Below the pieces are notes generated by a model. The model saw nothing but the letters and a program-made list of their open reading frames with translations. It did not search any database and was not told the DNA's origin. Made by a program: the position numbers and the translations under genes. From Paraphysomonas bandaiensis (taxonomy: Eukaryota; Protista; Chrysophyceae), in contig CBFFRP010000039.1 of assembly GCA_965644295.1 (NCBI GenBank), positions 1 to 64,000 of the forward strand: a stretch of DNA of 64,000 bases, given 5' to 3'. The stretch's first letter is position 1. Each line of letters begins with the position of its first letter. Positions 1 through 64,000 of the stretch are shown in pieces.

Positions 1-3000
1 GTCATTAATATACCCAGCTTCGCATGTTACACATTGTCGGAGCCTGGTCAAAGCCATCTATTGCGAAGGTACCAGTACTGTCTTGAACTATGTAATCAGA
101 ATGCCTTGCAGTAAAATTGACTCAGCTTTGTTAGTGGATAGCGTTTGCCTTTGTACTCAGCAATGATGACGTCTGCTGGGAATGTGTTCTTCGCATACGG
201 ATAGTCCTTTGGCAGTGTTATCGGCGCATGCAATGTAGAACTTTGACCAGTCCTGTCCCAGCTGGTGGTATCAAGTGCTGGAGTTGGTCTGATCGTTCGT
301 GTGGTCGTGGATTGGTGTGAGTTGTGAAGGTTCGTTGGTTGGTCACTTTCATCGTAATTTACGACCATTTTGGCTTTCCGGGTTGCTGGCATCGACTTGT
401 CAACGCAGTTTAAAGTGTTTCAACTGCATCTTCCTGTGCGATGGTAGTGCTCCAGGGTTGAAGCCCGTGGAATCTGTCGATTTGTTCGTGCTAATCCTGG
501 TGCTGCTGGACGAGGTTGTTCTGGTGCTGGTCAGTCTTGAGGTCCTATTGTTGTTCGTGATTGAGTCCATGGGAAGTGTAGGTGGAGCGATAAGCCAGAC
601 GTTGAGAGGCATACTGGTGGACAAGGTGTTTTCAAGAGATAGTAGGGCGTTGTCTAGGGCAGCAGAAAGACCGGCAGGGTCTAAGAGGAAGTGAGGAAGC
701 GATCTTTGTGGGTATGACACAGAATACTGAATAGCACTCAAGTCTTCCACCTTCATGCGATGTTATAAGCTACTTTGTCAGTAGGGATACCTACAATGCT
801 GAGATAATTACCATTTTGCGCCCATTGCCGTGGTGTTGATAGTAGAGGCTAAAAGTGTGATCTCTCGCACTGAGAGCCAGTAGCCATGTCGTCCTCCAGT
901 GTTGTTTTGGCAGGTATTAAAAGTGCGGCCTGTGCGTGATCCAACTTATGTCGTAGTGGTTGTGGTGATGGGCCATGCACTCGTTGCATTGTGTCGAACG
1001 CTGGGTGCCTAATGTATTTATAAAAGATGCTAGCGTGTGACGGTCCTTGCTGTTTGAGGTCCACCTCAGACAGGAGCGAGTGTGTCGCCTGCTTGAAGCA
1101 AGAGCCACCTGCAGATGATAGAGTGTGCTGCAAGTGCAGTATCCATCACTGGGATATGCTGTTGTGTGCGAAGGGCTGAGGGTCTGAGGGTGAGGCGATA
1201 GACTCTGCTCACGCCGCACATATGGAGCCTGAGTTGTCGACGGTCTGTGGGGTTCATCTGCCGTAGTTGACGTCGAGCTCTCGGTGACAAGGAGACTGCA
1301 ATTACTTCCCTCTGTTCCTGCTGCTCTCTTTGCTCGCGTAGCATAGATGGTACAGTTGATTGTCCTGTAAGCCCAGATGATGTTGGTGCTCTGTCTGGAT
1401 GGTCTGGTGTTGTAGAAAACAGGATAGCTGCTCCTGAGTTCGTGTTAGAGTGCATGATGGAGGGGATATTTGTTGCATTTAGTATGTGAAACCCATGCTG
1501 GCTGCGTATGATGTCATGGGTTACCACAATGTTGGTAGAAGCGTGCACTGTTAGTGCTTCTGTCTGGAGAATGGTGATAGCTGTGCCCAACCAGGCGCCA
1601 GGTGCGGTTGAACAGCGTCCCATAGTCTGCATGGTATGGAGAGAAGATCGAGTAGCAGTTGGAAATCCTCCGTGTCTAGATGTATCCATGGATCTGAGGA
1701 TTCACGGAGCCACATGTCTAAGGGAGTGGACAGTGGTTGTTGAGGGAATACCTCGGGACAGCAAGGGCATCCGCACATGCCAGATACAACATGAGTGGAG
1801 TCTGCCCAGGGTTTGTTGCCATTCGCGAGATGCTGGGCAACTAGTAGGGCGCTGTGCGTGGTGTCCAATTTGTGCTCTGGTAGCGTGAATGATATCATGA
1901 GATCATAGTTGTCCGTCCTGGAAGCCTTGGCTATGAATCCTTCCCATATGTCTAAACAGGCAGGGGATAGCATGTGTGCGTATATTTCTTTTAAAAGGTT
2001 TCCCTGTGGGGAGGCAGCAATGGTTTGGGTTTCATCATATCTAACCCAGTTGTTCAGCAGATCGGAGTGAAAGGGCGTGTGACCCCGGCCCTCTGTGTAG
2101 TGTAGGGGGTATGTGGCAATATCCTTGGGCAGTACATCCGGCCTGAGGTCAGGAGTGGTAGTGGAGAGTGAGGATGGGCCGTCTGGGGCTAATGCTGGAG
2201 TTCCCATGGTGTTCAGTTGAGTAAGGTTGGTGGTAGGTGGCTTCCGTTTGACTGGGAAATAGTCAAATAACGTTGCATACGGTGTGGTGGCATCCTTAGT
2301 GGGTAAGGGTAATGTGTGGGTGGATTTGCTGGGTCCGTCACCGCTGTTATCGGAGGAGAATTCCTTCCCCTGAAGGGCGTGGGAGGGATGGTTGATGGAC
2401 CTGGCACGGTGGACTCCTTGCATTCCCTTGGAATGACATTGCAACACATTTTGGAGACGCATGATGACGAGGTCAGGAATTCTCTCGAGTAGCGCGTGTA
2501 GTTCCAACTCCACCGGGTATTTGGTGTCCAGGAAGAAGTGATCGTTGGAGCAAAACACATCATAAGATGGAAGGAATTGAGTTTGTGGAAGGAAGGAGGA
2601 ATAGTGGGTGGACCAGTACGCCCAGTAAGGGAGAGGCGATAGTTTGTCTGGGGGTTTTCTAGGAGGAGGTAGAGTGTACTGTGTGTGTGTATGACACTGC
2701 AGTGGTGTTATGAGTGTGTTGGACAGTGAGAGAGAGCTGGTGATGTGTCCAACAGTACAGGTAGACAGGTACATGGACATGGTGATGTGTCCAACAGTAC
2801 AGGTAGACAGGTACATGGACATGGTGATGTGTCCAACAGTACAGGTAGACAGGTACATGGACATGGTGATGTGTCCAACAGCAGTAGAGGTATACACGGA
2901 ATGGTATACATCCTGTAGGACACAGTAGTACAGTAGTCGAGTATACCGTATTATGCGGAATACAGTGTCTATCCAATGAGATGGATGGGCTGTGGGGGTG

Positions 3001-3470
3001 ATAGGTGAACAGGGTGAGGGGGTAGCCTGCTGGGTGGATGGACCACAGACAAACCATGTTGGGTTGGGTTGAGTGGGCGGCAGAAGGCAGCCCTGTTGCA
3101 CAGTTGAGAGGGATCGAGAGTATTCAGTGATTGCATAGGGGGTCCATGGGGGTCGTTTTCGTGAGCCTGCTCGCACGAGCCATGTTCTGAGAGGTTGTAG
3201 CCGTAGAAAGCGATGGGTGAGACGAAGTTGTCTGCTGAGGGGATAGCACGTAGGTGCGGTCAGCGCTGCATTGGTGCAGGCACGTGGTTTAACTGAAGTA
3301 GTTGAGTAGGGTGAAGGTTGCAAGGCCAGGCAGGGGGGCTTGGAGCGTGTACAACATGGTGTGACAGGTAATTTGTCGGAAGCGTGGTGGTCAACAAAAT
3401 GCAGCAGTAAGGGAGTGTAAAAGGCCCTGGGCACACTGATGTGACTCAGCCACAGTCTCAATAGAGACAT
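1..3470 (-). mobile_element. Putative degenerate retroelement-like region with fragmented intronless ORFs
   Basis: Overlapping/broken ORFs (96-392, 400-756, 1066-1689, 1551-3470) rich in Thr/Pro/His. The coding strand is strongly C/A-rich like the LINE remnant at 42.7-43.7 kb, and carries a PPPRKPPDK motif and an internal 42-bp repeat. No RT or integrase motif recognised. Confidence 0.35.
2738..2881. repeat. 42-bp tandem repeat, ~3.4 copies
   Basis: TGGTGATGTGTCCAACAGTACAGGTAGACAGGTACATGGACA at 2738, 2780, 2822 and partial at 2864; 14-aa repeat CTVGHITMSMYLST in the minus ORF. Confidence 0.95.
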
Positions 3471-4768
3471 TGGGCTTGGAGCTGGTTAATAGAGTGAAAC
3501 TTTATGTTGGACTGTATTTGCCATCGTAGGGCAGAGAATATTGTTTACTGTTATATAGGGCGATGTGAGTATGAAAATTGTCACATAAGTACTTATTATT
3601 ATAAATTTTAATGATAATCACAATTTAGATGTTGGATATTTTCAATTTTCAATTACATATATTTACGATAAGCACAAGCACTAGTTTTAGATTGCAATGC
3701 TACATTAGAGTGCTGATTCTCACACGCCTACATTGCTAATAATCAGACATTCACTACGAGCAACGATTCTAGGCGACATGTTTCGATGCGCAGGTGTCAT
3801 TATGACTATATATCAGAATGATTGGTTGCGTAGATCACATTATGCAGAAAAAAGAACTGCCACTACGAAAGCTTAGTGCTTCAAAGGCATTTCATGTAAG
3901 CATTTAACCTGCCGTTAGTAGCTAGAAAACTGCACTATGTTTCATTTATAGTAATATACTTAAAGTAAAATAGTATCTAATCATATGTTGTTGTCTGTGT
4001 ATAAGAATATATAGTTACGTTGATGTGAGATTTTTATAAGTACTATTATTACAGTAGATTTATATGAAAAGTAACACTATAATACAATATTTTAGTAAAA
4101 TGTTTTAAAAATATATATAATTGATAATATACAACAACGAAGTTATAATTAACATAGACTTCAAATAAGTACTTATGAAATCACTCCACATATGAAATCA
4201 CTTTACCAGGTTCACGATCACACCGACTAATAACTAACTTTGCACGACGACTAAAGAGAGTATATCAACAATTAATGATGTTATGTTAGGAATATTAATA
4301 ATAGTGAAACTTAAATATATTGACATAAACTACTATCTAAGATTATATGAAATTGATTGCTAGTAGAGACGTAGAGAATAGAGACTAAATAAATTTTGTG
4401 AAATTGACAATGAACGATATAAAATATTGATTATAATTTTAATAATTTAGTATTGAGTATTGAGATTGACGTTCAGTTATAATTAAGTTTTAAATCTCTC
4501 TAATACGTCAAATGTTGATAAAGATTTTAGTGATTCACATTTCTATATATCATTTTGCTCGTCGAGAGTGGGCACATGGTCCACGCTATTGCGACAGGTA
4601 GGAATGTGTCAAACAATATTATTAAATATATTATGTATATTATTATGCACGAAAAATATAGAGAAAATTTAACTGATCTAAAACTACAAAAAAGTTTGTA
4701 ATCATTAATATTTCATATAACATGATATAAAGTATTTTACTAAACATTCCTCACAATTCAAAAATATT

Positions 4769-6715
4769 TTAATATTTACTCTTTGATCGTTTATACTTTC
4801 CAATCGCTACACCACCATCAGCAGTGTTATGAGTGGTGTGCGTCAGTTGTTCTAGACCTAACAAAAATACGTGAACGCGCTCACTGATATCCGAAATTAA
4901 TACTCACCTACAAAAACTCTTCTCTGTAAATCAGATATATTATCCCCTGTGGAGTACATGCGTGAAAGCATCGCTTTCACGGGCGTCTCAACATGTATCG
5001 ATGCACAGCGTCCTCGCCTATCCACTCCCTGATTGAGCTTCGCTTCCTCATAGCTCTCTGTAGCCAACTGCAATCGCCGTGCCCCTTCAATGTTCAACGG
5101 CAAAACCGTACTACCGAAGTTCGCAGAATTCTTATCATGAAAGCCAAGGCGTGCAATCATTGATCGGATATGGAAGTAGTATTTAGCATACTCTCCCGCA
5201 GTCACTTTGACCTCGTAATCGAGAGCTTCTAGTACTGCAAGCTCCAGTTCATTGATTCGCTGCAAATTAAACACCGGAGATATCTGTGAGAAATCCACGT
5301 TCCACATCGATAAGTCGTCCCATACTTTAGAAGATAGAACCATGCAGGAGAACACTGCGGGGCGCCAATTGTCATATCGAATGCAAAATCGACCCTTCGT
5401 CACCTTTACGAGGCGTTCAACATATATCAAAGTCATGATAATGCATTCTGATTCCATCTTACTGCGGTTGAATGCATTTTCAAAAAATTTTACAACCCGC
5501 CTTAACGATGGCACCTACAGTAATTGTCAAAAAGAAGTACAAATTAGAACCCCTCGCACCCATTCATTGGAATCTTTCCAATCTTTTGAATCTTCAGCTC
5601 TTACGTCATTCTCATAGTTCTCGTCCCTGAACGTATTAAACTGACGTCTGCGGAAATATCACATTCGTAAAAATACAAGAGTAAGAAATCACTGGCTGGA
5701 CAAATACCGAAGGACACACAATATACATGTTGTATAGATACCATATCTCAAAAACCACAATAAAACATCATTGTAACAAATATTTACCGTGGAGATATTC
5801 CCTCCATTTGGGCCTCAATCATATGAGCCCTAATTACGGCACATACACACCGAATAGTTGCTTTGTTATCTTGTTTACTCATAGTTGAGTCGATATATAT
5901 AGTTCCCGTGCTGTTACGCCTCTTCTTTTGTTGAACAAAGTCAAGACAATCAGATTTGCAATCGTCAAGCATATCGTCTAATACACGAGACGGCTTGCAG
6001 TCTGTCACATACTGTTGCTCTTGCGACGGGAGTGTAGACACTCTATCCATGTCTTCACCAGTTACGCGGACTTTCATCATCTCCATAATATCATCTTCAA
6101 ATATTACAATGAGAAAATATATATAAAGGAGACATGAACTTGTAACAACAACACAGAGTTATCTATATGTACCAACTTATACATATACTGCACTGTAAAT
6201 ATTGCATGTAGTTTAGTATACCATCAATGGAAGATATCGCACGAACTAGTCTAATTCCGCCAATCGACCCACGATTTCTCATGACTCCGCTATCCGTATA
6301 GTCCATATTAACATCAGTAACGTCATCAATATCCACAATCTCTTCAAAGACATCATCAGAGGTGTAATGAGAGCTTGCTTTGCGTAAGATATTCCGCTCC
6401 ATTTCATTGAAAAACTGGCGGAGCTCAGCTTGTTTTCGCTCCATCTCAGCGCGCTCTTCATCAGTGCAGAGCTCAGCTGGCTGCAACCACAATGAAGATA
6501 TAGAAGATCTGTTAAGAGAAATACAAGGAATACGGGAATACAGGGGCACCTTAATCCAAGTGGACTCTCTAGTTATGCGGTTGTAATAATACTGACGCCC
6601 TGCTAACTGTCAGACAACTCCGAATAAAGGACTAGAGGACACTGCTACCTGTTTTGGGGTCATCTGCTACTCTCCAATCAGATAGAGGGGAAGCCTGTTG
6701 TTTGTATCCACTCAT
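4769..6715 (-). CDS. WW-domain / cyclin-Y-like protein (multi-exon)
   Basis: Spliced N-terminus (exons 6715-6649, 6599-6550, 6480-) gives WW motif DWRVADDPKTGRQYYYNRITRESTWIKP. Cyclin-Y hallmarks: RRNSTGTIYIDST, CVCAVIRAH, ECIIMTLIYVERL, SKVWDDLSMWNVDF, YAKYYF. Last exon ends TAA at 4769-4771. Confidence 0.85.
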
Positions 6716-7532
6716 GGCGTTGTGAGCGTTGTATGACAGTATCTTTAGAAGATATAAACACTACACAGACATCCCACACTTCATGCTTATCACCTCACGC
6801 AATGCTTATCGATGTAAAGGCTAGTGAGTATCTGTATCTGTGGCCGCAGGGCTGTTGTTGAGATGTGTGTCTATGTATGTATCTGTGAGCTGCCTCTGCT
6901 GCACTGTCACCTGCTCGTAGCATACACAGCAGCACCGTATACAGCACAGTAGTTGCACTTGTATTTGCAGTTGGAGTTGACGTGGTTCTCATTGTCAGGA
7001 AATTTCCAACAGATCCATCACAATATTTTGTTACAGAAATCTGCCTGCAGCTGTATAGTATATCTCGAAAACCCAAGAGTTTTAGATTTCAACTGATAAT
7101 ATATAGTCTAAAATCTTGTTTTTTGAGGTTTGCCAAAAAAAGCCTATATACAATCATGTATACCTGCATGCATGTGTACACATAAGAAAGAATTGTACTT
7201 CTGTGCTGCTGCTGGTGATGATATATCCTTCTATTCTTCTTTCATATTCGAAAATGTAGTATACGTATATGTATACTGCGGTATACAACACAAGAAGAAC
7301 ACTCACCAGAACAACGCATCGATGTCTAGAGTGGAATACTGTTTATACGGTTCCCTCTACGTGATAATCTATAAGTTAAGTGGCGGTATTATGCATGCAT
7401 CTCTCTGTATGTGTATCTGTGTGATGATGTGTGCATGCATCATGCGCATATACCTCCACACACACTCATATATACACACACACTGCAATCCACCTGCATT
7501 ACCAGCCCCTTATTAACACTCCTGCTTCCAAC

Positions 7533-8424
7533 ATGTTGCGTACTATTCCTGCTATTCGTTCTGGTGTAAGAGGCGTCAGATATGCCTCCACATTCTCTCT
7601 GCCTGATCTTCCATATGATTTCGGAGCTGTAAGTTCTATCCATGTGCCGCACGACTCTCATCTATACGCAGCTCGAGCCTGTGATATCTGCGGAGATAAT
7701 GGAGCTTCATTACAAGAAACATCACAACACTTATGTCACTAATCTGAACACAGCTGCTGCTAAGCTCGAAGAGGCTCAGTCGAAAGGCGATGTCAGCGGC
7801 GTGATCGCTCTTCAGCCTGCTCTTAAGTTTAATGGCGGGGGACACTTGAATCATTCCATATTTTGGCAGAATCTGGCGCCTGTAGGCAAGGGTGGAGGAG
7901 AAATGCCTGATGGGGAGCTTTTCAATATGATCAAGGAGCAGTACGGCTCTCTTGAAGATTTCCAGAAAACGATGTCAGCAGCCACTGTTGCCGTTCAGGG
8001 ATCCGGCTGGGGATGGCTAGGCGAGTACAAATATTTTATTTATAAATCCTATCCATGACTACTTACATGCATCACAGGCTATGACAAGTCCTCCCAGAAA
8101 TTGAAAATTGCGACATGCGCCAACCAGGATCCTCTCGAAGCAACCACTGGACTTGTCCCTCTCCTTGGAATCGATGTATGGGAGCATGCCTACTATCTTC
8201 AGGTATCTTGTTAGTGTACCTGATATATATTGACAACGTCCACCCATGGTCTAAAGACTGCAATATTAAGTTTCATTTTGTGTAACTCTAGAGCAATGAC
8301 CAGTGTGCTAATTTTTTGTATTTTGTAGTACAAGAATGTGCGTCCTGACTACGTTAACAACATTTGGAAGATTGTGAACTGGTCGGATGTTGCAGGCCGC
8401 CTCAAGGCTGCCAAAAGTGCGTAA
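7533..8424 (+). CDS. SOD2: Mitochondrial Mn superoxide dismutase (4 exons)
   Basis: Presequence [19 protein letters not shown]; [10 protein letters not shown]|[52 protein letters not shown]|YKNVRPDY. Intron 2 (8021-8077) is GC-AG. Confidence 0.96.
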
Positions 8425-9309
8425 ATGGAGAATGTAGCGCTTGATGATATGCGATAACATTTACTTGCGACACGTTCATGATTTCTCATAGTGAACTGAT
8501 TTGATATAGTAAGCTTTTTAATATTACTTGCTCACAATATTTCCTGAGTCCCCAGCTGTGATACTTCTTGTCTAGTTCAAAGTTTTGCAACTTTTCCACG
8601 TTATGGATCAGCAATAGCAAGCTCATTCTAAGCAAAGCCCAATAAACGTAGTGTAGTGTGTAGTATAAGTATATTGTATATGTTACAAATTGTTGAAACA
8701 AACTGGCCATTGTAAGTTGTAAGCTGCAATTATATCTATATGGCTGGGATGAAACCTTATAGCGTGATATTACTGTAAAGTATAGAGTAGCATCCCACCA
8801 GGAATATTCTAATAATTTCTGAAGTCACTACTCTATAAACTATAAATCTATGTTGTTGGAAAGATAATTAAACCGATCTTGACATTATTCTGCATCGAGA
8901 AAGGTGAGTATACTATACACAACGGCACTACTACATACAGGGTGCACATGAAGGGCACTGCCACTAAAGAGCTTTCATTTTTGGATTCTCTAATAAGGTA
9001 ATAAAACTACTTCGTTTATAGTCAAAAAGTATAGTACCCCACTAGCAGTGCTTCACTCTTTATTTCAAAACAAACATAATTAACACTTATATCAACATTA
9101 TAGGTGTTTGCAACTAAAATATGACGCACGAAAACGAGTGCCACTGCAAATACATATATCATCACAACCACATTCAACCTTGCAAGCCTTAATTCAGAGT
9201 GGCATGGTACCTAACACCTCCACATATCCTTACTAATCACTATCATTTACTCACTGTAACATAATGCCTATCAACATTGTTTTCAATTATACATAAATAT
9301 GCTAAACAC

Positions 9310-11719
9310 TTAAAATTGTCGCACCCCTCGAACAGGAGCGGACTTTCGGGGGATTTTGGTTCCAAACTGGCTTCGAAATTGGTTCTTTAATTTAGATGGT
9401 GGGTTGGTCAGAGCCGGGGGAATATATGACCGCATAGAGATTTCTACTGACGCTACATTATCAGGCTTTGTAGGAGGTCTTGGTATACCACTGACGTTGT
9501 AACTTTTTGATTGGGGACGCTCGCCATGATGTATTGGTAAAGACTTAAACTTGGCTGGTGAGACACGGATTGTCATATCAGATCCAGAACCACGGCGTGG
9601 CCCATCACCTTGCTCAAGTTGTCCGTTAACGCCGCTCAGCGGTGGAGTGCGAGAAAAAGTGGGATCCTCATCACAACCTGGAGGACGAGGAGATGGTCGA
9701 CTACTTCCCGGAGCAGATGTTGAGCAGATACCCATGTCAAAAGAAGTTGTACGAACTGCAACAACATTCGTACGTGGGGAGGGAGCTGGTGGGCTCACTT
9801 GTGGAGCCACAATTCCTAGAGAACCGTTACTTGAGGCTGTTGTCAGAATACGCGACGCATTCCGAGATATCGTTTGGTCCGAAGGTGTGTCTGCGAATCG
9901 TGGCAATGTTAAGCCTTTATCCCCGCCATTCGCAGTCTGTCCCCCGCTACGACTACTGTTGCTACCACTCACTCCCAATAAAACTTTCTTTCGAGAAGTA
10001 GCTGGGCTTTCACCTATGGATTTAGAAGAATCAGGTGGCTTGAAGTCACAGTCAACTCTCGGCACCCACGGGACAACTTCAGCATCCGATACTGGAGTAC
10101 GTGATGCAGAAGTCCTCCTACGAGAGGGCAGAACCTGACCTCTATACTCGCTTCGTTGACGAACTTCTCCCAGAACAGCTTGTCGAATCCGTTGCAATGT
10201 CTTTACTTTGCTCTTGGGAATTCGGGAGCAAGGATTTTGTCCTCGTAAGTCTAACATAGCAACCATACATGCCCTGCCAACACCAGCGTATATAGAGGGT
10301 GTGTACTTCTCAGAGTGAGTGTTGTATGCAGAAGGTGCGGTCACAACTTTCCCTCCTGGGTCGCCATCTGTGGGAGCAACTTCGTTCTGAAACTTGCTCT
10401 GGTTATAATTGCACTCAAGAGTGTAGCTATGAATGATCTTATGATTGAGGTAAGTCGATACACGACCAGAGCCCTCGGCAGTGAGACCAGACTTGGCATC
10501 TCCCGGGTCCACTCGCTGCATATGTTCTTTCGAGAACAGACATCCTTCATAGTCAAAATGCGCTGAATTCATTGCAATGAGCCGACAAAAGAGCTGGTTT
10601 TGGACCTGGTGTTCCATGGAGTCTAGAACATTGCCGTATATAAAACACCCTCTCTTGGAGGCATGAGCGTGGAGATCTAAATACATCGCCATATGTTGTG
10701 CGTAGAGCTCCAGCAGAGCTTTCACTGCAAATATGGAAGGCTGTAACCGGGCACAAGGGGACAGGTAGTGCCGATTGAGATTTTGACCAAACTGGTCCAT
10801 TCGAAAGTGACCGCGGTAGACTCCGTCGGGGTTTAGCATAGGTACCATCTTAACAACATAGCGTCGGCGTAAGGCTTTCGCTCTGAAATCGTTAGGGTCC
10901 ATAAGGAAGTCAAAAATACCTTTCCATGTGTGCTGCGCAGGAACTTCTCCAGGATGAACTCGAGCTGATATAAAAAGAATTTCTTTATTGGGAAACACTG
11001 GAGGTCGAGGGGCAGTTTCAGGGGATAATGAATCAGGAAACAGATCAGGAAGTAGAGCTTCGGTTTCTTCAGAAGCGCCGTTCGTAGAAGAAATAGTCAC
11101 TAGATCAACTCTTAGACCATCCGGAGTGGTTGTAAGCAGCTCTCGTTGAAAAAATATGGCGTCATTCTTAGTCATATCATTGACATGGTCGGCATATCGC
11201 TCGAGGTCGTTTTGTACCATGGTATAAGTATAAGGGTATGTAAAGGCAAACGACACAGCGCCATTGGTATTATCTACAACATGCTCGAACGACAGAGGTG
11301 ATGACTCGTCACTCCTTTGGTGGCGAACTGGGGAGCGAATGCGGACCCACTTGTCGTTGGTCGCTGAACTCTTGTAGACTGGTCTCATGTCGTACTTGTA
11401 CAGCCCAGTGTTCTTGTTCGGGTTCATGATATGCTACAGGTCAACCAATAGATTGTTATACAGTAAATTCTTAACTATAGAAGCTTACCAGTTTGATGGT
11501 ACAGCCATGAGGGAGACCCGTCACACTGAAATGGAACCATGTACAGTGTCGACTCTCGTATTCGGATCCGTGATTGTCGTTAGCGGACCAGAGTCTGTAC
11601 TCATGAGGACGGCGATCAGTCTTCTCGACATGAAGTAAGTTTCCATTGTCAAAATTAGAGGAGAACACCACTCCGTCTATCTCGAACACGTTATGAGCTA
11701 CAATCTTATCTGACCTCAT
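9310..11719 (-). CDS. AGBL5: Cytosolic carboxypeptidase 5-like tubulin deglutamylase (M14D), 2 exons
   Basis: FSSNFDNGNL, WFHF, FAFTYPYTY, SARVHPGE, PMLNPDGVYRGHFR, NLNR, LDLHAH, EGSGRV, YTLECNYN; disordered Ser/Pro C-terminal tail. Confidence 0.9.
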
Positions 11720-12122
11720 GTGGGGTGTGTGTGTGGGGTGTGTGTGTATAGGTAGCTGTAGGTATAAAGCGACCCTATCTGATCAATATCAAGGAGAAGA
11801 ACTCTGACAAGTAAAGGGTGTCTTCACTCCAGTCTCAGTCTCTACTGGTGTGTATATACTCTGCATGTAATGGAACAGCAGCCGGTTACTGTGACTGTTA
11901 TGCTCTGCTCTGAGTGTGTAGAGCCTATAGGAGGATAGCAGGAGCAGCAGCTGGAGGTCAACACAACTCAACTGCTGTTTGTGTGTGGACGCGTACCGCT
12001 ATACCATACCGTACATATATACAGTACATGTACAGCAGTACATCAACTGTATACAACTGTATACTGTAAAGTGAAATATTCATACCCTGCTGCTGCTGCT
12101 GTATGACGAGTATGCCCATAAT

Positions 12123-12197
12123 GTACAGCAGTATGTGTACACCGGTACAGCAGTGTGTGTACACCGGTACAGCAGTGTGTGTACACCGGTACAGCAG
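12123..12197. repeat. 22-bp tandem repeat (~3.4 copies)
   Basis: GTACAGCAGTGTGTGTACACCG repeated upstream of the CCP5 gene. Confidence 0.85.
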
Positions 12198-14123
12198 TAC
12201 TGTACCAGGAGTGCGTATGTATGAGCGATGCATGGATGAACTGGAACATCGCCCAACATTACCTACATTCATCAAGTTGCATTAAAATCATCAAACTGCA
12301 TCAACTCGCCTCACATATGTACTTGAGTTATGATTTTCAGTGCAGGTAAAAGCCGCATCATGCTTATGATTCTTATGCAATAGCATTGCAGAAGTAGAAA
12401 CCTGAGAACCTCAAATGTCTTGAAGTAAAGAACACGTAGAGTGCATTTCTCCAATGACATTGAGGCACTATGGCCACTGTGTGGGTGGAGAAATAGAAGT
12501 TGGTTTAAGCTGAACTCTATTTTATGACTACAAGCTAATATATTCACTGTGGTGTTGGTCAGCTTTCCTGGAAAAGTGTGCTGTAAAGCTTATCGTTCCC
12601 TGCGACTACTATAAAACTCTTGTTTTCGCAATCACCAATGAAAAGGCGGGATAGAAGGAGATATCTGGATGCATTAGTTACTCGAATAATATCATTGAGA
12701 TGTATACATACAATGTAGAAGCATCGAACGACAACACACCACTATGGTATCCTCCATTTCGTATAATAACTAGCTCCTCGCAAATGTATCCATCCATTCA
12801 TAAAACATTGTAACTATAAGACTATGTAAGCGCTATTACAGTTACCTAATGATAAAATGCTATCTGAATTGCTGAAGTTTCAGATAGTAGAAACAGCTAC
12901 ATTGAGAACAGTAGAAACAACGATGGATGTGAAGAGAGTTTGGTAGTACCGAAGATATGTCCTCGTTTTGCTGCATATATAGAAGGTCCCTCCAACTACG
13001 CCATGCTGGAGGACGCCATTGAGGATATTGTATTCCAGGTTGACGGTACCCAGAGCTATATTTCCAGCAGCATTGACCGCGACGTTATGGCCTCGAATTT
13101 TGACCTTCTGGGCCGAACTAGATACGGCATAAACTTTGACGTTATATATGCATGCACTGACATGGCCAATACTGAGAGGGAGGCCAATGGTGGCACTCAC
13201 ATTCCAGGTGGTTAGAAGTGCCCCCGTTACCGAAAGAAGCCCATTTGTTCCAACTTTGTGGTTCCCGGAAGGCTTCTCTAGGAGCTGGCTCCTCACTGAA
13301 GCGCAAGGAGGTTTATGAAGGTGTGAAAAAAAGCCGGGGATGACGCCCATGCGGTATTATGAGGAGTCGGAAGTGGGGAGTCCAGACTACTGCCTTTTTC
13401 ACCACTAATAACACGTTTTTCGTACTCATTATAAATTTTTCCTATACTCGTTTTAATTTATTTTTTAATATTTGAGCACTAGTTCTACCATAACTACTAC
13501 TTCTCAGACTTTCATAACAATTTTGGTGAGAGGTATCCAACTACAACAACTGCAATAGCAGCGAAGCATCTAATTACTGGTGTTGCAATTAATAGGAAAT
13601 TATTGCTAGTTTATTGGCTTACATACTATTTCTGGGTTATAATAAAGATTTCATGCCACTTACTACTTACTTGTACTAGATGGCTTTGTAAAATATAGCT
13701 AGAATTGATCTTCTGGTCCGTAAAATCAGAAGTGTACAGTGTACCTCTAGCCAATGACGTAACAATTTCTCTCGCTTCTGATTCAAACAACCCAAACATA
13801 ATTTAATTTAGTTTACTACAAGTAAGGATGAGACGATATATATAGGGATAGGATGTAATCTAACTTTTTCAGGAAGGTATGCATAGATGACTAATCTACC
13901 TCCACTAGATTGATGGCGATAGCAGCTGCACCAACGTTATGTCGTTATATTATGAGTACAGGCACTTGCAATTTCCTAGTCCAAATTAGAATTCACTATT
14001 GTTTCACATTTGTGTCTCGTCAGATCACTTCTCAAGTCACTTAAATGGATCGTACAACGTTAACAGTCAAGAATGTCATAAGAAATAATAAAAGTCATTA
14101 TTTATATAAATACATTCATTCAT

Positions 14124-14467
14124 TCATTCATTAAAAGCCGCTCCCCAATGTGGCTTTGCTTTATATTCCCACACGTCATTGACTATTTTGGGGGGCTTTG
14201 ACACCGCCATAGATTCAAGAATTTCCTGAAATGTTACAGTTAGAATAATCACGATACATGAGCCGAGCGTACCGCTTTCTTATCGGGGTCATTCACCAGT
14301 TTCGCTGACAAACATAGCTTCCAATCGTCGAATAGGCTTTGGCAATCCTGCATTTTACCATATCGACGAATCTGATTCAGCTGACTCCTAAAACTAATAC
14401 AGAACGAGTGCATATCGTACACACGAGTGCAGGTGAGATACTTCTTCCCGTTGACTTCTTGTGTCAT
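14124..14467 (-). CDS. Small Cys-motif protein, DUF3128/Emi1-like (2 exons)
   Basis: C-x9-C...QLNQIRRYGKMQDC-x9-C pattern; intron after DKKA, exon 2 EILESM...VWEYKAKPHWGAAFNE*. Confidence 0.7.
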
Positions 14468-15909
14468 TGTGGCCTCACAATGCAGCTAATGATGAACACA
14501 ACTGAATTGGCAATAGTGTATAGAGGAGGGAGAGGTCCTCAGTAATAATGACGCCCTAACATCAGCTCAGCTCAGCTCAGCGTGTGTACGACAAGAGTGC
14601 CTGTATTTCCACCCATACACACAGCTCCATATACAGAGTATATGTACCGGTATACGATATACGGCAGTACATCGCTCTGTACAGGATACCAAAAAACATA
14701 TACAGTATGTGGACAAAAAACATCAGATTTTGGCAATGGTCTGGAGAAAAGGTGGGGTTTCCCAGAGTTTTCAGAGAGGTCTGTACTGTTGCATACTCTG
14801 CTGTAGGTACAGACATACTCTGCTGTATGTACCTGTGGGTCGTTCCGGGAACTGGTGAGGAACACTGTGAGGAGGAATCTTGGAACGAGGATACGATCTC
14901 TGGACTAACGAAATCAACACCTCATCGTAACATAATTGAGAATCAACTCTAAAGCATAATATCAGAGACACTGACAGCCACAACACTCTCAGGAATGCAT
15001 TACATCACTATCATCGGACTTGCTCTTGCATGTTGCAGATATCTTCAGAGGAAGCATGACTAGATGAATCCATTAAAAGTGAAGCCTCTACTAAGACATT
15101 GCTGTCCTATTTCTCTGGATGGCCGAACCGTATCCATCATAGATGATAAGCTCTTCCTGAGAAGTTTCAGAATCATGATGATGGTGTTGCTGAATCATTT
15201 GTCAGTAACTGGAATTCGAATACACGCTTTTCAAGTGTATATTTTACTATGTGATGACCATAGTTCTAAATTTGAGCTGGTTCATAAATTTGTGAGCACT
15301 GTTATCAAGTCGGCCACTGTGTTTTTCAGTCAGATGTTATGAGATGTTTTGTCAGCTTGTATGGGCGAATCCTATTTAAGATATTTCATGTATTAGTTTT
15401 TATATATGAGACTTTTGAAAGGAATTTACGAATATGTAATGACAATTTGCTTGATTTTTAATGTTTTTTCGTATTGGTGTAACTACCTGGTTAATTCAAG
15501 GAGATGAAAACCCTCATCACTATGCAGTTAAATTGAAATATTATTCACTGTCACCACTACCAATCAATATTATCAGATCTCCGACAGACACAATCTTCTA
15601 CACGTACAGTCTATCTAACCATATTCATATCTTTTATCTAAGTTTCTATACTACGGTCTTTAACTACTGTATTTTTTAGTCAACGGTTATATAATAAGCA
15701 AAACTCATATTCCCTCACAATTTGAAGCTGTAGATATATTCTTGATACCATGAGACATAACTCAGGAATACAAAACTTCTAGTCGTATGACTCCGGCATT
15801 TCAGCTAGCTTCTCCATAGTCAACTCTCTTATGATCTTCTCTTCATAGTCAATTCATCGTTTGAATGAATTTTCTCGAATTCTTTAGAACTTTATAGTGA
15901 TTCTCACCT

Positions 15910-16290
15910 AAGCATATCTTTGATGCTTCTCATATGTAGCGCCATACAATGATGTTGTAAAGTTGTCCGCAGTCTGATCATTGGTTCTAACATAATACAG
16001 TGCCGGACCATTCGGATCTGTTCTCTCACCCAATGAAATGTAATTTTTGATATGCTTCATAAGTTTAAGAGTTTAGGATAAGTGCTTGATCAACCGCACT
16101 TTGACTTTCCAGGAAGAATGGAGTCCTAGCTCGGATAATGCCTTAAATCATAATTGTTCCTGCACTAGCATGCATCGCTTGGTATTCGTATCGAATACTG
16201 TACCCTGTAAATCACGATAACAGTATTAATTCTGTAATGCGCAAACAGACTTGCGGGTTTGCTTGCTCCCAATACACAACAATTATAGCG
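15910..16290 (-). mobile_element. Degenerate Ty1/copia RNase H remnant
   Basis: Frameshifted fragments EYQAM, LSELG, MKHI, FHWVREQI, LYYVRTNDQTADNFTTSL match the copia RNase H consensus (EAEY..., KHIDxxxHFVRE, YVxTxDQxADxFTKxL). Confidence 0.75.
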
Positions 16291-16690
16291 TAAGATATTA
16301 TGATTATTATCGCTCAACACTATCCATGTGATGCTTCAAATAAAAGGGTGTATATTTCTAATTAGTTTGCCAACATTTCGGTAGCAGTATGCTATCCACC
16401 TGTCAAAATATTCTTGTGACTCAATATAGCAGCTTAAAAATTGAGGTGACACAAGTGAGGTACAATGGAAAACATATTGAAATAATTTCGATTGTTGCTA
16501 CAATTGACGGATTTGTTATATCACTTGAAGAGGGCTACGAATCTACAAAACTATCACCTGTACAGCGTACATATATATCTGGTTTCCGTGCTGCAGTAGA
16601 AAAGTTACGACACTGCGCATTGCTTCCGTACGACCACTTCCGCATTACTATCTTTCATATTATCCCATTCTCCCGTTGACTCCCCATTAT

Positions 16691-19600
16691 TCATCCCCAC
16701 CCAACACTGGCAGCACCCCATGAGTTCAAAGATTGGTTAGAAACAGTTCTACTTGTTGAACTTTTCTCCACATTATCCAATGAGCTTCCTCTAACATCGC
16801 TCTTACCTTTGCTGGTTTGTCCAAGGGGCGAAAAACGCGACTGCTTTCGCTCGTGAAACTTCTCACTGGTGCGTACAGAACCCGGAACTGTTGAATAAGG
16901 ACTAACAATTGACCCATCATGCGATCCACTTCCACCCCATCCGCTACTAGCAGCACCCCATGTGGCTGATTTCGATGAACCACGAGTATCACTCTCGACA
17001 TTTCTGTCTCGTGAGTTCACATGAAAATGGGGTTCTGTCGACCCTTCCGTATCATCCTTCCTCCTCGTTGAGTACGACCGCTCACCAGATGAACTCCTAT
17101 CATGACTGGGAGAATCACGTCTGCGTCTCTTCTCATATCGACTACTATCCATTACTGATGAAGCAACAGTCGACGCCCTGCTGCCATACCCACCCTGTGA
17201 CCCACTTCCACCCCATCCGCTACTAGCAGCACCCCATGTGGCTGATTTCGATGAACCACGAGTATCACTCTCGACATTTCTGTCTCGTGAGTTCACATGA
17301 AAATGGGGTTCTGTCGACCCTTCCGTATCATCCTTCCTCCTCGTTGAGTACGACCGCTCACCAGATGAACTCCTATCATGACTGGGAGAATCACGTCTGC
17401 GTCTCTTCTCATATCGACTACTATCCATTACTGATGAAGCAACAGTCGACGCCCTGCTGCCATACCCACCCTGTGACCCACTTCCACCCCATCCGCTACT
17501 AGCAGCACCCCATGTGGCTGATTTCGATGAACCACGAGTATCACTCTCGACATTTCTGTCTCGTGAGTTCACATGAAAATAGGGTTCTGTCGACCCTTCC
17601 GTATCATCCTTCCTCCTCGTTGAGTACGACCGCTCACCAGATGAACTCCTATCATGACTGGGAGAATCACGTCTTCGTCTCTTCTCATATCGACTACTAT
17701 CCATTACTGATGAAGCAACAGTCGACGCCCTGCTGCCATACCCACCCTGTGACCCACTTCCACCCCATCCGCTACTAGCAGCACCCCATGTGGCTGATTT
17801 CGATGAACCACGAGTATCACTCTCGACATTTCTGTCTCGTGAGTTCACTTGAAAATAGGGTTCTGTCGACCCTTCCGTATCATCCTTCCTCCTCGTTGAG
17901 TACGACCGCTCACCAGATGAACTCCTATCATGACTGGGAGAATCACGTCTGCGTCTCTTCTCATATCGACTACTATCCATTACTGATGAAGCAACAGTCG
18001 ACGCCCTGCTGCCATACCCACCCTGTGACCCACTTCCACCCCATCCGCTACTAGCAGCACCCCATGTGGCTGATTTCGATGAACCACGAGTATCACTCTC
18101 GACATTTCTGTCTCGTGAGTTCACATGAAAATGGGGTTCTGTCGACCCTTCCGTATCATCCTTCCTCCTCGTTGAGTACGACCGCTCACCAGATGAACTC
18201 CTATCATGACTGGGAGAATCACGTCTGCGTCTCTTCTCATATCGACTACTATCCATTACTGATGAAGCAACAGTCGACGCCCTGCTGCCATACCCACCCT
18301 GTGACCCACTTCCACCCCATCCGCTACTAGCAGCACCCCATGTGGCTGATTTCGATGAACCACGAGTATCACTCTCGACATTTCTGTCTCGTGAGTTCAC
18401 ATGAAAATGGGGTTCTGTCGACCCTTCCGTATCATCCTTCCTCCTCGTTGAGTACGACCGCTCACCAGATGAACTCCTATCATGACTGGGAGAATCAAGT
18501 ATTCGGTCTATATTCTGCGTACTTCGAGAGGATCCCCTTTCACTGCTAACAGATACTAAGTGTGTTGTACTTTTCCCGGCGGTATTATGGTCTGTGACCC
18601 TCTTGTCGACAGAATCAGCTCCCCATCCCTTGCTATGTCCCCCCCACCCCGACTGTGTGCTAGGTGTGGATTGCTTTGTCGCATAAGTTTTGCCTTTATC
18701 AAGAAAGCGAGTGTCAACACTTCTGGGTAACGAAGTTCCGTTTCTGCTAGTATTCAGAGTCGAGTACGAGTTATGACCCCAGTTGGTACTGACATCTCCC
18801 CAACTTTTGCTTTCGGATTCTCGTGAAGTAGAAAGGGATGTCAGTTCATGTGGAGAAGTATTTTCAAACGTGGAATCGCCGCCATCCAGATCGTGAACTT
18901 TGCCTGATGCAAAGCGACGATTCACATTCATGTAGCGTTGCTCAGTACCACTTCCACCAATGGGGTCCATAGTGTTATCGATTCCGGTATGTCTATCACT
19001 AGGTTGTCTTGTTGTGGATAATGGGCCACTTCGTTCAATCGCAGCATGCCCACTCGACAAAGAGTCTCCAGTACTATGCTGTGGAATTCGGCCATCCACA
19101 CGTTGTGTCTTCGGAAAAATATCTTCTATAAGAGATCGGAAGAAAGGTAGATCTGGATGGCCCTCGTTTAGAAAATCAACCCATTCCCCTTGCGGTTTCT
19201 TTTGGTTGCGAGCGATTAGCTTTTTTATAAATGTGTCACAATCTTTATTGACAACCGCTCCGCTGGCAATCGCATCGCGCAATTTGAATGCCTTTCTACA
19301 GATTGCTGACAGGGGACCCTCTTCATTCTCTGCCATTTCAATGAATCCGAAGAGCCAGCGCCCATTTTCGCGTGTTCTGAACATAGCGTCATATACACTG
19401 ACTACTTCAGGTGGAAGAATACGAATTAGCTGGGGAGCCATGAGATACATCTGTGACAAGGTATCACATAATGGACAGATACATGTAAAACCCATACCAT
19501 ACGCTCGTCTTTGTTGCTGCTACCTATGGAAAACGGACATATCATGGGATTTTCTTCAGTCCTCGTATTCGCGCACAAAGAACTGAACAAAAGTTGAAAA

Positions 19601-22600
19601 AATTTCAAACATTAACTTAACCAGTGTGCACCTGTACAGCGATCCAGTCATGTCTGTACCGTAATCGGGTCGACAATTCCCGCGCTTCACACACACTCCA
19701 ATTGGCACCAATTTAATCCCATTAAGTGCTTTTTTCTCTTTGAGGTCTCTGTACACGTTCCGGGAGCATCGTATTTGTTTCTATATTTCGTTAATATGTA
19801 GTACATACTGATTACAACTTCCTACAAACCTGCATATAGCACATATCTGCAAGTACTCCCTCCGTGGTGAGATCTGGACTGAACGCATTGCAGTAAAGCC
19901 AATTCTTTGCATCACCGGTCTTATAATACAACGCAAATTCTCCTTTCTTATATTTAGTATATATCAGCTCCGACTTATCTGCAAGCAGAGTTAGTAAAGT
20001 TGCACAACTCAAATTGCAGTCAATACCAATTGGGACAGCGGGATACGGTTTCACAAGGTGTAGATGTGGAGCTCCTAAGGGGTTGGAAGGTTTGCCAAAT
20101 GAGGACAAGGCCTGGTTTATCGCTCGAGAGGTTGATTCTGATACATTTGATGCCGTATCTACAGGATCCCTCTGATGATAGCGTGAGGACAAAGCTGCAC
20201 AAAGTGATTGGACCTACCATCAATGTGGAGATGTTCTGAAGAGGACGAGGGGCTCTATCTAATGATTCCCCGATTGAACTCGAAACAGGTAGCTCTCCAA
20301 TGCTGGTAGGTTCCGGCGCAGAAACAGCTTGAGAAGGAAGTCTAGAGGCCTTTTCCGCTTGCTGTGGCTTCAACGCAGCACGAGGTGATCTGACGGGGGG
20401 TTCTATTAAATCAACATCAACAACAATGTCTGGTAATGGGGAAACGCTTCGAGGATTCAGCTTTTCTTGAAATTCGATGCGAGTAGCTGTCGAAGAGCTC
20501 TTTCCGTCACGCCAAGTCTCCCCACTCCCTGTACTAAATCAGACCAACTCGGAATACATACCACGGGGCCAATACAACTTACCTGCCTCCCGCCGTTTCG
20601 CTTCCAAGAGTGCCTGGGTGCTCTCACCAAGTGCAGCTCTCTCCCGTTCTGACTCTTGCGCCGTCTTTTCCCTCTCCTCGCGAACCTGCGAAATTCCAGT
20701 TTCAAAATAGATATTGGAAATAGATTCCGAATATACCGCAGGGCTGGCAAAAAAATCCGTGGGCTTCACAAGCAACTGGTCAAACTTTAGTTCACTGGCC
20801 AAAAGCATTAAAACCTACGTTCTCGCGTTGTCAGGGAGTTGTATGTCATCATGATATCATACCTTATCGTAGTTGTGCGGTTGCTTGAATATCTTCAAGT
20901 ACTTTCGACAAATCGTGATGTAGTTCGATGAAGTATGCTTCTGCGCATTAACATGAGCGTGAATCGTGGACTCCACATTATACGCTAATATGACGGCGCT
21001 TGCATTCGCACACGGAATTCCCAAGTGCATTAGCGCAGTCAAAAACCCCTCCTTAAAACAACACCGAATTCTGACTCGGGTATCTTTTTCAGTTTTCCCA
21101 TCATTCGTTAACACGCTTTTGTTAGGAATATTATCATCTTCAGGCATGAGCACCGATGCTGATACCCGTGGCAAGTTTCCAGCAACAGAATCTGAGTGGT
21201 TGGTTCGGTCTTCCGCTTTCCTCGAAAACATCAAATTATGCAGGTCCTCCCCCTGAAAACGCTCATCTGCCCATTCAGATCGATAGACACGAATATCCTT
21301 CGCTTTAATTCCACTCCCATTCCACTCAGAGGAATCACTAGAAACAGCTAACAGTTTCCTATTAAAACAACAGTCACGCCTCTGCATATAAACTTCTGGC
21401 ACGTAACATGAACATTCACATTTTCTAATATATACTACCACCAAATATCATAGACGAAGCATGAAACTACTAAAATCAAAAGTAGAGCACCTGACCGAAA
21501 CGCACCTGTATTCAAGTAAGCTATCCAACAGATTGCCTGTAGCTGAGGCCATACATTTCTCAGTGCAATAGTCTGAGTCTGGCGACCGCATATACTTGTC
21601 AACAATGCACACACCGCCTTCAACGAATTGTATGCGATACCTATCTTGTGATGTCGCAGATACAGATGTCGGTGACTTGTTCCCCTTCGAGGCTTGAGAC
21701 GGTTTCGTAGATTTACGGTCCAAAGATGATATTTTCGACACTTTCCTCGATGTGGCTGACTTCTCATTCAGCTTACTTTTACTGCTCCTAGTAGTATCAA
21801 CGCTATGATCACTGTGAAATAATACGCACAGTACATAAAAAGGTTAGATATTACCTCGACTTCTCATGCTTCGAAAGCTGCCGCTGCGTTGTCGTACCGG
21901 ATATCTTTTCAACACTATAACTGACAAGCTGTATCACACAAGAGCGAATAAAACATTGCAGTTATGCATACTTTTCGTTTATCACTTTACTATGTTCAGT
22001 GAGAGTTTCGTCGCCATTTTCCTCGCTGTCGCTTAAGAGATCAATACACTCTTCTGCGGATCCGTGGTAATTCCTGGAATTATCGATTTCCATTTCCTCG
22101 TCAGATTCATCTTCTCCTTTATTTAACCGTTCAAGCAGAGACTGTAGATCCTGCAAGAACGATGTATGTGGCAATAACTTGAGTGAGTCATACTCGCCGA
22201 TTAAATATTCCAAAACTGCAGTATCTCTGCATCTTCTCTTCTTGTCCAGGGCAGCACGAGCCCCTCCTATCCACTCATCTGTCTGGGAGAGGGCGTCAAA
22301 CAGATCAGTCGCACACGTAAAATAAGGACTCAGAGATTTGTTCATGACATATCGTTCAGAATCTCCCGCATCTGGGTCTTTGATAAACACTCCACGAGAT
22401 AGTAGCTGTGGAGCATACTTCGGGGATATATCACGAACAAGTGACCGCCCAGATGCCAGTTTTTGACGACACATATCGACACTAATTATAGAACCCCTAT
22501 CTTGATGACCTTGAACCATTTTTATTGCATTTTCAGGAAAAGCAATGATCCACTCAAGTACAGCAACCATCCATTCCAACACCGTAGTACACATAGCCAT

Positions 22601-25600
22601 CACAGGAAGCCCCTCCAAGCGCTCCTGCAATAATAATACCTCTACTTTGTGCAGCTCGAGGGCATATCGCCCAAAGTATTCCTGTTCAACGTCTTCTGCA
22701 TCACTACCCTTGCTCTCGGAAAATCCATTTGACTCCCACGGCAAAAAAAGTAGTTTCGTCATTTCTTGTTCACAATGAATAGCCGTAGAGTGAATGTCAA
22801 GAAAAGTATCGTATGACGGAGGCTGAATATACAAAGTGAGCATATACAGTCAAGAAAGAACTCGTATGCTATGATACAGTAGTGTTGTAAATATTTCGTT
22901 ATTGTATGCGCTTACGTGTAATATCACTGCAATTGGCTCTGACATCAGATTTTCATAGTCTTCAAGAGAATATTTCTTGTGAGTTTTCTTCAGCTGGGTG
23001 CGAGTACTAATCTTTGGCAAAACAGCCTTCGCATTACTTATCCACTCTTTCGCTGCCAAGAAGATTCGGTCGACCTCAGCGGCCCAATCGTTCCATATCA
23101 TGCCCGTGTTCACTACAGAGATGACAACATTAGCACAATATTACCAAAATATAATACTTGAGCCAAACAATCCAATATACATTACACTTCCACCATATAC
23201 CCACACCAGAATTAAAAGAGTACACATCCCACTCACATATGAAGTTGCTTTGATGTAATGCAGTTCTTATGTCCTGAAATCTTTCCCAGGGAAGTAAGTT
23301 TGGCTCACATTCATTCGGCCTGCACAATAGTGCCATAAAAGCAGGAGCATTACCAGCAATGTCATCTAGAATTTTCATCGTTTTCAACATTGCAGTTAAC
23401 TTTTCGTCAACCTGGGGAAGTGCGAATATGACGTTAGCAATACTGACCGTACTCAGGTTAATATCCGTTGAACTACCACGAGGTACCACTCGCCCACTTG
23501 AGTCTCCAATCTTATCACGTATAGCGAGCGCCTTAGAGAAGAGAGGAGATACCTCTTCATGCAGTGCGACCGTAACTTCCAAAAGAATTTCAGTCCTGGA
23601 CATACTTTCACTTTCAGCCATATATCTACTATTCATCTCTTGAATTCGAGATTCTATCGAACAAAACAAAGCTGTAATATCACCAAGAAGAGTAGACGTT
23701 GCATCGATCGCTGACGTTAGATGCATGAATATTCGACTTGAATAAGGTTGGATGTTCTCCATGTACTGTGAATCAGGAGACCACGCTGCTCTCATATCCT
23801 CAGCATCAGAAAGAGGAGCACGATATAAAAGTAGCAAAAGCGTGCGGGTTGCTAACAAATACGCTCTACATTGGGCCTACAAACCAAAATACACGAATCA
23901 ATCAAGAACATGACACCAAAAATCTAAATGTCAGTACTACATACTATAATTATACATATATACATTCACATTTGACAGTCGTGTGTACATGATGCTTGTA
24001 CCGTGCAATGCTCCGTATCATTTATAGTTGACTTCGAGAACATGAAATCCCTATCCCCTAGATCGCTCGCTGCTTTAGGCAACACAAACTGCTCAAGACT
24101 GACACAACTCGTTTCGAGCTCGTCACACAAATCAGAAACACTCTTGAGGTCTATAGTCGTCATAGTTGATCCCATATCCTCATTAACTCCACTGGAAACG
24201 TAGTGGCTAATAAACTCGACAATACGAGGCAACAAAGTGTTAAGTGTGCCTTGATGCATCCACACATCATAAGCCCTGCATTACACATATAAATACAGAG
24301 GTGAATAAGGAATTGAATTGCACACCTTACTAGAGAATCTGACAGACGTTTCGTAAATGGCAGATGTCTCATACATTTCACAGTCGCAGAAAGTGTACGC
24401 GGACACTCAAGAACTCGTGACGCTACATCGACAAGAGATTCCTCGGAGTATGGCCCAGCGCTCAATCTCATTTCAACTAGTGAAGCCTTTCGTTGAAGCT
24501 CAGCAGCCTCCAATAGCAAACTATCATCATTGGCCAATGCCTGGGTGGATGAATGGTGAACTTATGCAATAATAACACACATTTTGAACATGACACTTCA
24601 ACCCCATAACTTTACGATTTGACAGAGGATCACGTTTTTATGCACACTACAAGTCCGACAATCTCGCTACAACCGTACCTGATATTCTCGAACGGAGAGT
24701 ACTGCAGCATTCATATCTTCTGCAGTACAGGCATTCCCATCACGACACTTGTGTACCATGTCCCGCAAAGCTGTCCGCAATGAATCTCGCTCTTGACATT
24801 TAGTCTTCAATTTTGCTAAACTATACATAAGCACATTAGTATTTACTTCTTAAAGTTTATTCAATGACTATATATATGAAATACATCAACGCAACCGTCA
24901 GTGATACTCAAGATTACCTCTCTGTTAGGAACGTAGAAATCGCTTGTGTAGCTGGAAAGGTTCTAGAAATCTGAAACGAATACATAACACACCGCAATAA
25001 GTATGACTTGATACGAGACGAACCGGGTCAGAAAGAATTATACTGTGTTTCTGTGTGATGGCATCCACATCTATGGAATCTAGGTTCACCCCTAACTCTT
25101 GCATCTCTTCCACAAGACCACATGAGCGCTGCAATAATATGAACCATCACAGGAACAGTGTACACGGTACGCGTATAAACACACCTCCAGGTACAATAAA
25201 CCTCTTTCTTCTCTGGTAACTAAGCCTAGTTCATGAAGTGTGTGTATAGTTCGTGATATACTGTTCTTCCAAGCAAGCACAAAGCTGTCGCACATATTGA
25301 CATTAGAAAGTGCTAAACAATAAACGTCTAAATCGCAATTTCAACCTAAACGCTACAACAGAGCGCGCGTAGGAAACAATACAAATAAAATACAGAGAAG
25401 TTCGCGCGGGTCCTACTTGCCTGGCATCGTCCGTTAATAGGAGTTTTTTTACGTCATCAGCCTCCCTACTGCAGTTGGCAAGTTCATACATATCTGATAT
25501 CTTTCTTCTGATATCATTGCACTCGTCACTGTAGATATCATTATTGAATACCCTTCCAAGAAATATTTCTGCATCTTCAAAAAGAATGCGATTCATTGAG

Positions 25601-27554
25601 GTATTACTCATGTCACACTGAGTGAATCTTGAAATATCTTCCAGATTATGGAGAATACAGTGAAGGTCGATTTCCATATCGATGTGAACTTGGCAGACTT
25701 CGACCTGCAAATTTTAATGGGATACAATATAGGAGAATCAGATTATCCAATAAATAGGCCATATGAATAACTGCAACAAAAATCTCATATGTCGCTAATC
25801 CTACCTTTTTTATAAGATTCCTGATGTTTGGTATGCTTTCTTCATTTAAACCCGCTAAACTCCGAATTTTCTCCACTAGACTTTCCCACTCTCGTTGAGT
25901 TTCCAGAAGATCAGATATCAGAGACGGCCGTATTGCAAAACCTGCAATACCAGAATTCAGTCACATTGACTCTAAAATTTCTTGGGTGACAGTCAAACCA
26001 TTGCACCACATGCAGTCAAGTAGAACAGCTGGAGTGATCTGTTCTCCAAATATGTTGGTTATACATATATACATATACAAATTCCATGCAAAACGCTGAC
26101 GAGTCGGTCAAAAATCTACCGCTAGCAATATGCGCACCTTCACCCTTTTTTAGCAATGCTATAATATCTTCTTCGCTTAGCTTATCGGCGAGTACTGCCC
26201 GCGTTCGCACGAAAAATACATTCAGATCATTCACCTCACTGTTGAGTGCTTTAACAGCACACTCGAAGCACTGCATCAGCTGTTGTACGCAATCTTCAGA
26301 GGTCGTAGATTTGAGAATTGATTTACCAGTGTTGACATGTGGGTCCAACTGTCCATATGATACCTCCCCAATGAGTGCCTGTATTAAAAGTAAACAATCG
26401 GCAAAACGTTTGCTATCTATATGACCTCTTTGAGGTCTCTCAACCACTCTGTCACGAGAACAAAAACCTCACAGCTCTCCAAAAAGTCAGGAGGTGGGAT
26501 CAGGCCCTCTGCCTCAGAAACCACACTATTCAGCTCATCAGAGATATTTGTTAGCATATCTAAGTTGGCAGCACTGAGGAGGTCGCCATTTGTAATAACA
26601 CTACAGAGAGGTCCCAATGTTTTCCTACAAACCGTTCGCATATCATCCTCAGCTTCAGTGGTTGCCACGGAACATTCCTGCAAGTATTTCAGGAGCCATT
26701 AGCATAATTATAAATAATACTCTGGTCTAAGTAGCATAATCATGTAAAACGAATGAAAGAGTATTCAGTATTGCGTATGCAACGGCATGACATATAGTCG
26801 TCCATACCTCCAATCTGTTCCACCACGTAGACAAGAGTTCGTTCAACATATACGTATCATCACGCCAAATCTCTTGGTCGTCACTTTTACAAGAAAAAAA
26901 TAATTCAAGAACAGCTAAAGCGTCATCAATGTCTGAAATCCGCAATTTGACCGCGCCATTATCATCCGAGTCCAACAGATCGATAACAGGACACACTTTC
27001 TCTTCAATCGCCGCCAGAATCTCCAATAATCTCGACGCACGATCCTTACCAGTTGAATGAATATCCTTTTCGTAATTTTCTTTCCTAGTCTTATCATCCA
27101 TTGTGCCTTCTAAACAAAATTTGCAGTGGTAATCACTGTCTTCGTCCAGTGCAGGTACATCTCCAATGCAACTATGGTGATACCAGCCATGACAGTCCAT
27201 GCACATGATCATGTCGTCTTTCTTCACACCATACAGCGTTTTACATATACAAAACACGGGTTCCTGGAAGTGTTTCTGACATTCGTATATGAGTGCATCA
27301 TTGTCGTCAAGAAAGAGCAGGCCTTTTCTACTTGCACACTTCGGGTGGGCATTGCTAGTGCAGTTGGGATTGCTACATGCAATGAATATACCCTCCTCGC
27401 TGTTACACTGAAAATGACAGAGATTTTCAGACCTGTTGGCGTGAGTCCACTGGCACCTGCTGCCAGGCCTCGAGGTGAAAAACTTCTTCAATCTATGCCA
27501 CATCAGGCTACTGGATTGAATTTTTTTGGCTCGAGTTCGTGATAGTGACTCCAT
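16691..27554 (-). CDS. Large multi-exon PHD-finger / TFIIS-M / SPOC-like protein (PHF3/DIDO/Bye1-like) with WG-repeat C-terminal tail
   Basis: N-terminal extended-PHD plus PHD (CIC...MIMCMDCHGWYHHSCIG...CKFC); long helical region; DIDO-like Cys motif RSPDSDYCTEKC; TFIIS-M-like YITICRKYLKIFKQPHNYDK|VLMLLASELKFDQLL..FFAS; SPOC-like segment ~20080-19330; terminal exon with 92-aa repeats. Exon chain is consistent where traced (3' half); single-gene continuity through 22-26.7 kb not fully verified. Confidence 0.7.
16926..18497. repeat. 276-bp coding tandem repeat, ~5.7 near-identical copies
   Basis: Period 276 (shadow ORFs at 16960, 17236, 17512, 17788, 18064, 18340); in frame on the minus strand, each unit containing TWGAASSGWGG. 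Confidence 0.98.
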
Positions 27555-28869
27555 GAGCTTATCTGATAGAGACTATGATCATGAGTGGAGGGAATGCGTG
27601 TGGAGACATGGACACGGCTCGCACTGTATGAGCTAGATGTATATGGAGATGAGGCCTCATATTGGCATACTCTCACAGTGTGTATGTGGGTGACAATTCT
27701 GTCACTTCAAAAAAAACATCGAAATATGGACGAAATCGAACAATCATGTACTCGTAATACCATACATACACTGCTGTATATCTAGATACTGTACAAGTGT
27801 ATACCGCCGTATACCATAAACGGGCACTCCCTCTATATCCACAGCAGTGTGCTTGTTGTAGATCGGGATCTAGACATGACCGTAGCTGTGATGCATTGAC
27901 AAGGCATGGAACTTACCCGGAATTGTAGAATGACTAAACGGATGTGTGCTAGTCCGCCACCACCTCTGCTGCTACATATTAATACGCGGTCTCTGGTTAT
28001 CTTATGTGTGTCATGATACGCTCGACACAGATATCTCACGATAACTGACCCCCTCATTTGGATCTTGATATGCCCGTGCGTGCTTTGATATCCTTTCATG
28101 GTGTATGTAAAGAATAGGATTAGAAATATTTCTAAAACTTATAGTTGTTTGCACACTTTACTGGCATGACATTTCGCATGACGCCAAGAATGTTAATACT
28201 TTCGCTAATTCACGTGTACCTCGAAACTCTACATATATATATATTATACATGTGAATACGATGAAATAGCAATTGTCTGAATTATCATCAGAGAATTATG
28301 TGATTGGTTCTAACAGTGCTCCTTACAATTGTGTCTAGCTACTAGGATTGCGTAACAATTAATTGGATTGCCAATTAAATTAATTGGTTTAATAAATTAA
28401 AATGATAAATTCAATTAATATTATTGGTAAATCATAAATCATATTGCCAATTAATTGGCTGGCTTAATTGTATTATATATAGCATCTTAAGATGTATAGC
28501 TAGTAGCTGTCTTTCTTTTAGGCTACATTCTTCACGTGAAGTCTTCGATGATTATTCTTTAACTAATGCAAATTTTATCTCTTATTTAGTATTACCACCC
28601 CCAGCTATAAATCTTAATTTATGATTCACGACTGTAAGAAAGTAGTCAAAAGAGTTGTATGGCTACTTTTCGTCGAGAGATGATGTGTAGTAATAGTTAG
28701 ATCAATGAAATGTATATTACTCTTTACTCTTTGAATGACTTCTACAGCAACCAGCAACACGTGATATCACTAAGCAGCATGATATTGTCAAGATTAGATC
28801 AAGATTAAGTCAATTCGCACCAAGTACATCATAAAGTCAATATTATACATGCATAATATCAAATTATTA

Positions 28870-30237
28870 TCAATCCCATAGAACAAGGTGTCCTCTTTCA
28901 ACTAACTTCTGAATTGCTTCCTTTAAGTTGTCTACATCGAATTTAGCATTATGTTGATTCATTATCTTCTGACCAGTGGCATGTTCGTAGAGTTCCTTTA
29001 GCGACGGATTCTTCCTTCGACCCCATTTATTTTTGCTTTTTACGATAAGTTTAGTGGCATGCATAGTACATATAGGCTCAAGAGCAGAAAATTCATTGAG
29101 TAGATCTTCCATACCCCTGCGGTACAATTCACTCTTGGTAGCTGAAACATCGAAGCGTGCATTATGTGCTATGACATGAGTAGCTCCCTCACATGCCTGC
29201 ATCATTTGTCGAAAGGCAGAGGCAAATTCTATGCCCGAAGATACCGCCGACTCGTGAGTTATTCCATGAAATTCGGCATTATCAATAATAAACCCGTTTG
29301 GCTTTATAACAAAATCGCCCGATACTACTTCCTCAAATGTTTTCTTGTCACAGACCATATAACCCAGCTGAACGATGCGACAAGAGTCGTACTTTTCAGT
29401 CATTTTATAATCTGCAGAGTCACTTTTATCATCTTTACGCTTTTTAGGCAAGCCAGTAGTTTCCACATCATAAAAAACGACATGAGGGCCACTTTTTCGT
29501 CCTAAAACTTTTGGCATAATGAAAACATCGGCATCATTCCGCATTTTCATACTAGTGTCATTAGGCAGGTTGGAATCTAACGCGTTTTCGTCAACATGCA
29601 ACGACGGCTTATTTTTGGGCATCCACCGCATAAATAGCTCCCGATCCGCATCACCAGGGATAAACCACGCTTTCACAGCATAATCCCACTTGGCTCCATG
29701 TAGTTTGGCCTCACTCTTTTCCTCGTACGGCACTTCTATATATTGTTTTCTCCAGGCACTAAATTTAGATATATCAGCTTCATAGGGAATGTACCACCTT
29801 CTCGATTTCATATCCCAGCGAGCGCCACACTTCTTAGCTTCATCACGCTGTTCATACGGTACATGGATATACTCTCGTACTCGCCAAGGGTCTAACTGTC
29901 CAGTTGCAGTAATATCATTCTGGGCATACCATCGCCGTTTCTCTCCGTCAAACATACCACCTCTTTCCTTAACACAGTCTTTATCTGAATATGGAACAAC
30001 TAAGTACTCCCGGGTCAATTTCCATCTTTCGAATTCTTCTGGATAGCCCACTGCATTGACATTAACAAACCACATCTCTAAAAGAGGGTCCCACTGGGCA
30101 CCCAATGAACTCACACGCGCACTCTCATACGATGGTACGTCCAAATATCGAAAAGGGCTGTTGAGCCCGCTAGAAACAAACATACGAGGGACTGTAAGCA
30201 ACTGGAGGGTTCTGCGGCAGTGCATCATAAGAGCCAT
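28870..30237 (-). CDS. 4x DUF5710-like repeats + DEDDh 3'-5' exonuclease, intronless, possible organellar presequence
   Basis: Four YxxVPYxxxxxAKxxGAxWD..W(Y/F) repeats; ExoI YDVETTGLP, ExoII HNARFD, ExoIII HNAKFD. First in-frame ATG at 30237 (MALMMHCRRTLQLLTVPRMFVSS). Confidence 0.85.
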   Translation of the reverse strand: MALMMHCRRTLQLLTVPRMFVSSGLNSPFRYLDVPSYESARVSSLGAQWDPLLEMWFVNVNAVGYPEEFERWKLTREYLVVPYSDKDCVKERGGMFDGEKRRWYAQNDITATGQLDPWRVREYIHVPYEQRDEAKKCGARWDMKSRRWYIPYEADISKFSAWRKQYIEVPYEEKSEAKLHGAKWDYAVKAWFIPGDADRELFMRWMPKNKPSLHVDENALDSNLPNDTSMKMRNDADVFIMPKVLGRKSGPHVVFYDVETTGLPKKRKDDKSDSADYKMTEKYDSCRIVQLGYMVCDKKTFEEVVSGDFVIKPNGFIIDNAEFHGITHESAVSSGIEFASAFRQMMQACEGATHVIAHNARFDVSATKSELYRRGMEDLLNEFSALEPICTMHATKLIVKSKNKWGRRKNPSLKELYEHATGQKIMNQHNAKFDVDNLKEAIQKLVERGHLVLWD

Positions 30238-30749
30238 CGCGAATAGCACAGACGATGAAAAAATCTTCAACTTTATCCGTGGCCCTCTTATGACAGAAGG
30301 CGAGTCTATTTTTAGATATCAGGACTCGGAATTCCTACTTCATCATCATGATAACAGTCCATCACCAATCAGCAGCAATCCAATCAGCAGTATACAAAGT
30401 AGTATAGTATGGTAGTGCAGGGTGTGTAGAGCAGGCATACAGCAGTGCCTATCCAGTTATGTAGTGTACATACAGCAGCGTATACCAGGTGGTATACAGT
30501 GGCAACTGTGTTCAAATTTTGAATGGGATCCATGTCGAGTACAATACTGCTGCACTGTACTGTACGTATACCGGTATACACCGCATCAGTGGAAACCAAG
30601 CATGCTGTACAAAATCCCCATTTTTCAGTTCTCAGAGTGCTGTAAATATCGCCATATGTAGAGCGAACTACAGCACTCGTAGTGATGATCATCATCTTAA
30701 GAAGCCCATCGAGCATGATGATTTCTGCTCTTTGTATTGTTGAGGTGTG

Positions 30750-32147
30750 ATGGAGGCTCCGTATGCTGTTTATTTCACAGGAGGAACAGCTCTACAAGAC
30801 ACCGCATCTGCGATGGGGTTTACTGACTACATGCACGAGCACAGTGGAGGGGAAGGCATCATAGCGCACACCAAGTCCGTTCATATTGTTACATGTTTTG
30901 ATTCGGGTGGAAGCTCTGCGATATTGCGTCAAACTGTGCCGGGTTTACCAGCAGTGGGGGATATCCGGAACCGTATCTGCAGTATTGCTGAGGGTCGCCT
31001 AAGAGCATTGGATGCTGTGGATCCTAGTGCCAAGTCTCTATCTCCACTGAGACTCGTGAGATTTTTTCATCATAGGCTCCCATCCCCAGAGCAGTGTGTT
31101 ATTTCTGGCATTACGAATGTAGATCTTAGGAATACACTGGAGATGATTTCACACTGTTCTAGAATTAGTTTGGAATCGGGAATACAATACGATGGATATG
31201 AAATTGAACTTAATGCAGTGACTTTAGTTGATCACTTGCAGAATCTACTTGTCGGAGTTCCACATTCCACCCTCATTGAATGTCTCTCGCTCCTTTCTGT
31301 ATTCCTGAAGGAGGTACCCTGTTTCGATTTCGCTGGAGCTTCTCTAGGAAATCTGATTCTCACAGGTGCCTACTTGTCACAGGATAATAATAGATGCCTT
31401 GCTTATGCTGTACGAATAGTACGAGAAATGATGGGCATACCAGAATTAGTGCTCCCATGTTCTGTTTCCTCCTGTACTCTAGGCGCCCGTTTATTAAATT
31501 CTCGAGTTGTAATGGGCCAGCACCGCATTACATCTCCTAAGGGATCGTTAGCAGGTATTGAATCACCGATCGACGACTTGTTTCTTGTTAACTATGCGGG
31601 ATTGGACCAGTCTATCCCATCACCAGACGAAGTTAGCGTGGAGTGCAAATCCTGTGCAAGTGCACTCCCGGAAGTCCTGGTGGCGATTGGTTCGGCAAGT
31701 CTGCTATGCTACCCTATAGGAAGCTTCTACACAAGCCTTCTTGCGTGCCTTCTTGCTGATGATATAGCCTCTACTATATTCAACAATGTCACGGCCAAGA
31801 AGGTATTCGTTCCGAACATGATCAGAGATACGGAGTCTTTGGGGATGAAGTTGCACGATTTAGTTCGCACGTTATGTGCTTTTTTAACCAACCAATGTGT
31901 GGATAAAACGTGCAAACCTTCAGATTTTGTATCTGTGGTGTTACTTGACTCTACTTGTGAATATGACAGCTATGGAGGAATTAAGTGCGAAAGTGTTGAA
32001 ATTATTAGGGATGACTTGGGGATTAGTGTTTGGCAGGCGGATATATGTCGTCAAGAGAAAAAGGGTGGTGCTTTTATATTAGACCCCGTAAAATTTCTCT
32101 CTGTCATTGACAAATTGGCAAGTAAACCAATATCAAGTGTATTGTAG
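30750..32147 (+). CDS. CofD/YvcK (UPF0052) family protein, GAK-system-like, intronless
   Basis: FTGGTA, VTCFDSGGSS..LR, PAVGDIRNR, FDFAGASLGNLILTGAYL, GQHRIT, CYPIGSFYTSLLACLL, KVFVPN..DTESLG. Confidence 0.85.
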   Translation: MEAPYAVYFTGGTALQDTASAMGFTDYMHEHSGGEGIIAHTKSVHIVTCFDSGGSSAILRQTVPGLPAVGDIRNRICSIAEGRLRALDAVDPSAKSLSPLRLVRFFHHRLPSPEQCVISGITNVDLRNTLEMISHCSRISLESGIQYDGYEIELNAVTLVDHLQNLLVGVPHSTLIECLSLLSVFLKEVPCFDFAGASLGNLILTGAYLSQDNNRCLAYAVRIVREMMGIPELVLPCSVSSCTLGARLLNSRVVMGQHRITSPKGSLAGIESPIDDLFLVNYAGLDQSIPSPDEVSVECKSCASALPEVLVAIGSASLLCYPIGSFYTSLLACLLADDIASTIFNNVTAKKVFVPNMIRDTESLGMKLHDLVRTLCAFLTNQCVDKTCKPSDFVSVVLLDSTCEYDSYGGIKCESVEIIRDDLGISVWQADICRQEKKGGAFILDPVKFLSVIDKLASKPISSVL

Positions 32148-33004
32148 TTTGTATAAAACATTGTGGACTTATTTATTATTCAACTACTTTTGTTGTTAGT
32201 GCTCTTTCTGTTACACGATTACATATAATATTTCACCGTAGAGTAAATATTTGGATATTTATAAAGCGCAGTTCTTGTACCACATTTATTGGTAAACTTT
32301 ATTTGGAAAGTGTATATGTAGCTGTTAAGATTCCATACCTCATGTCGTCAGTAATCCACGGATTGTATGAATATATATTATTGACGTCCTCATTGGAATG
32401 CATAAAGGGGTAGAGCAGGGCCTGGTAACCGTTAATGACCCATTAATGCTAGTCAAGTTCCCGGCAATTATAATGGCCGTTAGTGGTAAGGATAACCATC
32501 ACTTATGTAGGAAACTAACCCATCACAGTGTGTAATCAATGGATATAATAGCGACTAGATTGAATAACAAAATTGACTAGGTTGAGTCAAGTATTACTTT
32601 GAATAGGTTAATTCACCAATTTTGGTATGGCTAGGTTTGACAATAATATTTCCCCCCACTCTAGCACTATAGTATTTCCAGTATTAGAAGTTCCACTTCG
32701 TAATTTATAAGCATATTTATACTTGGTGCGCTGTGTTGGCGCTGAAATTTATTTTCTAGCAACATCAAATAAAATAAGATACTACTATAGTGAATGAACA
32801 GAGTCTCACACTGGAATCTTGACAGTAAAGTTTTCAATCTAAAATTGAAGCAACCTGTTTCAACATACATTGTATTTATAATATTGGGTTCAATTGGTAC
32901 AATATACATTCAGTGAGATTGATAGAAAGAACACAGTTTCCAAAAACTCCTAAATATAACATATGAAACACTAATGCACCCACCATTGGTGATACATTGA
33001 AACG

Positions 33005-35087
33005 CTATAGTAGATCATCTGGTGGGGGCTCCAGCTCATCCTCACTGTCCGGAGGTGTACTAAGGTCATCATATACAACATCTAAGTACACGTCTGGTGG
33101 AGGGTCGCTCAGGTCTGAGTCATCATCATATCCGCGCCTTTGCTGATGTAACTTTTGGAGCATGTTATGGACTTCTTTGAGAATTAATGATGAGTCGTCA
33201 CTTGGGCTCGACGTCTTTGACTCTGATTTACTATCTGATGAAAAATCATCAGATTTTTGTTCCAAGTACTGACTCAATAAGCCTTCCAACTTTCGCCGGT
33301 CTTCCTCAAGCAGTGAAGACTGTCTATGTGCCTCCATTAATTCACCCTTAAGCCGGTCACGTGTGTCGCACAGACTGTAATATTTAGCTTCCATATCCTC
33401 GTATTTGAGTTTCATGTCGTTAAGAGCACGCGTTACATCTACGAGTTCACGGTCTCCTTTGGCCTTTTCCTCCAGAGCTCGAATATCAGCTTCCGCATGA
33501 AGCTTTCGAATGACGTGCTCCTGCTCCTGAACCTAAAAGTATTTCATTGGGGTCAATATATACTGTCATAACTTCAGCAACATTGATACGACAGCACAGA
33601 CACAGAAAACAGTAGAATTATATTGCATTCTCAAAATTACGTGAATACGAAAAAAAGTGGCACAAAATGATAGGGCACCTGTGATTGAAGCTTGTCAAAT
33701 GCAATCTGTTGTTTGCCTCTGTCCTCTATGAGCCTCACACACTGGGCCTCTTTTTCTTCATATTTTAAACGTAGATCATGCAATGATCGTGTAACTTCCA
33801 TCACCTCGCGCTACAAAGAGCAACTATTAATCATATATCTTCATATGTGGTACCTATGTAAAGAGCAAATATTCGTGCAATTCAACTTACCTCTCCCTTT
33901 GCCTTCTCCTCCAATATCCGAATATCTGTTTCGGCAGTTATCTTGCGAAGAGTTTGCTCATGGGCCGCTTGTAGAGCCTCCACATCTACTGTACCACTTT
34001 CATCTTTGTCCTTCGACAACATTCGGCTTTCCGTCTCCTCGTGGAGCTTTTTGAAAATATCCCTCTCCACAGTCACCTTTTGAAGTTCAGATTCAATCTC
34101 TTTACACTGATGTTGCGAAGCATTCAATGACTCTGAAAGGCTGGTAACTTGCTGTGTCAAAGTAGATTTTACACTTTCATATTCTTCTTTGAGTTGTCCA
34201 GAAGCTCGTAGCTGATCTTCTAGCTCAGTACATCGAGCTTGAAGCTCATCACGACTTAATTCTAATTCCCGCAGAGACTTGGCATAATCCATGAATTTTT
34301 GCTCGTTTTCCGTTTGATTGGAGGAAAGCGTATTCGAAATATTCTCATGCCGCGATTTCCATTCATCCCTTTCCGCACAGACCGAAGTATATTTACCCTC
34401 AAGTTCACTTAACCTGGCCTGTAAACCCTCAACCTCAGCATTATTAGCTTTAGGAGCTGGCTGAGCTACGGTAGAAGCAGACGAAGATGTGGGTGCGGTC
34501 CAGCTCGTCTGACCAGTTGATGTATTCCGCCAGTACTTTCTTTTATATTTCTCGCTATATTTCTCTTCCCAGGTGCCGCCAGTACCAGTTAAAGATGTGG
34601 AAGCTGTTCTACCTTCACTAGATGGGGGTGACCAGCTTGATTTCCCGGTATTTTTATTTCGCCAATATTTTCTTTTATGCTTCTCACTGTATTTTTCCTC
34701 CCATTCATCCTGGGCAACTGCAGTATTTACGGTACCAGATTTGTCAGGATCAGTCCATGTAGTCTTTCCTGTAGTCTTATTCCGCCAATAGTTCCGCTTA
34801 TGCTTATCACTATACTTCTCTTCCCAATCATTACTTTCTGTTGATGCAGCAATTGCCATCGCTTTAGTCGGGTCGCTCCATGTTGTCTTCCCGGTCGATT
34901 TATTCCTCCAATACTTACGTTTATGTTTCTCACTGAACTTCTCTTCCCACTCAGCAGCAGCAACAGAAGAAGAACCTTTACTAGCACTAGGATCAGTCCA
35001 AGATGACTTCCCTGTGGTCTTATTCCTCCAGTATTTACGTTTATGTTTCTCACTGAATCTCTCCTCCCAATCGGACGCATCTGACAT
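33005..35087 (-). CDS. Five tandem WW domains + coiled coil + acidic Pro-rich tail (multi-exon)
   Basis: Five WEEK(F/Y)SEKHKRKYWRNxxTGxxxWxxP repeats; heptad-rich middle; final exon ends EPPPDDLL*. Confidence 0.85.
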
Positions 35088-35229
35088 CTTAAACACTAGT
35101 CCTGCTTATGATCCAATACGGAATGGTGGTAGGGTAACTAGAGAATAGGTGGACGTACAGCTGTGCAAGCGGTTCTATCTCATTAATAGTGTGGACAGTT
35201 CACTATGAGTTTCCTGCTCATAGTATGTG

Positions 35230-35400
35230 TACATACATACATACATACATACATACATACATACATACATACATACATACATACATACATACATACATAC
35301 ATACATACATACATACATACATACATACATACATACATACATACATACATACATACATACATACATACATACATACATACATACCTACCTACCTACCTAC
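35230..35400. repeat. (TACA)n microsatellite grading into (TACC)n
   Basis: About 150 bp of perfect TACA followed by CCTA units, between two divergent genes. Confidence 0.98.
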
Positions 35401-35815
35401 AGGTGTGTAATAGCATAGGAGACTTCGACATACAGTTTATACTGCTGTAGATATAGTGTACCGCTGGACATGTACGGTGTACTGCTATGAGGCACATCCA
35501 TTTTTGGCCAAAGTGTTCCAATATACAGTAGTACGCGTATGTGATGTATTGCAGTACTGTACAGCTGTATATACAGGGCTACGACGTAGAGGCGTTGGTG
35601 TATATGTACACAGGTACACCATCATACATAAGAGCCGTGTACATTATACAACTCTGTACAGTGGTATATGTAGGTATGGTTACATACATTAACATTAACA
35701 CCTTCACTGAGCAAGCCGTCACCAGGGAGCCTTATGCAGGCTATATCACTATGACTGTAACAATCCAATAGTGATAATCAGATAGTGCAGCGTGAAGTAC
35801 AGTGCATGCTGCTGG

Positions 35816-37708
35816 ATGTCTAGTTATTGGGACCTCATATCGAAGCGATGGCAGATCATCATACTGCTGCACACAGGGTTCATAATAGAGTATACCCTCA
35901 GAGTTAATGCAAGTGTAGCAGTGGTGCAGATGAAGGAAAGTTTTGGATGGACGGAAGATCAGCATGGCGTAATGCTGTCTGCGTTCTATTGGGGCTATGC
36001 GGTTGGTCAACTGCCCTCAGCTTTCATCGTACAGCAGTGCGGTGCCAAACCAATATTTGCATGGAGTATACTCCTGGCCTCCATTCTGACTATTATTCTT
36101 CCTGTGGCCTCAGAGTGGTCTTTCTCAGCTGGGTTAATTGTTAGAGCCTTTACTGGTTTAGCTGAAAGTGCAGCATTCCCGGCGACATTTCATATGTATC
36201 CTTCCTGGGTTCCAGAAGCAGAACAGACATCCATGATTACGTGTGTGATGTCCGGACTCTATTTGGTACGTACTGTGCTCCTATGCATCTCGTACAGTAT
36301 ACTGTGACGAGTTACAATATACATCGTTGTATCATTTCATAATTGATATATGTAGGGCGAAATTCTGTGCTTTCTCATCTCTGGATACCTTGTTGTATCA
36401 AAATTTAGTTTAGTTGGAATTGAAATGGGTGGTTGGATTGCGGTGTTTTGGGTTTTTGGGGTTGTTGGCTTAGTATGGACGCCACTGTGGCTGTATTGTG
36501 CGTATGACACACCAGAAGAGCATCCGACCATAACATCTGAGGAATTGGAGCTCCTATCTAAAGGTGGGTTCTTATGTTTCTTACTACATCTGCAGAGTGT
36601 ATAAATCATTTAATGATATACTAATTATAAGCGCTAATCTTACAATTGAAACTCTGTACATCAGCATCTCCCTGATTTAAATATTTCGTACTGCCGTTTT
36701 GTAGGTAAGCGAAGAACGCTGGATGAGAATACTCGTCCGGCCACTCCATCACATATTCGGTATACACGTGCAAATAGTACTGATGAAGTTGAAAGCAGTG
36801 AAGTAGAATTGCTTGGCCGAGAGAGCCTCCGCTCCGATAATATGAATTGTACGGCTGACGAAGAAGAAGAAGCTGGTAATAAAGAAGAAGATGAAGTCCA
36901 CTTGCTAAATTCCTTAGACATCGAGTCGAAGTACTCTTCCAGTAGTGACATAAATATGTTGGACAACACTGATTCCTTAGCGGAATCACCATCGTGGCTT
37001 ACAACCCCTTGGGTTGCATTTTTTACTCACCCTACGTCAGTGACACTACTAATTGCCTACTGGACTCAGAATTGGATTGGTTACTTAATTTTGTCTGAGC
37101 TCCCGACCTATTTCACGGAGGAGCTAGGGTTTAATTTGAAAGAAGCTGGATTAGCGAGCATGGCTCCGTATATTGCACAGTATGTATGTACATTAGCGTT
37201 TGGGTGGGGGTTTCAGTATATGCAAAAATATGCTGGGTGGTCCACTCGAGCAGTCCGACAGACAGCCCAGCATGTGTGTTTCATTGGATCCTCCCTTTGT
37301 TTGGTGGTATGTGGTTTTGTTAGTAGTGCGCAATGGGCGATGGGGCTCATGGTGGTAGCTTTGGCCTTATACGCGGCGTGTCAGTCGGGTTTGGCATGTG
37401 CTTTCCTCGATGTTTCGCCGAACTATTCTTCCACTCTAAACACCGTCGCGAACTTATTTGGTGCACTCTCTGGGGTAGCTTCACCGATAGTCGTATCTCT
37501 CTTTACTGACGCATTTGAAGGGGTATGGGGATGGCGTTTTGTGTTTCTTCTTACTGCTCTGCAATGTGTGTTGTCATCTATCTTGTGGTATATGTACCAA
37601 ACGTCCGATATAGTTCCACTTTTGAATAATCCAAGCAATACTAAAAATATTGCATCTGTATCTAGTGTAGTGAGCACTCTTTCGGTCACTGCAAAAATAG
37701 ACGATTAG
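35816..37708 (+). CDS. MFS transporter, SLC17/anion:cation symporter family (multi-exon)
   Basis: EYTLRVNASVAVV, LSAFYWGYAVGQLP, RAFTGLAESAAFPA, WVPEAE, DTPEEHPTITSEEL, LSELPTYF, DVSPNYS, WRFVF. Confidence 0.92.
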
Positions 37709-38896
37709 ACATGCGATATTGGTAAATAATGAGTATTTATCATACGCCTAACAGTTTGGATGATATTTCTGTCAATATAACGTAGCAACTCAATACCTCC
37801 CTATTCTTTACCGAATGACTGCAGTTTATCCTGCCAGCGGGACAGGCTTTTTCTATATGCTGGGCTGCACTGGTGCTTTGCTTTTGTATTATGTTGTATT
37901 GTATTATCACGTTGCTTTTCGGAAACTAACTGCCATATGTTTTAGTTTAACTGTATAGTGCTCCAACTAGACAACAATAACTATTTTCTTCATTAATATC
38001 TCTATTAAACTTGAGTTATTGGTTTCATGATTGTATTGATATGCAAGTATTGGTGTGGCAGAAGAGAATATTCATCAACACTGTTGCAATATATCATCCT
38101 TTGCTTGATCTGCTTTTAGATGCCAACATCGGCGGGGTGACGGCTGGTCAATATTCAATATACTGCATTCAATTTGGACATGATACTAAAGTAAACTGTA
38201 TACAACGTAAAATTTGACCGTATTTTTGGTTGCACACAAAGCTTCATTCTTAGCTATGCACTTCCACGAAAGAACTACAGTTGTAATTATTAATTCAAGC
38301 ACTTCATATGATGTTCACTGTTCTCCTTCCCATTAGTTTATCATATGTTCACCACACAATACCATCTTACAATGAATATCTTAAATAGACAAACATCAGT
38401 AATTATATCCACCTATTGTGCTCTGTATACTATCCCTTCTCTTCAATTGACAATATATATCACATCATACAGCAGAACTCAACAGACAGAAATAAAATAG
38501 CGAAACTGTAGTGGTAATAAGTTAGCACTGTAGAACTATAGAATACACATAGAACCTGCTTTTATGTGTGTATGCTTTACTTATAGAGTTCAGAGTAACC
38601 GTATAATTTAAACAGAGGTGGCATCCGCATCACCAGGATTCAAACGAGGGTAAGAGGGCAGCTCTGACCTTATCTACGTTCGAATCAGCAGGGTTCCATC
38701 TATCAACATGCAGCGCTATCTCCTCTTGTGTTCGAGTGTACAATCAAGTCATTCTGTTAAAGTATTTAGCAATTTTGCTTGATTCAGGCTTTAAGCATCT
38801 TGCGTTGCCACTTATTCCAAAAGCATCGGTTTTAAGGTGCAAAAATCATAGAAGTGTGTATATTTTGTTGCAACAAAATTTCGAGCCAAGACAAAA

Positions 38897-39015
38897 ACGG
38901 ACAGTACCCGGACTTCGCACGTGGTCACCCACCGTACTACTAACCGGGCCAGATGCAACTTAACTTCCGCGAGCGGAACGAGAGCGGGTGCGGTTTGCAT
39001 TGTATGACCGTCCAT
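38897..39015 (-). rRNA. 5S rRNA gene
   Basis: 119 nt ATGGACGGTCATAC...CGGAAGTTAAG...GGTTAGTAGTACGGTGGGTGACCACGTGCGAAGTCCGGGTACTGTCCGT. Stem I pairs, A/C boxes are present, an oligo-T terminator follows and a TATA lies ~20-30 nt upstream. Confidence 0.95.
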
Positions 39016-39479
39016 ACTGAGTGGACTTGATTTTATATATAGAAAACCATTAAATGGGGGGTTTATCTTTTTTTGAGTATTATGTTGTGTCTGATGGATT
39101 TTTCTAGATGTCTGGTGATGATGATGATTTTGATGGCTGATATTTCAGTATTTTGGTCCTCACGTTTGATTGGCTGGATGCATGAAGTGTTTCATGTTCT
39201 TTTGTTCTTCAGCCACAAAGTTGTGAAGATATGCTTCATGGCTGTTTATATGCACAATCTCATAGCAAACTATTGAGATCAGCCCTCCATCACAATCATC
39301 TCGACCTACAATATAATAATAGTCGCACATACCGCGACTGTCTATTTCTCTTTGAATCAATTTACTTTTGTGTCAACAACCCCTCTGTGTGAGCGCGTTT
39401 GCGGTTGATATCTTGTTCAGCTAACTACTATCTTCCACATCTTATCACTTGTTTGAACTCATCTAAGGCCTCTTATACG

Positions 39480-41233
39480 ATGTCTGAGAGAATAATGCAG
39501 AACGGAAACGGAACTGTGCATGTCGGTGAAGAGCCCGACCTCTGGGCAGGGTTCTCGGTATCATCGTGGTGTGATGCTGTCTCGCAGCCGGACTCCACAT
39601 TCTGGGAGCTGTATAAGTACACTACCCAATTGATCGAGGAGGAGTTGGCTATGAACAATCATGATGTAATTTTGGAAGTTGGCTGCGGCACTGGAGAATT
39701 GCTCAGTAGCATTACCACTGACGTTCCTCGTGTGGGCATCGATGTGAGGCTCTATATCCTGTAACTAGATATACTCTAATATATATGTAGATTAATCCCA
39801 GATTTGTAGAGTGGTGCCGGAATAAATATTCCAATATCGACTTTGATGTAGTTGATGCGACTGAGCTGGTTGCATGGTGGAAACAAAGTCCATACAAGCA
39901 CTACAAGTCACCCCTTATTCTTTGCTGTAACAATACCATGAATATCATTCCACCTTCTATTCGTTACACTGTTACCCAAGAGATGAGGAAATTATGTTCT
40001 ACCTCAGGTCGTGTTATGGTCAGTTTCTGGAACGGTCGTTACTTTTCGCACGGTGTTATGGACTTTTATCTGCGTAACCCTGCGCTATGTGGACCGGTGG
40101 ACGTGACCACAGATATCAATTGGAAGACGAACACTCTTCAAACTAAGTCAGGCTATCACACGCAGTGGCTTAACCCGGAATGGGTAATGCGATTGTTGAA
40201 ATGCTACGACTTAGATCCGCAGTATTCCTCCAGCCTCATACCTGGTGACTGTTTGCTGACGCATGGGCTAGGCATTTTTGTTTTTTTCTCAAGCAGAACA
40301 TCGGGGGCGAGGGACCTATACGACTCCGATGACGCCCAGATGTTTTACTCTCAGGTAATCGTGAGCGTGACATTGAAATAGAGATTAGGTAATTCTATTA
40401 CATCGGAGTAGGTATGGGGTGGGGGGACCATGCATTTGGGTAGATACGAGGATGTACGTCTTTCCTCTGATCCCCACGTTTTGTCTTCTCAAATAATAAA
40501 TGCCCAAAACTTGCATGAAGAGGATTTTTGTGCAGCGGTGAAAGCCAAGATAGAGCACTCCGAGGGTCGTCCAATTCCTTGCCGGGTACTGGATATGGGC
40601 TGTGGCTACGGGGGTTTGCTGCGGAAGTTCAAGGACTACAAATTTCTACGAAATGGAATTGGTATAGACTTCAGTGCTAAGATGTGTCAGCAGTGTATAC
40701 TCAATAACAAGCTAGCGTCGATGGGGGATGTTATCGACGTCCGCAATGAGTCTTTCCTCGACACGTCGCTGTACGATGAAACTGTGGATGTCTGTGTTAG
40801 CATGGAGGCCTTTCTTCACGTAGGAGTGGAGCGGCATGCCGCAGCTCTTAAAGAAGCTCATCGGGTTCTGCGTCCAGGGGGATGGCTCTTGTTCTCCGAC
40901 ATTCTCGAATGCCCTGGAGTAGACAGGGACGAGATAAAGCCTATGTATGAAGGGTTGCACCTCAAGAAACTGGGAACTGTGGAAGAATATGTGAAGCTGG
41001 CTAAAGAAATTGGTTTCAGTGAAATTTCCTTTGAATCTCACTCACCGAATGTACCTATTCACTATGAAGCACTCCATGCTCTCGTGGTGGCGTACCGAAA
41101 TCATCCCGACCCAGCGAAACGGCTTCAGGCTTCCCCAGAGTTCTTAGAGAACCAACTGGCGATTATGAAAGCCTGGGCGAATCTCTCCGCTGGGAGAATT
41201 GACTGGGGCATTTTCTACATGCGCAAGGTTTAG
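39480..41233 (+). CDS. Two-domain SAM methyltransferase; C-domain sarcosine/dimethylglycine N-methyltransferase-like (~549 aa, 3 exons)
   Basis: Exons 39480-39743, 39791-40354, 40412-41233. Motif I twice (ILEVGCGTG; VLDMGCGYGG); YDSDDAQMFYSQ|VWGGGTMHLG, SMEAFLH, RVLRPGG, WGIF. Confidence 0.85.
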
Positions 41234-42739
41234 AGGCTCGATAAGGTCACCACGAGTCTATACTCTCGGTTGTTGGAACGCAGATGTGCACCAATGTCTT
41301 TCACGATTGGTGTGAGTAGAATGGTAGATGGTTAGGTTTTCTTTATAGTAAGTACCTCGTCAATGTCATGTATGACAACAGTGCTAAAGTGTGGTGAATG
41401 ATGTCCAACAGTCTCGAAATTAACAACGTATTTGGAATGGTAGTTAACGTATTAAAACCATTAACTAATTATAAAAATTCAGTGCGCGATCGAAATAAGT
41501 AAAGACAGAAATAGTTCTGGGTCTCTGTATGAAGTAGTGGCAGCACTATAAAATTCCCACGTTTGCATTATGTTTACTAGTAACACTTACTTCTATTCAC
41601 ACATAGTAACAACTTAGTAACACTATATAGAAATATATAGATTTACTTATGACTATAATATATAAAATTTAACGGACAAGAAGCGATAAGTAAGCGCCGT
41701 GTCTGTTTAAGATCTAAAGAATAGATCCTATTCGATAGTCTTGTCTTCGCGAAAGGTTCAGTAAATCGCTAACTGGCTACATTTATGGAGAAGTCAATGG
41801 TTGGATGCTGCTCACATCGACTAATGTTTTGGCAATTGCAAATATTTTTTGCACCCAACCAGGCCTCTAGATCTCTAGATGAATCGTTTCCTTGAAGAAT
41901 CTAAAGACTCTAAAGCATTGTTGTCAGCACATGTGTTGAAAAGGTCTGGTCATTACTGTGTCCTATATTATCGTTACTAGGGATTTTACAATTATGGCTA
42001 AGTGTAGAACTACTAAGCGTTTTAGCAACAATATGCTTTTGAGAAGGGCAAGCTACTCTATGTGGCAAAAATTCAGAGGAACGATGACAGAGAACTGAGA
42101 GGCAATGAGTAAAGAGCCGTTTGATATCTGCAGCTGGATTTATTAATTATTGGTAAAATATTGATATCTGTGCGGACGAAAGTGAAGAATCTGACTTTTC
42201 CCAGCGTAATCTGGACACTGGACAGTGTCGAAGCTATCAAGAGTGCTCGACTTAGCTTACTTCATATCGAAGCGCAATCTAAAGTTTTTGAGAAGCGCTA
42301 TAGTCGTGCAAATTTGATTATGACACCTACTGATCATCGAAACATGAATCCATATTTTGAAACATCTAGAATCGTTGTCGTGGGATGCTTTTACCCACAA
42401 TGAAGCAGTTGAATCGAGTACAGTGATTATGTACGTGAGTTACAATTCGTAGTTTGCTATTTATTGTACGATGAATATACACGATGTGTCGCAGGCTTGC
42501 GAAACAACTAATTTTGGCAATAAATTGGTGAGAGGTATCTAACAGTAAAGTAATTAATCAAGCGTCGAATTAATACCTGCAATTCTATTGCTAGCATTTT
42601 GAACTCCGATCTCATCCAAAAGATGGAGAAAAGTCAACACTTTACTTTTCAATTTCTTTTCAAGCCAATTTCTTTACTTGGCAATCATTGCCATGATTAG
42701 ACATAATTAGAAAGCCAATTAATTGTTACTCGAGAGTCT

Positions 42740-43800
42740 GATGCACAATGCGCAGCATGTATGTCACATCGAAGCAAGCTATAATCTTTTTCATGTCTGT
42801 GTTTCGCGCACTACTACCGCGCAACCTGGCACAAGCAGATGGTGGTTCCCACCTACACCGGAGAGTGCTGAATACCGTGTTGACATGGGACAAATCTTTT
42901 AGCGTAGGGAGAAACCGGGCTAAGACCAAACAAGGTCTTGACCTGGCCAAAGCCGCATGTTCTGACTGTGGCATTCGACTGTAGACTCAAACACATGTGT
43001 CTAGACTACACACATGACACCATCACCCAGATACGGGAGACGACCTTCTTTCAAAGACACAAAAATGCGCTTCACGAGATACTGAGAGATCAGGATCTAC
43101 CCCACTGGACCTCCAGTGCGCTACAGAGGAGGCTCTCGAGTAGAGCCTGGAGCCCATCCATCCCACAGGTGGAGAGATACTGGACAGGTACCATCACCAC
43201 AGCTCAACTCGAGATGGTTCTTGGAGATCACATCCATGCGTCCCACCCCAAGGACTCCACAACCTTGAGGTAGCGGTCATCAGACACTGCTTCTCCCGCT
43301 TTTTGCTGCAGCAAAGCTCATGATACAAGATCGTAGTCGCCGATATATTACCCTACACAAAGGACCCCCTAGGCTACTCCCGCGACCGCGTCAGAAACGT
43401 AGGCAGTCATGGAAACGCCCAAGGGAGCTACGATTACTAGGAGTCCGTAGACGACCCGAGACTGGACCACCGCCCACCGCTCACCGCTCACCGCTCACAA
43501 TCATATCCCCAGGAACATATCACCGTTCTGCAAAAAACCCTCCGGCCCTTGACAACGACGCCGTCTCCGGCAACTCTACCTATGCCCGAGGCCCAAACGG
43601 TGCACTGAGTACTGAGACAACGCCACATTCCAACTCCCCACCCAACTCTCAGCCCACACACCTAGCACTCGGTACACTCAGGACCTTCCTACAGAACCCG
43701 GTACCACCACAAAGCCCTGTGGAATCTCATCCCAAGGGGTGATCCCTGATAACACGCGCCAGTGAGTCCTGGGACACACACGAGCATGGCGAAACTCATA
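42740..43800 (+). mobile_element. 5'-truncated non-LTR (LINE-like) retrotransposon remnant
   Basis: Frameshifted C-terminal zinc-knuckle CSDCG.../KHMCLDYTH..ITQIR, followed by an Arg/Pro-rich tail; intronless, C/A-rich strand, interrupted by stops. Confidence 0.55.
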
Positions 43801-44530
43801 ATCAACATTAAGAACGGAAGTGGTCGCACCTTTGTGCTTGTGGCGACGTACAAGCAGCTTCTGTAACGCTAAATAGTAGGATAATAGAGTTTGTATTGAT
43901 TAGTTACGGGTAGTGGTCTAACTAGTATGACTAGCATTCTTCTAGCCACTAATTGATGCAAGGTCTCAACGCCTATTGCTAAATAATCAGACATTCACTA
44001 CTAGAGTTTGTGCCGATTAGTTATGAATAGAGGTCTAAATAGTCTGTCTTGCATTTAACATTCAACTAGCCATTACATTGGAGCAGATTTTTTTTAACGC
44101 CTACTGCAAAATAATAAGACTTTTAATATGTCTGTGTTTCGCTGAAAAATTGAAGAGTAAATAACACTATTTTGATTATTTAGCGGTATATAACGTCAAC
44201 GTAGACTGCGAGCTAAAAAACAGAAGGAAAGAATACCAAGCTATAAAACTACGTTAAGTCAGTTTTTATATATATCATCTTAGATTTATTGCAGCGGAAA
44301 TTCAATTCCATCTGTGACAATACAATTTACATCACACAGCAGAGTCAACTACGGATAATAAATCCCCAGCCACTCTGCTTCTTACATCATTCTTTTCATC
44401 ATCTCAATTACAACACAGCAATAAGACTCCACTCTACGCTGGCATAGTACTCGTGATCTACTAGGCTACCACAATCGTCATGTTTTGCCCTATCGAGCAC
44501 ATGAGTATACTACGATCTAATACTGAATCA

Positions 44531-47527
44531 TCAGCCAGCGAACAGATATGCTCCCGCCCCACGCTCACCAGTGGCGCCTTTCTTGATTGCACAATGAAAG
44601 CACGCATCATCTTCCTCCAAATTCAACTCTCCGCACTTTTTATTCAGACACCTCCACGTGCCGTCTTCGTTGATAACAACTGCAGTACGTGGGGATACCT
44701 TAGGTCCACTCGAGTCTCCACTACCCACAGTACCGTTAGAAGAACGTGTGTGAGCAGTCGGCTGGGTAGGGGCAGCAGTTCGGGGAGCCCGTCTATCTTG
44801 CCTTGGTACTTCTTTGCGTCTTAAACTGGAGGCTGATGTTGAGCTACGCATTGGCTTAACCTTTTGGTCACGAGACGGTTTACGACCACTATGGTGAGAT
44901 CTGGGCGTAATTTCTGTTTCTTCTGAGTCTCGCGGACTGCTCTGATGCATACCAGCACTCGCAACCCGCCTGTGCTGTCGCCCCTCTCCCCCAGAGCTGC
45001 CTTCACTTCCTTGTGAGCTTCCCGAACCCCGTCGACGAGGACCTGTGTCCCTGTCGCTATAGTGAGGTGGACGTCTACTAGTACCTTCATCATAAGTTGT
45101 TTTGGCTCGGCGGGGCCGCTCCTGGCGTTCATACACCACGTCCTCCGCTTGAGACTGCACGACACGTGGCGTGGGCGTTGAGCTGCTTGATCGCACACCA
45201 CCACTTGCAAATGGATTGGAAGAAGCTGATGCGTAAGGGTTTGGGGCTACGATTGGAGATGCTTGACCTTCAACTGCAGCCAGGGCAGAGGCAGCACTAG
45301 ATGGCTTCGAAAATGGGTTGCTGTGTGAAGGGGAGGACGAGTAGCCTTGGTTTCCACTGCTTGGAGAGCTGTATAATAGCAAATAACAACAAGGAAAATT
45401 AGGGCAATAAAATTACACTGTATTCAAAGTTGCACGCGCAAGGAATGGGCATGGAAAACACCACACGACCCTAAGTATATCAACATGCTTACCTTGATCC
45501 CTCCCTGCTATCTTTTCCGTATCGTTTTGCAGCTAGTCTGCTGTCGATGTCGCCTAAAGTATCGTTCGGGCGGTATGATGCCCGGGCGGCCACTCGTTCT
45601 AACTGTTGTCGAATATCTCCGGAGTTACCGGATTCGCCAATACTCTCACTGAGCTCTTCATCACTGATTGTTATCGACAACAAAAGTTAGCAGAGAGGTT
45701 TCAAAATATAAATACAGATAATATCGAAGCACACAGCTGTACAAATGAAACAGGCACTTATACAAAAGTAAACTACATTTATCTTGAGCACGCGGCATGT
45801 CACGCAGAAATGAAACTTGTAAACACTAGCACAACATTACCTCAATTGTAAAAATGGATCCCCCAGTAGCTCATCCGCCATAGGTCTATTTTTCGCATCC
45901 TTTTCAAAACAGCGTTCCAGGAATATTCTGAGATCATCTGGTATATCACGGTCTATTGGTGGAATTCCTTCCCATGTGGACAACAGCATGTGGAGCTGGA
46001 TCAGAGTCTGCAGCTTCCGGTCCTTCCATGGGGGATCTCCTGTCAGCATCTGAATAATTGTACAGCCAACCGCCCATATATCTCCTCTTCTACCATACTT
46101 GCTCTCGGCTAAAACCTCGGGGGCCATAAAGTACGGGGTTCCTTTAATAGTTGTAGTCTCTTGCGTTTCTCCAAATGCCATAGTTGTAGATGCACCGAAA
46201 TCAGCCAACTTAACATGACCAGCATCATCCACGAGTATATTTCCCCCTTTGATATCCCTATAATAGAAATAAGATGGTGTATATATATGTAACTACACAT
46301 CGAGCGCACTGTGGCAAATAGTAAGATGCACCCATACCGACTATCCTTGAGATGATCGACAAGCATGTACAGGCATACAGAGTAGATGTCACAGTTGTGA
46401 AATCGTTTCATAAAAATTGAGAATTTTATGTATCGTAGTAGTACCTGTGCACTATGCCGTTGGTATGAAGGTATAGAAGGCCACACAAAATCTGAGCTGT
46501 ATACGTCCTGACTACTCCCACAGAAAACGGACCAAATCGCTGAAGCAAACCGGCCACTGAGCCACCGGGAACCCATTCTTGAAATATGTACACAACTCCC
46601 TGGTCCTCATCAACCTACAAGTCAAACTTACATATTAATTTCTCAATATATACTCTAACGGCATGAGGAATGAGTCCTTCGTCAACACAACATCCTAACA
46701 TTATGTACAATATGACAAACCTTAGCTCCAAGATACATCACAATATTTGGATGGCTCAGCGTCTGCATTAATTCTATTTCTGCGGTAAGATTGTGCACTT
46801 CCTTATGATTCGTAATGTTCATTCGCTTGACAGCAAATAAGAATCCATCATCGCTCATGCCTTGAAATACTTCTCCAAACGCGCCGGAACCAATTTTCTC
46901 TCCTAGTCGCCATTGACCGCGCTGTATCCATGACGTCGTTTTAAATTTAGATGCCCGTATCGGCGCCAGAGCAGGAGAGGACATCATGGCTCGTGCCTGC
47001 GAACTGATTTCGACTCCACTTGGTGCTGACTTACTTCGGTGCGGCGTGGGCTCCTTTTCAGTATATGTCGGATAAACATTACTCGTCTGGGCTCTGCGTT
47101 GATAACCCATGTTTGTGTTATCAATTTCATCGCTATCTTCGGCTTCGAAGTCACTATCGTCATAGTCTTCAAAATCATCAGCATAACGCTCTTCGGACTT
47201 ATCAGATTTTTCTCGCCCTAATATTTCAGTCGTTTTCGGGGAAGCATTAATAACCATACTGCCCAATCGTAATAAAGTCTCACTACTAAATCCAAACTTC
47301 TCAAATTCACTCAATATTTCAATGTGTTTCTTTCCTTTTGAGACCTTTCGATTGATAATGTCGAATGCTCGTATGATCTTCTCCTCATCTTTCTCTAGTA
47401 GACGATCAGACACCACTTGCTTCTCAAACCGTTCCAAGAATTTACTTCCTTCTATTGTAAGTCCACGCTCAAAACACTCGTTGACTTCATCCATATCGAT
47501 AGCCATATCTGGTATATCATCCTCCAT
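44531..47527 (-). CDS. STE11/MAP3K-like Ser/Thr kinase with C-terminal RanBP2-type zinc finger (multi-exon)
   Basis: GEKIGSGAFGEV, FAVK, LSHPNIVMYLG, EWVPGGS, HR|DIKGGNIL, KLADFG, GTPYFMAPE, DIWAVGC; terminal WRCLNKKCGELN..DDACFHC. Confidence 0.9.
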
Positions 47528-48422
47528 AATAACTACTACACTACACACACTAACACATGCGCTCTGATCTGATCTGATCTGATAGAGATGAGATGAGATG
47601 AGATAGATCCACCTCACGATACTCTAGATAGTAAGAATATCTTATCTTCCAGGTAGTTAAGGGCGTGTGCGGGTGTGTTATGAGGATGAGGTGACACACC
47701 TCTCATATATAGACATGTACACACACACATACATACATACATGTACTGTACAGAGCATACGGGTGTGTATATATATCAATCCCAACTACCTTCCTGCTGT
47801 ATACATATAGAGTACAGACAGTCATACAGTACAAGTGTAGACCGTGCACTGCTCAACAGAGAAGGATATACAACATACAATATACAATATACAATACAGT
47901 GTCGTATGGTCAAAATATCCCCGATTTTCAAGTAAGAAATTTCAGTGATATTCCTCATATTCTCCGTACGTAGTACAAAATTCAACATGTCAGTTCAACT
48001 TCTGCCCATATAGGGGATATTGTATCCACAAGTGCAAGAGGCTGGTGTATACCCCTCACACATACTGCTGTATGTACGTGTCCATATGGTAGAGCCTGTA
48101 GCACTGCACAGGTACAGGTACATACCGACACACACATAACCTCACAGAGGACTGAAACTGAAAGAGTTGAACAACTCAATGATTGAGGAGCACAACCCCA
48201 TCAACACTCTCTTGTTGTGTCTGTAAGCTCTATCTGAGTCCGCAACACACTTCTGAGGGTTACAGGGAGAGTTGTTCATATATCTATCTGCGTCTATTCT
48301 GCTTTATGCACCTACACACACACCTCCTTATGACTTGTGCCTCATCTGCCCTGTAGCTACATTACTTTCTGTTGATATATCCTGTACACTGTTCGTGCGT
48401 GTGTCTATCATATACTCGAACA

Positions 48423-49691
48423 ATGCCACTTGGAGTTCAGGATCATCTACCGGCAGTGCTTCTAGATCACGATAAATCTAATAAATTTCTGAAATCTAAG
48501 TCAAAAAAATCTTCTCGATCATCCCGATCGGTGAGTCCGCTGCCTCATATGGATACAGCCCAGATGTCTCCTGGACGGACCGGTTCGCTCTCCCCAAGTC
48601 GTGATACCAAGGAGGTTCCCTTGCTTCAAACTTCTAATGTGCACAAGCCTCCACCTACTAGGCGTTTCTCAAGAGGTAGAATTGAAAGTACTCGTTCGCT
48701 ATCTCCGAAAAGCAATTCTCGAAGCGACCGGTTAGTATCAGTATCATTATCGCCTAGACGTGAGAAGTCTAACATGACCGTACACCCTCCAAAGAAAAAA
48801 ACAGCTATAGCTGCTCAATCTGCGAAACACGAGAAGCGGCTAGATTCTCTTTCCCCAATCACTAGCCAGGATACCTGTCGAGCACATAGGAGTTGTGGTA
48901 GTCATAATATACCACCTATTATATCCCGACGAAATTCAGCGAAACTGTTGTCAAGTTTTACACCGTCCTGTGATGTTATTTCTCAACTCTCACCAAGAGA
49001 AAGCGGGAAATTGATGGATTTGACCACTTCGTTGACTAGGCACACATCGAATAATGGGCGGGAGAGTGACAGTACATTTGATCCGGCTATAGAAGGTACT
49101 TGGACTGATAAGCCGGCTTCTGCTGGTAGCGGTGAAAGTGGAGAGATGCCTGCACTATCCAGACAGGTGAAACGAGATAGTGGAAGAATTATTGAATTAT
49201 GCAAGCGACTATCAAGGGAAGCAAGCACTTCTCCACGATCGTTGCTGACTAGTCCTCGAAGTGATCAGAATATGTTTAGCAACACGTCGGATATAGCATC
49301 GGATGTACGAAAGCTCGAAATGGAAAGTGATCCCACAATGGACGCTTGGAGCGATATGGTATCTATGCACAGCCAGAGCTTGTTTGCGTACAGTAAATCC
49401 TTTTGTCGTAACGACAGCGACGACAACGATGACACTCTGATACTGCGCACTAAAAAGACTACTGTGTCTACGCCCATTAAGAGTGTACCAAGGGAAAATT
49501 CATCTGATATAGAAGAAGAACCACTTCCTGCAGTGAAAAAGACGATAGTAAAAAGATATACAACGTGGAAACCTCCTGAAGATGACCCGCGTGTCATAAC
49601 CCAAAAATTGAGGGAGATGGGAAGTATGGAGAATGGCGAGTACTTATATGAGAGTGATAGTGATGATTTCGATATTTTAAGTGATATTTAA
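48423..49691 (+). CDS. Hypothetical Ser/Arg-rich disordered protein
   Basis: Long uninterrupted ORF with many SP motifs; no domain recognised. Confidence 0.6.
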   Translation: MPLGVQDHLPAVLLDHDKSNKFLKSKSKKSSRSSRSVSPLPHMDTAQMSPGRTGSLSPSRDTKEVPLLQTSNVHKPPPTRRFSRGRIESTRSLSPKSNSRSDRLVSVSLSPRREKSNMTVHPPKKKTAIAAQSAKHEKRLDSLSPITSQDTCRAHRSCGSHNIPPIISRRNSAKLLSSFTPSCDVISQLSPRESGKLMDLTTSLTRHTSNNGRESDSTFDPAIEGTWTDKPASAGSGESGEMPALSRQVKRDSGRIIELCKRLSREASTSPRSLLTSPRSDQNMFSNTSDIASDVRKLEMESDPTMDAWSDMVSMHSQSLFAYSKSFCRNDSDDNDDTLILRTKKTTVSTPIKSVPRENSSDIEEEPLPAVKKTIVKRYTTWKPPEDDPRVITQKLREMGSMENGEYLYESDSDDFDILSDI

Positions 49692-50284
49692 GAAGGTTCT
49701 TATCTTGTATGTATGAAGTTTTTCGCATGGAATTGTACCAGTTTTTTTATGTATGTGCATTTTCGGTTGAGTTGTAGAATCATCACGACTCATTCTGTAC
49801 CACAGACAAAGCAGCCTTCAACAGATAATCATCAGATCAATTTTTCTCCAACGAAATCGACCAGGTTGTGTGTCTTAAAAGTACCATCGTTTATCTACGA
49901 AATGCTGACACTAGGAACTAATCAAATACCACAGGCCTAGCGTTTTGAGCGATGACACAAGGAAAGGAAATTCAGTCAAACAATAGTTAAGTACTTAATT
50001 ACATATTGTACACCAGCAATTTCATGCATACTATTACATCCGTAAACTACCTAGAAAATGTACAAAGCAAAGAGTGTAATTATACACAAAGTAAAATATA
50101 ATATTATCAGCCATGGTGCATCCATGATATACCTCTACAATAAAATCAAATTTTAAATTTTTTTCCGTTTATGGCAGTTCCGCTGACGTGACACTGTGAT
50201 GTCGCTATATATCAGGCTTTTAAAAATCATATCATTGTAAGTAGAAGTAACTCTTCTGCTGTAAGGAGTAAATTGTTAGAGTGC

Positions 50285-50812
50285 TCACGCTTGTAGTGGT
50301 GGGAGCCAAGTATGGTGCATCGGATGGCGTCTAGAAACAATCCTGGAACCCTTTCTAGAGTTCCTATTCTTTCTCACTTCAACCGCCCACACATCGCCAG
50401 CAGGAATATCTCGCTTAAACATTTCAATTGACGAATCTTTGTTGTGATCTGACGCTGGGGTAAGGACGGGAGGTAAAGGAGAAACAGAGCGGTTCATCAC
50501 ACCGTCATGAGAAACTCGTCTCTTTACATTTTTCTTCTTTTTATTAATAGTAGACTTTCCCTGCTCATCAACATGAAGATGATTGTTCCAGTATATTGAT
50601 GGAGACGGGCTCTGTATAGATGAATTCATAGAGCTTGATGACTGGAGCTGTGTCACATCACAGGGGGATGACTCCACAGCCACCGGGTGCAGACGAAAGG
50701 TAACACTTTTCTTCTCTCCCTTGTGTGTGTGGCTATACGGGGATATGTGAGGTCTATGAGGGATGCTCTCATCAGAGGACAGACCCTTTATATACGACTC
50801 AAAGTCAAGCAT
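50285..50812 (-). CDS. Hypothetical protein
   Basis: ~175-aa ORF ending WLPPLQA, preceded by the promoter-like low-complexity tract seen before other genes. Confidence 0.45.
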   Translation of the reverse strand: MLDFESYIKGLSSDESIPHRPHISPYSHTHKGEKKSVTFRLHPVAVESSPCDVTQLQSSSSMNSSIQSPSPSIYWNNHLHVDEQGKSTINKKKKNVKRRVSHDGVMNRSVSPLPPVLTPASDHNKDSSIEMFKRDIPAGDVWAVEVRKNRNSRKGSRIVSRRHPMHHTWLPPLQA

Positions 50813-51957
50813 CAATAGATGACACTGCGTGATGTAGCCCTGAGGGAGATGGGGACAAGAGGAGTATGATATACTTCTATATATGTCTGTGTATATATTC
50901 TATAGGAGGTCCTGCCAGAGTCTGCCTGTTATATGCATGTATGTATAACCAAGCTATGACTGTACTACACTGTATATGGTGGAATACACCTCACTCTACC
51001 GCATGTTCCCTCCCAACAAGAGTTCCGTTGAACAGTATGAACCAATCACATCACAGCTACGCATAGTGTGATATTAACAAGCACTTCAACAATATCCATC
51101 TACAGAGTGTATTCTATATAATACAGCTACAGTATGCATCTCTTGTCACTGCTATTTTTGTATGATGGCAGCAAAATGCAGGAGGTGCATTGAATATGGA
51201 GTGGACACGATGTGGCCAACACCGAATTTTGAATTAAAACATTACGAGTATCTGAAAGAAGTCATACAGAACTTCTGTGAGATTATTGACGTGCCTGATC
51301 TGGCTATGATGTACTTTGTGAACGTCATAGTCAACAAGGCAGAGGACTAATAGTAGTATCCAGTAAGTAGTAAGTAGCATTTAAAAACTTCATACTTCAT
51401 GGAAGTAGACTAAAATAATAATATATTACACACTATTCTAGAATAGCAGCTTAACATGCACTGCCACGTATATGGTTCGCGGTAGCGGGTATTATCAAGT
51501 CGAAAAGAGTAACACGAGTACACATTATATGTTGTTACGGGTAATCCCTATATTCACCGTAGCAATAATAAAGATGTAGCTTTTTAGTTCTGTCCCCAGC
51601 AGAGCTCGTAAGTATTATGTATGGTAGAATACATGCAAACATACAAAAATTCGCTCATAGCTACGCCTGAGGAACGCACATAAGTGATAAAGCCTTATCT
51701 GGCTTATTACAATACAATACTTGCCATTAGAGATGACACACCATTAAAAGAAAACTTAATTCAACTAGACAGCGTAACCATGATGAATCAATGCAAACCC
51801 TTACTATGGCCAGAGTGAGATACAGCAACACTATGCATAACTCTCAAAGTATACTAGAATATCAGGATTATTTCCCGGAGTTGCTATTCACTGCAACATA
51901 TTAAAAATACTGATCTGTTTAACGCAACAGAACTATACAACAATAAATATATACATT

Positions 51958-52573
51958 TCAGAGTATTTTGAGTTCAGTATTCTTCTGTTTCTTCTGTTTC
52001 CGTTCTGCATTTTTACTCAGAGGCTCTTTATTCATATTTTTCAACATTTGACGAGCCATATGCTCACGTCTGGACAGTGTTCCTTTGTTATCGAGAAGTT
52101 GTTGTAATCCATAAAACCAGTTGCGAAAGTCCACTTTATTCGGAACAATGAAGTCGTATGTTCTATTTGAACAAACTAAGGAGAATGAATTTCCACATGC
52201 GAAGCATAATTTGTCCCGATGAGGTTGAAAGTTTTGGGTTTCCTGCCCGTGGACGAGTGACACCACCGACTTGAGATCAACTACACATAAGACCCACTAT
52301 AATATCAGTAATACAAATAATACCACGACTTTACCTTTTCTAATGAACAATAAATCGGATTCCCAGATAACGTAACGGTGGTCTTCACTCAATCGAATGA
52401 ATTTTTCACTGATGCTCCCATTACGACCTGCCTTCAACACAAGACATCCTGAATGATAATCGTTTAATCCAAGCATGTCACTGAGCGGCTAACTTACCCA
52501 CTTGTAAAGCAGATAATGATGAGCTTACTTGAAAAGAAAAGGACAGGTCAACTGCATCCACATCAACTGGCAT
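51958..52573 (-). CDS. Small PH-domain protein (PLC/Mcp5-type PH), 3 exons
   Basis: Spliced: GCLVLKAGRNG..EKFIRLSEDHRYVIWES..., GQETQNF, SFSLVCSNRTYDF, RNWFYGLQ. Confidence 0.75.
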
Positions 52574-53044
52574 GTTGACTGAGATGCAACGAACCCTCCA
52601 CAGAATTGACTCTTAGTTTAATATGGTATACACATAGAGTGCTTCAGTGTGTAGATGTGTCGTCATTCGGAGGGAATGAGGCCACATCATGGCGTGTGTA
52701 GCCTCGACTCCCATGGAATGGACATGTACACTTCGTATACGCACCGAGGGCACAACTCACTTACGATGACATACAGCACCAGCAGCAGTACTGTCGTACG
52801 ACAGTGTGCATATGTGCATACTACACATATACGAGTATACTCTTGAGGACGAAAACACAAATACCTGGGGTTTCTAACCAGTCAGGTGTGAGAAATCCTA
52901 GTTTTCTAACCTCAACGCACTGCTATAGCCCGATATTCATGGATATGTGTGTACTCTGTATGTGCGTGTGGATATGCATCTTATGGACGGGCAGATGCAT
53001 GATATGCATATGTATCTAACGGAGCATAAGCTCATCTATACAAC

Positions 53045-54358
53045 ATGTCACAGGACCGTGATTCTGTAGGAAAAGACATTGAACTGAATGCCTCTTTGTC
53101 TTCATCCCCCAGCAGCAGTGGCGCAGTGTCTGTGTCTCCCAGTAGTCTACACGGACCCATGTGGTTCATGCTCTCTATAGGCATACCCACACACACAGAC
53201 ACCCCCTCCCCCTCCCCCTCCTCTCTCTGTCGACTCACCACTATCATTGAATACACACAATGGCTGCTGTGTATATCGATGAGTGTGTATTTCGTCATAC
53301 ACTCTGTATTATCCTCGACTCTCGTGTGGTCTATCATGGGGGCACTCATATGGGTGCTTCACTCGTGCTGTCAATACAGTATAATGAAGCATTCCATGAT
53401 TAATGGCAATAATTTGATTGATATTATGTATGAACTGTCACAGCCAGCGAAATATTCTTGGAGGGATATGGAACCTGATAGTAATACGGATGCTAAACGT
53501 GCTGAATGCCAATCGCAGCTTATTCGAAGGGCGAATGCGTGGGCCTACACATGCATGTTTTTGTCTGTATTCAATACAACAGTGGCTGCAATGACGTATT
53601 CTAATAACTTTTTGTATCGACTGTTGCCGTTAACTAATCATGTTGTCTGGAATGTTTTTGGCATTTGTGCTTGGTATCTGTATTCCTTTGGGTGGTTCGC
53701 CCCGTTACTGTTTGTGTCAATGCCGGCATATTTTCTTACTCTACGTGTGAATCGCTTTGGTGATTATATCGAGCGTCAGCATGATGATATTGATGTTGGG
53801 AAAGCTATGGAGTGGTATGATGATTTATATGAAATGAATCGTACTTTGCAGAGGGCCATCGGACCTATGGCAACATGTACGCTGGCGACGTGTATTCCTT
53901 TACAGATTGTTGAGATGATGGTAAATATCTCCTCCGTATATGCAGTGACAGCACGATTAACAGTTTTCAGGGTTTCTTTCTACAAGAAGGATCTCCGACG
54001 GCTCTGTTTACTATTCTTGCCTGGTGCAGCGTAAACGCCAGTGTACTGTATATCGTCTCAAGCAGCCTAGCTGGACTGGAAGTTATAAATAAGAGGTGTG
54101 TATATATTCTAGTACTTATTGCTACTCACTTCCTGTCATAGAATTTTGATCTGTGTGGCTGGATTAAAGTCAGCTATACAGTTTAGAGATTGCCAAAAGT
54201 ATCAGCTGACCATTGCCAAAATGAAAGCCATTCCGTTTGGAGTCACTATTCATAAGACTCGAATATTCATTACTTTTGGTGGCATATTTAGTATTACTTC
54301 ATTTGTAATATCATTCTTTTTGTTTTTGATTGGGGCCAATCATTCTGCTACGTTATGA
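53045..54358 (+). CDS. Multi-pass membrane protein, gustatory-receptor-like/DUF3537-like (~405 aa, 3 exons)
   Basis: Exons 53045-53920, 53971-54095, 54142-54358; about 7 hydrophobic segments; long amphipathic loop YDDLYEMNRTLQRAIG; C-terminal PFGVTIHKTRIFITFGGIFSITSFVISFFLFL. Confidence 0.65.
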
Positions 54359-54962
54359 GTCCCCAATATGATTTTTGTCGGCACTGTTTTGGGTTTTGGA
54401 TTATGTGTCGTTATCAGTGCTTTAAAACTTAAATATGAATTTTTCAGCTGTGTATTGTGAAACGTTTTTGCTGCATTGCATATAGGTATGATCTATTCTC
54501 AATATGAAGAGTAAACTATGTGCGCAGGCCTTAAACTATTTGTCTATTCTCAGTGATATGCAGCTAGTCGGCGATGTAGATCTTCTCTATTCTCTATGAT
54601 ATATAGAGCTAGCTAATGAGCGGGCGCTTCCTGTCTACGCATGTATTCAGCAAAGATACGATATTATGATTTCTACGATATTCTCAAAGTTACTACAGTA
54701 TCAATAGTTTAAAAAGGTGTCGTTCTTATAATACTGCGAATCCTGCGGCAACATCAGAAGCGCAAAATCACATACATTTGACAGTGAAAAATTCCGTAGG
54801 AATCGAACTACAAGCCTACAACAGTCTATCATATATACTGAATTTCACTGATACAATAATACACTTCCATAAACCGCAACAAAAAATATGCATTCGTGGT
54901 AGTAATCACAGATCGTCATGTACGCTTTCAATAAATGAAACTCAAAACTACTTTGTGACAAC

Positions 54963-57900
54963 CTATCTCCATCCCGCTTCTTGTGGTGCGGGATTATGAA
55001 GTTTCGTTTTTTCAACTTCCCACACTATGACACACTTGTCGTTACCACCAGTAGTCACGATCATGCGGTCATCACACACAAAACGGACATTAGTCACATG
55101 AGAACTGTGTCCTGTGTATGATTTCCTGGGGGCGTTTTTGATAACACAAGGGTAATTTAATACATTTAATTGACCCGAATCATCAGCTGTGGCCACCTAC
55201 AACAGACGAGGTCAGAAGAACAGAAACAGAAGTATATGTCATGCACACCAGAGTTTTGTCTCGTGATACATGCAAGCTGTTAATATCGGTGCCGTCTGCG
55301 TACTGTGGCCAAATTCCCATAACCTGTGCCCGAAAATACTTAGTATTTATAATCACAGATCCAAACACAGTACTATAGATCTATATATTAACAAGAATAT
55401 AGGAGGGTGCATTTGTATGAGAAGTCTTACCGAGAACCCCAACACACAAGTATAGGTCTTCCAGCGCACATCAGATGGGTTCCAACCAGTAGTGTACGAA
55501 AACTGACGACCAGATTCAGGATCCCAATATCTATAGCACATTGAGATCCCACCGTTAATTCATAATTACGATTACAGGACAATAAATATACTTTACGAAC
55601 TCCAATATAGATAAAGTTCCGAACAATAGAGGCAGATAGGTACTTACAATAATTCATACGCGCCACATGTAGACTGGATAAGGCGGCCATCCAAACTCCA
55701 ATCTACGATGCACGCATAAAAACTTATTACAATACACCTCACTCGAAGGGTTTCCAACATGCTCTACCTAAATGAGTTACGTATGAGGAATGCCCTCGAA
55801 GTCTTTTAAGAGGTCTCAGAACAGCGCTCGCCGACTAGGGACATACTTGACAATTAGCGCATTGAACCAGCAAACACAGTGATCACTTACAGTAGTCTTG
55901 CTAGGTGGATTCAGTTCAACACTATACCTATAATTGTACGATTCGAATCAAATTCATAAAATTAATTTTAGCGTGTAACTTCCTCTCACATACTGCAAAA
56001 TGAGGTATTGTAGTACTTACACATCAATAAAATTATCATGAGAGCCAGCAGCCAGCATGTCTGAGGTAGGGTTGAATTTTATGTCTGCGATATCTTCTGA
56101 GCAGTCACATCGAGAAGCTAGAACCTATGAGACAAGTATCACGGATAATAACTATGCTAATATACAATAGGTTACACAGACCTCGGATATGCTACTAGCT
56201 GCGTGTGAGTCCCGTCCTTTTCCAGCGGATCCTTTATAATCTATGCGCGCACACGTTTCTCAAAAGGAGGAAAAAATACGCCCCAGCAATAATAACACAG
56301 CTACACAAGAATACACTCTCAAACTAAAACTACGTGTCAAGTCCTACCAAAGTAGTGAACTCCAACGTTGCCTCGAGCCATACCCACCGCAATAAATTTA
56401 TTGCTCTTATCAAAGTGGCAGCAGCGAGCGGCTGCCTGCACATACATACACAGACAGGACAAGGATAGGTTAGAAGTTCCCATTCAGCGCAAAGGATTTG
56501 TACTGCGCCAGTAAAGTGCAACTAACAACAGAGATAAGTATACTAGTTTCGGCACCTGCATGCGTGCTCTGCAGACAAGGGCCTTGCTCTTAAGGCACCA
56601 GATACACATCCATCTGTCATCTCCGCCTACGACAGTCAAGCGAATACACCATAACCAAATTATCGGTCAACAAATGCGAACAATACACTCACCTGTTGCG
56701 ACCAGTGTTCCCAGAGAACCAGTACCAGATAGAGCCCAAACAGCACCAATATGATAAGAAAACACCTGAACCCGATATATGGGTGAGCACGGCCATAGCC
56801 AAAGGAGAACGCGCAGCACACAAGCATATACATTTATATACACACCCTAGTGGCTGGGGTATCTACAGGAGAGTCAATGTGGACTCGCACACAGTGTCCA
56901 TTTGCCATCGCTACTATCAGCGTTTCACCAGAAGCACCTCCTCGTGCATCAGCGTAGAAGAAGGGCGAAAAGTCCATATCTAGTGCTAGTACCGAGTTGT
57001 TATTAGCCGCACTCACTTTAGCACCGTCGCTGTGACTTGTGGAAGGGCGATGCGAAGCGCTATCCTCACGAGTTCGTATACCAGCGCTGTAATTTCCCGC
57101 ACCTACGGGTGGGGCTTTCCGAATAGCCCGACTGGCTGATTTGGGTCTAGCTGGATTTATACCTGGATGAGGTGGCATTACAAAAAAATCCTAGATATAA
57201 TATACAAAACACCTCCTCTTCTGTTACCAGCCCCGCTATCAAGCACACTCCTTCTGTTAGTGGGTGTGCTTGGCCTGCCCCGCTGACGTGACAAAGGTGT
57301 AGGCGGTGCAGAAATATCTTGAGACGCAGTCGAAAACTCTCCCATCATCCGAAGAAGAGCATCAAACACCTTGACAGACCCTTCCATACATCCACAGAAG
57401 ATAGTTTCCCCGACGACCTGTATAACAATGTAGCAACAACTCCAGATTAAGATTCGTAAACAATTAAGGTAAACAGAAGAAACAAGATACAGTTTGTTTC
57501 CTATATCAACAGGAAAAGCATACGCGGCACCAGGTACAAAATAAAAGCACTGACCTTAATTGCGCGGATGTCCCCCCGAGATGCTTTAATGGTTTGAATG
57601 CACACACAATTATCCCATAAGTATAGATAGCCGTTGTTACCACCCGTGACAACATTGTATGTGTTACCCCGCTCAATCGGCGTGTCACCTGCCACTTTCT
57701 GTATATAGGCTGAGCAGTGATACACCTGTGCATGTCCAACAGTGCTCTTGTTGGCATCTTTCGATCTTCCGGTGGCCGCACCAACAGCACCCCCACGAGC
57801 TGTCTGTTACATATATATCAACAAAACAAGTTGTGGTCACTCCACTACATCACACACATTTGAGCCGAGTACTCAAAACGTACCATTTTCGTGGCCTTAG

Positions 57901-60319
57901 TTTTAGATGTACGAGGAATCTGTCCCATCCTTGCAGCTCGACAGACCAGTGATCCTCCTAATCCATTTTTGTCTGGTCGTTGGAATGCCCAGAAGGACAA
58001 ATGACCAGCAGCGCCTATCAGCAGACAGTGAAACACAAACATTAAAAAATACAATAATATTGCATGACAACAAATAATCGTGACAACAAATAATATTTCA
58101 GTATGTAATATACTTTTCATAGCACAATCATACACTGAACTTCAGTGAAACATAGCAAATGGAATTTATCCTTGAGAAATAGAGTTCCCAATAATAATAG
58201 TCATCACATGTAGCATCCAAACATGTACCTGATGTGACAAACACGTCCGTCTGGCCGTGAATCTGCCTGTTTATATGACTGGCCAGCTGTGGTTCAGGCG
58301 CCCACGTCAACGACCTTACATTCGGGAATACACCCTTCGAACACGTACTCTGACAAATTAATCTGTCAGTATTTACGTCCCAGATTCCGATGGAGTGATT
58401 TTCATCGCAGCCAATCGCGCACACATACCGAGCGTCGTAACTAAAACATGCGGCACAGACTGCGAACGAGAAAAACCCTGCCCCCACTCGTTTTACGAAC
58501 TTTGCAGTTCGAATTTCCCACACATATAGTGCAGGATCCTTGCCTAGTCACAAGCAATTAAACTTAAGTAACCTGCTTTACATGCTGCATTTTGAAACAA
58601 CAGCTTATAATATAGCTATACGCGGGTATGGATAGCAGGAAATAAGTGATAAGTACTGACATTGCTATCCATAGAATAGTGTGTGTAACCTACTGCATTG
58701 AATAACTAACCTAACTGTCCAGTCAAAGCATATGTGCCACTTCTGTCAATATTGATGCAAGTCAGCTCATCTGAATGCTTATCGAAAAATATTTGTGTGT
58801 TCGAAGACAGGTCATGTACCACGCCCATGGATGATGCCGCATATACGAGAACTCGCTGACGATCACCACGGCCAATTGGGGGCAAGCAGTGTATCCCCTG
58901 ACCGGAATAAAGATCTGCAAGACGAAGGCCGAACACATATGAGCGATTCACCTTACACGCCGGAGGGCATGCAGAGGCCTGCAGGTCTTCCACCGTGAAT
59001 GTTGTGGGGGTCAGGTAGGTCGTACGACTTTTGCTGCATATATATTTGTCTTTGACAGTCAACGTCGTACTTTCATTCGGAAGGTTGTTGCCATCTCCAG
59101 ATTTGTCTTTCACAGGTCCATGTCCAACATGACCCGGACGGTGATAGACCTGTCGCTGTACATTCGCTCGAGTGTGGTTACTGGAGCTACCAAATAGCAA
59201 CTCCACAAAAGCATTAGGGTCTGCAAGATTGGGTTCCTAAGACATTTTATTAGTGTAAGATACTATCGACGATATATCGTAGTAAATGAATAATCAATAT
59301 CAAAGTTGTAGTTACTGGTATATACTAACCTCTTCATCGCAGCACAGGCTGAATAGATACTGGAACACTTCCATGCGAACGTTGGGCAGTCCCGGAAGAG
59401 GATACGACTTCAGCACACTGCGACGACATCTATCATAATCTACGCACACAAATTCTATACATACATTCATACACATACGAATATATATTATATGTTGCAA
59501 ACGCTACAATGCGTCAGCTACACTGTGAACACACAGTAATATAATTACATGCCTGCAGAATGACTTGAGGTTTACTCTTCCGCTTCGTGCAGTAGCGTGT
59601 GAGGATTTTTCAAATGCCCGTAGAATAAGTGCCTTACCAACATTTTCAGACAGCTTGTTCGCGTGAACTAGAAGTCGATTAGCAACTCTCTCTTCCCGCC
59701 TTAAGAGCAAGGCTTCACGAAGTAGGTAGGATTTTAAATTCTGTAAAAACACTTTCACACGAGACTCGATGTCTCCGCCGTCGTCTGGGTTGAATGCAGA
59801 TGATAGTTCAGAATCATATTCGCTACACACATCACTACGTTCATAAGGTTCACTTTCTTCGCTCGGCGCATATGCCTCCGAAGCTCTTGCAGGTGGTGGT
59901 GCAGCATGAGGGTTACTGTAATGAGTCTTACGACCGTACATGGGCCGGGTATAAACAGGCTCTGGGTCAGAATCTGGAACACTCTTACGGTCTCTACGCT
60001 TACTGGAAGTCTTCGATTTGTCGTCTCGAGGAACTGCATTTCGATTGATAAGAAATCCGTAAAACTCTTCAAAACTTATGAATCCGTCTCCATTTATGTC
60101 ATAGTTACGAATAAGTTCTTCGATTTGTTGTCTTTTGACTCCGACTAAATGCTTTTCAAAGGCATGAATGAGTTCATTCAAACTAAGAAGACCATTTCCA
60201 TCCGTGTCGTAGAGAGAGAAGGCCCTCTTCATGTCTCGTTCAGTCAATTGAAACTTTTGTGTTAGTTTCTCAATAAATAAACTCTCAAGTTCATAACTGC
60301 TCAGTGAGGCCGCAGACAT
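54963..60319 (-). CDS. EF-hand + EML (echinoderm MAP-like) WD40 protein (multi-exon)
   Basis: EF loops DTDGNGLLSLNE and DINGDGFISFEE; HELP-like SYVFGLR, QIFFDKHSDELTC, AAGSHDNFID, GIWPQYADGTDINS, YTGHSSHVTNVRF. Confidence 0.9.
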
Positions 60320-60454
60320 GACGAGATCAGATGGGCTTCAGTCAATTACAATACAGCGTAAGTGTTTCTTTCTCGTCTATACAGTCAGCTCCAACATCCA
60401 TAAACAGATCGGAGTTACAAGCAACAAATTTAAACTCAAACTACAGACAAACGT

Positions 60455-60572
60455 ACCGTACATTCCCATACACAACATACATACACATACATCTCATACA
60501 GGGATATACGTACATTCCCATACACAACATACACATGTACATCTCATACAGGGATATACGTACATTCCCAAT
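60455..60572. repeat. Imperfect ~50-bp tandem repeat upstream of the EML gene
   Basis: TACATCTCATACAGGGATATACGTACATTCCCA occurs twice and GTACATTCCCA three times. Confidence 0.75.
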
Positions 60573-61861
60573 ACATAACAGACTACGACGTACTCATATA
60601 CAGTATACATATTCATAGAGTTTCCTAAAATGCTAATTTTCAGTATATTAGGGCTCAAAATCCTATTTTTAGGCCACGATATCCGGATATCTGGATATGG
60701 GTTGCATTCTGTGCAATTTCGTGTATCATCCTGATGGGCTGTTGCAGTCACGCTTCAGAGAAGACACTGTTAAAGCATTCTGCACTGACAATGACAGTCA
60801 GTGACGCATGTCACACAATGTAGGGTGGATAAGTGAGTATGTGTCAACGCTACTATCCGCCTGTGTGTCCTGTTTACAAGTCATGTGATTCGAGCATGCA
60901 ACACATCAGGTATAACTCCAATCTTTTGTCTTTAAGAAATGAGTCCAAATGATGAACAGTTTGAATGCTACATTAATTGTGCAAACGGGATAATCGCTTG
61001 TTGTATAATACCACAATGTCTAGGTTTCTGTTAATATCTCTTTTCATAGAGGTGTTCGACTTGCCTAGAATACCCAGAACCCTATGACCTCACGTCAAAT
61101 CAGTCATAGCTTAATAGTTCGGAGAATGATTTTAATGATAATGAGGGTATAGTAACTTACGGAGGGAATCATAGATACCACTACGTTGCACAAACGTAAA
61201 TGTTTGTGAAGGCTGTTTGCAGCTACTTGGTTTATTTGGTCCATGTACAAAATACTTTCTTTTGGCGGTTAGTGCGTGGCAAGAGCAGTGGCTAAAAACA
61301 CGGCGGATAGCTAGACAGTTCTTGTTCTCAGTTATAGAGCTAGTACTAACGTACCAACCGTACAATATTTTTTTATACCATCGTGTTACTGATTTCGTAA
61401 ATAAGCATGTGGTGATATATCACAGATATGAAGTAACCTGAATTTTACACACAACATCAGGCACTCGTTTTTCAAAAGGAAAAAACCCTCACTATGCAAC
61501 ACGCAGCTGTGATGGAAGCTATGTACTAAGAAGTCTAAATGGGCACAGAAGGTGGTGTCCCATGCATCGATAAATGCCTATACATAGTGTGTATAGTTAC
61601 TACGATTACACATTATAGAATGATTGATACAAGAATACTTGCTCTACACTTATCGTATGCTAACATGCGTGACACTGTGTGTGAAAACAAAGTGCTTTCA
61701 CGACCTTATATATCTACTTTGATATGCTGTACTATGATACTACGATTATATTCATGTGCATCTTCACAGTGTACCACAAAAAACTGATATACCCACAAAT
61801 ATACAATTCCCAAAAGGCATACGATGATATTTTATATGAAACGCAGCTGGAGATGCAGAAT

Positions 61862-62903
61862 TCAGTATCCAACCTGGTGTAGCTGCTGTGAAGCCGAGGG
61901 GGGGTTCCACACGCCTGGCTGATTACCATGCATCTCCAGGCACCTCATGAAGTGCAGAACAACATGTAAAAGTCCATACTCATCTTGAGTAGGCTTGTTA
62001 GGTGGACCACGCAGATAGAGCTGCCAGGAACGCATACACTGTTTAGCATAGGTCGCGTCCGCCACTTTGATTTGGCGGTATAGGTCTGAAAACATAGGAA
62101 ACTCTATACAGAGAAAACATAACATATGAGAGAGCTACGAGCACGTATAGTCGTGAAAAGGGTACCTCGCATGAGCAATCGCATTTCGGCCTCCTCTGGA
62201 TCACACTCTTCCACTATATTGAGCATTTCTACCACCACCTCACCAGCACACCGCTCCAGGCCTTGTAGAGCATCACGAACAAAATTGCGATCAGCGTAAA
62301 TCTCAGAGTTCTCTCTCTTGGCAGCCAATACCGAAGCTTTCTTCAGTCCTGCCTTGATGGCCTAAAGCAAATGCCATGAGTAATATATGGACACTGCATG
62401 CTTTATATACTTACAACATTGTCAATATCCCTTAAATCCTTATCTGAAAATGGAAGTCGGCTTTCTGGGTCAGTAAAATCTCCAGAGCAAAGAAGGTAGT
62501 CAACTAGAGACTCAACATTGAACTGGGCGCAGGAACCATTTGGCCTCTGAAACGTGTAGATGTGTTTCCCAAGCGGCTCGCGCATAATAGGATCGAAGCT
62601 CTCTTTATCCTTATGTGATTTTCGAGCTTTCTTCTTACGGTGAACACAGTCAACATCCGCCTTTTCAACCTCAGCATCATTATGAGATTGTTTGGCTTTA
62701 GATCCTCTGGATTCAGCGCGCTGAAGGCGTTCGATATCGAACTGTTCCTGTAATCTGCGGTATAGGGCGCCCTTAGAGAGGGACTTGTAGTCAGGAATCG
62801 AAGCCTGTCTAGCTAATCTGTTGAATATAATGAGTTTACGTGTGATACGTCTGGTGTCATACCTGTGAAGGGTTTGAAGGGAAGGGCTCGATCTAGTCTG
62901 CAT
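61862..62903 (-). CDS. Conserved-looking hypothetical protein with U-box-like motif (3 exons)
   Basis: FDPIMREPL...FNVESLVDYL..GDFTDPESRLPFS; exons join in frame via GT-AG introns. Confidence 0.65.
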
Positions 62904-63672
62904 TATGAGGGCTGATACAGATCAAAAACAGATGACGATGAAGTGAAAACACGTCAGATTAAAGTAACTAACAGTTGGTAAGAAAGTATACACCGGGGAG
63001 AAGTATTAGGTAGGCTAGTGTGTAGTTATTCCCAGGGATAGGTGTGTTCCCAGTGACTAGGAATAGAAGACCTTCTACATGTACATGTACAGCATATATC
63101 ATATGATACACCACACCTACTATACCTCTACGCACCTACCATATACAATATACGCACACAGACACATATGCACCTTCTCTGTCAGTCGATTGTACACTCT
63201 GAAACATCTTCCTCGTTCTGCATGGAACACCTTCATATATCACTCTCACCAGGTACCAAAACCCCTGATTTTTATACCTATTTCTTCTGATATTTGGAAT
63301 AAAAACTGAAAATATATGTTTTTAACATATGACTGTGTATAACTGCTGTAGTCTTTCACAGCAGTCCATATGAAAAGAATAGACTCCGAATGTACACTGA
63401 TTGTACAGCAGCATGATGGATGTTTTTCTGTCGACTCTTATAGCATGAATAAGTGGGGATTTATATAAATATCTCAATAAATTAAGATTAGAGCTATAAA
63501 AAGTCCGAAAATAGGGTTTATGCATAAAGCCTTCATGACCTCCATACATACAACAGAGCGTCCAATGCATGCACACAGATGCATTCATTGCAACAATTGG
63601 ACTGGAATACCTTTGCAAGAAGCTATAACTGTAACTCTGAATGAAATCAACATCTATCTGACCTGTCTGTGA

Positions 63673-64000
63673 ATGTCGTTTCCTACTCTCGAGTCATGTA
63701 TGTCAATAGATCCATCAGCAGCAGATGAGAGGCTGGCTGACTATGTATGTTATTGCTGTTGGTTTGCTCATGGTGCATATGGTCACTTCATGTTCGATGA
63801 GCTGTTCGCTGTGTTAGATACAATGGGACTTGCACTCACAGGATGTATTCAAGTTGATTCACGGGATGTGTCCACTCCATACTGTTTCGTCTATTTGCCG
63901 AACGACAGAACTGCAAGTGATGTCTGTCGTCAGTGTTTCACTATGAAAAAAATTATGCGTCATTGGTGTACACTTGATGGATTAGATACCTGGATACAGG
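63673..64000 (+). CDS. 5' part of probable TRM11-like tRNA methyltransferase (runs off window; absent from ORF track)
   Basis: Open frame MSFPTLE...YCCWFAHGAYGHFMFDELFAVL...STPYCFVYLPNDRTASDVCRQCFTMKKIMRHWC resembles the Trm11 N-terminus. Confidence 0.45.
   Translation, partial: MSFPTLESCMSIDPSAADERLADYVCYCCWFAHGAYGHFMFDELFAVLDTMGLALTGCIQVDSRDVSTPYCFVYLPNDRTASDVCRQCFTMKKIMRHWCTLDGLDTWIQ

Follow-up and report, generated by a model that had tools for sequence, protein, structure and literature searches.

A gene on the reverse strand of the 64,000-nucleotide window analysed here (Paraphysomonas bandaiensis, contig CBFFRP010000039.1, whole stretch), located at 16691..27554, encodes PHD, TFIIS-M-like and SPOC-like parts and a tail with 18 WG motifs in one polypeptide, the PHD exon being joined by length. 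We regard it as an evenly balanced proposition that this protein belongs, as a divergent representative, to the TLD-SPOC family (Bye1, PHF3, DIDO, BORDER) and gained a C-terminal Argonaute hook. The wider proposal of a single-protein, polymerase-tethered Argonaute hook, invented independently outside plants, fungi and animals and combining H3K4me3 reading, Pol II riding via TFIIS-M/SPOC and Argonautes on nascent RNA, is put forward tentatively, as a possibility somewhat short of an even chance.

Gene structure and the candidate TLD-SPOC scaffold

The gene model comprises 25 exons with a coding sequence of 8,895 nt (2,964 aa), 23 GT-AG introns and one GC-AG intron, and a single open frame runs through the spliced model. 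Expression was observed in one contig from each of two RNA runs. These contigs show 15 introns and anchor a 16th by a loose contig end; the eight upstream introns are predicted. Introns with GT-AG ends are missing from the contigs, and contamination of the RNA runs by DNA is therefore ruled out. In one spliced contig the exons for the TFIIS-M-like and SPOC-like parts are continuous with the first four WG motifs, which rules out separate transcripts for the tail and the TLD exons. The RNA thus gives direct evidence for the single transcript proposed in the preliminary description between 24682 and the fourth WG (exon linkage over 24682-18560). The PHD exon is attached by length: exons 1-9 are linked by a length fit, in which the upstream exons total 2,079 nt and the RNA contigs leave 2,097 and 2,174 nt, as fits PHD exon 1. 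The spliced protein model was used to establish frame and length, for counting and for inspection by eye; searches and fold predictions were run exon by exon.

The PHD fingers noted previously were recovered with Pfam. An extended PHD of the zf-HC5HC2H type at 27270..27449 (-) (aa 36-95; PF13771, E 2e-6; PF13832, E 4e-6) is followed at 27114..27260 (-) by a second PHD finger (aa 99-147; PF00628, E 3e-5), which falls in the H3K4me3-reading class. An N-terminal PHD finger is a feature of the Bye1/PHF3/DIDO family. The best PDB matches of the second finger were PHF2, PHF8, BPTF, ING2 and TAF3, with Drosophila PPS at E 0.007. All four positions which we take to form the H3K4me3 cage (F101, Y108, M115 and W124) are kept, and with this cage the finger is predicted to be an H3K4me3 reader.

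Between the PHD fingers and the TFIIS-M-like part lies a stretch of about 1,150 aa which had gone unremarked (21972..26677 (-), exons 2-14; hydrophobic fraction 0.3-0.4). It is apparently folded and probably helical, matched no Pfam family in the exons scanned and by eye resembles PLU-1-type helical repeats. Further downstream, at 21553..21609 (-), the Cys motif described earlier as DIDO-like is present, but with only three Cys (C1506, C1520, C1524) it is one Cys short; its likeness to DIDO/Spp1, which we assume, received no support from the Pfam-type exon search.

A weak structure model and Foldseek point to a TFIIS-M-like (TLD) domain in exons 17-19 (20583..21117 (-), about aa 1620-1765). 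The TFIIS-M fold suggested before gave no match in the exon-by-exon Pfam search, but when a single-sequence prediction of 20863-21117 (pLDDT 50) was used as Foldseek query, TFIIS domain II of PHF3 (2dme) ranked second by E-value (2.8) among 350,542 chains and first by probability and TM-score. A VIA alignment of the model to 2dme yielded Z 5.2 and rmsd 3.9 over 73 aligned residues, in register and with 18-19% identity. The match is not significant by E-value and Gal11 KIX scores equally well, so that the TFIIS-M-like identity is suggestive; in a wider structure search the PHF3 domain was absent from the best 50 matches. BLASTP against the TFIIS exon of the same genome gave no alignment, and no TFIIS-M sequence turned up in a viral scan.

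The SPOC-like segment (19330..19978 (-), exons 22-25, about aa 1918-2085), whose splicing is shown by RNA, was assigned by eye from its strand pattern and its position after the TLD. The assignment to SPOC, a seven-stranded barrel, is unconfirmed, with Pfam and PDB searches, run exon by exon on four exons of 28-49 aa, being blank. The position matching the phosphoserine-binding Arg (PHF3 R1248) may be Gln or Lys, an unreliable reading by eye. A weak, helical SURP-like segment, likewise unremarked before, follows at 19124..19234 (-) (PF01805, E 0.022, 15.2 bits against a cut-off of 21.1). The single-sequence model of the SPOC end and the SURP-like part was unusable (pLDDT 41), and an Atlas fold search returned nothing specific.

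The lack of a Pfam TFIIS_M or SPOC match by any route, the non-significant structural match with its equal-scoring KIX domain and its place outside the best 50, and an insert of 1,150 aa which is absent from known TLD-SPOC proteins would all fit a true Ago hook on a lineage-specific, NERD-like PHD scaffold outside the TLD-SPOC family and lacking direct Pol II contact. We consider this improbable: a domain that had been named beforehand came second of 350,542 chains and in register, the order PHD, Cys motif, TLD and SPOC-like segment is that of the TLD-SPOC family, and this family has representatives in every major eukaryotic clade (PMC10111866). No other candidate for it was seen in the genome, since the three TFIIS_M matches found there all lie in TFIIS-type genes.

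Searches for relatives of the divergent TLD-SPOC protein favoured here gave no homologous protein with either the last exon or the PHD exon. As the length window of these searches leaves out relatives of 2,964 aa, this does not prove absence. Metagenome scans and ESM Atlas feature searches were blank and no paralogue was found in the own genome; four repeat proteins from a representative library were unrelated and judged spurious.

The WG tail

The last ORF (16691-19495 (-)) contains 20 Trp, the first two of which (WL, WV) lie in folded sequence. The distal 18 are all followed by Gly (four before a tandem array, 12 within it and two at the terminus, where the tail reads GWG-stop), and the count thus bears out the 18-WG tail first noticed. 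Upstream of the tail none of the 25 Trp of this protein precedes Gly, and in long ORFs of the genome 12 of 288 do (about 4%). The 18 Trp form nine pairs, with a Trp spacing of exactly seven residues in each, a regularity that had been overlooked. Two unique pairs, W2262/W2269 and W2314/W2321 (18611..18832 (-); dos 12.9 and 18.2), are on the spliced RNA contig. They are followed by an in-frame array of 5.7 copies of a 276-nt (92-aa) unit (16912..18497 (-); TRF, 99% matches), and then by the terminal pair W2956/W2963 with the stop codon, the latter read from DNA sequence (16691..16822 (-); dos 13.7). Each array unit consists of one WG pair (dos 28-32) and a spacer rich in R, S, D and E, and each of the five full units ends with a five-residue basic, NLS-like run.

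Twelve of the 18 WG motifs derive from one recent expansion. With array copies 99% identical, a copy number taken from assembled DNA and a stop which adjoins a G run, the WG count might be an accident of this expansion or an assembly error, the tail being neutral or not translated as modelled; this is very improbable in our view. Six WG lie outside the array, four of those on spliced RNA, and the array copies carry private changes (three in copy 3, one in copy 4). Reduced to one array copy, the tail still shows eight of eight WG, and at least six were reached in 2.5e-5 of composition-preserving shuffles; the WG pattern is not due to chance. Both RNA contigs end about 25-28 nt into the array, where an assembly-graph branch point would be expected if the RNA held several copies.

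W-G and the seven-residue spacing are constant across four independent pair sequences, whose intervening residues differ; conservation of WG with variable residues in between has been described for Ago hooks (PMC2910046). The tail consists of 23% S and 12% G, with no Cys and with L, I and M together at 3%, so that it appears as repeated WG in disordered, G/S-rich and aliphatic-poor sequence, as in WG/GW Argonaute-hook proteins. Its Arg content is 11.5%, compared with 4.4% in plant hooks. The dos score was re-implemented from Table 1 of PMC2910046, with the published cut-off of 6.99 half-bits (Karlowski 2010), which was fitted to Arabidopsis. All nine islets exceed it (12.9-32.0), although the cut-off is loose and is also passed by 32 of 102 background seeds; the six islets with 28-32 lie above all 404 background ORFs, whose maximum was 19.6. 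The islets do not fuse into a single long WG domain; this, the higher Arg content, the loose cut-off and the origin of 12 WG motifs in one expansion count against the hook reading. By its motif count, the tail agrees with the idea of 'three or more motifs' put forward for plant hooks (PMC10991848).

Argonautes and the silencing machinery of the genome

The genome contains two AGO-clade Argonaute genes (contigs C119 and C212) with visible catalytic residues and human AGO2 as best match (E 9e-52), and the Argonaute presence on which the hook idea depends was thereby established. It further encodes a Dicer-like protein with tandem RNase III, two RdRPs, a Pre-SET/SET protein and a canonical heptad CTD. 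Among F587, P590, F653, Y654 and K660, which we take to be the Trp-pocket residues of human AGO2, F587 and F653 are kept in alignments of both Argonautes and P590, Y654 and K660 are changed. In lineages other than animals such Trp pockets are variable (PMC12477606). The partly kept pockets count against the hook reading, as does the lack of a detected orthologue.

The divergent pockets would also fit a TLD-SPOC elongation factor whose tail binds a non-Argonaute partner (CCR4-NOT or a splicing factor) or forms aromatic stickers in an RS/RD-rich condensate. The tail, which would then resemble the C-terminal extensions of DIDO3 and PHF3 that lack structure, holds 35 RS/SR dipeptides and follows the weak SURP-like segment. 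In this family SPOC is commonly followed by a long disordered tail, which in DIDO has a role in splicing (PMC12139180), GW182 Trp motifs bind CCR4-NOT as well, and hooks may drive phase separation (PMC10991848). Stickers, however, require neither an invariant Gly after Trp nor a fixed seven-residue spacing, the islets fit the AGO-hook composition matrix and the genome holds a full RNAi set; we deem this explanation unlikely, yet deserving of attention.

Only three genes for largest polymerase subunits were found in the genome, with no subunit of the Pol IV/V type among them. Neither RPB1 nor the region downstream of the SH2 domain of SPT6 contains WG (an HHH_7 match first taken for SPT6 proved Tex/SRBD1-like, SPT6 then being located via SH2_2). 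On these findings, the PHD/WG protein would be the available polymerase-linked hook. The only C5-methylase match in the genome was DNMT2-like, in a search which a divergent DNMT5 could escape, and no DNMT1/3-type methylase was matched. The plant RdDM set (Pol IV/V subunits and a DRM/DNMT3-type methylase) was not found, and an RdDM-like reading was rejected on the lack of Pol IV/V and the DNMT2-like methylase. For the latter reason the analogy to SPOCD1 and DNA methylation drawn initially fits poorly.

Under the Argonaute-hook reading, the PHD would bind H3K4me3 at active promoters, as its kept cage suggests; the TFIIS-M-like domain would dock at the jaw of Pol II, with the putative SPOC-like domain on the CTD or close to it, both by analogy to the family, whose domains are partly confirmed here. 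The disordered tail, in which every one of the nine Trp pairs sits within a short islet of Gly and Ser, would offer a multivalent platform for siRNA-loaded AGO-clade Argonaute, a role suggested by motif, composition and the Argonautes present. More speculatively, the Argonaute might scan transcripts as they emerge from Pol II; on matching one, such as that of a transposon which has just become active, it might cause co-transcriptional slicing or termination and also histone-based silencing by an enzyme of the SUV39/G9a type rather than DNA methylation. Argonaute binding, location and targets are predictions. An H3K4me3 reader points to active and not to silent chromatin, which counts against this reading.

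Little is known about how small RNAs get to chromatin in stramenopiles and other protists, and searches of brown-algal genomes did not find homologues of GW182, Tas3 or Chp1 (PMC4513859). The gene is a concrete candidate adaptor: in a marine single-celled eukaryote, a protein that resembles a Pol II companion and histone-mark reader may bring small-RNA silencing, through the predicted binding, directly to transcribed genes. It likewise provides a model for the way in which silencing might begin on a transposon that is being transcribed.

Comparison with known systems

With the TLD-SPOC family (Bye1, PHF3, DIDO, Drosophila PPS, plant BORDER; PMC10111866, PMC12139180, PMC4100922) the protein shares the order of PHD, TFIIS-M-like part, SPOC-like part and long disordered tail, a PHD of the H3K4me3-reading class and a host genome with a heptad CTD. 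It differs by its extended PHD, the 1,150-aa insert, the SURP-like segment and the 18-WG tail; these papers report no family member with a WG/GW hook, and the Arabidopsis WG/GW list contains no TLD-SPOC gene (PMC2910046).

The principle is less novel than the preliminary description suggested, as in plants Ago hooks are carried by the elongation factors SPT5L and SPT6L and by the PHD protein NERD (PMC10991848, PMC7544125). Scaffold and lineage appear undescribed, and no paper describing a PHF3/DIDO/Bye1-type scaffold with an Ago hook was found. Plant SPT6L/GTB1, SPT5L/KTF1 and NRPE1 likewise bear C-terminal WG repeats on a polymerase-linked protein (PMC10991848, PMC7544125), and in basal streptophyte algae, which like the present genome have neither Pol V nor DRM, the SPT6L protein brings a hook to the Pol II machinery. 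Their scaffold and lineage are unrelated, and in contrast to their continuous platform nine separate two-Trp islets with Arg-rich spacers are found here. If the hook reading is true, hooks would have been grafted repeatedly onto Pol II elongation factors (SPT5, SPT6 and a Bye1/PHF3 protein).

Arabidopsis NERD has GW repeats and a PHD finger on a single chain and binds histone H3 and AGO2 (PMC7544125). Unlike the candidate TLD-SPOC protein it is not a member of that family, and it feeds DNA methylation. NERD carries SWIB, Plus3, CCCH and GYF domains. Fission yeast RITS (Chp1-Tas3-Ago1) similarly joins a chromatin reader, a GW hook and Argonaute on nascent RNA for histone-based silencing (PMC8490990). 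It differs in consisting of two chains, in reading H3K9me via a chromodomain and in having no TFIIS-M. Its subunit Chp1 carries a SPOC domain. The protein described here would correspond to RITS and SPT6L in a single protein, and silencing would start at active chromatin and require neither Pol V nor DNA methylation.

Mammalian SPOCD1 uses TFIIS-M and SPOC in small-RNA-guided transposon silencing (PMC8490990, PMC10111866). It has no PHD and no described WG tail, and its partners are the PIWI-clade protein MIWI2 and DNMT3, whereas the genome studied here has AGO-clade proteins and no DNMT1/3-type match. If the hook reading is true, this protein would represent a second recruitment of a TLD-SPOC protein to small-RNA silencing, after SPOCD1.

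Expression and gene model

The gene at 16691-27554 (minus strand) is real, expressed and unusual. Two RNA contigs from two public RNA runs, X1 (7,134 nt) and X2 (7,208 nt), each align as one record over 18560-24543 and omit 15 introns with GT-AG ends, and a loose contig end matches the following exon, at 24682. Once spliced, the reading frame runs open through 2,271 codons between 24540 and the stop. The exons encoding the TFIIS-M-like domain (TLD) and the SPOC-like segment are directly joined on one RNA to the first four WG motifs, so that this part of the single transcript supposed in the preliminary description is seen on RNA. The PHD exon lies very probably on the same RNA, because the further upstream RNA on the contigs (2,097 and 2,174 nt) fits the summed length of the nine exons predicted from the ATG at 27554 (2,079 nt), which keep a single frame and include one GC-AG intron. 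Both contigs stop 25-28 nt into the tandem array of the tail (16912-18497), as expected for an RNA with several array copies. The gene model comprises 25 exons and 2,964 aa, and part of the gene is present in marine metatranscriptomes.

Predicted intron 5 (25285-25420, minus strand) requires a GC donor, AG/GCAAGT, with a good GC-AG consensus. Predicted intron 3 contains, at 25942-26119 (minus strand), pieces of an apparent broken second PHD, with Cys-x2-Cys in one frame and a W-x-C-x2-C end in another, which may represent a decayed exon or one used in alternative splicing. Three single-base differences common to X1 and X2 (19884, 23296 and 23571) are probably alleles or strain differences. A neighbouring gene (28870-30270, minus strand) carries four DUF5710 repeats and a DEDDh exonuclease (Pfam), and an intron-free frame (30744-32144, plus strand) encodes a domain of the CofD/UPF0052 family (E 2e-25), known mainly from prokaryotes.

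The paired WG tail

The gene's final open frame (minus strand, 16691-19495) contains 20 Trp, two of them within folded sequence, and all 18 Trp of the distal tail are followed by Gly (4 ahead of the array, 12 in it and 2 terminal), exactly as counted before. The array consists of 5.7 in-frame copies of 276 nt with 99% identity; copies 3 and 4 show a small number of private changes. The 18 Trp are arranged in nine pairs with a Trp-Trp distance of exactly 7 residues in each; this spacing, absent from the preliminary description, is common to four different pair sequences whose intervening residues vary. Spacers rich in Arg, Ser, Asp and Glu split the platform into islets. As a DNA pattern, the GWG-ending pair occurs 16 times across the 62.6-Mb genome: 8 matches fall within this gene, and the remaining 8 all lie outside any comparable WG-rich frame.

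That the WG pattern is an artefact or a neutral repeat appears very improbable. No orthologue supports the WG tail, and the cut-off (6.99) of the published WG/GW-domain score dos, re-implemented from Table 1 of PMC2910046, was also passed by 32 of 102 background seeds and is therefore weak taken alone. The tail yielded nine separate islets of 19-43 aa, with two Trp each and scores of 12.9-32.0; the top background score was 19.6 (404 ORFs). Trp is followed by Gly in 0 of 25 cases upstream of the tail in the same protein and in 12/288 cases in a further 61 long ORFs from this genome. With the array reduced to a single copy the tail still has 8/8 WG, and composition-preserving shuffles gave at least six WG in 2.5e-5 of trials. 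By sequence criteria the protein qualifies as a candidate Ago-hook protein.

The stop adjoins a G run (region 16590-16700, minus strand), where one extra base would give a protein about 30 aa longer. A basic-Ser-Arg-Phe-Ser motif, which recalls short motifs of RNA-processing proteins, occurs near the end of both the tail (16820-16850, minus strand) and the SPT6 C-terminus (L063, C419).

Domains upstream of the tail

Exon 1 encodes an extended PHD and a PHD, the PHD fingers named beforehand. The nearest structural relatives of the PHD are the H3K4me3 readers PHF2, PHF8, BPTF, ING2 and TAF3, with Drosophila PPS, a TLD-SPOC protein, also among the best, and F101, Y108, M115 and W124, which we take to be the cage positions, are all retained. 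About 1,150 aa between the PHD region and the later domains are probably helical, with no family assigned. The proposed DIDO-like Cys motif exists as a motif with three Cys at 21553-21609, which presumably resembles that of DIDO.

For TFIIS-M, an exon-by-exon scan gave no Pfam match. A single-sequence structure model of 20863-21117 was poor (pLDDT 50); in a Foldseek search with it, TFIIS domain II of human PHF3 ranked first by probability and by TM-score and second by E-value (2.8) among 350,542 chains. A VIA comparison of the PHF3 domain with the model aligned 73 residues in register with the domain start (Z 5.2, rmsd 3.9, 18% identity). The PHF3 match does not reach significance, KIX has a similar score, and the PHF3 TFIIS domain was not among the matches listed in a wide structure search; we count the match only because the domain had been named beforehand. 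No SPOC was detected by any tool in exon-by-exon searches of the 28-49 aa exons, and only position and strand pattern of the SPOC-like segment fit, by eye. A SURP-like segment follows (E 0.022).

All three TFIIS_M matches in the genome fall in TFIIS-type genes (L011, L013 and L014 on C143, C301 and C375), which leaves the present gene as the sole TLD-SPOC candidate seen. The matches on C301 and C375 have identical scores, and the C301 copy adjoins a copia-like integrase fragment. Membership in the TLD-SPOC family (Bye1, PHF3, DIDO, BORDER) is probable; with the blank SPOC searches on one side and the PHF3 match on the other, a true hook on a scaffold other than TLD-SPOC is unlikely.

Putative partner genes, proposed mechanism and known systems

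The genome contains two Argonaute genes (L001 and L003; contigs C119 and C212), confirming a point raised in the preliminary description. Both are AGO-clade and nearer human AGO2 than PIWI (C119: E 9e-52 to human AGO2 vs 2e-28 to PIWI). They are distant from known Argonautes, the nearest database relatives sharing 34-43% identity across most of the PIWI part, and the two relatives looked up are from public marine-type samples. The residues presumably lining the Trp pockets of human AGO2 are only partly retained, which speaks against a hook and for a Trp platform without Argonaute, serving splicing, CCR4-NOT or condensates. However, Argonaute Trp pockets vary outside animals (PMC12477606), which softens this objection. 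Such a platform seems rather unlikely.

Further genes comprise a frame of 1,695 aa that encodes two RNase III domains, two RdRP genes, one of which (L016/L050, G000:C355) sits within a 2,752-aa open frame, and a Pre-SET/SET gene. Only three largest-subunit genes occur, and therefore no Pol IV/V; RPB1 shows 15 canonical heptads over the portion read. No WG was found on RPB1 or downstream of the SPT6 SH2 domain. The C5-methylase search of the genome gave a DNMT2-like match only, a search that DNMT5 could escape.

The likeliest reading, to which we give about an even chance, is that of a TLD-SPOC elongation factor whose tail holds siRNA-loaded Argonautes, and we infer all binding steps. The protein's PHD and TLD-SPOC part would bind H3K4me3 and Pol II in the manner of Bye1 (PMC4100922), and the tail would keep the Argonautes close to nascent RNA, where a match may lead to slicing or termination and histone-based silencing. 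Such silencing would suit the recognition of newly active transposons.

Every major eukaryotic clade has TLD-SPOC proteins, most of them with an N-terminal PHD (PMC10111866), and the proteins often carry long unstructured tails (PMC12139180); neither review mentions a WG/GW hook on them. Literature searches, in a corpus with few subscription journals, gave no paper that combines SPOC domain, GW motif and Argonaute, and none among the papers listed that links an AGO-hook to TLD-SPOC proteins. The hook principle is already known, since plant hooks are grafted onto SPT5L, SPT6L, NRPE1 and the PHD protein NERD (PMC10991848, PMC7544125), fission yeast has Chp1-Tas3 and SPOCD1 serves MIWI2 (PMC8490990). 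Hooks convergently placed on elongation factors thus have precedent. Plant hooks are continuous, whereas the present tail consists of islets separated by spacers. Of the undescribed system proposed earlier, what appears new is the scaffold, its lineage and the design in paired islets.
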